NCBI RefSeq assembly: GCF_018977255.1
Contig: NW_024704877.1
Span: 62,001-126,000, forward strand
DNA length: 64,000 bases
From: Callorhinchus milii
Lineage: Eukaryota
Direction: 5' to 3'
The position numbers and the translations under genes were made by a program. The notes beneath the pieces are model-generated. The model searched no databases, was not told the DNA's origin, and saw only the letters and a program-made list of their open reading frames with translations. Below are positions 1-64,000 of the stretch, in pieces (within the stretch, counting starts at the first letter, position 1; every line of letters starts with the position of its first letter).

Positions 1-12410: not shown

Positions 12411-13049
12411 CGAGAAGACTGCGGCGTGAAATCCCTGACCTTGAAAGCGACCATTAAAATACTTTCAGTGAGATGTGGGGTGATGGGGTGCGCTGTTTCT
12501 TGTAATTGAGGGTATGGAGTGACAGTTGGGTAAAGGTTTGGCATATTCAGTGTACGGGTTCTCACATTCCTCTGATGCCGGCGTCATCTGCTCAGGTAAG
12601 CATTTTCAGTCTCCCATCATGTTTTTCAATCCTCATATTTTCGGTAAAACCACAGTTTGAGAAACGCTGAAAGAGATTGTATTCCACATTGTGTCAGGTT
12701 ATTATTACATCTCTAATTTGGAGGGTTGCCCTGCACTGCCATGCCCCAACCCCCCCCAACCACCCACCCACCACCACCACCGCCCTCCGCCGTCGCTCAA
12801 TGTTGATTTTCTTTATTTTCCCTTTGTCTGCTCAGGAGAGGCTTCATTCATTGATTCAGACTTGTTTTTAAACCGGAACAAATATATGTTGAAATCCGAA
12901 ATGATTCCTTAGGGTGTTTCATCCAAGACAGTCCCTCAATCTCTCCGACTTCTGGTTTCCTGGGTTTATTTGGCAAATTGCTGCGAAATATAGACCGTGC
13001 TTACAGACAGTGTTTACTTTCTTCATTGTCCTCATTATCTTCTGAGATC

Positions 13050-13470
13050 CCCATTGCACAGCAGGAACTTTCAGTCCCTTCCTTACGCTCTCAGGCTCTC
13101 AGACTCCCATTAGATAGTAGGTAATCTCTCTTTTCATCCTCTCAGGCCCCTTTTGCACCAAAGTTATTGTCATTCCCTTCCTCACCCTCTCCCACCCCCA
13201 TTGCACAGGAGGTGCTATCTCTCCTCACCCAGGAGACTCCCATTGCACAGCAGATATACTATAACTCCTCACCCTCGCGGACTTCCATTGCACAGCAGAT
13301 AGTGCTATTTCTCTGCTCACACTCTCAATCCCCATTGCACCTGAGGTATTGTCTCTCCCCACCTTCTCAGACCCCATTGTCTCTCAGGTGGTGTCTCTCC
13401 TAACTCTCTCAGCCTCCTCTTGCACAGCAGTTACTGTTCCTGCTCACACTCTCAGACCCCATTGCAGACC
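13050..13470. repeat. Degenerate minisatellite with a cccattgcacagcag core
   Basis: About 8 recurrences of cccattg(c)acag at roughly 40-50 bp spacing. Confidence 0.65.
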
Positions 13471-13875
13471 CCATTGAATTGCAGGTAATGTCATTCCACC
13501 CCAGTCACTTCACTCTTAATGCACAGAAGCTACTTCTAAATGATTTGGGACGTCATTCTAACCTGCAGTTCACAGCATGAACTCATCTTGTGTCCTTTTG
13601 AAGCTGGGTAAGATATTTGTGGGTAAATTCATGCTACTCAGCACAACAATAAATACGTGCACTGATACAGCGCACTCCACGCAGGTAGTATCTCAGGGCG
13701 CTTAACGACTACCTCGATCACCTGACAAATATCTAAATGTGGATTTCTCACTCTACATTTCTGATGATTGTTTCTGTTTTGATCTGTTTGCTGTCTGCAG
13801 TTAATTTCTCTGTCAATCACTAGGTACGTTCTTTGTATTATAATAACTCATATCACGTTAAATCTTCCACTACAG

Positions 13876-14189
13876 AACATTATCCCCAAAATTAATTGGT
13901 GGAAGCAATGCCTGTTCCGGCAGAGTTGAATTGCAGCGCGATTATAAATCAGGAACCATCTGCGATCATTATTGGGATTTACAGGACGCCGATGTGCTCT
14001 GCAGGCAATTGGATTGTGGGTTCGCTTTGTCAACTGGTTCTGGAACACAGTTTGGGAAAGAAACAGGTCTTATCTGGAAAACTAACTTCAATTGTGTCGG
14101 TAATGAATCCTTAGTGTCGGACTGTCCTGTATCATTCTGGGAGAAGTTCAGCTGTACACATGACCATGATGTTACTGTTGTATGTTCCG
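13876..14189 (+). CDS. SRCR domain exon 1
   Basis: PKLIGGSNACSGRVEL...TICDHYWDLQDADVLCRQLDCG...CTHDHDVTVVCS. Confidence 0.9.
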
Positions 14190-15013
14190 GTGAGTGAAAT
14201 AATAATTCTTAGATTTGATACAGTTCATTACTAAATGATTATTATTAAGTCATTCAGACTTCTCAACGCGCTTCTAATAATATAACTTAACGAAATCTGA
14301 CTCATATTTTATCGGCGGAAAAGCTAAAAACTTAAAAAATAATGGGTTATACTCTTTAAAAGTAAAATCTACCTTTGATTAAATGATACGCTCTCTGTCT
14401 TAGAAAATCTAATCTATTGTGTGCGTAAGATTTGCGGTTAGTTATTATTCAGGTATCAGAGGTGACAGCAATCTCCATCTCTAAAAATAAGCACAAACCA
14501 AAACTGTTGCTTCTTTGGATTTTCAAAATTAGCCAATTTGCCCCGAGTCCGTAAAATTATATTTATTTTATTATTACATACGAGAGCATAGACTCCTGAG
14601 ACAAAGTGTTTACTCCTAATTCCCATACAGTTGCCTGGTCCTGATAAAGTACAATCTCTGGTTTTAGACTGTGACGATAATGCTCTTCTGCTACAAATGC
14701 AATGATGCTTTACAATATTCTCCTTCTCTTCACGATTGTTTTTCCTTCTAGCACATGTGGTGATTTGTGCACATGGGCTGGAGGCTGCTATAATTTTTTG
14801 TGTTATTGTCTGTTGATTATGTGTAGCTGTGAACACCAGTAGCATCGTCGTCTGTGAAATTTCGTGTAATTTCTACGTTATTATGTATATTTCTGTGAAT
14901 TTTGTCGAGTATATTGTCAAATTCGAAAGGCCTGTTTTTAATTACGAATATGATAAACTTATCTTCAGCTCTCACAGCTTTGATGGTGAAATTGTGCCTT
15001 GAAATCTTTGCAG

Positions 15014-15328
15014 GTGAACAGTGGCATTTACGGTAAGAGAGCGGTGGGAGCCGCTGTGATGGGCGAGTGGAGATTTATCATGAAGGCACCTGGGGCAGAT
15101 TACTGGATGATTCCTGGAATATATCAGATGGCAATGTCATCTGCCGACAGCTAAACTGTGGCTCTGCTATTTCAGTCTACTACTCTTCCCAGTACGGGGA
15201 AGGCAGTGGACCTGTGTGGATCAATAATGTTCAGTGCGTAGGAAGCGAGACACACATCTGGAGCTGCCCACATTCCACAGTGGCTTCATCCTCCGGGAGC
15301 AGCCGGGATGTGGGAGTTCTTTGTTCGG
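15014..15328 (+). CDS. SRCR domain exon 2 (in-frame TAA; lacks some canonical Cys)
   Basis: [30 protein letters not shown]...RDVGVLCS; 315 nt. Confidence 0.9.
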
Positions 15329-15811
15329 GTGAGTGCAGTTGACTGATAAATAGAATAAGTGGAATAAATCTTTGTTAATTTTGGTAACACATTGCTAGAT
15401 AACTTATATTATGCCTCTCTCTCGGTGATTGCTCATCTTAATTGATGTAGAAATGCCCGCCAGTTTGAATTCTTCCGCCTCTGATGCTGGGACAAGAGAA
15501 TGAACGTCAATACACAATGAAAGTTCACACACGTACATTGACGATCAATTAATTTTTTGGATGATGAATGATATCAAACCGCAGACGTTCTGTTTATATC
15601 CTAAATAGAAGCTTGACATATTGTTTTACTTTGCAACAGAACACAAACAGCTAACATTAAATGAATCAAATTGGAAAACATTTCGTACTGGAGTTCAGAG
15701 TTCAAGTGAGTGAACGTTTACCAATATTCTTTATTTCACGAGGAGGTTTTAAATAGCATTTTAAATTGGTGCATGTTATACCTTCAATTAAAGTTTCCTC
15801 ATTTTCAACAG

Positions 15812-16126
15812 AAGATGTTCAGATCAGACTGATGGACGGCGGGAGTTCGTGTGCTGGGAGAGTGGAGATTTACTACAACGGAACCTGGGGGACGGTGTGT
15901 GATGACTCCTGGGGATCAATTGAGTCGAATGTTGTGTGCAAACAGCTGGGATGTGGATCTGCAGTTCATACAACATCTGCGGCCACTTGTGGACGAGCCT
16001 CAGCTCCAGTTTGGCTGGATGACGTGAGATGTTCAGGAAAGGAATCAGCTCTCTGGGAATGTCCCTCTTCTCCATGGGGGCAACATGACTGTTATCATAA
16101 AGAAGATGTGAGCATCGTGTGTGAAG
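15812..16126 (+). CDS. SRCR domain exon 3
   Basis: [30 protein letters not shown]...CYHKEDVSIVCE; 315 nt, open. Confidence 0.92.
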
Positions 16127-16404
16127 GTAAGAGATTAATCACTTTGCCTTACATCAGCAAATTCTACTGATTGGGTGTGAGCTTGGATCAGATTTTAGCA
16201 CTTTCTCCGTTCAGGTAAATGATATTAGGTTTCAAACGCCTCATGGAATAATTTTGGCAAAAGCTAACAATTCAGTGCAGTAATCTTTGCCTCCGAGGGT
16301 GTAACTACATGTTCACGTGAGAAAAAATTATCCCACGGGCAATGCTGGAAAAGGCAAGGATGATTCCCACTGTGCCCGGGCCAACTATACTGGCGATGAA
16401 ACAT

Positions 16405-16746
16405 GTGGAGTCCTGTAGCTCAGGTGGAGTCCTGTAGCTCAGTGGTTTGATCACTGGCTTTGCAAGTGAGAGACGTGAGTTCAATTCCAGGTAGGGCGAG
16501 ACCTTAGGCAAGTTTCCTTGCTCCACAAAGAGCCTAATAATAATCCCTCCAAAAATCAAAAACAATAATAAATTGGTCATTTTTCAATCCAGGACTGTTT
16601 GTGGGACATTGCTGTGCGCAACTGGCTGCCGCGTTTGCCCACAAAATACAATCAATTCACTTTACAGTGTGTTCTGTGAAGCGCTTTAGGACGCACTCCT
16701 ACGTGAAAAGCGCTATATCAAATGCAAGGATTATTATTATTATTGT
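16405..16746 (+). mobile_element. tRNA-derived SINE with L2-like tail and (ATT)n end; 19-bp duplication of its 5' end
   Basis: gtggagtcctgtagctcag occurs twice, followed by A/B-box-like sequence, tttgtgggacattgctgtgcgcaa core, gtgaagcgcttt tail and attattatt. Confidence 0.85.
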
Positions 16747-16835
16747 CATTATCTTCTATTTGTGGTTAGATGCGGGATATTGTATGGCATTATGTGTCTA
16801 GATGTTCCGTCACCACAGTGAGAAACAGCTGTAAA

Positions 16836-17146
16836 AATAATAATAATAAGCCTTGAATTTGATATAGCGCTTTTTACGTCGGGAGGACGACCCAAAGCGC
16901 TTCACAGAATACACTGTAAAGTGATTTGTCTGTTTATTTGTGGGCGAACGCGACAGCCAATTGCGCACAGCAATGTCCCACAAACAGTCGTAAATTGAAA
17001 CTGACCAATTTATTATTGTTTTTGGAGGGATTAGTATTAGGCTCTGCGTGTAGTAAGGAAACTTGCCCAAGGTTTCGCTCTCTGCCTGAAATTGAACTCA
17101 GGTCTCTCGCTTGCAAAGCGAGTGCTCTAACCACTGAGCTACAGGA
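16836..17146 (-). mobile_element. tRNA-derived SINE, tail-to-tail with the preceding copy
   Basis: Reverse complement of the same consensus from the (AAT)n tail to ctgagctacagga. Confidence 0.85.
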
Positions 17147-17210
17147 GGTAGATTGACTACGTTGCAGTTGAGAGATTTCAATTCTATCATACCACCATGT
17201 TGCCTCACAG

Positions 17211-17525
17211 AGCACAAGATGCTGCGGCTGGCGAATGGGCTACATTCCTGCGAGGGGAGAGTGGAAGTGTTTTACAATGGGACCTGGGGCACAGTCTGCT
17301 CGGACTCCATGGGAATCGACGAAGCTGAGGTAATCTGCAAACAGTTAGATTGTGGCAAATCTCTCGAAGTTGAATATGATGGAAAATTTGACGAAGGATC
17401 TGGACCTATTTGGTTGGATGACATGGAGTGCAATTCAAACGAATCCTTCTTGTGGCAGTGCTCCTCACGACCTTGGGGTGAACATAACTGTGTTCATTCG
17501 GAAGATGTGGGTGTGATGTGTTCAG
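17211..17525 (+). CDS. SRCR domain exon 4
   Basis: LRLANGLHSCEGRVEVFYNGTWGTVCSDS...CVHSEDVGVMCS; 315 nt, open. Confidence 0.92.
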
Positions 17526-18190
17526 GTAGTAAAATGTCCCTTAGTTCACATCTCTGATTAAATATTTATTGTATTTATGTTTGAACCAGTTTGCTTATCT
17601 GATGTATGTTTGATGCAGAGAAAGCTCCGGAAAAAACGGAGAGGGCAAAACTATGCGATGGGAGATCACCGGATCAGCAGATTCGTTTATCAGGTACTGA
17701 ATGAAAAATAAATGAATGAACAGAATTTGTATTTGTTATCAAATCATTCGCATCAGATGGAATTCTAAGTGCGCTTCACATTATCTACTGTAACGAGCTT
17801 TGACTGTAAAAATAATAATCCTTCCATTGGATAATGCGCTTTTCACGTTTTCCTGAATTGCAAACCGCTTCACGGAATTTACTGGAAAGTGAAGCGACTG
17901 CATATTTGTGGGCTAAACGCGGCAGACAATTGAGGAAAGCGGTGTCCCACAACCAATTATCGATCTAGTGATCAAATTATTATCACTAATATTTACTTTT
18001 GAAGGTTTATTTATAACAGATCCTGTAAATAATACTTTACATGATAAATTCGTTTGATGACAATATGGAAGATTGCGTATTTTACTGGTTTGAGTAACCA
18101 ACATGTGACATGAATACTGTCTATCAATACTTCCTCCCGACGTGAAATGCGCTATACGAATGTAATCTTGTTGTTGTTGTTGCTGTCTGA

Positions 18191-18585
<395 letters not shown>

Positions 18586-19046
18586 TGACATCACTTCAAG
18601 CTAGAAATGGAATTGTGAATGGATTAATGGTGTCGGTGATGTTTTACAGGTAAACCTCCCAGACCGCCAATCCAAACCCCATCCTTTGGTAAATAACACA
18701 ATTGCTCGCCTTCTTGATGATGTGTTGCTTAACATTCATAGATATTACCACTCGGTATTGTCTTTGATTCGTAAACAAGGAAATATACTTAAACAGCACA
18801 TTTGTAAACTAACCTGTCAGAAGTCAACTTTTTAGAAATTAACAGGCTGTTTAACTTCAGGAAAAGATCTTCATATATTCCATTATTCGCATGGTTCGGG
18901 CATTCTTCTGACTACACTGTGCAACGTGTCATACATTATTTGGCCTGAGATATTCTTCAGTATAGTATGAAGATATGTCGTTATAATTTCGAAAGTGTGA
19001 CTCCCACATATTAAAATAACCAATGTTATGTCCTTGGTTTACAAAG

Positions 19047-19154
19047 TCCAGCTGATCAACATCCCTTTTGTGGTCTGCATCGCGCTTGGAATCCTGTTAG
19101 CAATGGTACTGTTTGTACTGATTGTACAGATGGACAGCAATTCTTCAGTAACAG
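19047..19154 (+). CDS. Transmembrane exon of the SRCR receptor
   Basis: IPFVVCIALGILLAMVLFVLIV hydrophobic run; phase 1/1, 108 nt. Confidence 0.85.
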
Positions 19155-19778
19155 GTGAGCCTGGAATCTGGTCTCACAGCACTGCCTGGAGCTCGTTATC
19201 AATACAGATAAAATCCTTTTGACGTTTCTATGTCTTGTCACTTTTGTTAATTTTGTACTCTTGTCTGTTTTAACTGTCACGATTTCATTGCTATGTTCAC
19301 ATGTATCTCTAAAGTTGAACAAACTGAAACTAAAGACATATACGTTCAAATGCGTAGCTCAAATACAAACACAGATGCATAAAGTAAACCCATCAGACAC
19401 AAGTAGGCCTCAACGTAAGACTGAGCACACCAACATATTTTTCATTAAAGTATACAAAAAAAGGATTTAAACTGACACAAAAACGTAGATACCCAAAGGA
19501 TCACAAATACACAGTTGTATTAAGACACCAACACACAGAGTGAGTAGATATTTGTAGATACCTAAAGACAAATGCACAGTCATATTTATCGATTGAAACA
19601 AACACTTACAAAAACAAGTATACTGATGAATATTGAGGCAATAGTGACGATGATATATTGATATTTTCAAATAATAATACTAACGTAACATGTTCCAAAT
19701 ATTTACACATCAATTTCAAACTCCACTGTGCAATTTCAGGTTAATATTTTAATTTCTGTATATGTCAACTTCCAACAG

Positions 19779-22613
19779 AGGAAAAATATCCGTCTGTTCG
19801 TTTGTATCAAGCAATTTATGAAGAAATTGAGGAACGACCAATCAGAAGAAGAAATTTTGAGTCTGGCTCCTCTGGTACATACTTTACAATCATGTTTATT
19901 GTATCCGCATCATTGTACAAAAAACATCAACATTAGTATCCCAATTGGTGGCAAATGCAAATGATTGAATGCGCTGTGGATAGGATTTCAAGCTTTTATT
20001 CAGAGAACTGAAAAAGCCACATCTTGTTGCGTTGTATCAATTTACCCATTTAATAGAGAGAAAACCTACTCAATACTTCAATTTGCTCGGTCTTTCAATT
20101 TTCAAATATTATCAACAAAGATTTCTGCACTTACCAATTAAATTAAGTTACATTATTTAATTTAATATACAATAAAATAACTGTTAGATAGTGGGCTTTA
20201 TTACTTCACTAAAACGAAACCTACAGAAAGCAAATATAAGCGATGGTTATAGCGTGTCTGTAGTCCAGCGAATATCCAAAATAATACCATGTTGTCAAAT
20301 GTATCATTTGTAGCCTAAACAGAGGCAGTATTCAAAAATCATATTAATATTATTTAACCAACTCGCTCGTGGTATGTTAAAGATTTTCGCTTGATCAACG
20401 TCATATTTTTGAGCGGTTGACCATATTTTTATCCATGGAAAGTGATCCACGATTTCGGAAAATAACTCTCATTTTTGATACCTTTCTTCATTTTGATATT
20501 GGAGTTGAATTAGGCTCTAAGAACCTCTGTAATGGGACACTAATGTCAATATTTGCACAGTTTCAGGATCCAACGATTCTATCAGTAAACTGGAGTACTA
20601 CACTGGGGAGAGTTTGAACGGATCTGATGCAGAACAAGGAAACGCTGAAGTGTTTCTTCCGAATGGTGAGTGAGTGAAATAATTATTGTATGCGATACAG
20701 CCTCTGATTAATTCGACGAGACGTTTCAAAGCACTCCACATTCTTCAGTGTGACTTGTAGTGATTGTGTATCTCCTGATGAACTGGAAAGGCAATTTGTG
20801 CGCAAAATATGCACAGTAATCAGGAGGAACGTGGGGCAACGCTGCAGTATAAGAACTATTTCCCTTTTGAGATTTGCAACATTTAAATTCCAGCTAAACA
20901 GGCAAACGGAGCTCAATGCACTGCACTCCCCCAGTACTGCCTTGAAGAGCTATCCAGAGTGTGATCTTAGTCCCCGAGTGGATTACAATCAGAACCTTCC
21001 GACCCAGAGGCTAAAGAGCTCCCAATTTATCCAGTTTTCACAGTAAAACAAGCTTTAATCTTCAGATAAAGTATCCCAAAAGAAATTCAGGACTTTTTCA
21101 TAGTTCAGGCATAAGATACATTGAGCACCACTGTGTCCAAATTTGGGTGGATATGGATAGACATTTGGGGAACAAATTTGCAGGCTCTGGGTAGAGCGCG
21201 GAAGAGTTGGAGTAATTTTGGTCGCTCTTTCAATAGATGGACTGAGTGGCCTCCTTCTGTGCTGTACAATATTACGATATCTGCCTCCTTTTCCTATCTG
21301 AATGTTTGAGTGCGTAAGACTGACTCCCTGTTATCAGATCATCTTCAGGAAGATTATGATTATGACGTCGCTGAGAGCGGAACCTTCGAGATGGCGGAAC
21401 GTGACCTTCTCCTGGTCACTGACACACACCCTGATGTTCCCTCACTGACCAGCCCCACTGTCCAGGAAGCCTCGCTCTCTCAGGGTAACAGCCTAACTGT
21501 CATGTCTTAACTTACTGCGGGAGATATTTAATCAGCAACCCATCTGGGAGCAACACTCATTATCACAATCACGATCTTTATCAATCCTACTATCGATACA
21601 GCAATGTCACGGCATTAGGATAACAACAACAAAATTACATTTGTTCTGCGTCTTTGAACTTTGGAAGTCCCGGATACACTTTAGTGTGTAGTGACTGCAT
21701 ATATGGTCGGTTGATATGTGTTTGCACCAATGGCTTCCTAATAGCGAAGCTGGTGATATTTGTCCTTGCTGTGGTTTCTAAAGGTAGAAAAATTATGGGT
21801 CGATGTGAAATCTGAAACGGATATTTCTCGGGTTCCTCAATTCAACTCCGAAGCTGCTTGTAATGTCAATGTTTTTACATGCAAAATGTTCCGCTGTGTA
21901 ATGTCAAAAATTGCACATAAAGAATGTTGCTGCGACTTACCGATGAACACAGATATCCTTGTTTCTATGTCTTGTCAATCACAATCATGATGTCATTGAA
22001 GAAATGACATTTTACACCACTGCAATCAATTATTTAAATAACTGTTTCAAAATTATTTGTCCCATTAAAATTTAACAAGTCAAAAGGAATTCCATCTTGA
22101 TCACCCAACCCATCTAATGCTAAATATTCTAATTGTAGTAATGGATGTAAAACATACAATCACAAATACACGATGGTTATCTCTCCAGTCTGTGTGTGTC
22201 CCTCTCACGGGCACAGAGTTACACACAAAACATACACAGACACCCACGAAGCATACACACTCACAGACACAGGCGGACACACGCACACATTGACACACAC
22301 AAGGAAAACAACACAGACACTCACAGACAGACAGACATTCATAGACAAACACTCAAACAACACGTAGAGACACACAGACACACACATTCACATACACGCA
22401 GACACACAGTGTCTCCTTTCTCAATGTAATAATTAGATCATGGTTCTCTCTACAGAGGGTGGACACCACACAGACAGTGACCCGCTGATTCCTGTTGACT
22501 CCAGTCAGTGTGATTATGATTATGATGATATTGACTGTGAGAATGACACCGAGAAGCACAGGCCGCTTCCCATTGGGAATCAAAGGGCATCTCCCGAGCT
22601 TTGCACCGTCTAA
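19779..22613 (+). CDS. Four cytoplasmic-tail exons with AIYEEIE, LEYY, EDYDYDVAE and DYDYDDID motifs
   Basis: Exons 19779-19874, 20561-20665, 21338-21484 and 22456-22613 splice in frame to a TAA stop. Confidence 0.8.
22160..22410. repeat. (CA)-rich low-complexity intronic tract
   Basis: acacacagacac-type runs. Confidence 0.8.
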
Positions 22614-24639
22614 TCGCAACATCCACATCAAACAGGTGAGTTTAGGTCTTCATGATTTACAGCATTACTCACATCACAGAAAGCCGCCAATGATTGATAT
22701 TATCGTCCTGTTGACATGTGTACTCGTAGTCACAGTTACAGGTGATTGTAATGGTTATACAACTTGACCAGCAACGGTCAGTGATTTTAATCATTCACAA
22801 TCCTGACTGGAGGCTAATATTAGACAGAATGGCAGTGGTCATGTGCATTTGTCCCACATGTCTTCACGCCAATGATGATGAACTAAAATTAAAAGCTTCT
22901 TGTCAGCAATTTCACAGTGATGTGATCCATGGTTGGTTGCGACTGAAACGATAATTTGTATTTACCATTCTAAACTGTTGAAACTATTTTCTTTATTTGA
23001 CTCAGAGATTATTTTTCCTATACTTTACTCGCCGAACTTTTATGTTATTTTCTGAATCAAAATTTAATTACACATTCTGCTATTTGAGCGTAAAAAGTCC
23101 TTCTTCCTTTGTAAATGTGGTATCAAATGGCAGAAAGATTAACTAAAATAGTTGGAAACAGTCTCTCAAACAGCAGCCGCTGAACGAAACCCAAGTAACC
23201 GCCCAAGAGATTGTCAAAGCCAATGTGCTGTACTTTAGGGTGTTATAAATGGATCAGTATTATGTTATTGATGAGAATAAACTTATTTCCTTAAAATAAT
23301 ATCTTTTATTGTCTATTTTACAGAGCCAACCGAAATTTCATCACCAATAATTATTGATTATCTTTAGATAGAAACCAGTGAATAAGATGAATATACACGT
23401 TCCACCAGCATACCAACGCAATTAATATGAACCCGTGTCACATATTTCTGTGATAGCAATTTCCATGTGTGCTCTGTGTAAAACATTCCTCTGTGATTTT
23501 CAGAAGGATTTGTTTGCATTTCAGGTTGAAAATAACGTGTGTTTTATACATTGAAGTAATCTGATGCCTGTATTAGTGCTATCATATTACACAGAAAATT
23601 GTTGCATTTTTATCCTTTACTATTTTGTTTTGAATTTGCTTTGATGCTTACGATTCTAGACTGCAATAGAGCTTAAGTTTTTTTTATTTCCCGTCATTTT
23701 AAAAGATTTATTGTGAAAAAAATATTAGATTCCTGCGCATATTTCTTGAGATTATTTGCTGAATTTTATCAATCAAGTTATTGTATCGACGAAAGAGAAA
23801 TTGGTCAATTGGATAAAAACGGATCCAGTTTCAGATGAAGTGTGTATCCGAACCAGAAAGTTCTGTGATTATTCTGTAAACTGCAGCGAATGTTAGTTTT
23901 GGGATTAATACTAAAAGTTCAAGAAGAGCAAACAAAAGAGAATTGATGTTTTGACAGCACCCATCGTATCTGACGAGAGAGATTTCTGCTGTTAACTGTT
24001 CACCTATTTAACAAAAAGATTGTAAATGTTGAGTGAAAATCAAATAGACTTCAATAAATATCAAATGAACATGAAACCGCCCAGTTGTTTGTCATTGTTT
24101 TCAAATGCACAACACACTAACCACTGACATCGGTCTGTCCCTGAATACACTAGATTGCAACAAAACAGCAGGTTCGTGATCTGAAATTCGGTGTCATTCT
24201 CAAGAAATTCAGTCTGGATCATTGAATCTGTCACACAAACAAACAAACAAACAAACAAGGAAATACATGGAAACATAGATGCATAGATAAATAGACAATT
24301 ATGTAAAGAAAAACAGTTTGCGAGGGACAGTTGGCAGAGTAATGTGTGAGATACTGAGTGGAGTGGGAAGATTGGCAGGGAGTGTGGGAATGTGGATCAG
24401 GGAAGAGAGATTTGCCCCCGGGGTCTGTGGTCGTTGGGCTTGGGGTGATAGTGGGGAATGGGGCAATCAGTGTGGCTGCTGCTGGGGCAGAGGGAGGCCG
24501 TGGAATCAACCAGTAATGATAAGAGATGAGGAGGAAGAAGAGAGTGGAGGACTGAAAGGGATTGACACGTTTAGAGTGTATAGATGTGGGGTAGAAAGCA
24601 GGAAGACGTGTTGGGTAGACGATACTGATGTGGGTAGAG

Positions 24640-25035
24640 GGTAGTTTTGTGGGGTACAGGGCAGTAGTGTGGGGTAGAGGGCAGTGGTGTGGTGTAGAGA
24701 GCAGTGATCTGGGGTAGAGGGCAGTGATGTGGGGTAGAGGTCAGTGATGTGGATTTGAGGGCAGTGACGTGGGTTAGAGGGCAATGATGTGGGGTAGAGG
24801 GCAGCAATATAGGGTAAAGGGCAGCGATGTGGGGTAGTGGGCAGTGATGTAGGGTACAGGGCAGTGATGTGAGTTAGAGGGCAGTGATGTGGGGTAGAGG
24901 GCAGTGATGTAGGGTAGAGGGCAGTGATGTGGGATAGAGGGCAGTGATGTGGGGTAGAGGGCAGTGATGTGGGGTAGAGGGCAGTGATGTGGGGCAGAGG
25001 GCAGTAATTGGGGTAGAGGGCAGTGATGTGGGGCT
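24640..25035. repeat. 20-bp minisatellite (gcagtgatgtggggtagagg), ~19 copies
   Basis: Direct 20-bp periodicity is visible. Confidence 0.92.
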
Positions 25036-25369
25036 GACCAAACCCGGCTGCTCGAGCGCAGTTGGCAAAAAATCTTCAAATCAAATGTGAAGTGCGAGGA
25101 GGTCATGGACTAATTTTCAACTGTAATAAATCATGTCCGCCTGACATCCTCATCCTCCTGCCTCTTGTCACCCACTAACACAGCCTTTCCGTGCCCCTCA
25201 GCCTCCCCCCTCTCTTCCTACATTCAGGGCAGCGCCTTTCTTCACCTCCTTCCCCCTCCCTCTCGCTCAGCCTCGGTAATATTTATTGTGAAGCGCTCTG
25301 AGACGCCGTCCGGCTTGGACGGCGCTACACATATCTAAGTTTTTGTTATTGATTTTCCATCAACTCCAC

Positions 25370-26320
25370 AGTCTCTGAGCTCCAATGTCTGTGCTCTGCC
25401 CTCTGTACCTGTGGCCTCCTGAGGCTCTGAGCTCCTATGTCTGTGCCCTGCCCTGTGCATCCGTGGCCTCCTGAGGCTCTGATCTCCAATATCTGTGCTG
25501 TGCCCTGGGTACGTGACCTCCTGAGGCTCTGACCTCTAATGTCTGTCCTGTGCCCTGGGTACCCGTGCCCTCCTGAGGCTCTGGGCTCCAATGTCTGTGC
25601 TGTGCCCTGTGTACCCGTGGCCTCCTGAGGCTCTGAACTCCAATGTATGTGCTGTGACCTGGGTACACGTGGCCTCCTGAGGTTCTGAGCTCCAATGTCT
25701 GTGCTGTGCCAGTGTACCGTGGCCTCCTGAGACTCTGAGCTCCAATGTCTGTGCTGTGCCTTGGGTACCCGCGGCCACCTGAGGCTCTGAGATCCAATGT
25801 CTGTGCTGTGCCCTGGGTACCCGTGCCCTCCTGAGGCTCTGGGCTCCAATGTCTGTGCTGTGCCAGCGTACCTTGGCCTCCTGAGGCTCTGAGCTGCAAT
25901 GTTTGTGCTTTGTTCAGGTTACCCGTCGGAACTTGAGGCCCTGAGCTCCAATGTCTGTGCGCTGCCCTGGTTACCCGTGGCCCCTTGAGGCTCTGAGCTC
26001 CAATCTCTGTGCCCTGCCCTTGGTACTCGTGGCCGCCTGAGGCTCTGAGCTCCAATGTCTGTGCTCTGCCCTTGGTACTCGTGGCCTCTTGAGGCTCTGA
26101 GCTCCAAGACCTGTGTCCTGCCCTGGGTATCCGTGGCCTCCTGAGGTTCTGAGCTCCAATGTCTCTGCCCTTCCCTGCATACCCATGGCCTCCTGAGGCT
26201 CTGAGCACTAATGTCTCTGCTCTGCCCTGGGTAGTCGTGGCCTCCTGAGGTTCTGAACTCCAATGTCTGTGCTCTGCCCTCTCTACCCGTGGCCTCCTGA
26301 GGCTCTGAGCTTCAATGTCA
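25370..26320. repeat. 52-bp GC-rich minisatellite, ~18 copies
   Basis: Unit ctgaggctctgagctccaatgtctgtgctgtgccctgggtacccgtggcctc; ctgagg recurs at 25419 and 25471. Confidence 0.92.
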
Positions 26321-27051
26321 GTGCTGCGTTTGGTTGTCTGTTTCAGGGGGAATGAAGTTTAATATTTTATATAGTTCATTTCAGACTCTCTGAAATAAAT
26401 TCACTTTAATGTTGTCTCTCCTTTGTGAATCAGAACTAACATCCAGTGGTACAGGGAAAGGCAAGTGAGATGGACAAAACACGTCTTACATTCAAAGACC
26501 TCTCCAACAAATGTCTCTCTTCTGTTTTGCAAACGCTCAACACACAGTGATCCCTCACTGAGATGTAAAGAGTGACTATGGCAACTGATATCCGATAACA
26601 TCTCATCCGGCTGAGTGTTTCCTGCTTGAAATCAACTGTGTTTGCATGTGAGTGTGCGTGAGAAAGAGACCGGGGTGGGGGGTATTTATCCATATCCACT
26701 GTTAATAATACTAACGTTAGGAGCAGAAAATAAATTTCCCGAGCGTTTCTGTGCTATAACTGCAGGCATCGCATACACTGGAGAACAAATCACTGTGAAA
26801 TTTGAACCTCAGAGGCCCAATTTCCCTAACATCTGAGTTGTGCTCACAGTCGATACGTCTACCAGCCAGAACCCCCTCATGTAATTAATTGTGACCATCA
26901 TTTGATCACACATATTCCAAATGACTTTATTCTGAGCTATAAATTACTAAAGTTCTGTGCTGACTTTTTGTGTTTGAAAGAGTTACCATTGCAACTGCTG
27001 TCAGATTACATCTGAGCTGCTGCTTGTTTTCTGCTTGAGACAAGTTTGTGT

Positions 27052-27082
<31 letters not shown>

Positions 27083-29799
27083 CGAGAGAGACATACAGAG
27101 AAAAAAAGAGTTGGACTGACTGCGAAAGCTAAAGCGACTATCAAGAGAGTTAACATAAATTTATGTTTTCTGGCACAGGCTGCGCCCTGCAGTTTCTGGT
27201 GCTTTGCTGAAGGTTCTGGATGTGGAGCTTGAAATAAATTCCGTCCTTAATAATGATAATAATAATAATAATAATAATAATAATGCTTGTGTGTGTGAGA
27301 AAGAAAGAGACCGGGGATGGCGGGTTGGAGGGATGTCATCTTGGTAGATGGGGGTGAAGGGGTAGGAGTTTGCGTGACGAGGACTACTGGAGCGGAAGCT
27401 GCAGAGGCAGCTCATACAAAGAGATAGAAATTAATTTTGTGGACACGGTCTACACCACAACATTTCTGGTGCTTTGCAGCTGGACCTGGGTTTGTGGTTG
27501 AAGTAAACAGATTCAAATTAACACATTAGAACGAGTTATCTAAATCCACTATTATTGCAACTTGAAATATGTCAAATAGCGCAAATAATGTAGCAGCAAA
27601 GAATAAAATATGTAGCGCAAATAGAACATTTACGAGAGTTGCTGTGCTATAATTACAAGCATCTGAAACACTGTAGATCAAAGCTTTGTAGATTTAAGAC
27701 TCAGGCGATAAGGTGCTCACATGTGTGTCGGGTTTACACCCCACATATCTACCCACCAGAGCTAACTCATCGGAGCAAATATTTGATCACACATATTAGG
27801 CCTATTCTACCGGTCAGTGGCGAATTAACACGAATTCAAATGGTTATAATATTTACTTAATTTGGTTTAACATTGTTCTCACATGGCCCACGATACTTGT
27901 TACAATTAAATTGACTTTTTTATTTGTAATTTTCACTCCTTATTCTGGGATGCATTAATATTTAACAGGAACTGCACGAAAAACATATATTAAGCAGTGA
28001 TGCTCACCTCCATATCATTGTACTCATTACCCTGATCGTTGTCAATGGATTTACACTATTCGCCAAAATATGTCTTGCCTTCATTTGTCCGTACAGACAA
28101 TAACTTGAATTCGTACTCCAAGTGAAGGTCAATGGTCTCTGAATAGCAATCAACATCTCTGTAAAACAGGCTTTGTCCAGTATTATCTTAATATTCCTTG
28201 GATTTGATACAGTCCATTATCAAATCCTAGGGACTTCAATGTGCTTCACAGAATATATTGTAAATATTTAGAAAATTTTGGTAAATAAAGCAACATGTTT
28301 CTATTATTGTGCTTTACCTCTCCAGAACGTTGTGTTGGTTCGAGTAATAAAGCGTTAACTTAAGAGATCCCCAGCCCTGATTTCTTGTCGGATTTTGACA
28401 ATATTACAATGAGATAAGAAAGCCATTCTCCACTCTGCAGTACCTCGGGTGGCCACAGGGGAGCAGATATTTCCGGACTTCATTGTGGAAGATCAGATGG
28501 TAAACTGCAAGGCAGAAAACTGGCAGATAATTTACGTGCAAAGCAATTGAACTGAAGTGAAATCTAAAATAATTGTCGCTTCGTCTAGGTGAATTAATGC
28601 AGATTATTAAATTCGAAATTTTGAGGAACACCGCTTTGGTTGTTCATATAACAGCATTAACAAAATAAGATATATTTACTTTTGTCAGAAAGGTATACAA
28701 ACTTTGACGGAACCAATCCACTATCGTAAAACAATTCAAGTCAAAACACTAAAATCCAAAACAAAATCATATAACATTATACAGAGATATGAGTTATGAC
28801 GTTACTTGCCCAAAATGAAACCATGGCTGAGACAAATTCCTCTTCCTGATCCGAGAGCAATCCGTAAATATCTGGAACAGGAACATAAAAAGACTGTGGC
28901 GGAAATAGTTGGAGAATGGGATGAAACCGATTGCAACCATAATTGAAGAAAGTCTTTCATACAAGCACGGTTGTCAATAACTCAAATGGGTTGATATCTC
29001 TGTATAGCCATCGGGTGATCAAAGCCTCCATCATACACCAGGCGATCATTGCCACCATTTAGTGGATGATCATAGCCCCCTCCATGCATTGAAATGCCTC
29101 TGCGGTTTTAGCCCAGACCGACCTGCCCAAACTCCTTACACCCTATGAACTGATCCGATTCTTCCCTTCGCCTTTTCAATGTCCCCTGCCCTGCACTGCA
29201 CATCACGCCATTGGGCCTTCAGGCTATCTGCCCTCACTCTCTGGTATCACATGCCAGAAACCATTTGCCTCCCACTCTGCAAGTGACATTTGTAAAATAA
29301 TTTACACTAATCGACAAATATAGTTTGCCTTCATTTGTCCATATCAGCAATAAGTTCCTTTCAAATTTCAAGCGAATATCATTATTAATTGACACTTTCA
29401 TCCTGGCTCTGTAAGTGACGCTCTTTTACGCCTCTAGTTTAGAATATTTTGGGTTGAAGTGCAAACACAATGTTGGAAATGGTCAAATGCCATATTGTCC
29501 GAATGGCTTACAATGGTTTATATGTAGGACTGGAAACTGTTATTCCCTCGAGGGTCACCCAGCTGCAGAGATGGGGAAGAGCTTCTTTGTCAGAATTTCT
29601 GAGTTCCGAACATATGCTTATCTGAGATGCCCTCTCAGCATATATTGGGCGATTTAATAATAATAGTAATCCTGGCATTTGATATAGCGCTTTTCACGTC
29701 TTCTAGACGTCTGAAAGCGCTTCACGGAATACACTGCAAAGTGAATTCACTGAATATTTCTGGATGAAACGTGTATCATTATTCTAAGGTACGGTTCCA

Positions 29800-30420
29800 A
29801 CGTTAAGTGAGTTTAACCTTCCTTTTTCCAATGCCCCACCATATTTGTCACTCCCTCTACTGCTGTGTGTGGTACATTGCTGCACAAAACATTGTTAGAA
29901 AAAGAACACTTTACATTATATCCCGTCCAGCATTCTGAGACACTCTGTGCTGATGTTGTGACCATCTTAATCGATGATAAATGGCTATTGAATGCAGAAA
30001 CAAATACAATACCCTGCACTGCTGCCTTGCCGGCTTTTGAGAACACAACAGTCAGACAAGAAAGCCATTCTCCAGCCTGCAATACCTTGGTTGGCCACAG
30101 AAAGAAAAGCTCTCTGCTCCGCCTTCTAGGTTCTGTCCTTTCCTAGTTTCACTCTTACCTATTCTAGCATTACTTTTTAGGCATTTAAATGGCTCCTTCT
30201 GCTGTTTCCAAACATACACGAGCGGTGCTCTTCAGAAATTCATCCTGGGGCCTTTCCTCTTCACTATCTAAAAATTCCCACTGAGGAATATAATTCACGG
30301 ACATGAGGTTTACCTCCACAATACTAACGACACACAACTGCCTTTGTCAGCTCCACCATTGAACTACAACTGCTGTTTTGACCGAATGATTATCAGCCAT
30401 TAAGTACTGCAACTTCTGGC
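29800..30420 (+). mobile_element. Decayed L2/CR1-clade reverse transcriptase fragment; related decayed copies at ~28100-28600 and ~32700-33200
   Basis: Remnants of the HSTET, AAFDTVDH, GVPQGSILGPxLF and YADDTQL motifs (catcctggggcctttcctcttcac; aacgacacacaactg). The aagccattctcca segment is shared by the three copies. Confidence 0.65.
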
Positions 30421-30479
30421 AGTTTATTTAATGTATATTTACCACAAAAAGATTGCTATTGTACAATTGGTTTTGCTTC

Positions 30480-31660
30480 TGTCTGAAAAGGGTCGGGTCT
30501 TCGTGTACAAAAACAGAGCGAGCTCTCTGATTATCAGGACTGGTCTCTTTGCAACAGGTCTGGTATCTGTATAAAAGGACTGACCTCTTATAGCAGCTCT
30601 ATCGCTATTTCTATTATGTTTCAGGTTCCAGCATCTGCAGGTATTGTGTTTGGTTCTGGTCTCTGTATAACTTGCCTCGTCCATGGATAACAGGCCTGTT
30701 CTCTGATAGTAGGCCTGGTCTTTGTATAACAAGCCTGGTTGCTGTAAAAAAAGGTCTGTTCTCTGCATAGTGGAGTCCTGTTGCTCAGTGGTTAGAGCAC
30801 TCGCTTTGCAAGCGAGAGACCCGAGTTCAATTCCAGACAGGCCGAAACCTTGGGCAAGTTTCCTTACTCCATACACAGCCTAATAATAATCCCTCCAAAA
30901 GCCATAAACAATAATAAAACTAGTCATTTTCAATCTACGACTGTTTGTGGGACATTGCTGTGCGCAATTGGCTGCCGCGTTTGCCCACAAATATACAGTC
31001 AATTCACTTTACAGTGTGTTTCGTGAAGCGCTATATCAAATGCAAGGATTATTATTATTATTATTATTATTATTATAACTGAATTTTTCTCTGCATGATA
31101 GGCCTGATTACTCTATAACTGGCTGATTATCTACACAACAGGCCTGATCTCTGCAAAACAACCCTGGCCTCTGTATAAATTGTTTCGTCCCTGTAAAACC
31201 AGACTCGTCCCTATATAGCACACATTTTCTCTGAATCACAGGTTGGGTTAATATGTAACAGACCTGTTCTTTGTATAACAGACATGGTCACAGTGTAACA
31301 GGCCTGGTCTCTATATAACATGCCTAGTTTCTGCTTCAAAGGCCTGGTCTATATATAACAGGCCTGGTCTCTTTACAGCAGGTCTAGTGTCTGTATAACA
31401 GGCCTCGTCTCTGTCTAACAGATCTGTTCTCTCTAAAGCCGATCCGTTATCTTTTTATCAAGCTTGGTTTCTGTTTATCAGGCCTGTTTGTGTATAGCAG
31501 GCCGTGTCTCTTATAACAGGTCTTATCTCCGTATTACAGGGCCTAGTTCCGTAGAACACACCTGGTTCTGTATAGTAGGCCTTGTGTCTGTATTACAGGC
31601 CTTGTCTCTGTATAACAGGCCTGATCTACATACAACAAGCTTGGTCTCTGTATAGTAGAC
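30480..31660. repeat. Degenerate ~20-bp minisatellite (ataacaggcctggtctctgt) interrupted by a SINE
   Basis: The aacaggcctg core recurs on both sides of 30771-31076. Confidence 0.8.
30771..31076 (+). mobile_element. Near full-length tRNA-derived SINE
   Basis: gtggagtcctgttgctcagtggttagagcactcgctttgcaagcgagagacccgagttcaattcc... ending in (ATT)n. Further partial copies occur throughout 33-62 kb. Confidence 0.9.
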
Positions 31661-33204
31661 CTGTTCTAGCTATTCTACTAATAATCGTTGGGTTTGATTC
31701 AGTGCATTATCACTTCTTTGGGACATCTCAAGTTGCTTCACAGAATAAACTTTAAAATGAATTGATTGCATATTATTGTGGGGAATATGCGGCACCAAAT
31801 TTCGTAGAGCAGCATCCCACAAACATTTCTTGATTGAGTGACCACATTATTATTTTTTACAAGAACATTTCTTGAAGGTATAAATAGCCCCAAACATGAG
31901 AAAAACTCAGAAACGTTTTCACACACACAACAGAATCACTTATACATGTATAAATTTGATACTCGTGTACAGTTAATCAGTCATGAAAATGGATTATCGG
32001 GTTCCTGTTTGTATGCAGATTCATAGACTCACTGAAATTAATGCAGATCAATAGTCTTACAAATTACCAACAACCAAAACATTCAATAGTTTCATGCTTC
32101 CAGTAGATGCACTGACACAGTCATTCGCAAATCCAACTGAAGTATATAGTACCATTCCTCACCATTGTAGCACAATACATTACATATCTGAATACATTGT
32201 TGAAAGGATCTGTACAACTTATTATGCAGATTGACGTTATTTCAACGATACCTCATTCAAAAGTTTTGTTTGAGAAAACTGGATAAATAAATCCTGTATG
32301 TCAGTCACACGTAAATAGGTTCAGGCTTTGTGTATTATTAACTGATGGGATGTGTTAAAAGGAAATCATGAATCCAAGAAAAATCCTGGACGTGATGGAT
32401 AACAGAAATTTCCAAAGGACATGTCCCAGCCTTACTCAGTGGAATCAATCTCACCTCTGGGTCAGCAGTTTGTTGGTTCAAGCCCATATTGGGACATGGA
32501 ATCACATTGCCTTAACTAGATTTCTAATGCAGTGATGGGGCTGTGTTACATCGTTGGAGGTGCGGACCTTTGCATGAAACGTTCAACACAGATCTGGCTG
32601 ACTGTTCAGATGGAAGTTAAATGTCCCATGGCACTTAACTATTCCCAATGTGAAGCAACATCCCAGAAATTTCTGAATAAAAAACGAGAGTGCTACTGAG
32701 CTCCTGAGACAGACTGACACAGATTCACTTTATTCCCTTTCAGTACTACTCTTGCGTCAATCAGTAAGCAATCTTTTTCAAAGCTGATAATAGAAATTCC
32801 ATTGTTTATCCATAGATGTGTATACAATAGAAATATTTGGAGTATATTCTGATTAATTATGAATCCGGAAATCAATCTTGAATGAAATACATCTTTGCAA
32901 AATTGTGGTAAATAAAGCAACATGTTCCACTCTTGTGCCTTATCTGTCCAGAACTTTGTGTTGCTTTGAGTAATAAAAAGTTAAATTTTGAGTTTCCCAG
33001 CCCTGCTATCATGTCGGGTTTTGAGAACATTACGATCAGATAAGGAAGCCATTCTCCAGTCTGCAATATTTCTGTTGTCCACAGGTGGAGCAGATCTTTT
33101 TGTCTTTGAAAGTGAAAGATCAGCTGTTGAACTGCAAGAGAGGAAATTGTCAGATGCTGTTTGTGCAAATGAATTTAATTGATGTGAAATCGGAAATTTT
33201 CAAT

Positions 33205-33920
33205 TCGTTCATGCGAATCAAACGAGATTGACCGAAATCGGCTTCAGGGTTGGAGTAACCTTTGCAGCTTTGCTCAGTCGGTACCAGAAGAATCAATAGC
33301 CACTCAGCGATGTAAATTAGTTACTGTCCAAAGCCACTTGTCCCCCTTCTGTCTTGGTCACTGAAGGCACCGTATGGGTAATGCAATCTCCACTGGTCAG
33401 ACCGGAAAAAAAGTTTAAAATAAAAAACAGATTTAATCAATAATTAATACTGACATTTTATACAGCGCCTTACGAAGTCTTCCAGACATCCCATAGAGCT
33501 TCACAAAATACACTGTAAAGTGAGTTGAATACATTTTGCATTCGAAACGCTGCAGCCAATTGCGCAAACCAGTGTCTCACAAACAAGTCATGGATTAAGT
33601 GATCAATTTATCATGAATTGTTTTTGAAGGCATTATTGAACCTGAAATGCGAACCGCCTTTTTAGTCGATAGAATAACAATCAGGTTCATTATGCTGTGG
33701 GTGGAGTGAGGAAACTTGCCCAATATTTTGCCCTACAGGGAATCAAGTTGGGTCTCTCGCTTGCGGGGTGTGCGCTCTGAACACTGAGCTACATGACTCC
33801 ACTGATGAAAGCTGTGCACTCAATGTTGAACATTGCCCGAAACTTTGGCGATTGGCCTTATTTGATATCATTTAATATCATTAAATCAGCGAGGGCCAAC
33901 AGGATCATAATTCCTCCCAT
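33205..33920 (-). pseudogene. Truncated TCR V pseudogene (5' half) with a decayed leader
   Basis: GLTSGDCITHTVPSVTKTEGGQVALDSN*...FFWYR at 33205-33402; acceptor mutated to CCG; MGGIMILLALA-like leader at ~33875-33920. Confidence 0.65.
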
Positions 33921-34823
33921 CGTCTCAGTTCTAACTGCAGATGCCCATTGATTACCTGTGAGGTATTTGAGGTGATTAGCTCCAGCCCAGGCAGTGATAA
34001 CGTGTGCTTTCATTTATGTCGTTCAAAAGGTAAAGTGCGAAACGTGCATGTGTTGAGAAACACATTCCAATTTCCAATGAATTATTTGTATTTGACTGGA
34101 AAAAGAGAACCACAGGATCGTGGATTATAACAGAAGAGAAGGAGGCCATTCGGCCCATCGTTTCTGATCTATGCCATCAAAGATTTTGTTGCGTAATAGT
34201 TCCTTCAAATAAAAATAAAAATAATAATTGGTCACTGTGCTTTTTTGTGGTACAATGCTGAGCCTAATTGGCTGTCGAAATTCGCCCGGAAAATATACAG
34301 TCGATTCGCTTGACTGTGTATTCTGTGAAGCACTTTGAGACACCTCGAAGTCGTGATCAGGTGCTATATGAAATGCAAGAATTACGTAATTATTAAATAT
34401 ATTGAGTTCTGTTACTATTTTAGACTTGTCGTTAAGATCTGACCCGTGAAGATAATGTGAAAGAGCTAAGCAATCATTCCCACTGCTCCACTCTTTCCCA
34501 ATAGCCCTGCATTTAGTTTTTTTTCCTGAGTGAGTACCCGTCCATTTCCCTTTGGAAAGCTGTTATGGAATCTGGTTCCACCAAATTTTCAGAGAGAGAA
34601 TTCAAAATCGTCAAATATCTCTGGTTTAAAGATGGTCTCCTTATGTACCATCTGGTCCTGTGGCCAACTATCTTCAATCTGCAGAGCAAGTGCTGTACAT
34701 GTCGCGACAGACAATTATGTGAAACTTCAGCAGACAGATTGACTTGTTGTGAACGTGGTTCCTGTGAGACAGACTTCCTGGAAACAGACTGCTCGCCTCA
34801 GCGCCACCTCACCAATCCAGGAT

Positions 34824-35656
34824 AGTTTTTGTACGAGGCTGTGACCTGTTCCCATCACTGTGGGGCTGAACACACAGTAATACACAGCGGAGTCAGACAG
34901 CTGTAACTGGGAGATGGTTAATCTGCTGGATTTTCTCGAGGTCTGCAGCTCATCCGAGAAACGAGATTTAGCAAAATTTTCTTTATGTTCATAAGTATTT
35001 GTACACCTCTGTAGGATATACTCGGGTTGTGCCACTGAGAGATGTCGGTACCAGTATAAGCAATAGACGCTCAGTGATGTATGATAAATGCTGTCCAAAA
35101 TCACTTATCCTCCTTCTGTCACAGTCACTGAAGTTTCCGACTGAGCAACAGAATCTCCGCGGGTCAGACCTGAAACTCAAGCGAAAAATAAAAATGAACA
35201 GAATTTACAAAACATCTTGCATTTGATATTCTTATGTCTTCTAGACGTTTCACAACACTTCACAGAATATACTGTGAATTGAATTGAATGTATATTTTGT
35301 GAAAAAAGCCTGACAGCAAAGTAGTGTTCCACAAACAGCACAGGTTAAAATACTAATTTATTATTTTTTTCTTGGAAGAATTATTCCACCTGATTAAACG
35401 ATCCACCAATTGGCTGACAAACGGTTCGTATAATTTCCGAGTGGAGTAATTCAAGAAGCCCAAGGTTTCGCCCTGAGGGGAATCGAACTCTGATCTCTCG
35501 CTTGCGAGGTGAGCGCACTATATGCTGATCCACAAGATTCCACCAATAAAAGCCATGCAATCAATTTTGAACATTGGCTGAAAGTTTAGCTATTTGCCTT
35601 AATTGATCACCTGGTAGAAAAACAGCCAGAATCACCCAGATCACAATTCCCCCCAT
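34824..35656 (-). pseudogene. TCR alpha/delta V pseudogene with leader and intact 23-RSS
   Basis: Leader 35611-35656 (MGGIVIWVILAVFLP). V exon 34863-35169 has an in-frame TAA and has lost the first Cys; WYR and DSAVYYC are retained. RSS is CACAGTG-23-ACAAAAACT (34824-34862). Confidence 0.88.
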
Positions 35657-36688
35657 CGTCTGAGCTCTATCTGCAGATGCCCATTGATTACTTGTAGGAT
35701 ATTTGAGACGATTGGCTCCAGCCCCAGCAGTCACTACGTGTGCTGTCGCCCAATTGGTAAAGTGGAGAAGGTCCTCGTGATCAGAAACACTTTGCAATCA
35801 ATTATACTTTTGTGACTCAAACCATAGAACTATAGGATCGTGGATTATAGCAGAACAGAAGGAGGCTATTCGCTCCATTGTGACTGTTTTGACTCTATGA
35901 AAGAGCTAAATATTCAGTCCCACTCTACAAGCTTTGCCCGCCCGCCATGCAATGTTTCTTTCCCAGTTCAGTCCAGCCCATTAACTTGCAGTCCAATCCA
36001 CTTTTGAAAGCTACTGTCGAATCTGTTGACACCACATTTTCACAATGCGCCTTCTAAACCTGAACAAGCAGATTTATTTTAAAAAGTCTGTTCTTCTCCC
36101 CTCTGGTTCTTTTGCCAATTATCTTCAATCTGCGAAATAAGTAACTAATTCAGAAGTTGTAGCAGATTAATATGGAAACGTAGTGGGACGTATGATAATT
36201 GTTAATTGTTAGCAATGAAATTCATTGCACGATTAAATTATCTTTCACACCCAAACATCAATGACCACACAATATATCACACAAATGTGCACAGATAACA
36301 TAAACTGAAAAAAATGGCCCTGAATCTGTGGACAATACATCAAGCATACCATGAAATTGTAACACCTCAAATCATGATGCGTGATATAACGTGATGTGTA
36401 GTGACAGTTACAATCAGTCAACTGCCAGTCAGTTCACTTTACAGCAGATTCTGTGAATCGCTTTGGGGCGTCTCGAATACATGATAAGGAGTTGTATTAA
36501 ATGCAAGTATTAATAATATTTCTTGCACTCTTTCAGTACATGAACCATTCTTTGACTGTTTCCTTGTGGTGGGGATACGTCACATGTTTCCTCCGAGAGA
36601 TACAGCAGCAAAGCCATAATCTGTGAAATAGGTCAACTGTCAGGACTAACATCGGTGCTGAGATTGATCCCTTTCGCTCCCATAAGGA

Positions 36689-37028
36689 GGTTTATGTACA
36701 GTGGTGTCGTCTGACAGTGTGTGATGGCACAATGTGTGGCCGTGTCAGGTAGAGACACCGGGAGCACATTTCCAGTGGATCTCTCCCTCCTCGTATCCAG
36801 ATTAGTGGTGAAACATTGTGTTGCAAATTCAGCACCGAAAGTTTCCCCGTTAAAATCATGCCACTGTGTGAGATTCCCTCAGATGAGACTTCCCTGGATA
36901 CTGATGGGACCAGAATATCAAAACATTGGTGAAATCAGCAGACAAACTGCTGCTCAGGGTGATAGTCTGGCCTTCAGTAACAGATACTTCTACATGTGAT
37001 GGTTTAACGCTGACTCTGATCGCTGCTC
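36689..37028 (-). pseudogene. TCR V pseudogene (VSVKPS family) with partly deleted heptamer
   Basis: VSVKPSHVEVSVTEGQTITLSS...LIFWSHQYPG, a stop, then HCAIT. The nonamer ACATAAACC is retained but the heptamer region is shorter than in the paralog at 40.6 kb. Confidence 0.8.
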
Positions 37029-38332
37029 CTACAGCCAGAGAGAACACGTTAATCATGAGACACAAAGGCCGGTGTACATTCCCATACTGTTGTAATGGTG
37101 AGGGAGAATGACTTACACATCAGGACCAACAATAATGAATTCAACAGCTTCAGCTCCATCTATCCAAGTGGGCATCTAAACGGTTTGAACGGAGCTTGGG
37201 AGATAAAAGTTTGTGTCTTGAATTGGGCATGAAAGCAGATGTGGAAGCAACAGTCAAAACAGCAGTGATGGGTACTCCTCTGCGTCAGAAGATCGTGTAC
37301 AGAGGACGCATTTACGGAACAGGGCCTTGTATCTGAAAGGTGAAGCTCTTATGCAATGCTGGTAGCTTATCGAAATGTGGATTCCTGGTGCTTTATTGCT
37401 CGAAAATCACTTGCAAGCGGGAGACATGGGTTCCATTCCTGGCATGGCGAAATGCTGGGGAAGAATCCTTGCTCCATTCACACTCCATTGTATTTTTTTT
37501 ATAGATTGGTCATTCACTTCATTCATGTTTGTAGGAACTTAGTCTGTCCAAATTGTCTTTTTCCATCTCATCACAAAGTTAACTTACTTTAAACTGTTTC
37601 ATGTGTAGAGCTTTGGGATGTTTCCTGCTGTGAAGCACGTTATAACAAAGCGAATTGCTTAATGATAGAAAGAACAAAGGAATTGTTTAGTGAACATCGT
37701 TTCTATAGGTGAGCTTTTAGTGCAATCACAAACCGTAAAATGTCGATTAAACAGTTATCAAAACCTGCTGAATTTTGTCGAAAGCCATTCCCAAATCAAG
37801 GGGTGAACATCACAGCAGCTTTTTGAGGCTGGATTTGAAAAAGAGTTTAGGAGCTGGGGGTGGGATTGTGGGAAATGCATTGTGGAAAGTTTGATGGAGG
37901 GTGTTCCAGAGTTTCTAGCGTTCAGTATAAGTAAAATATACTTTAAATGACTTGATGTAAACTCAACTAGGTGTAAGCTACGGCTGCATATGGGAGAGGG
38001 CTTACACCTTAGAGTTGGTAAGGCGAGTGTTTCTCCTTCTCCGCTGAAGCACTCCGTGAAATTTAATGCAACAACAGACATGATTTATTTTCATTTATTT
38101 TGTAAATCGAACTACATCAATAACAGCTGGAACTGTAACTACGCATTGATCGTTGTCTGCCTTTATTGTGCCAGATAATGATGTGACCGTTGAGCTGACA
38201 AGTTGATGTGAGGTGGTTGTGGTTTCCTGAGTCTGGATACAGACAAATCTGCTCCCCGCAGTACCTAAAGGCCTGACCAAGGTTCTGCCCACACTTCAAC
38301 AGAGAGATCATTCCTATGTGCAAAGCGAAGGC

Positions 38333-38684
38333 AGTTTTTGTACGAGACTTGCAGTGCAGTCTAACACTGTGGTGGGGTTAAAGGCACAGTAATACACAGC
38401 GCTGTCAGACACCACCAGCAAAGAGATGGATAAACTGGTGGATGAAATGGATTTGTGCAGCTGAGCAGAGAAACGATTTCCAAATCCTGTTCCTCTGTAC
38501 TGATTTTCATTCCCAGAATATCTCCGAAGTATATACTCTGGCTGCTTGTCTGGGTAATGTCGGTACCAGGAGAGATAGTAACGGCTTACTGTAGTGGAAT
38601 AAGTACATTCAAAACTCGCAGTTTCTCCTTTGCTCTTAACCATCGTGGCAGCTTTCTGACTGACAGAATCACCATCACAGAGTT
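38333..38684 (-). CDS. TCR alpha/delta V exon, open frame with 23-RSS; no leader exon found
   Basis: ELCDGDSVSQK...FECTYS...WYRHYPDKQPEYIL...DSAVYYCAFNP at 38372-38684; RSS CACAGTG-23-ACAAAAACT (38333-38371). Confidence 0.88.
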
Positions 38685-39439
38685 CTGTAATGAACATGGA
38701 ATATATTATTCTTCACTGTTTGCTTGAATTATTTTTCTCAGCTGTTATCCTGATGAGAAAGGTGCTATACACGTGTAATTTGCTAATAATGAAATAATAA
38801 TAATCAAATTATTTTACATAGGACGTTATCGTCTCACTCTTCGCTTATAATTTTAATGCAACCTTCGCAACGTCATATGACGGTGAACCAATAATTCTTC
38901 ACAAACTGTCATTCCTGCCAGCCGTTGCTCCCGTTTCTTAACGGAAAATAAAAGAGTAATTTGCAATCATTTTACGGAAATTCCCATGCAATCATTAACT
39001 TCCACGTGCACAGACAAGTCAGTACCTCAGTCGAATAACAATAACAGTCCTTTCATTTGATAAAGCACGTGTCAGAGATGACTTAAAGAGCTTCACAGAA
39101 AATATTATAAATGGAATTCATCGTGCGTTTGGCGTCCGCCAAGAATGGAGTATTTTTTATCTTTTATTTGCAGGATTTATTACCCCCCGGAAAAGTGATA
39201 CAAAACACTGGAAGGCCGCCGGATATTCTTGTGTCTTCCAAACGCTCCTCGACTTCAAAATACTCCACTACAAATTCCCTGGTGGATTAAAAATGACAAT
39301 TTGTAAATGCTTAAATTTAGCTGGCAGACATGTTTGATTTGTTGGAAATTAACAGTAAATTGTCGCACTCTGAAGGCCAATGTGACACAGTTCAGCTCAG
39401 CTTCATATTTGATGCCAAACTTGAAGTAAAGCAATGACT

Positions 39440-39680
39440 ATGATAATAATGTGTTGACGTTCCCAGTCACTTATATCACCTGAAGCGCAGAGTAGAGTAA
39501 CACACCCCGCAGTCATTCACTCTGAGGGAACATATACTGAAGCCTCCCCCCCTCCCACACACTAAATCCACGCCTCACAATTATATTAATCTGTTCTGAG
39601 CCCCAAAGGGCAATTTATCTTGGTAACAGTTTACATTACAACACAGAATTGAACCAACATTGCCATTGGCAATTGTACAT
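39440..39680 (-). pseudogene. Relic V 3' end with degenerate RSS (family copy 1)
   Basis: Paralog of the 52.6, 54.6 and 56.9 kb blocks; xDCGVCYS-like remnant followed by CAGGTG-~22-ACACATTAT. Confidence 0.6.
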
Positions 39681-40555
39681 TTTTGAATTTGCGTACTATT
39701 TACCCAGCAATAAATAGGAATCCGTTGTTGTTCGATTGGCGAATCACTTTCCGGGTTAATAAACCCTCCGAAATGTGTTGGTCACTGCTATCCGCCAATG
39801 GACTAACAGATGAGTTCCTACTTACTGCTTTTTGAACAGAAGTGTGTGGAATAAGTAAACTTGCCCATCGTTTCGCCCCACCGTGAATCGAACCCAGGTC
39901 TCTAACTGGCGAGGTGAATGTTTTAACCACTGAGCTACTGGACGTCGCAGATATAAGCTTTGAATCAATATTGGTCATTGTTTGGAATATTGGCACATTG
40001 AAATACAGTAAATTTGGTTGTCAGTCTGAAACTTTAGGAAACCCATCGCCAAGCTATAGAGACTCCAAATATCGCTACCTCCCATCTCCTCATGGAAATC
40101 ACTGAAATAGTCTTTTTGAATGGAATGAGCATTCTCCTCCCTTATGAAACTATGCAGTTTAGCTAAATCCGTCAATGGTTAGCCGAAAGATGGCGAGAGC
40201 CAAGGCTTGAGGACACCACATTACGCTTTGGGGTAACTGTTGCTGTATAACCAGCTAATGCCACATAGTTTCCCGTTCACAACGCCAATTCGCAGCAACT
40301 TCTTTTAGCAGTATATTTTGTGAAGCCGTTTGAGACATATCGAAGTCGCGATAAGGCGCTGCATGAAATGTAAGATTCACTATTAATTCGTTCACTCTTT
40401 CCCTACACGAACTGTTCCATCACATTTTGCTTGTGGTTGGCAATCAGCCGCATGTTTCCTCTGAGAGAAACAGGAGTAAAGTAAAAAATGTGAATTAGGT
40501 CAACTGTCAGCATTAACATCTGTGCTGAGATGAGACCCTTTCTCTCCTCTTTGGA

Positions 40556-40901
40556 GGTTTATGCACAGTGATGTAGTCTGACAGTAACACTGTGTGTGTG
40601 ATGGCACAGTAATGTTTGACCATGTCAGGTAGAGCCACGGGGAACACAAATAGAGTGGATCTCTTCCTGCCCATGTACAGATTTGGCGTTAAACTTTGCG
40701 TTGCAAATTCAGCAATGAATACATCCCCCTCAGAATCAGGTCTCCTTGTGTACTGAGGAGGTTCGCTTGGATACTGACGGTACCAGAATATTAAACCATT
40801 GGTGGAATCAGCAGAGAAGGTTCAGCTCAGGGTTACAGTCTGTACTTCAGTAACAGACATTTCCACCTCTGATGGTTCAACACTGACTCCATCTCCTGTC
40901 C
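40556..40901 (-). pseudogene. TCR V pseudogene (first Cys codon mutated to TGA) with intact 23-RSS
   Basis: GVSVEPSEVEMSVTEVQTVTLS*TFSADSTNGLIFWYRQYP...HYCAIT; RSS CACAGTG-23-GCATAAACC (40556-40594). Confidence 0.85.
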
Positions 40902-41992
40902 CTATAGCCAGAGAAAACATGTTTATCAGTGTCATACAAAGCCCGGAGGTAAATCCACTAATTGTTTTAAGGGTTAGGGAGAAAGACTTAACATCATGCA
41001 CAATAAAAGTGAATGTAACATCGCAAAGGAATTAACAGCGCAAATGTGCTGCCCTGTTAACCACAAAGCACATAGCAACTCAAATTTGCAATCAAAATAT
41101 GTGAAGAGCTTTAAGTTATACTCTATACCGAAAAACATATAAGGACTGTTGTTCCTTCATCTCCAGGATTTATTTTCTATGCTGGGTTGTCAAAAAATCA
41201 GCCTTGTGCTCCAACGTAGGTCAAGTAATACCCATTGATTATCTTGACTTCATCTACTGCAACTAATATAATAGCAATGATTGCATTTGATGGAGTGATT
41301 GTACATTTTCATCTGGAGCGCACACCTGTGTCCTGCAAAAACAGTCGTGAATCAAGAAACAAAACTATTATTTGCCAATTAGTTTTGCAGCGGTCATTAC
41401 CCCAGAAAATAATTTGACAGTCGACCAACAAACGCGTTCCCACGTATTGTAAGAAAAACAGAGGCGCGAGTATGGAGTAAGGAAACTTGACCAACTTTTC
41501 GCACTGCCTGGGATTCGAACTCATGTCCTCTAACTAACCACACGTCTCCACTGACATTAAAATATCACTTTAAAACAACTCGGTGTGAAAATTTATGTCA
41601 CAGCGTTTTAAGTGCCCGCTGTAACAAACAAAAAATTGGATTAGGCATTTTTACTGCAAAATATACAGTCAATTCAATTTAAAGAATAATCTGAGAAGCG
41701 CTTTGAGAAGTCTCAATGACGCGCTGCGACAAAAAGTCAAATGGAAAGATTATTTTATTTGTTATTTTCTTTTTATTGCTGTTACTATTAACATGCGAAA
41801 CTTCCAAAAACATTTATCACAATCTTCTCTCTGTTGTTGAAGAACATCTCAACTATACAGTAAGAAAAGTATCACACATTTTAGCTGACTTGACAAACCT
41901 CAACAAGATGTGAGCTATGGTGGCATTTGGCAGAAGGTTTGTTACACTCTCTGTCGTTAACTGTACTGTTTCCCAGCTTTGGCTGTGATGAG

Positions 41993-42333
41993 GGTTATTG
42001 TACGAGGCTTCTTATGATGTGTATCACTGTGGTGCAGACTGAGTGCACAGTGGTACATAGCGGAGTCTGTCAGCCGCAGTCCGGCGATGGTTAAAACGCT
42101 GATTTTCTTGGCAGTGTCAAGAGATACAGAAATATGATCTCCAGTGGGGTTTCCTCCCTCTCCTGAGGGTTTTCTGTGGAGCAGGTATTTCAGTTCCTCG
42201 CCAGGGGTCTGACGGTACCAGGAGACGCTGAAATCCTGTCCACAGTATCCTGAATATTGGCAATGTAAATTTATCCTCTCACCAGCAAAAGCAGTTTGTT
42301 CAGGCGGTGACTGGGAAACTGTATAGTTGGATC
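41993..42333 (-). CDS. NAR-TCR supporting V-delta 1 (leaderless, CDR1 Cys), open, 23-RSS
   Basis: Exon 42032-42333 reads ...LHCQYSGYCGQDFSVSWYRQ...DSAMYHCALSL; RSS CACAGTG-23-ACAATAACC. No leader was found between it and the upstream J. Confidence 0.9.
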
Positions 42334-44031
42334 CTGCGGGACGCAAATTACGGTTTACTTAGAGTCATGGAATCATTGAATCTTTCAGCACAGAAGGAGA
42401 CCATTCAGCCCATCGTGTCTGTGAAAAGAGCTTTGAAAAGTGCCAACCAATATAATCCCACTCTCTCGCAATGAACACATAGAACTTTATAATTCCTTTT
42501 GATGCATCCAACCAATTCCATACTGAAATTATCTTTCGAATCTGTTTCCACCACCCGTTGAGGCAGCACATTGCATTCAATAGGAATTTTCTATGAAAAT
42601 AAATCCTTCTGCTCTCCCCTCTTGTTCTTTTACCAATTATCATACATTTGGGTTCATTGGTGACTGAACACTTGCCAGTGGAAGCATGTTATCCTTCTCT
42701 TCTCTATCAAAAACACTCACAGCTCTGAACACTTCATCTAAATCTCCCCTAAACCTTCGATGCTCTCAGGAGAAGATTGCCAGATTCTTCATACAAACTA
42801 ATTCCCTCTGTCTTGGTATCATTTTGCTAAATGTCCTTTGCACCCTGTCCATGGCCTTCACGCATGTGTCCGTGAAAGGTACAAAGAAAAATGAAGGGAT
42901 TAATGTTACATCAACAGTGGAAGGAGCAATGGAATGTATTGAAATAGGCATTTCTTGTCGCTGAGCCATGTTTTATTGCAGACGCAAACCTTATTTCTAT
43001 GACTGTATACCATTGATATGATCTCTCATAAATGAACCGTTTAATTGAGGATTGTTTCTCTAATCTTATATTTGTTTGCTGTTGCGGTTTGTCGACATTG
43101 AGGCTTTGAGTGTCTGCGATCATGGGAATGTTTAGCAGAGAATCAGGTGTCAGGTTGTACCGTTAACTTCAGCGCGTTTACAGTGGAAGCACATGGAAAG
43201 TTTCTCTGCTGTAAATATCATTACTTTAACATCGCTGCTGGAGGAGATTTATTCTCTGGTTTGTTGCCAATATCAGTTTCTCTCTCAGTCTGTGAACTGT
43301 TCATTGCAGTTTCACTTGTGCCAGAAGCAAAGTGCTTTCTCTCTCTCTTTATGTGTTGCTTNNNNNNNNNNNNNNNNNNNNNNNNNNNNNNNNNNNNNNN
43401 NNNNNNNNNNNNNNNNNNNNNNNNNNNNNNNNNNNNNNNNNNNNNNNNNNNNNNNNNNNNNNNNNNNNNNNNNNNNNNNNNNNNNNNNNNNNNNNNNNNN
43501 NNNNNNNNNNNNNNNNNNNNNNNNNNNNNNNNNNNNNTCTTTCTTTCTGTCCCTCTTTCTGTCTAATTCTTTTTTCATTCTTTCTTCAAATGTCATGGCT
43601 TACATTTTCGCAACATGCAGTGTTTCTGCAGGCTTGCATATTGACTTGCTTGTTGGTGTAGAATAAAGCAGAATTACCTCGGATCTCTCAGCGAATATGG
43701 AGAGAGGAAAGTGTGTTAACGTTTCAGGTCGATGAACTTGATTCAGAAATTTATACCCCACTTTTCGGGAGAACAGAGGAGGTTATTGATGATAACACAT
43801 CATTTTACCCAGTTCAAGCACAAATTCATTACCCAATTAATATCAATTTACTCTGGTCATGTTCCTTTGGAACTACTATGCAATCCAAATCAGTGACTTT
43901 CAAAACATGGAAATAAAATTTGGTCATTTGAGAAACAAACCTTGATGTAGTATTCGGTTAGAATAATGTTTTTTGACAAACTCACGTAAATAAACTTTTA
44001 TGTTAGTTCGTTAGAAATATTTCGCACTTAC

Positions 44032-44126
44032 TTTTCGTTACAGTTACTTTGGTTCCTGAACCATCTTCTGTATATTCCTTATAATAGCACAGTAACACAG
44101 CTCTGACTCTACAAGGTGCAAAAACT
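44032..44126 (-). other. NAR-TCR J segment 1 with 5' 23-RSS
   Basis: J 44032-44087 reads YYKEYTEDGSGTKVTVTK with a phase-1 GTAAG donor; RSS AGTTTTTGC-23-TACTGTG (44088-44126). Confidence 0.9.
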
Positions 44127-44440
44127 GTTCCATCGAATCATGATTTAATCCTGGCACCAAAACAAGCAAATGCAGACAAATTGTTAATAAATTCCTATAC
44201 TTATACCACAGTCCCATTTGTATAATATTCGTTTGTCCAAATCGTGCGTATTTTCAGTAAGTTTTCCACATAAACACAGTCAAAGCGCAAAGACCGAAGA
44301 ACATCTTTCTGCAAATAATTCTACAAAATATGTGGAAATAATTAATATTGAAAGCTAACTTTCGATACTTTCTGGAGCACAAAACAGGACAATGTTAGCA
44401 ATGATCACGTCTCATGTATTTCCGTGAAAATTAGCAGTGC

Positions 44441-44511
44441 GGTAATTGTGATGATCTTTTCCAATGTGGGTTCCCAAGCCAAGCACGTTGTTTTATGTCA
44501 ACACAAAAACA
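44441..44511 (-). other. NAR-TCR D segment flanked by 12/12 RSSs
   Basis: TGTTTTTGT-12-CAACGTG, D = CTTGGCTTGGGAACC (44469-44483), CACATTG-12-ACAATTACC. Confidence 0.82.
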
Positions 44512-44835
44512 CCGGTTCGCAAAACAATTCAAATGAGTTCTGCCATTTACAAATGGTCAATTAATCACATAACGTGTAAAATTCTTTTGAGTATTTTCTC
44601 AATAAATTTGCATGCCGTCTGTCCCTTGCAATAATTTATAAGGTATATGAATCCAAACAACGTATTAACTTCAGATTGATACACACTCACTTTTCCTAAG
44701 TATTCATAACTGACAGTCGCTGCTTAAAGGAAGTATTCTTAAACATAGCTGCACATCACACACGAATGAGGAACATGCACTGAACTCATCGGCAATTTCA
44801 CATTCTCTGTGTTTTTCCTGTGAGTTGGTGACGGA

Positions 44836-45590
44836 GCTTTTTGTATTGTTGGAAGCCCAGATACGGCATTGTGGTATCCCAGTTATATCGAGCTCTACAG
44901 TAATAATCAGCGCTGTCTTCAACTTGCAAGGCATTAATTTCCAGAGAACAGGACCACGATCCCTTGTCTGTCTTCACAACAAACCGTCCTTCACGAGGAA
45001 TGGGCTTCCAATTTCTTTCATTTGGAAACCGCCTATAAAACTCCATACTTTTGAATACGATTTGATAACTTGCTGAGAAGACACAGTTGATGGTTAGAGA
45101 CTCGCATTCTTCTCTTCTAATAGAGGATGGCGTCTGTGTTACTGATGCGCTGAAAACATCTGAGAAATTTTACACAATATGACATCCGTTTAGCAGATAT
45201 TCAACATTGACCACTTCTATTACAATTCCAGTGCAAGATTTGGCTTTATCTCCCTTGATATCAGTTTACATAGTATACTCGGGATTATGTAGTATCATTA
45301 TTATATTAATGAATTCATATGATTATAATATATAATGAAATTAAAGTAAAATAATTGCCTGGCGCGTTTCGCCCACAAAATACTAAGTTATTTCAGTACA
45401 CAAACTATTATTTGAAGCGATTTGAGACGTCCCATCCACATCATAACACTATACAACAATGACAAGGATTATTTATATAGTGTAACTATAGTACTGATGA
45501 CATTCATTGGTGCTGCGAAGTGCTGTGTTATGGAAACAACCACTTACATTGTAAGAAGAGGAAGGAGATGGAGATCCAGAGGAGAGACAT
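44836..45590 (-). CDS. NAR-TCR V segment (IgNAR-like V) with leader and RSS, intact
   Basis: Leader 45548-45590 reads MSLLWISISFLFLQ with a GTAAGT donor. V exon 44874-45159 reads SVTQTPSSIRREECESLTINCVF...GRFVVKTDKGSWSCSLEINALQVEDSADYYCRARY, with a short NAR-like C'-C'' region and an FR1 Cys. RSS is CACAATG-22-ACAAAAAGC. Confidence 0.9.
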
Positions 45591-48500
45591 CCTCTCAGCG
45601 CTGGGAGATACCGTCAGCCCAGGACACCTCAGAGTGACTGTGAGTAACACAGAGCTGTTCTGTAAGAGTGTTGGAGACTTGGTTTATTTGTGATGAACAG
45701 CGTCACATCATGGCTGGTGTCAGCGGCTTTGAGGGGTGGGCGGGGGGTGGTTTGGGGGTGGAGGGGAAGAACATACCTGAGGATAGGGTCTGACTGACTG
45801 CGCCCGAGAGCAGTGGGCAGAGAGGGCCACTTGGAGATGACTGTTCGAGGCTCATTTAAGTTTAACTGGACCCTTGACGTGGAAGCCAACGGGAGGGAAT
45901 ATAAACTGACAATGTGAATGGGACAAAGACTGTGTGATGGAGAGACGGACTGTACTGAGAATTGGGAAATTGACATAAAGAAACTACTTACACACCTTTG
46001 ACTTGGAGTGAGTCCTGTTACAGTGACCAGCAGCAGGACGGCGAAGCCGGTCAAAGCAGCAGGGAGTTAGTGAGACATCGGTGATGATGGGTAAGAAGGA
46101 GGAGGGAGAAATTGGGGTAAAGGAGTATGTGGTGCGGTGGTTAGATAAGCCGTCGGGATAGAGGGGGTGACAAAGAGATGAAAGGCTGCCGGGGGACATG
46201 GAGGAGTAAGAGAAGCAGTGCATATGACGTTTATTTTTCAGCATATCAGGTGAAGCGGTTTATTACGTTTTATCGACATGGTAGTGACTGTATCAAACAA
46301 AAGCATTATTTTTAATCCCTGTCTCGGCCTTTCTGTCGGTCAATCTGTCTGTCTGTCTGTCTGTGTATTGTGTGTCTGTCTTCTGTGTGTCTCTCTTTCA
46401 CACATGTCATTGGCTTTGAGCATTGAGATGTCTTAAAGGCTCTGAGGTGGAGCTGATCACTTGTGGAATCAGAAGTTTGGAATTATTTTTTGTCTTTAAC
46501 GATGGTTTGGGAGGAGATAGCAGTTTACTGCTGTGGGTGAGGAAGAGGCGATAGATTTGATCAGGTTGGAGCCCGTTTAATTCTCATAATCCTAATAATC
46601 GTTACATTTTCTATGGATCCTTATCACGTTCCAAGCGATTCAGAGATATGCTGAAGAGTCGATCGATTTTATATTTTGTTGGAAAAATGGATCAGCCCAA
46701 TGCATACAAGGTGTCGTAGATTGAATGACCGAATTAATACTTTACTTACGATTTATTTACTGTTTAAAAACAAACACAATAGATTTATTTTATATTTCAA
46801 ATAAAAAAAGTATTTAGTTATCCTCCAATCGACAAACATGTGGGTTCCTACTTACTGTTAGTGAAACAAAGACACATTTGAAGCAAGGAAAATTGGAAAA
46901 GGTTTTTCCCCACTCGGGAATCGAACCCATGCTCTCTCGCTTGCGGCACTATTGCTCTAATTACTAACCCAAAGGACTCCAAATTTTCTGCAGGTCTAAG
47001 CACCATTGAGGTTTCCTGCTGATAAGGAAGCGACTGTATAACAGTCAGTTTTATTGCATTGCTATATGGTGACAACTAATGGCATTGCAAGCTTATGACA
47101 GTGTATGTTTTGTGTTGGTATCAGTTTATTTATGAAACGTGCACTTTGTTTTAGAATTACCCGGGTGTCCATTGGACACAGGACAAGTCATACAACATTA
47201 ATATTAATATTCCACTAAGATAAAGACATTCCACCTCAACTCCATCCTCTTCAACCCAACCATTTAAGACAGCTTTCCTCCACGGACGACCACCCCCACA
47301 GCTCCCACCTCAATTCAACTCAAGCTCGGATTCAAGTAAGACCTCTCTGGCGTCTTCGGACGTTATCCTAAAATTCAACATTCCGAGTCGCAGTCCAACA
47401 TGAAGAGCGTAACGGAAATGCAATTTTTTGTGGTTGTTGTTGAAATGAAAGGCGCATTATAAATGTGACTTTGTCTTAATGCGAAGTGAAGTGACTGTGC
47501 ATACATAGGGGAGCTTGACAGCCAAATTATGATAAGCGAGTTTGTAGAAATAGCTGTGAAGTGAATCAATAACAACATTAACAACAACAAATTACATTTC
47601 TATAGATACTCGCACGACGGAAATTCGTCCCAGGACGCTGGAGAGTCAGGGTTTTTTAATCACGAGCTTCAAGTTGGGGTGAGGATGGGTGAAGGGCAAG
47701 AGAGTTTGGATGGGAGTATGGATGAAGGATGTTCGAAGGGACATGTCTTACCTGGGACTTGAAAGAGTCAGGAGATGTGGTGAGGTGGAGGATTTGCGGG
47801 ATAGAGTTCCAGAGGTTGGGGCAGAGATGCTGACTGGTGACTGACAATGTTGTCTTTCATTTAATAAACCATTTAATCCAATCCAATGCTGGTTCGCAAC
47901 ATGGGGCTCGTTAATGTGTATGTACATGCGTATGATATTAGTTATTACCTCATATTAATTGATGTGAGACAATAATCCTAATATATTTTCTAACTTACCT
48001 CTGAATGTCGACACACTTTCCTCAGTTTGACTCTATGATACGATGAGCAAAGTGTATGTAAATCCAATCATCAATTTGACGAAAGTAAATACCAAGTTAT
48101 TTAAACATGTGCACATAACTTTCAAGGATAGAATCAAATTTCTTGCTAGCGTTAATATGGATTAATTCCAACAGGATTCTATCTTAATTTTCATTTCTGG
48201 AACCAAGAAGCAAATAAAAATTGCATCATTATCATTTTTATTATTTTATCATTCTAAAGTTAGAAGCGCTACGCTTCGTTGATCAGTTGAGAAAATTGAA
48301 TTGCAGGCCCCACCATAGACGTCAGCAAGTAATGCGTTTTCAATGAAAAAATTACAGTTACCAAAGCTTTACTTTCATTTCTACACTTAATAAATAGATC
48401 ATAAAATTACATTTGATAATTTTGAGTGTCACAATTACCTGCAATGATGATTTTGTTTTTTTTTTTTCTCAAACGCTGTTGTTCTAATAATAATCGTTGC

Positions 48501-48789
48501 AGTTGGTATTTCGATAATAATTTTGTCATATTACTCCTTTATTGTTTGCGGGAGTCTGTTGTAAGGAATCGGCTGCCATGTTTCGCCCACAAAATGCACG
48601 GTAAGTAACATTTACAGCATATTTTGTGAAGCACTTTGTGACGTCTCGAAGACGAGAAAAGTTCTACAGATTATTTTTATTTCTTTCACTCTTTACTTAC
48701 ATGAACAACTGTTTAATTTTCACTTTAGTTTGGAAATCAGTCACGTGATTCCTGTGAGAAATACTGCAGCAATGTCGAAGTTTATTAAA

Positions 48790-48885
48790 TAGGTCAACTG
48801 TCAGAACTAATATCTGTGCTCATATGAAATTCTCTCTCTCATTTTCAGCGGTTTATGTACAGTCTGACAGAAACACATTATGGAA
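48790..48885 (-). pseudogene. Orphan RSS/flank relic of the VSVKPS V family (V exon deleted)
   Basis: The aaataggtcaactgtcag flank and ggtttatgt nonamer are shared with the 36.7, 40.6 and 58.7 kb copies. Confidence 0.55.
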
Positions 48886-49272
48886 TAATAATGCCAATAA
48901 TTATCCTTGCATTTGATACAGCGCCTTATCACGTCTTTCAGACATCCCAAAGAAAATCACAGAATATGATGTAAAGTGAATTCATTGCATCTTTTGTGGA
49001 TGGTACGTGGCAGCCAATTTAGCTCGGCGACGATCAAAAACGTGTCATGGATTGAGTGACCAAATTAATATTATTTATTGAAGGGTTTATTATCCCCACA
49101 AAAACAAACTGCCAATCGACTAAGAACACGTCATTTCTTGCTGCTCAGCAAACCGAGGTGGGTAGAGTGATGAAACGTGCCCACAATTTTCCCCGGATGG
49201 GAATCAAACAGAAGTCTTTCCCTTTCGAGGCAAGTGCTCTTACCACTGAGCTAAAAGGCTCCACGTTGGCTC

Positions 49273-50014
49273 GGTTTTTGTACAGGGAAGTCATTGCCAT
49301 GCAGCACTGTGCTTGATGTTAAGCCGCAATAATATGTGGCAGCGTCAGTGATAACGACGCTGCGTATTATTAAAGTGGTTTGTCTCTGATTCTCGTCAAG
49401 CCTTGAAGAAAAACGACGTGCGGCGAAATCTGCAGTGTTGCTTCCTCCAGCAGTATCGCTGTAGAGAACGTATTGGGGAGCGAGACCTGGTTGATGTCTG
49501 TACCAGTCCAGAGCAGCATAGGACGAGCTGGTGGTATATGAGCAGCTCAGACTCACTGTGTCTCCCTCTTGTTTGGTCAGCCCCGCTGTCTGCTGCCTGA
49601 CTGAATCTCCCAGTACCACATCTGCAACGAGAGGTATAAGATAAACATCAAGTCCTGTAGCTCAGTGCTTAGTGAACTCGCCTCGCAAGCGAGAGGATTT
49701 GGGATCTTTTCACTTACAGGACAGGACGGAATCTTAAGCAAGTTTCCTTGTGCAATTGCCAATCGCGTTTCGCTCAACAGACATCTCGTTTAGGTTAACG
49801 CGTTTTATCAAATACAAGATTTGCTGTCACTAACTTTTCATTTCTAACATTTCAAGTCCCAACCCCAGCTCGGGTGACCAGCCCGGACTGCCAAACACAA
49901 TGAGCCGTTCTCCAGATATAAAACCTCTATATCCATGTTACTCCCTATTGTACATTTCACAGCCTCACCTGCCATAAAGCTTAATAGGAGAAGTTAGTCG
50001 ACGAATAGCCGCAT
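49273..50014 (-). pseudogene. TCR V with open V exon and consensus 23-RSS but a nonsense codon in the leader
   Basis: V exon 49312-49621 reads DSVRQQ...LSCSYTT...WYRHQPG...DAATYYCGLTS; RSS CACAGTG-23-ACAAAAACC. Leader 49969-50014 reads MRLFVD*LLLLSFMA (TAA at 49994-49996). Confidence 0.85.
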
Positions 50015-51184
50015 TGTCGCTCTTCTGTAAGAAGCCTTTACCCTCAATGTTTGATGATAGAAAGTGATTGTCGATGGTGACGGGTTTGAACATCACATCC
50101 GTGACCCAACATCAGTGATTGATTGACAAGCTCACCCTGTGACCTTGTTAGGCTGTTAAATATGGGCGTTGCGCTACACTCATTTACATGTTCATTAATT
50201 TCAAAGCCAGCCCCAAACGATGTCAAATCTGCTGTGGGTAAAACTTTGTTGAGAATAAGTCATGCATTTGCTAATTCACCGTTGTGACATCAATTACAAC
50301 AATAAAATGCTGTAAGTAGCGTCATTCACATTGGGAGGAAGTACCAAGTCGCTGCACAAAGTGTTTGTCCTCGAGATTAGAGAGGGGAGAGAGTATGGTG
50401 GGTGGAGGAGGGATGATCACTAAAGACTCGGTTGAGAAGGATGGTCTTCAGACGGGCCTTGAATGAGGCAAAGGGACACCAACGTTTTACTAGTTGTTAA
50501 AGATCCTCTTCCAACGTCAGATGCTACCACGGTCTCTGCCTCCGAACCTCAGCGACCTCCACAAACACTGCAATCAATACGCTATGAATACTAAATCTTC
50601 CAGGACTGTCACTTGGATCTGTTAGGATATCGCTACTCGTTTCGAGTCGTTCCTAGGGATATTTATCACTCACTTAACAGTCATGGATTGAGTCGCCAAC
50701 ACTATTTTTGAAGGAATTATTATTCCAACGGAAAAGCGATTCACCGATTGATTTACACCCGGGTTGTTTACCGCTGCGAGGTAAACAGCGGTCTGTGTTT
50801 GGAGTGAGGCAACTTGCCTAAGGTTTCACCAGGACCGGAATTGAACCAGGTTCCTCCAGTTTGTCAGACGATTGCTGTTCCCATTCAGCCACACGGCTCC
50901 ATGTAAATTAAACAAAAGAAACATGATTTGCTTTTATTTTATTTGCAAACTGAAGTAAACTAACAACAACTGGGCCTGTAACGCCTAACTAGTTCACTAA
51001 CGGTTGTCTGCATTTACTGTGACAGATAATGTTGTGAACGTTTAGCTGACAAGCTGATGTCAGGTGAATGTGGTTTCCTTTGAGTCTGGAGACTGAAATG
51101 TCTGCTCTCCGCAGGGCCTCAAGGCCAGACCAAGTTTCCGCACAAACTTCAACAGACAGATCGTCCCTATGTAAAAGTGAAGGT

Positions 51185-51535
51185 AGTTTTTGTCCGAGAT
51201 TTGCAGGGCTGTCAATCACTGTGGTGAGACTCAAAGCACAGTGATACACAGCGCTGTCAGACACCACCAGCACAGACATAGAGAAACTGGTGGATGAATT
51301 GGATTCCCGTAGCTGTGCAGAGAAACGATTTTCAGTTCCTGTTCCTTGGTATTGATTGTCATCCCCAGAATAGCTCGCAACGAAAAACTCTGGCTGCTTC
51401 TCTGGGTAATGTCGGTAAAGTAGAGATGGTAATACCTATCAGTAGTGGAATAGGTACACTGAAAAGTCACAGTTTCTCCTTCTGTCCTAATCATCGGGGC
51501 AGCATTCTGACTAACAGAGGCCCCAACAGAGTGAT
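51185..51535 (-). pseudogene. TCR V pseudogene (frameshift at WYR, acceptor CCG), paralog of the 38.4 and 55.2 kb V segments
   Basis: SVSQNAAPMIRTEGETVTFQCTYS...frameshift...DSAVYHCALSL; RSS CACAGTG-23-ACAAAAACT (51185-51223). Confidence 0.88.
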
Positions 51536-52569
51536 CGGTAATAAACATGAAAACGTACGATAATTTATTATTCACTCTTTGCCTGAGTTGTTTTTTCATC
51601 GCCTGGGGACGTCCTCCCAACGAAAAAGGTGCTATAGAAGCGCCCATTGTGAGTAATGATGTAATAATAATTTTAAATTTTAATTTTGAATAACATCTGA
51701 GGTTGTCATTGATACGCATCAACGTGCTTCACAGAAGAAATTGTGAAGCGGAGTGCTCTGTATTTTTGCGGGCCAAAAGCGGCAAACAATTATGCATAGC
51801 AGGAACCCAAGAAGAATCGTGGAGGGTGTAACAAACTACAACTTGAAAAAAATGTAACGTATTATTGCCCCTGAAAAAGAGATGCGCCAAAGCTCTAAAA
51901 ACATTTGAGTAGAGAAATGAGAGAGAGCCACAGTCTCACGTCACCTCATTGGCACCTCAGCCGCGTTTCAAAAATGCCAACCAATTACCTATATACATTG
52001 CCTTTCACCTGTCACTGGGTGTAGGGAATCCTCCCACTCAGCTCTTGTTAAGTGGGCAAGATAAAGTACTAACGAGAAAGAGGATGATAGCTGGACAAAC
52101 AGCGGTAAAGCTTACTAGTCAGAGATGTCAATTGCAAGCTATGTAGTTTTAACTCATTGGACTCGAGTAGATAGCCATCACACACTCAGAGATCCCCAAT
52201 CCTTGGCTCTTCCCACCCACCAAATAATATTCTCCGGAATTAGTGAAGCAGGATGTGTCCTTCCAGGCAGAGAGAGTGCATTCCATTCCGAGAACCAATC
52301 TCTGACATTTCCAAGTATAGGTAGGATAAATGGAAATCTCATCTTGGTTTGGAGATTGTTAAACATGGTGAATGGTATAGGCATTTGCTGACCTCCCCAA
52401 AAGAAAACACATAATAATTGTGCAATGTCACCATTTTAGTTGACAAAAAGCTTTAGCATCATGACTTGGTAAATAATAGTAACTTGTCGCCCTCTAGTCT
52501 CCACAGAGCCAAAGTTCAACTCTGCTTTCATATTCGATGCCAAACTTGAAGTAAAGCAATGATTGTAGT

Positions 52570-52800
52570 AATAATGTGTTGTGGTTCCCAGTGGCTTATA
52601 TCACCTGAGACTCAGGTTACAGTAATACACACCGCTGGCAGTAACTGTGAGGCCACAGATACTGAACGCCCCCTCCCACACACTGAATCGTCACCCCACA
52701 ATTATGTTGAGCTGTTCTGAGCCCGAAAGGGCAATTTGTCAGTGTAATAGTTCACACTGCAATCCTGAATTGAGCCAGAATTGCCACTGGCAATTGTACA
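52570..52800 (-). pseudogene. Relic V 3' end with degenerate RSS (family copy 2)
   Basis: FSICGLTVTASGVYYCNLSL followed by CAGGTG-~22-ACACATTAT. Confidence 0.7.
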
Positions 52801-54604
52801 CTGCCTACTGTTTACCTCGCAGTGAGAAAGAAGCCGGTTGTTGTTGGATAGGCAAATTATTTTCCGGGTACTATAATTCCTCTAAACTAATAATAATAAT
52901 AATATTACAGTCGCGCGATTCGCAACTCTTTGTGAGTCACTGCTATGCCCAATTGGCTGGTTTATTTCAGTCACAAAATGTAGATTTGATTCACTTCAAA
53001 GTGTATTCTGTGAACGTATTGAGACTTCTCGAAGTTGTTTTAAGTCGCTATATCAAATGCATCGAGTATCATTATCAAGTCAATTGACTTTATAAAATGG
53101 AGACAACCAATGTGGTATTGACTTTTCAACACATTTTCATTGTTTTTAGTAATTTAAGGTACTTTTCCCCCGGAAGCGATCCATAAATTGACAAACTAAC
53201 AGTTACTCGTGTCTGCTAGTTTTGCAGAGGCGTGTAGAGTAACTAAACTTGCGCAACGTTTCGGTCTCCATGGGAATCGAAACCCGATCCTCTGAATAGT
53301 GAAGACAGAGCTGTAACCAACATTCTGTAAATTTCGACAAATCCACTTCTTCGAATGCTTTTATTCCATCAGGTTCCCGGGCTCTTAATGGGATACTTCA
53401 GTGGTCAAAATGCATTCCAGTCGCTTTGAGATATCAAATGCAAAGATTAGTATTATTACTGTCATGTCTGGAGACTTTCCAAAGCGATTCGCAAGACTGT
53501 AGATAGGTATATACTGTATATGCGTGTCAATGCGCTTCACAATGCTGTATAAATTGCTGCGTGTGGGGGGGTTTGCATTTAGTGTGTTTTCTGCATTGCA
53601 CATTCTTGCTTAGAGTCGAAAAAGATGACAGTTCGAATGCTTTTTATTGCCGCATTTGCAGTAAACCGTCATAATTTCGCCCGTTGTGCTCAACTGACGG
53701 GTATCAGACAACACCAGCCATCAGGTGCTTTCACCACAGAGACGTGACATCCAGTGAAGAACAACAAATTAAATTTGTGTAGGTGGACATCCCAAGGTGC
53801 TGGTTATGAATTGACAAGAGGAACAGCCTACGAAGAAGACAGAAGCCTTCTTTGAGTTGCACACGGTCAGCTTTTAATATACATTCACGCGACCCCAGTG
53901 TGGATTGCTTCACTAACTGTGGTTTGTTCTCATCGTATCGGCCATGATTTTGTGGGGTCACCTGTATGTCTGACACATGCGAAAACCCAAGAAGATGATT
54001 ACGAATATGCAAACTTAGCTGAGAATTCCATTAAAGCCACTCAGGTATGGGAATAATATAATAATAACCGTTATATTTTTGAATGGTGCCGGTGGTGTCC
54101 AACAGCTCAGTGTTTAGACGAATCGCATCACAAGCGAGAGACTTGGGTTCGACTCCCGGGCAGGGCGAAATATTGGATAAATTTCCTCACTGCATTTGCC
54201 TCTGATTTCCTTGCAGTAAGTAGGAACGCGGTTTTTAATCAATTGGCGAATCGCTTTTTTAAGAGCCAATAATTCCTCAAAAAAAATTGGAGGATGTCTT
54301 TCCCTCAAACAAATATACAATCAATTGACGATGCAGTATATTCTGTGAAGTTTTTCTAAATTTCCCGAAGACATGATGAGGCACTTTATCAAATAAAAAT
54401 ATCATTACTATCATCGTCACGTCTTCGGGAGGTCTCAACGTGTTTCACAAAATTTGTAGCAAACTGAATTAAAGTGTTTAACACGATGCTGATCAAGAAG
54501 TAATTTTGTAGCTTGTCGAACTCTGGCGACCAATGTGCCACAGTACAGCTCTGCCTTCTTGCTTGACGCCAAATTAAATTAATCTTTATTGGAAACGGTG
54601 ATGG

Positions 54605-54710
54605 AAATAAGAATGTGTTGTGTTTTCCATTGGCTTATAATCACGTGAGGCTCAGAGTACTGTGCAGAACCCACTGTCAGTTACTGTGATGCCACAGATA
54701 CTAATATTGA
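54605..54710 (-). pseudogene. Relic V 3' end (family copy 3, partial)
   Basis: SICGITVTDSGFC remnant plus the shared downstream flank. Confidence 0.55.
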
Positions 54711-55209
54711 AGTCCAACTCACCGAATAATAATAACAATTATGCTTGCACTTGGTATCGCGCCATATCATGTCGACAAAACATCGCAACGCAAATCACAG
54801 AATATAGTGTAAAACCAATTCACTGTATATACTGTCTGAGACGTGATAGCCAATTGAGCACAGCAGTGCCCCACATGGAGTCGTGGATTTATTGACCTTT
54901 TTTAAAAAATTAGACGTAAAGGTGTGACGAACACGTGGACGTATTGTAGAAAATAATAAATTATATTTGCAAAGCGAAATAAATCAACAGTAAGTGGACC
55001 TGTAATGCATAACTCGTTTACCAAATGCTGTCTGCATTTATTGTGACAAATAACAATGTGAGCGTTGAGCTGACAAGTTGATGTGAGGTTAATGTGGTTT
55101 CCTCTGAGTCTGGTTATACATACGTCTGCTTCCCGCGGGGCCTCAAGGCCTGAACAAGGTTCCGCACACACTTCAACAGACAGATCATCCCTATGTACAA
55201 AGTGAAGTC

Positions 55210-56219
55210 AGTTTTTGTACGAGACTTGCAGTGCAGTCTATCACTGTGGTGAGTGTGAAGGCACAGTAATACACAGCGCTGTCAGACAACACCAGCTCAG
55301 AGATGGATAAACTGGTGAATGAGTTTGATTTCTGGAGCTCAGCAGAGAAACGATTTTCAAATCCTGCTCCTTTGATGGTATTATCATTGTGACTGTATCT
55401 GCGAATTATAAACTCCGGCTGCTTTTCCTTGTAATGTCGGTACCAGAACAGATAGAAATAGCTTTCAGTCGTGGAATAGCTGCATTCAAAAGTCACCGAC
55501 TCTCCTTCTGTCCTAACCATTGGGGCAGCTTTCTGACTGACAGAGTCCCCACCACAGAGATCTGTAACAAATAAGGAACAGAACGAAAATTTTGCATTCA
55601 GTCTTTGGCAGAGTTAGTTCTCCATCGCCTTGGAGTTCTCCAGAAGCGAAACGCGCTATACACATGAAATTGTTTAATCATGAAATAATATTCATCAATG
55701 TATTTTATATAGCATATTCTCACGTCGTTCAGACGTTTGCAGGTACCACACAGAGCAGATGGTACAGTGAATTGCTGTGTATCTTTGTCGGCGAAATTGG
55801 CACAGCAGTGTTTCACAACCAGTCGTGGAATCGGTATCCGAATTATCATTTAAACTTTTTTAATGCACTGTAGACTCTGGAAAAGAGCTTCGCCGTTCCA
55901 ACAGAAACGCTTGAATTCAGAAACTATTATTATTTGGACAGGTGTTTAGCCCCACTTTCTAAAACAACGGAGATCCCATTAATGCAGATAAACAGAGCCG
56001 GACGTTTCGAGTAAGGAAACTTGCACAAGTTTCAACCTGTCCGGGAGTCGAACCCAGGTCCTCTCGCTTGCGAGGCGAGTGCACTCTCCACCGAGATACA
56101 GGACTCCACCAATTGTTGCTGAAATGGACTCGACAATCAGCAGCGACGCTGAATCAGCTCAACACGGCCTCACCTGACATAAAGGTTCCCAGCACCAGAC
56201 AGACAGCAAACAGACTCAT
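55210..56219 (-). CDS. Apparently functional TCR alpha/delta V gene segment (leader + V + 23-RSS)
   Basis: Leader 56174-56219 reads MSLFAVCLVLGTFMS with a GTGAGG donor. V exon 55249-55561 reads DSVSQK...FECSYS...WYRHYKEKQPEFII...DSAVYYCAFTL. RSS is CACAGTG-23-ACAAAAACT. Confidence 0.92.
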
Positions 56220-56299
56220 TGCTACTCTTTAGTCTGTGTGGAAGTGTCTGTGGCATCAGTTTGGTGATAACCCGCAGTGATTGTCGGCATTGGCGGAGC

Positions 56300-56330
56300 C
56301 ACAGTCTCACGTCACCTCATTGGCATCTCA
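56300..56330 (-). promoter_or_regulatory. CRE-like TGACGTGA plus CCAAT motif upstream of the V leader; paralogous copy at 51936-51952
   Basis: TGACGTGA at 56307-56314 and CCAAT at 56319-56323, ~90 bp upstream of the ATG; conserved in the duplicate. Confidence 0.45.
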
Positions 56331-56929
56331 GCCGCGTTTCAATACAACAACCAATTGCTTTTATACAACGGCTTTCACCAGTCACTGGGGGCAGGGAATC
56401 CTCCCACTCAGCTCTTGTTAATCCTGCAAGATAAAGTTCTAACGAGAAAGATGGTGATAGCTGGACGAACAGCGGAAAAGCTTGCTATTCAGCGATGTCA
56501 ATTGCAAACTACGTGTTTTAATTAGTTGGACTCCAGCGGATACACATCGCAAACTCAGAGGTCACCAAGCCTTGGTTCCTGCCAACCAGCAGCTAATAAT
56601 CTCCGGAATTGGTAAAGCAAGACGTGTCTCTCCAGGCAGAGAGTTGCATTCCTTTCCGACAACCAATCTCTGGCATTTCCAAGTATAGGTGGGATACATG
56701 AGAATCTCAGCTTGGTTTGGAGACTCTTAAGAATGGTAAAGACATCTGTGGACCACCCCAAAATAAAACACTTGAAAAATGTGTAATGTCTACATTTTCG
56801 TTAACAAAATCATTCAGCATCATGATTTGGTAAATAATAGTAACTTGTCGCCCTCTAGAGACCACTGGGCCATAGCTAAACCTTGCCTTCATATTTGATG
56901 CCAAACTTGAAGTAAAGCAATGATTGTAC

Positions 56930-57400
56930 TAATAATGTGTTGAGGTTCCCAGTGGCTTATATCACCTGAGGCTCAGAGTACAGTAACACACCCCGCTGTC
57001 AGTCACTGTGACGGTACAAATAATGAAGCCCCAACTCCCACACACTAAATCCTCGCCTCACAATTATGTTGAGCTGTTCTGAGCCCCAAAGGGCAATTTG
57101 CAAGTGTAATAGTTCACATTGCAATACTGAATATTGCCACTGGCAATAATGGCTCACTTAATTTTTTCCTTCATGGGCTGACAACCAGGATCCTACGTGA
57201 TGTCCAATATTTTGCCCTGGCAGGAATCGAACCCGGGTCTCTCGCTTCCAAAGCGAAAGTTTTAAAAACCGAGTTGCATGACTCCACTAATAAAAGCTAT
57301 GCAATCAATGTTGATATTTGACTGAAACGTTGCCTATCTGCCCTAAATGATTACCTATCAGGAAAGCAGCGAGCGTCACCCAGAACATAAAGTGCCCCAT
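56930..57400 (-). pseudogene. Relic V (family copy 4) with surviving leader exon
   Basis: TVTDSGVCYCTLSL remnant at ~56965-57020; leader 57355-57400 reads MGHFMFWVTLAAFLI; a SINE fragment lies between them. Confidence 0.65.
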
Positions 57401-58711
57401 CGTCTGAGCTTTATCTGCAGATGCCCATTGATCACCTGTAAGATATGTGTGGTGATTGGCACCAGTCCACAGAGTTATGACGTGTGCTTTCATTTACACC
57501 GTCCAATAGGTTAAGTGTAAAACATCCACCAGATCAGAAACAAAGTCCAATAAATTATTTTCATTTGATTAGAAACATACATCCATAGGTTCCTGGAATA
57601 TAACATAAAAGATGAAGGCCATTCTGCCCTTCGAACCTGTGCTATGCCATCAAAGATTTTTCGGGGTTTAAAATTCCTTGAAGAAAACTGAAATCGAAAA
57701 TTGCAAACTTATTCTATGACTGTTTGTGGAACACCGCTGTGCCAAATTGCCTGCTGGACTTAGCCCACAAAATATACAGACAATTCACTTTATAGTGTAT
57801 AACGTGAAGCGTTTTATGAGGCAGTGATTGATAAAGCGCTATGTCAAGTGCAAGCATTATTTATTTTTTAAGTGTATTGATATTCAATTTCCAATTTAAA
57901 CTTGAATTTCCTGTGTGACCCGTGAAGATAATGTGAAAGACTTAAGCAATCAAATCTACTCCCCCATTATTTCCCAATAGCCCTGTATTATTTTCCTATG
58001 TAAGTCCCTTTCCAATTCCCTTTTGAAAGCTTCTACCGAATCTGGTTCCAACAGACTTTCAGTGCATTCAGTGCATTTTGAAGAGTAAAATGTCTGCCAG
58101 TTTAAAAATGCCGCCTCAGCTCTCCTCCAGATATTTTGCCAATTATCTTCAATCTGCAAAATAAATTCAGCAGCAGCTGTACACATAAAATATATAAACG
58201 AAGTGTTACACGGGATATCCGTTAAGAGGTTGGACTGAAAGGTAATACACGTTTAAATCATGTTTCATTCAAAAAACATTAATGCCAACAAACCATGTTG
58301 CTGAAGTCTGTACATTTAACCTTCAATGACTCCAATGACCTGGAACTGTGTGGCCAAAGGTGCAAAGATATTGAGAAAGTGGGAAATCTCAGATTGTTGC
58401 GCATAATATAATGTGAAGAGTCGTGACTGTAGCTTTAAGTCAACTCACAATCAATTCACGTCAGAGGGTATCCTGTATAGCGCTTTGAGAATACTGGAAC
58501 ACCAGATAAGATGCTATATTAAATGTAAGGATGATTATTATTTATTTCACTCTTTCCCTACATGAAACATTCCATCACATTTTGCATTTGGTTGGCAGTT
58601 AGTCAGGTGTTTCCCATGAGAGGCACAGTAGCAAAGTCACAAACTCTCAAGTAGGTCAACTGTCAGGAAAAACATCTGTGCTGAGATGAAACCCTTTCTC
58701 TCCTCTTTGGA

Positions 58712-58970
58712 GGATTTGGTACAGTGGTGTAGTCTGACAGTAACACTGTGAGTGTGTTATTGCAGGGTAATGGTTGGTGGTAGATTTGGCGTTAAAAGTT
58801 GAGTTGCAACTTCAGCACAGAAAGTGTCCCCATCATAATCATGTCTCCGCGTGTACAGATGAGGCTCCCTGGATACTGACTCTATCAGAACATTAAAGCA
58901 TTCTTGAAATCAGCAGATTAGGTGCAGCTCAGGGTGACAATCTGGACCTCAGTAACAGACACTTCCATTG
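58712..58970 (-). pseudogene. Truncated TCR V pseudogene (VSVKPS family)
   Basis: Internally deleted paralog of the 40.6 kb V; heptamer at 58744-58750. Confidence 0.7.
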
Positions 58971-59874
58971 TGATTTGGAATAAATGATTATCGAGAATTT
59001 ATCTGCTGTAAGCTACATAATAATAATCATTGCATTTGATGGAGTCAATGTGTGTTTTCTGCAGGAGTGCACAGCAGTGTCCCACGAACAGACGTGTATT
59101 GAGTGACCAAGCAATTATTATTTAACCTATCAGTGAAAACATCTATATTAATCGCAAGGATTAATTTGTAATAATACCAACTTCTTTAATGCAGGGGTTA
59201 CTGTCTCGGAAAATGATCCGACAGTCGACTAACAAACGGGTTCGTACTCACAGCTAAGAAAGCAGAAGTGTTTGTGGATTGAGGACACTTGCCCAAAATT
59301 TCTCCCAGCCTGGGATTCGATCCCAGGTCCTCTCGCTTGCGAGGCGAGTTATCTAACCACTGAGGCACTGGACTCCACTGACAGTAAAATATCATATATT
59401 TTTTAATTATTATTAATTATTGAGACTTGGTTCATATTATTACATTACTGACCGCAATCCTAAATATTTTTTAAGCTCCTCTTTCACTCTAAAAGCAAAC
59501 TGTTCGTTGCGACGATTTTACTACGAAATACAATTAAATTTACATCGTAATCTCGTAAGCGCATTGGGACGTCTCAATTAATTGATACGCCATGACACCA
59601 AACACAACGACTACCACATTTTTATTTGGTTTTTATTAACGTAATTATTAACATCTGTAACAAGCTAATCAGCTAAATTCCGATAAAGTTGCATCACTAT
59701 CTAATATCTGTTGGTGAAAAATAAACAAATATACACCGAATAAAGTTTCACATATTTTAAATGACTTGATATGAGCTCAATGAGGTGTAAGGCACGGTGG
59801 CAGTTGGGAGATGGTCCGTTACACCGTATGTCACTGACTGTACTGTGTTGTTTTCCAGATTTGGTTGTGATGAG

Positions 59875-60215
59875 GGTTATTGTACGAGTCTTCCTATGAT
59901 GTGTTTCACTGTGGTGCAGACTGAGTGCACAGTGATACATAGCGGAGTCTGTCAGCCGCAGGCCGGCGATGGTTAAAACGCTGATTTTCTTGGCAGTGTC
60001 AAGAGAAACAGAAATGTGATCTCCAGTGGGGTTTCCTCCCTCTCCTGAGGGGTTTCTGTGGAGCAGGTATTTCAGTCCCTCGCCAGGGGACTGACGGTAC
60101 CAGGAGACGCTGAAATCCTGTCCACAGAATCCTGAGTATTGGCAATGTAAATTTATCCTCTCACCAGCAAAAGCAGTTTGTTCAGACGGTGACTGAGAAA
60201 CTGTAAAACTTGATG
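59875..60215 (-). CDS. NAR-TCR supporting V-delta 2 (leaderless, CDR1 Cys), open, 23-RSS
   Basis: Exon 59914-60215 reads ...LHCQYSGFCGQDFSVSWYRQ...DSAMYHCALSL; RSS CACAGTG-23-ACAATAACC. Confidence 0.9.
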
Positions 60216-62478
60216 CTGCGGAATGCAAATTGCAGGTTACTTAGAATCATGGAATTATGGAAATTTGCAGCACAGAAGGAGGACGTTCGGCCCTTCTTGT
60301 CTGTATCGGCTCTTTGAAATGAGCTATTCAATTGAATCCCACTCCCCCGCTCTTGTCACAGAACCCTGTATCATTCCTTCTGATGCATTTATCCCATTCC
60401 CTTCCGAAATTTATTATCGTATCTGTTTCCGCCATTCTTTCAGGCAGTGCATTGCAGTCAGTAGCAAATATCATCTGAAATAAAATTCACCTCCACTCCC
60501 CTCTGATCCTTTGATCAATTATCTTAAACTTGTGTTTCTGGGTACTGACCCACTTGAGTAAGGAAACAGTTTCTCATTCTCTACTCCATAAAAAAAGCTC
60601 TCACAAGTTTCAAAACTGACATTATTTCACCAGTAAATCTTCGATGCTCTGAGGAGAACATTTTCTGGCAGTTTTGCCTTCATACACATGAATCCTCTCT
60701 TCCCCCCAGAAATCATTCTGGAAAATTTCCTTTTCTCCCTGCCCAATGCTTGGAAATTCTTTATCCTAAACGTAAGGATGCTTTTAGTAACAATGATAGA
60801 AATAGCAGATGATTGCATTAAAATAGCGAGCTCTTGGAAATGGATCATTTTAATTAAGCTTTGTTTGTCTAATCTTATACTTGTTGCTTTGGTGAAGTCC
60901 ACATTGTGGCTTTGGTTGTCTGCGATCATGGGAATGTTTAGCAGAGAATCAGGTGTCTGTTTGTACCGTTAACTCAGTGGGTTTACAGTTGAGGCAAATG
61001 GAAAGTTTCCTGCTGTAAATGTCGTTTCTTTAACATCGCTGCTGGAGAAGGTTTAGTCTCTGGCTTGTTGCCAATATCAGTTGCTCTCATTCAGTGAACA
61101 TCTCAATTCAGTTTCTCTTGTACCAGATGGAAATTGCCTTTTGTCTGTCCCTCTCTTTCTCCCTTTCTTTCTAACTTTTTGATATTTTCATCTTTTTTTC
61201 TTTCGGTCGTTTCTTCCATGGAATTTCTTTCTTTTAGGAGTCGCCTCAATGCACTTGTGTGTGAAGTTACGTGCAATCTGTCTTTCTTTCTCTTTCTTTG
61301 CCTGTCCCTTGACATAATGCCGGGCATTCAGGATTTCTGCCACCACAGTGTCTCCCAATCCCTGAGTCTCAACCCATCCCTTGCCTCTTTCAAGGGCCTG
61401 ACTCACCTTACACTCCACCTCACTTGATTGCAACCTCCAAGCTCGGATGTGCAGCGCATTGAGTCTTATACAATTATTTCAAATAAGGATAAGAGTACTG
61501 TGTTGGTCACTCAAACCATAAGTTTTTGTGGGACACTGCAGTGTGCAGTTGGCTACCACTTTTAGCCCACAAAATATACAGTCAAATTACTTAGCAGGAT
61601 TTTTTGTGAAGAACTTGGAGTCGTGTCAATTACGTGATAAGGCGCTGTATCAAACGCAAGGATCATTATTATCAAAGGCCCTGAATAATGCAGCACGATG
61701 TTCCTGCTTTATTTTCCTTTTATTCATTATACTTTTTTTCTGTCATTGTGTGTTCTTTCTTTCTACCGCTTTCTTATTCACTTTGTTACCTTCCTTGTTG
61801 TCTCCTAGTTTATCAGGCTATCAGTCTGCTTATTTAGTGTGAATTTTTCTGTGCACGATATTGGAATAATCAGTTCTAAATTATGTTTAACATCATTCAA
61901 GACATGAAAATGACCAAAAGCTCTTCACTGATTATATTACATAAGCTACGTGATGGTGATTGAAGGCCACATCAATACACCACATGACAAGCTTTGCACT
62001 TGAGCATTAGCTCAAGGTCGACTTGTTCAATATCCCGTTGTGTGCCCTGAACACATAACATTTAAACTCTGAATGCAGTGTCTGCAACTTAACAGCCAAA
62101 GCCTCCAAAACCCTGTTTGTTACGCAGTATAAATTGTCGTCACAATTTTTTATTGTTATTTAATGTGACTTTAGTGAAGAAAAATTATATTCCTTTCTAC
62201 CAGATTTTGCACAATGTAAATCATTTGCATCAATGGATATTTGTTTGCCTTTGGTGTATAATGATACCGGGTTCCGCTGTTATAAGCGGTGCCCGGGAAT
62301 ACTGCAGATCCGTCTGGCTCAGAAACTGGAATAGAGACAGTCGCACTGAGTGGACATAACCCTACATCCTGTGGCCAAACATGTCACCTTGGTTCTTGCA
62401 ATGAATCCCATTAATGCATTAGAAAATTCACAGCAATTATTTTTTTTTTTAATTCATTTTCAAATTGTTCTCACTTAC

Positions 62479-62829
62479 TTTTTGTTACAGTTACTGCGGT
62501 TCCTGTTCCATCTTTAGTTTTCTCTCTTTTTCCCACAGCGCAGCGATTTGCATCATATCGAGCTCTACAGTAATATTTTCCGCCGTCTTGAACTTCCAAG
62601 TCATTGATTTCTAGAGAAAATGAAGCCGATTCCTTATCTGCTTTTACAACAAATCGACCATCTACCGGGATCGACACCAACTGTGTCCCTTTTCCAATCT
62701 GTCTGAAAAATTCCATACTCTTGAAAGTCTCACCAGATACGGCTTCAAAGACACATCGAGTGGATACGGATCCGCATTCTTCTCTCGTAAGAGAGGTTGG
62801 TGTCTGCTTTACTGAGACACCGGCACCAT
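62479..62829 (-). CDS. Germline-joined NAR-type V(D)J exon, open frame, no RSS, no leader found
   Basis: A 351-nt phase-1/phase-1 exon: DGAGVSVKQTPTSLTREECGSVSTRCVF...DGGKYYCRARYDANRCAVGKREKTKDGTGTAVTVTK followed by a GTAAGT donor. Confidence 0.88.
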
Positions 62830-63936
62830 CTGAAATATATACACAACATTTTAAAAAACATTAACTTTCTCTACTCCAAACCAAAGTGAATCCCAAGATT
62901 CGCTTGAATTTGTTTGATATTTCACATTGTAAATCTGATAGTTAGAGCCTCGGGACGACCTCCAGGTGAGAAAGGCACTACGTAAACGCCATTTATAGTT
63001 GTTAACTCCAGGGTAACAGTACAATTTAAATCTGCGCTTTTGAACTGATAATATATTAAAGAGGCACAATTCGTAACCTGGTTACTATTCGCTTGCTGTT
63101 TTTTGTCCTCTCTTTGTATGTTGGGTAACAAAGGATAAAATTGTATTTTAATGGGCAAGGCTATGGGGAAAGGCAGTGATTATTCAGCTCTTCCAAATGG
63201 TCTGACATTCTGTGCTGTAATATTCAGTGATTCAATGATTTCATTTTGCTCAACAGGGTATCTGAAATAGGCCAGAAGCCATCAGGAAGCTTAACAGTAC
63301 CAAAACCAAACTACGGTTCCTGTGCCTTTCTAACAATATGACCCCAGAATTCACACAATTTCCCCCCATGAGAAGCACCCTGCAAAGCTTGTCATTGAAA
63401 ACAATGTCTTGCGAACTATTCATCTGCTTGTCCACCTTGCAAAACTGTACACTTCATTGCAACTTTTTCTTGCACGGTTAATCGTAGCGCAGTGAAAAAA
63501 GACTATATCCCCAGTTACTGGACTGCTCTCACAAATCATGTAACCTTGGAGCCAATTCAGTTCCGAGGCGTTCACCTTTTTACTCCGCTCGGGAGGATAG
63601 AGGGCATTTCTATTTGGTAGAGGCTACATGAATTGTTTACGTCCATTAAATTGAAATAGGTCCTCTGCGCATATTCAGCTAGAGACGATGTCCAGCCAAA
63701 GTCGGTGACTTGACATAACACGGAAATGAAAGCAGCTAATTTGAGAAGCAAGCTTCACAGTGGAAGCTGAATAATGTTTGCCACATTATAAACATTCTTT
63801 GTTTAAGATTGCTCAAGTGTATTGCTAAAATGGCACAGTGGCATACAATTCGGAGCAATCAGTTCGAAAAATGGATTTTACAAATTATCTAGAATAAAAT
63901 TTAATTGCAATTCGATAGTATTTTTTTCTCACTCAC

Positions 63937-63999
63937 ATTTCGTTACAGTCACTTTGGTTCCTGTTCCATCTTCTGTGTATTCATTATAATACCACAGTC
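63937..63999 (-). other. NAR-TCR J segment 2 (unrearranged; heptamer at window edge)
   Basis: J 63937-63992 reads YYNEYTEDGTGTKVTVTK with a phase-1 GTGAGT donor; heptamer GACTGTG at 63993-63999; same 56-nt length as J1. Confidence 0.88.
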
Positions 64000-64000
64000 A

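What the first reader, a model, noticed from the sequence alone, without database searches (positions are those of the whole stretch)
59875..64000. Candidate three-V-domain T-cell receptor delta chain (NAR V, fixed NAR VDJ, supporting V-delta)
Seen: in transcription order there is an unrearranged NAR-type J (63937-63992, heptamer, phase-1 donor), then 1.1 kb later an open pre-joined NAR V(D)J exon (62479-62829, phase 1/1), then a leaderless supporting V-delta (59914-60215, phase-1 acceptor, 23-RSS). I found no leader between J2 and the joined exon, whereas the sister NAR V has a clear leader ~390 bp upstream (45548-45590). Established: NAR-TCR chains have two V domains, built by splicing a NAR J to a leaderless supporting V-delta. 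Inference: the joined exon is a second leaderless supporting domain, giving L-VNAR(rearranging)-VNAR(fixed)-Vdelta-Cdelta, an extra-long TCR architecture I do not know to have been described.
Basis: partly seen in the sequence, partly recalled or inferred. Interest (0 to 1): 0.95.

Follow-up and report, generated by a model that had tools for sequence, protein, structure and literature searches.

The report
Pre-joined NAR exon inside NAR-TCR cluster
In the elephant shark T-cell receptor delta region, a ready-made antibody-like variable-domain exon with no signal-peptide exon of its own sits in the intron between a rearranging NAR J segment and its supporting V-delta; sharks have the same layout, so some cartilaginous-fish T-cell receptor chains may carry an extra, fixed variable domain, which transcripts have yet to show.

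Summary
The window is Callorhinchus milii TCR alpha/delta V region.

- **The exon.** 62829-62479 is a germline-joined NAR V-D-J exon. It is open, has no RSS, is phase 1/1 and has consensus splice sites.
- **Its position.** It lies inside an intron whose two ends match the J-to-supporting-V-delta intron of the neighbouring standard cluster.
- **No leader.** No convincing leader lies in the 1.1 kb between J2 and the exon.
- **Paralogues.** At least three more C. milii copies carry almost the same CDR3.

The same layout occurs in horn shark and in three great white shark loci. There the joined exons lack leaders or have dead ones, yet stay open with mean dN/dS of 0.45. One RefSeq prediction, XP_041031384.1, splices two joined NAR exons in series onto the V-delta. 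Two others splice an upstream leader straight to the joined exon.

A three-V chain is therefore a credible product. A two-V chain with a fixed NAR domain is equally compatible. No transcript was available, and the V and leader upstream of J2 lie outside the window. I found no description of this arrangement in the searchable literature.

The parts
63993..63999 (-). J2 RSS heptamer (GACTGTG); spacer and nonamer lie beyond the window edge
   Evidence: aligns with the sister J heptamer TACTGTG
63937..63992 (-). Unrearranged NAR-type J segment J2 (YYNEYTEDGTGTKVTVTK), ending in a phase-1 split codon, with donor GTGAGT at 63936-63931
   Evidence: 88% identical to the sister J
62830..63936 (-). Intron between J2 and the joined exon. 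The first ~80 nt (63936-63859) are paralogous to the sister J flank. No convincing leader exon. 63387-63358 (LCRVLLMGGN) is shared with a paralogue (Ensembl model A0A4W3GLF4).
62479..62829 (-). Leaderless germline-joined NAR V-D-J exon, 351 nt, phase 1/1, open. Cysteines: a-b loop (EEC), C23, C104 and one in CDR3 (NRC). FFRQ replaces WYRQ.
60216..62478 (-). Intron between the joined exon and the supporting V-delta. The 3' part (60216-61149) is homologous to the 3' part of the sister cluster's J-to-V-delta intron. 61511-61672 is a dispersed repeat.
59914..60215 (-). Leaderless supporting V-delta exon (cluster B), phase-1 acceptor, CDR1 cysteine
   Evidence: 95.7% identical to the cluster A copy
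59875..59913 (-). 23-RSS of the supporting V-delta (CACAGTG-23-ACAATAACC)
45548..45590 (-). Sister cluster A: NAR V leader exon (MSLLWISISFLFLQ, donor GTAAGT)
44835..45159 (-). Sister cluster A: unrearranged NAR V exon (45159-44874) with its 23-RSS (CACAATG-23-CAAAAAGCT)
44441..44511 (-). Sister cluster A: D segment CTTGGCTTGGGAACC flanked by 12-RSSs
44032..44126 (-). Sister cluster A: J (44087-44032, YYKEYTEDGSGTKVTVTK) with its 23-RSS
41993..42333 (-). Sister cluster A: leaderless supporting V-delta (42333-42032) with its 23-RSS. No joined exon in its readable 1.7 kb intron, which holds an N run at 43362-43537 (not filled).

Best explanation
Cluster B is a NAR-TCR cluster of the Callorhinchus milii TCR delta V region. 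A second NAR V-D-J set became fused in the germline and now survives as a leaderless cassette exon. That exon lies inside the intron between the rearranging NAR J (J2) and the leaderless supporting V-delta.

The exon has consensus phase-1 splice sites at both ends. Any pre-mRNA that starts at the upstream NAR V leader and runs through the cluster should therefore splice it in frame.
- If the upstream V-D-J2 is rearranged, the product is L-NAR V(diverse)-NAR V(fixed)-V delta-C delta, with three V domains.
- If it is not rearranged, the upstream V exon has no donor. The leader can then splice directly to the joined exon, giving a two-V chain with an invariant NAR domain.

Shown: the anatomy, the absence of a recognisable own leader, the existence of paralogues with a near-invariant CDR3, and the same layout with dead or absent leaders and purifying selection in two sharks.

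Inferred: that the exon is actually included in transcripts, and in which combinations.
For: - Anatomy and phases.
- The exon is a true V-D-J fusion of NAR type.
- The J2 flank and the 3' part of the intron before the V-delta match the two ends of cluster A's single J-to-V-delta intron, so the exon lies inside that intron.
- No NAR leader homologue or signal-like ORF in 62830-63936.
- At least three further C. milii paralogues are 77-83% identical overall and share the CDR3 RAR[YF]DANRCAVGKRE[KN]TKDGTGTAV[TI]VTK. One of them shares the upstream sequence.
- Horn shark L004 has L-V-D-J, then two leaderless joined VDJ exons in a 1.1 kb repeat unit that begins at the leader-intron donor but lacks the leader exon, then one supporting V-delta.
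- Great white L005 has intact L, V, D and J, then a pseudo-leader (ATG to ATA), an intact joined exon and a V-delta.
- Great white L001 has the same layout. L003 is an array of at least four joined exons (three examined, one partial). In the four examined great white copies the leaders were inactivated in different ways.
- Five great white joined exons are all open, with mean pairwise dN/dS 0.45 (bootstrap 95% interval 0.29-0.76).
- RefSeq XP_041031384.1 joins the J donor of one joined exon to the acceptor of the next and then to the V-delta, through canonical GT-AG introns.
- The tree places the C. milii joined exons with C. milii unrearranged NAR V, apart from the shark ones. That implies at least two independent origins.
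Against: - No transcript evidence for C. milii. The protein searches returned only genome-derived Ensembl models, which read through the donor.
- The leader, V and D upstream of J2 are outside the window, so their integrity is unknown.
- Horn shark joined exon 1 has an in-frame TGA, and great white L001 V1 has a TAA. Not every unit can therefore make a three-V chain, and some exon skipping or decay must occur.
- XP_041031398.1 and XP_041031388.1 model only two V domains.
- RefSeq models are predictions. XP_067869961.1 (horn shark) has a non-canonical junction. Other Gnomon models in this family bridge V to J through artificial introns.
- dN/dS below 1 may partly predate the loss of the leaders.
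- From my own recollection, not verified here, published nurse shark cDNA surveys describe only two-V NAR-TCR chains.
Confidence: 0.55

Rival explanations
1. The joined exon is used only as the N-terminal domain. The upstream NAR V leader splices directly to it, giving L-NAR V(fixed)-V delta-C delta, an invariant innate-like NAR-TCR. When V-D-J2 is rearranged, the joined exon is skipped or such chains are not selected. No three-V protein exists.
For: - Great white RefSeq models XP_041031398.1 and XP_041031388.1 are exactly this, skipping the unrearranged V.
- The joined exons keep a 5' end compatible with signal-peptide cleavage: GSFS|QSV in shark, YGAG|VSV in C. milii.
- The CDR3 is nearly invariant among paralogues.
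Against: - After rearrangement, the J2 donor faces a consensus acceptor 1.1 kb away, so skipping would need active regulation.
- In L003 the joined exons are arrayed one after another, and one RefSeq model chains two of them.
- The joined exons of all three species carry one extra CDR cysteine, which would stay unpaired at the tip of a two-V chain. This point is suggestive only.
Confidence: 0.2
2. The joined exon is a non-functional relic of a germline-rearranged duplicate. It is skipped or causes transcript decay, and J2 splices to the supporting V-delta as in a standard NAR-TCR.
For: - Horn shark copy 1 has an in-frame stop.
- Standard clusters without any joined exon exist in the same window and in five other loci surveyed.
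- The splice sites are inherited from the ancestral V and J, and so are not in themselves evidence of use.
Against: - The exon is open in four C. milii paralogues that differ by 17-23% in protein. All canonical residues and the CDR3 are kept.
- Five great white copies are open, with dN/dS 0.29-0.76.
- The layout is recurrent in three species and arose at least twice.
Confidence: 0.15
3. The joined exon has its own cryptic promoter and leader inside 62830-63936 and makes an ordinary two-V NAR-TCR independently of J2.
For: - Weak candidates exist: MFIMWQTLFSFH with donor T|GTGAAG at 63795-63759, and MNSSQDIVFNDKLCRVLLMGGN with donor T|GTGTGA at 63423-63358. An Ensembl model of a paralogue uses part of the second.
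- My leader scan missed 3 of 7 conventional V leaders.
Against: - Neither candidate has a signal-peptide-like n-region or an uninterrupted hydrophobic core.
- There is no similarity to the conserved NAR leader MSLL(W/G)(I/V)SISFLFLQ.
- The Ensembl models are ORF extensions that also read through the donor.
- In sharks the corresponding leaders are demonstrably dead or absent.
Confidence: 0.05
4. Assembly artefact: J2 and the joined exon are not really adjacent.
For: The region belongs to a multi-copy family, and the window contains N runs elsewhere.
Against: - There is no N between 59875 and 64000.
- An older, independent assembly yields models that match the V-delta B sequence, and a paralogue with the same upstream sequence.
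- Independent assemblies of two sharks show the same layout.
Confidence: 0.03

Closest known systems
NAR-TCR (doubly rearranging TCR delta of cartilaginous fish; Criscitiello et al. 2006, as summarised in PMC1845163 and PMC5931798)
   Same: - NAR-type V with an a-b loop cysteine and no canonical Trp41.
- J spliced to a leaderless supporting V-delta with a CDR1 cysteine.
- Located among TCR alpha/delta V segments.
- Cluster A in the same window is a textbook example.
   Different: - The joined exon is not assembled somatically: it has no RSS.
- It has no leader.
- It lies between a rearranging NAR J and the supporting V-delta, so it can add a third V domain or replace the diverse NAR domain with a fixed one.
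Marsupial TCR mu (Parra et al. 2007; PMC2275272, PMC7615758)
   Same: - A rearranging V-D-J is followed by a germline-joined V exon used as an internal, invariant domain.
- The proposed origin is the same: duplication of a V-D-J set, one copy of which was joined in the germline.
[quoted passage not shown]
   Different: - It is not homologous: mammalian VH-like V and C mu rather than NAR V and C delta.
- In TCR mu the joined V is the membrane-proximal V, next to C. Here it would be a middle or distal domain, followed by another, rearranging V-delta.
Germline-joined Ig genes of cartilaginous fish (PMC2193156, PMC2192082)
   Same: V(D)J fused in the germline, presumably by RAG activity in germ cells. 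Fused copies then duplicate.
   Different: Those are complete Ig clusters with their own leader and C exons. This is a TCR-locus exon without a leader, embedded in another cluster's intron.
RefSeq predictions XP_041031384.1, XP_041031398.1 and XP_041031388.1 (Carcharodon carcharias) and XP_067869961.1 (Heterodontus francisci)
   Same: They are gene models from loci with the same layout. The first chains two joined NAR exons plus the V-delta. The second and third join an upstream leader to a joined exon plus the V-delta.
   Different: They are unreviewed predictions under unrelated names (for example 'DSCAM-like protein 1 homolog'). They are not a described receptor, and the shark joined exons arose independently of the C. 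milii ones.

Membership tests
NAR-TCR | Membrane-distal V of NAR type: a-b loop cysteine, and Trp41 of WYRQ absent | tested here: met
   The joined exon has TREEC and FFRQ. Its best full-length solved relatives are IgNAR V domains.
NAR-TCR | The NAR V carries its own leader exon | tested here: not met
   No leader homologue or signal-like ORF in 62830-63936. The sister V has one at 45590-45548.
NAR-TCR | The NAR V domain is assembled by somatic V-D-J rearrangement ('doubly rearranging') | tested here: not met
   V, D and J are contiguous in the germline with no RSS. J2 upstream and cluster A do meet this feature.
NAR-TCR | The NAR J donor splices to a leaderless supporting V-delta that has a CDR1 cysteine and its own RSS | tested here: met
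   At sequence level only: donor AAA A|GTAAGT, acceptor cgcag|CA in the same phase, GFCGQ, and a 23-RSS. Splicing itself was not observed.
NAR-TCR | Expressed with C delta as a TCR delta chain | not testable with these tools
   C delta is not in the window, and no C. milii transcripts were available.
TCR mu-like architecture (functional analogy, not homology) | A rearranging V-D-J followed by a germline-joined, leaderless V exon used as an internal exon | tested here: inconclusive
   The genomic layout is met in C. milii, horn shark and great white. Internal-exon use is supported only by one RefSeq prediction.
TCR mu-like architecture (functional analogy, not homology) | Homology to the marsupial/monotreme V mu and C mu genes | tested here: not met
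   The exon groups with C. milii NAR V and IgNAR V.
Germline-joined antigen-receptor genes of cartilaginous fish | A contiguous V(D)J in germline DNA that retains a D-like core and a J motif | tested here: met

The most novel reading that the evidence does not exclude
Cartilaginous fishes build TCR delta chains of variable length. Leaderless, germline-joined NAR V cassette exons have arisen independently in chimaeras and in sharks. They are spliced in series between a rearranging NAR V-D-J (or an upstream leader) and the supporting V-delta. The products carry one, two or more NAR domains on top of V delta-C delta, including a genuine three-V-domain receptor whose middle domain is invariant.
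Probability: 0.4. Interest if true: 0.9.

Novelty: new variant of a known kind. Interest (0 to 1): 0.8.

Why it matters
- **First germline-joined V in a TCR locus outside marsupial and monotreme TCR mu.** This would be in the oldest jawed-vertebrate lineages.
- **Convergence.** The TCR mu solution of a diverse V stacked on a fixed, pre-joined V would have evolved repeatedly.
- **A new receptor form.** If the exon is included after upstream rearrangement, this is a TCR chain with three variable domains, which I have not seen described.
- **An alternative reading that also matters.** If the exon is used with an upstream leader, it defines an invariant NAR-TCR, possibly an innate-like receptor.
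- **Annotation and repertoire work.** Shark TCR delta annotation and repertoire pipelines should expect these exons. They are currently scattered in RefSeq under unrelated names.
- **Engineering.** The naturally fixed NAR domains are candidate scaffolds for single-domain binders.

Tried and rejected
- **Ensembl/UniProt C. milii models** (A0A4W3GLF4, A0A4W3GPE3, A0A4W3GJH3 and the supporting V-delta models). They extend ORFs into introns and read through the donor (..VTKSK*). They prove that paralogues exist but say nothing about splicing.
- **The roughly 234-residue Gnomon models across elasmobranchs.** They look like joined V(D)J but contain RSS read-through (VSLWW, NTVM), which means artificial V-to-J introns. 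I did not count them as germline-joined.
- **XP_067869961.1 (horn shark).** It has a non-canonical junction that avoids the TGA, so I did not use it as splicing evidence.
- **Transcript-derived proteins.** None turned up in three protein searches.
- **Homology between the 62830-63936 interval and the sister leader, leader intron or promoter.** None found.
- **Leader scan.** Its positive control recovered only 4 of 7 conventional leaders.
- **Cysteine bookkeeping** as an argument for a supporting role. It is suggestive in sharks but not clean in C. milii, where the sister V and two paralogues carry an extra E-strand cysteine.
- **Key papers not held.** Criscitiello 2006, Ott 2021 and Deiss 2019 could not be read. 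The Venkatesh 2014 supplement is also not held.
- **Structure prediction.** Not run, because the tool returns no coordinates and so could not test the inter-domain cysteine distances.
Full report
**Observation.**
- J2 is 63992-63937 (YYNEYTEDGTGTKVTVTK). A GACTGTG heptamer sits at the window edge, and the donor is AAA T|GTGAGT.
- 1,107 nt downstream lies an open 351-nt exon, 62829-62479. Its acceptor is tttcag|AT and its donor is AAA A|GTAAGT.
- That exon encodes a complete V-D-J...YYCRARYDANRCAVGKREKTKDGTGTAVTVTK. It contains no RSS heptamer.
- 2,263 nt further on is a leaderless V-delta exon, 60215-59914, followed by CACAGTG-23-ACAATAACC.
- All junctions are phase 1. J2 to the joined exon (Tyr codon), the joined exon to V-delta (Thr) and J2 to V-delta (Ser) are all in frame.
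- The joined exon scores above the Pfam V-set cut-off. Its best full-length solved relatives are IgNAR V domains.
- It has the NAR-TCR hallmarks described in PMC1845163: an a-b loop cysteine, and Phe in place of the WYRQ tryptophan.

**Context.** The window is Callorhinchus milii. Ensembl-derived UniProt models match it at up to 98%, including read-through of the RSS of V-delta B.

The window is a stretch of TCR alpha/delta V segments, all on the minus strand. It contains a textbook NAR-TCR cluster, cluster A:
- leader 45590-45548
- V 45159-44874 with a 23-RSS
- a 12/12 D at about 44483-44469
- J 44087-44032 with a 23-RSS
- leaderless supporting V-delta 42333-42032

The D of cluster A (CTTGGCTTGGGAACC) resembles the core of the joined exon's CDR3 (GCTGTGGGAAAA). 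The exon is therefore a real V-D-J fusion.

**Where the exon sits.** J2 and about 80 nt of its downstream flank are paralogous to the J of cluster A and its flank (z = 7.9). The last 930 nt or so before V-delta B are paralogous to the end of cluster A's J-to-V-delta intron. The two V-delta exons are 95.7% identical.

The flank downstream of the joined exon does not match the J flanks (z = 2.4). Its V part is only 70% identical in DNA, and 53% in protein, to the cluster A V.

So the joined exon lies inside what is, in cluster A, a single J-to-V-delta intron.

**Leader.** The 62830-63936 interval has no homologue of the conserved NAR leader. It has no similarity to the cluster A promoter, leader or leader intron. 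No ATG-to-phase-1-donor ORF there has a signal-like core. The same scan found only 4 of 7 conventional V leaders, so on its own this negative is not decisive.

**Paralogues.** Three more C. milii models (A0A4W3GLF4, A0A4W3GPE3, A0A4W3GJH3) are 77-83% identical to the exon. They have an almost invariant CDR3-J: RAR[YF]DANRCAVGKRE[KN]TKDGTGTAV[TI]VTK. One of them shares the upstream sequence at 63387-63358. The fusion therefore predates several duplications. These models read through the donor, so they give no information about splicing.

**Other species.** NCBI models found with the conceptual product led to genomic loci that I annotated from DNA.
- *Horn shark, L004.* Leader, V with a 23-RSS, a 12/12 D and J. 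Then come two germline-joined NAR VDJ exons in a 1.1 kb tandem unit. The unit starts with J-intron sequence and continues with the leader intron from its donor onwards, but the leader exon is missing. One supporting V-delta follows. Copy 1 has an in-frame TGA and copy 2 is intact.
- *Great white shark, L005.* Intact leader, V, D and J. Then a pseudo-leader (ATG to ATA plus an indel), an intact joined exon and the V-delta.
- *Great white shark, L001.* The same layout, with TAG at codon 4 of the pseudo-leader and a TAA in the upstream V.
- *Great white shark, L003.* At least four joined exons in series before one V-delta (one partial at the locus edge, three examined). Each examined copy has a differently inactivated leader: ATG lost, TAG at codon 4, ATG to ATT, or donor lost.

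Five great white joined exons are all open. Their mean pairwise dN/dS is 0.45, with a bootstrap 95% interval of 0.29-0.76.

Standard clusters without a joined exon also exist, in basking shark, catshark, thorny skate, zebra shark and horn shark. This mirrors clusters A and B in the window.

A tree separates all C. milii NAR V sequences, joined and unrearranged, from the elasmobranch ones with 100/99 support. Germline joining in this position therefore arose at least twice, unless concerted evolution within species has erased an older origin.

**Predicted transcripts.**
- XP_041031384.1 (great white) joins the J donor of one joined exon to the acceptor of the next, and that one to the V-delta, through canonical GT-AG introns.
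- That model ends in a downstream exon reached from a cryptic donor formed by the RSS heptamer. This looks like a germline transcript rather than a homology artefact.
- XP_041031398.1 and XP_041031388.1 instead join the upstream NAR leader directly to the joined exon and then to the V-delta.
- All of these are predictions. I could not check their RNA support.

**Mechanism.**
- *Shown.* There is a leaderless, germline-joined NAR V cassette exon with consensus splice sites in the J-to-supporting-V-delta intron. It recurs in three species, with leaders absent or decayed and coding sequence conserved.
- *Inferred.* Transcripts starting at the upstream NAR leader include it. With a rearranged V-D-J2, the J2 donor meets the cassette acceptor first, which gives three V domains. 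Without rearrangement, the upstream V exon has no donor, so the leader can splice to the cassette. That gives two V domains with a fixed NAR domain.
- *Likely origin.* Duplication of a V-D-J set without its leader, or with later loss of the leader, followed by germline RAG joining. The same scenario has been proposed for marsupial TCR mu (PMC2275272).

I put about 0.55 on this dual-product model and about 0.4 on a real three-V protein.

**Rivals.** A two-V-only product (0.2), an unused relic (0.15), a cryptic own leader (0.05) and misassembly (0.03).

**Comparison with what is known.** The closest family is NAR-TCR. The joined exon fails two of its defining features, an own leader and somatic assembly. 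[quoted passage not shown]

Four full-text searches found no description of germline-joined NAR-TCR exons or of three-V TCR chains. The primary NAR-TCR papers were not available to me, so prior mention cannot be excluded.

**Verdict.** This is a new variant of a known kind, of high interest, and it can be tested directly with existing RNA-seq or a C delta-primed long-read experiment.

Noticed in passing
window 6500-9350: A long GA/GT-rich low-complexity tract with strong GC skew (0.62 in 6-8 kb) surrounds two N runs (8837-8967 and 9140-9346).
   Followed up: partly
window 24626-25033, 25373-26326 and 31256-31654: Three minisatellites: a 20-mer x20, a 52-mer x18 (GC 0.52) and a 20-mer x20, lying between V segments.
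   Followed up: no
window 61511-61672 and at least 14 other places (e.g. 16584-16740, 3387-3556, 48896-49063, 31676-31844): A dispersed repeat of about 160 nt, 68-80% identical between copies and in both orientations. One copy lies in the intron between the joined exon and V-delta B.
   Followed up: no
window 42032-42333 versus 59914-60215: The two supporting V-delta exons are 95.7% identical, while the adjoining intron is only 71-83% identical. This points to strong constraint or gene conversion on the supporting domain.
   Followed up: partly
window about 40560-40900, 34830-35170, 36810-37015, 58800-58970 and 33220-33400: Several conventional V alpha/delta segments carry in-frame stops (pseudogenes). 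Segments at about 55.2-55.6 kb, 51.2-51.5 kb, 49.3-49.6 kb and 38.3-38.7 kb look open. My scan found no leader within 1.1 kb for the 51.5 kb and 49.6 kb segments.
   Followed up: partly
window 43362-43537: An N run lies inside cluster A's J-to-V-delta intron.
   Followed up: no
L003 19700-19720 and 21866-22000; L001 22551-22634: In great white RefSeq models the V-delta RSS heptamer (CACA|GTGATG) acts as a cryptic splice donor to a downstream exon. This suggests sterile transcripts from unrearranged supporting V-delta segments.
   Followed up: partly
UniProt A0A4W3HYK7 (P0004), C. milii, not in the window: A supporting-V-delta paralogue. Its upstream intron reads as a contiguous hydrophobic leader-like ORF (MRLFAVCLVNIFLL...), and its CDR1 cysteine is lost (GLYGQ). 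It may be a supporting V reverting to a stand-alone V.
   Followed up: no
L004 10082-12318: The horn shark repeat unit that carries the joined exon begins almost exactly at the leader-intron donor. The duplication breakpoint therefore excludes only the leader exon.
   Followed up: partly
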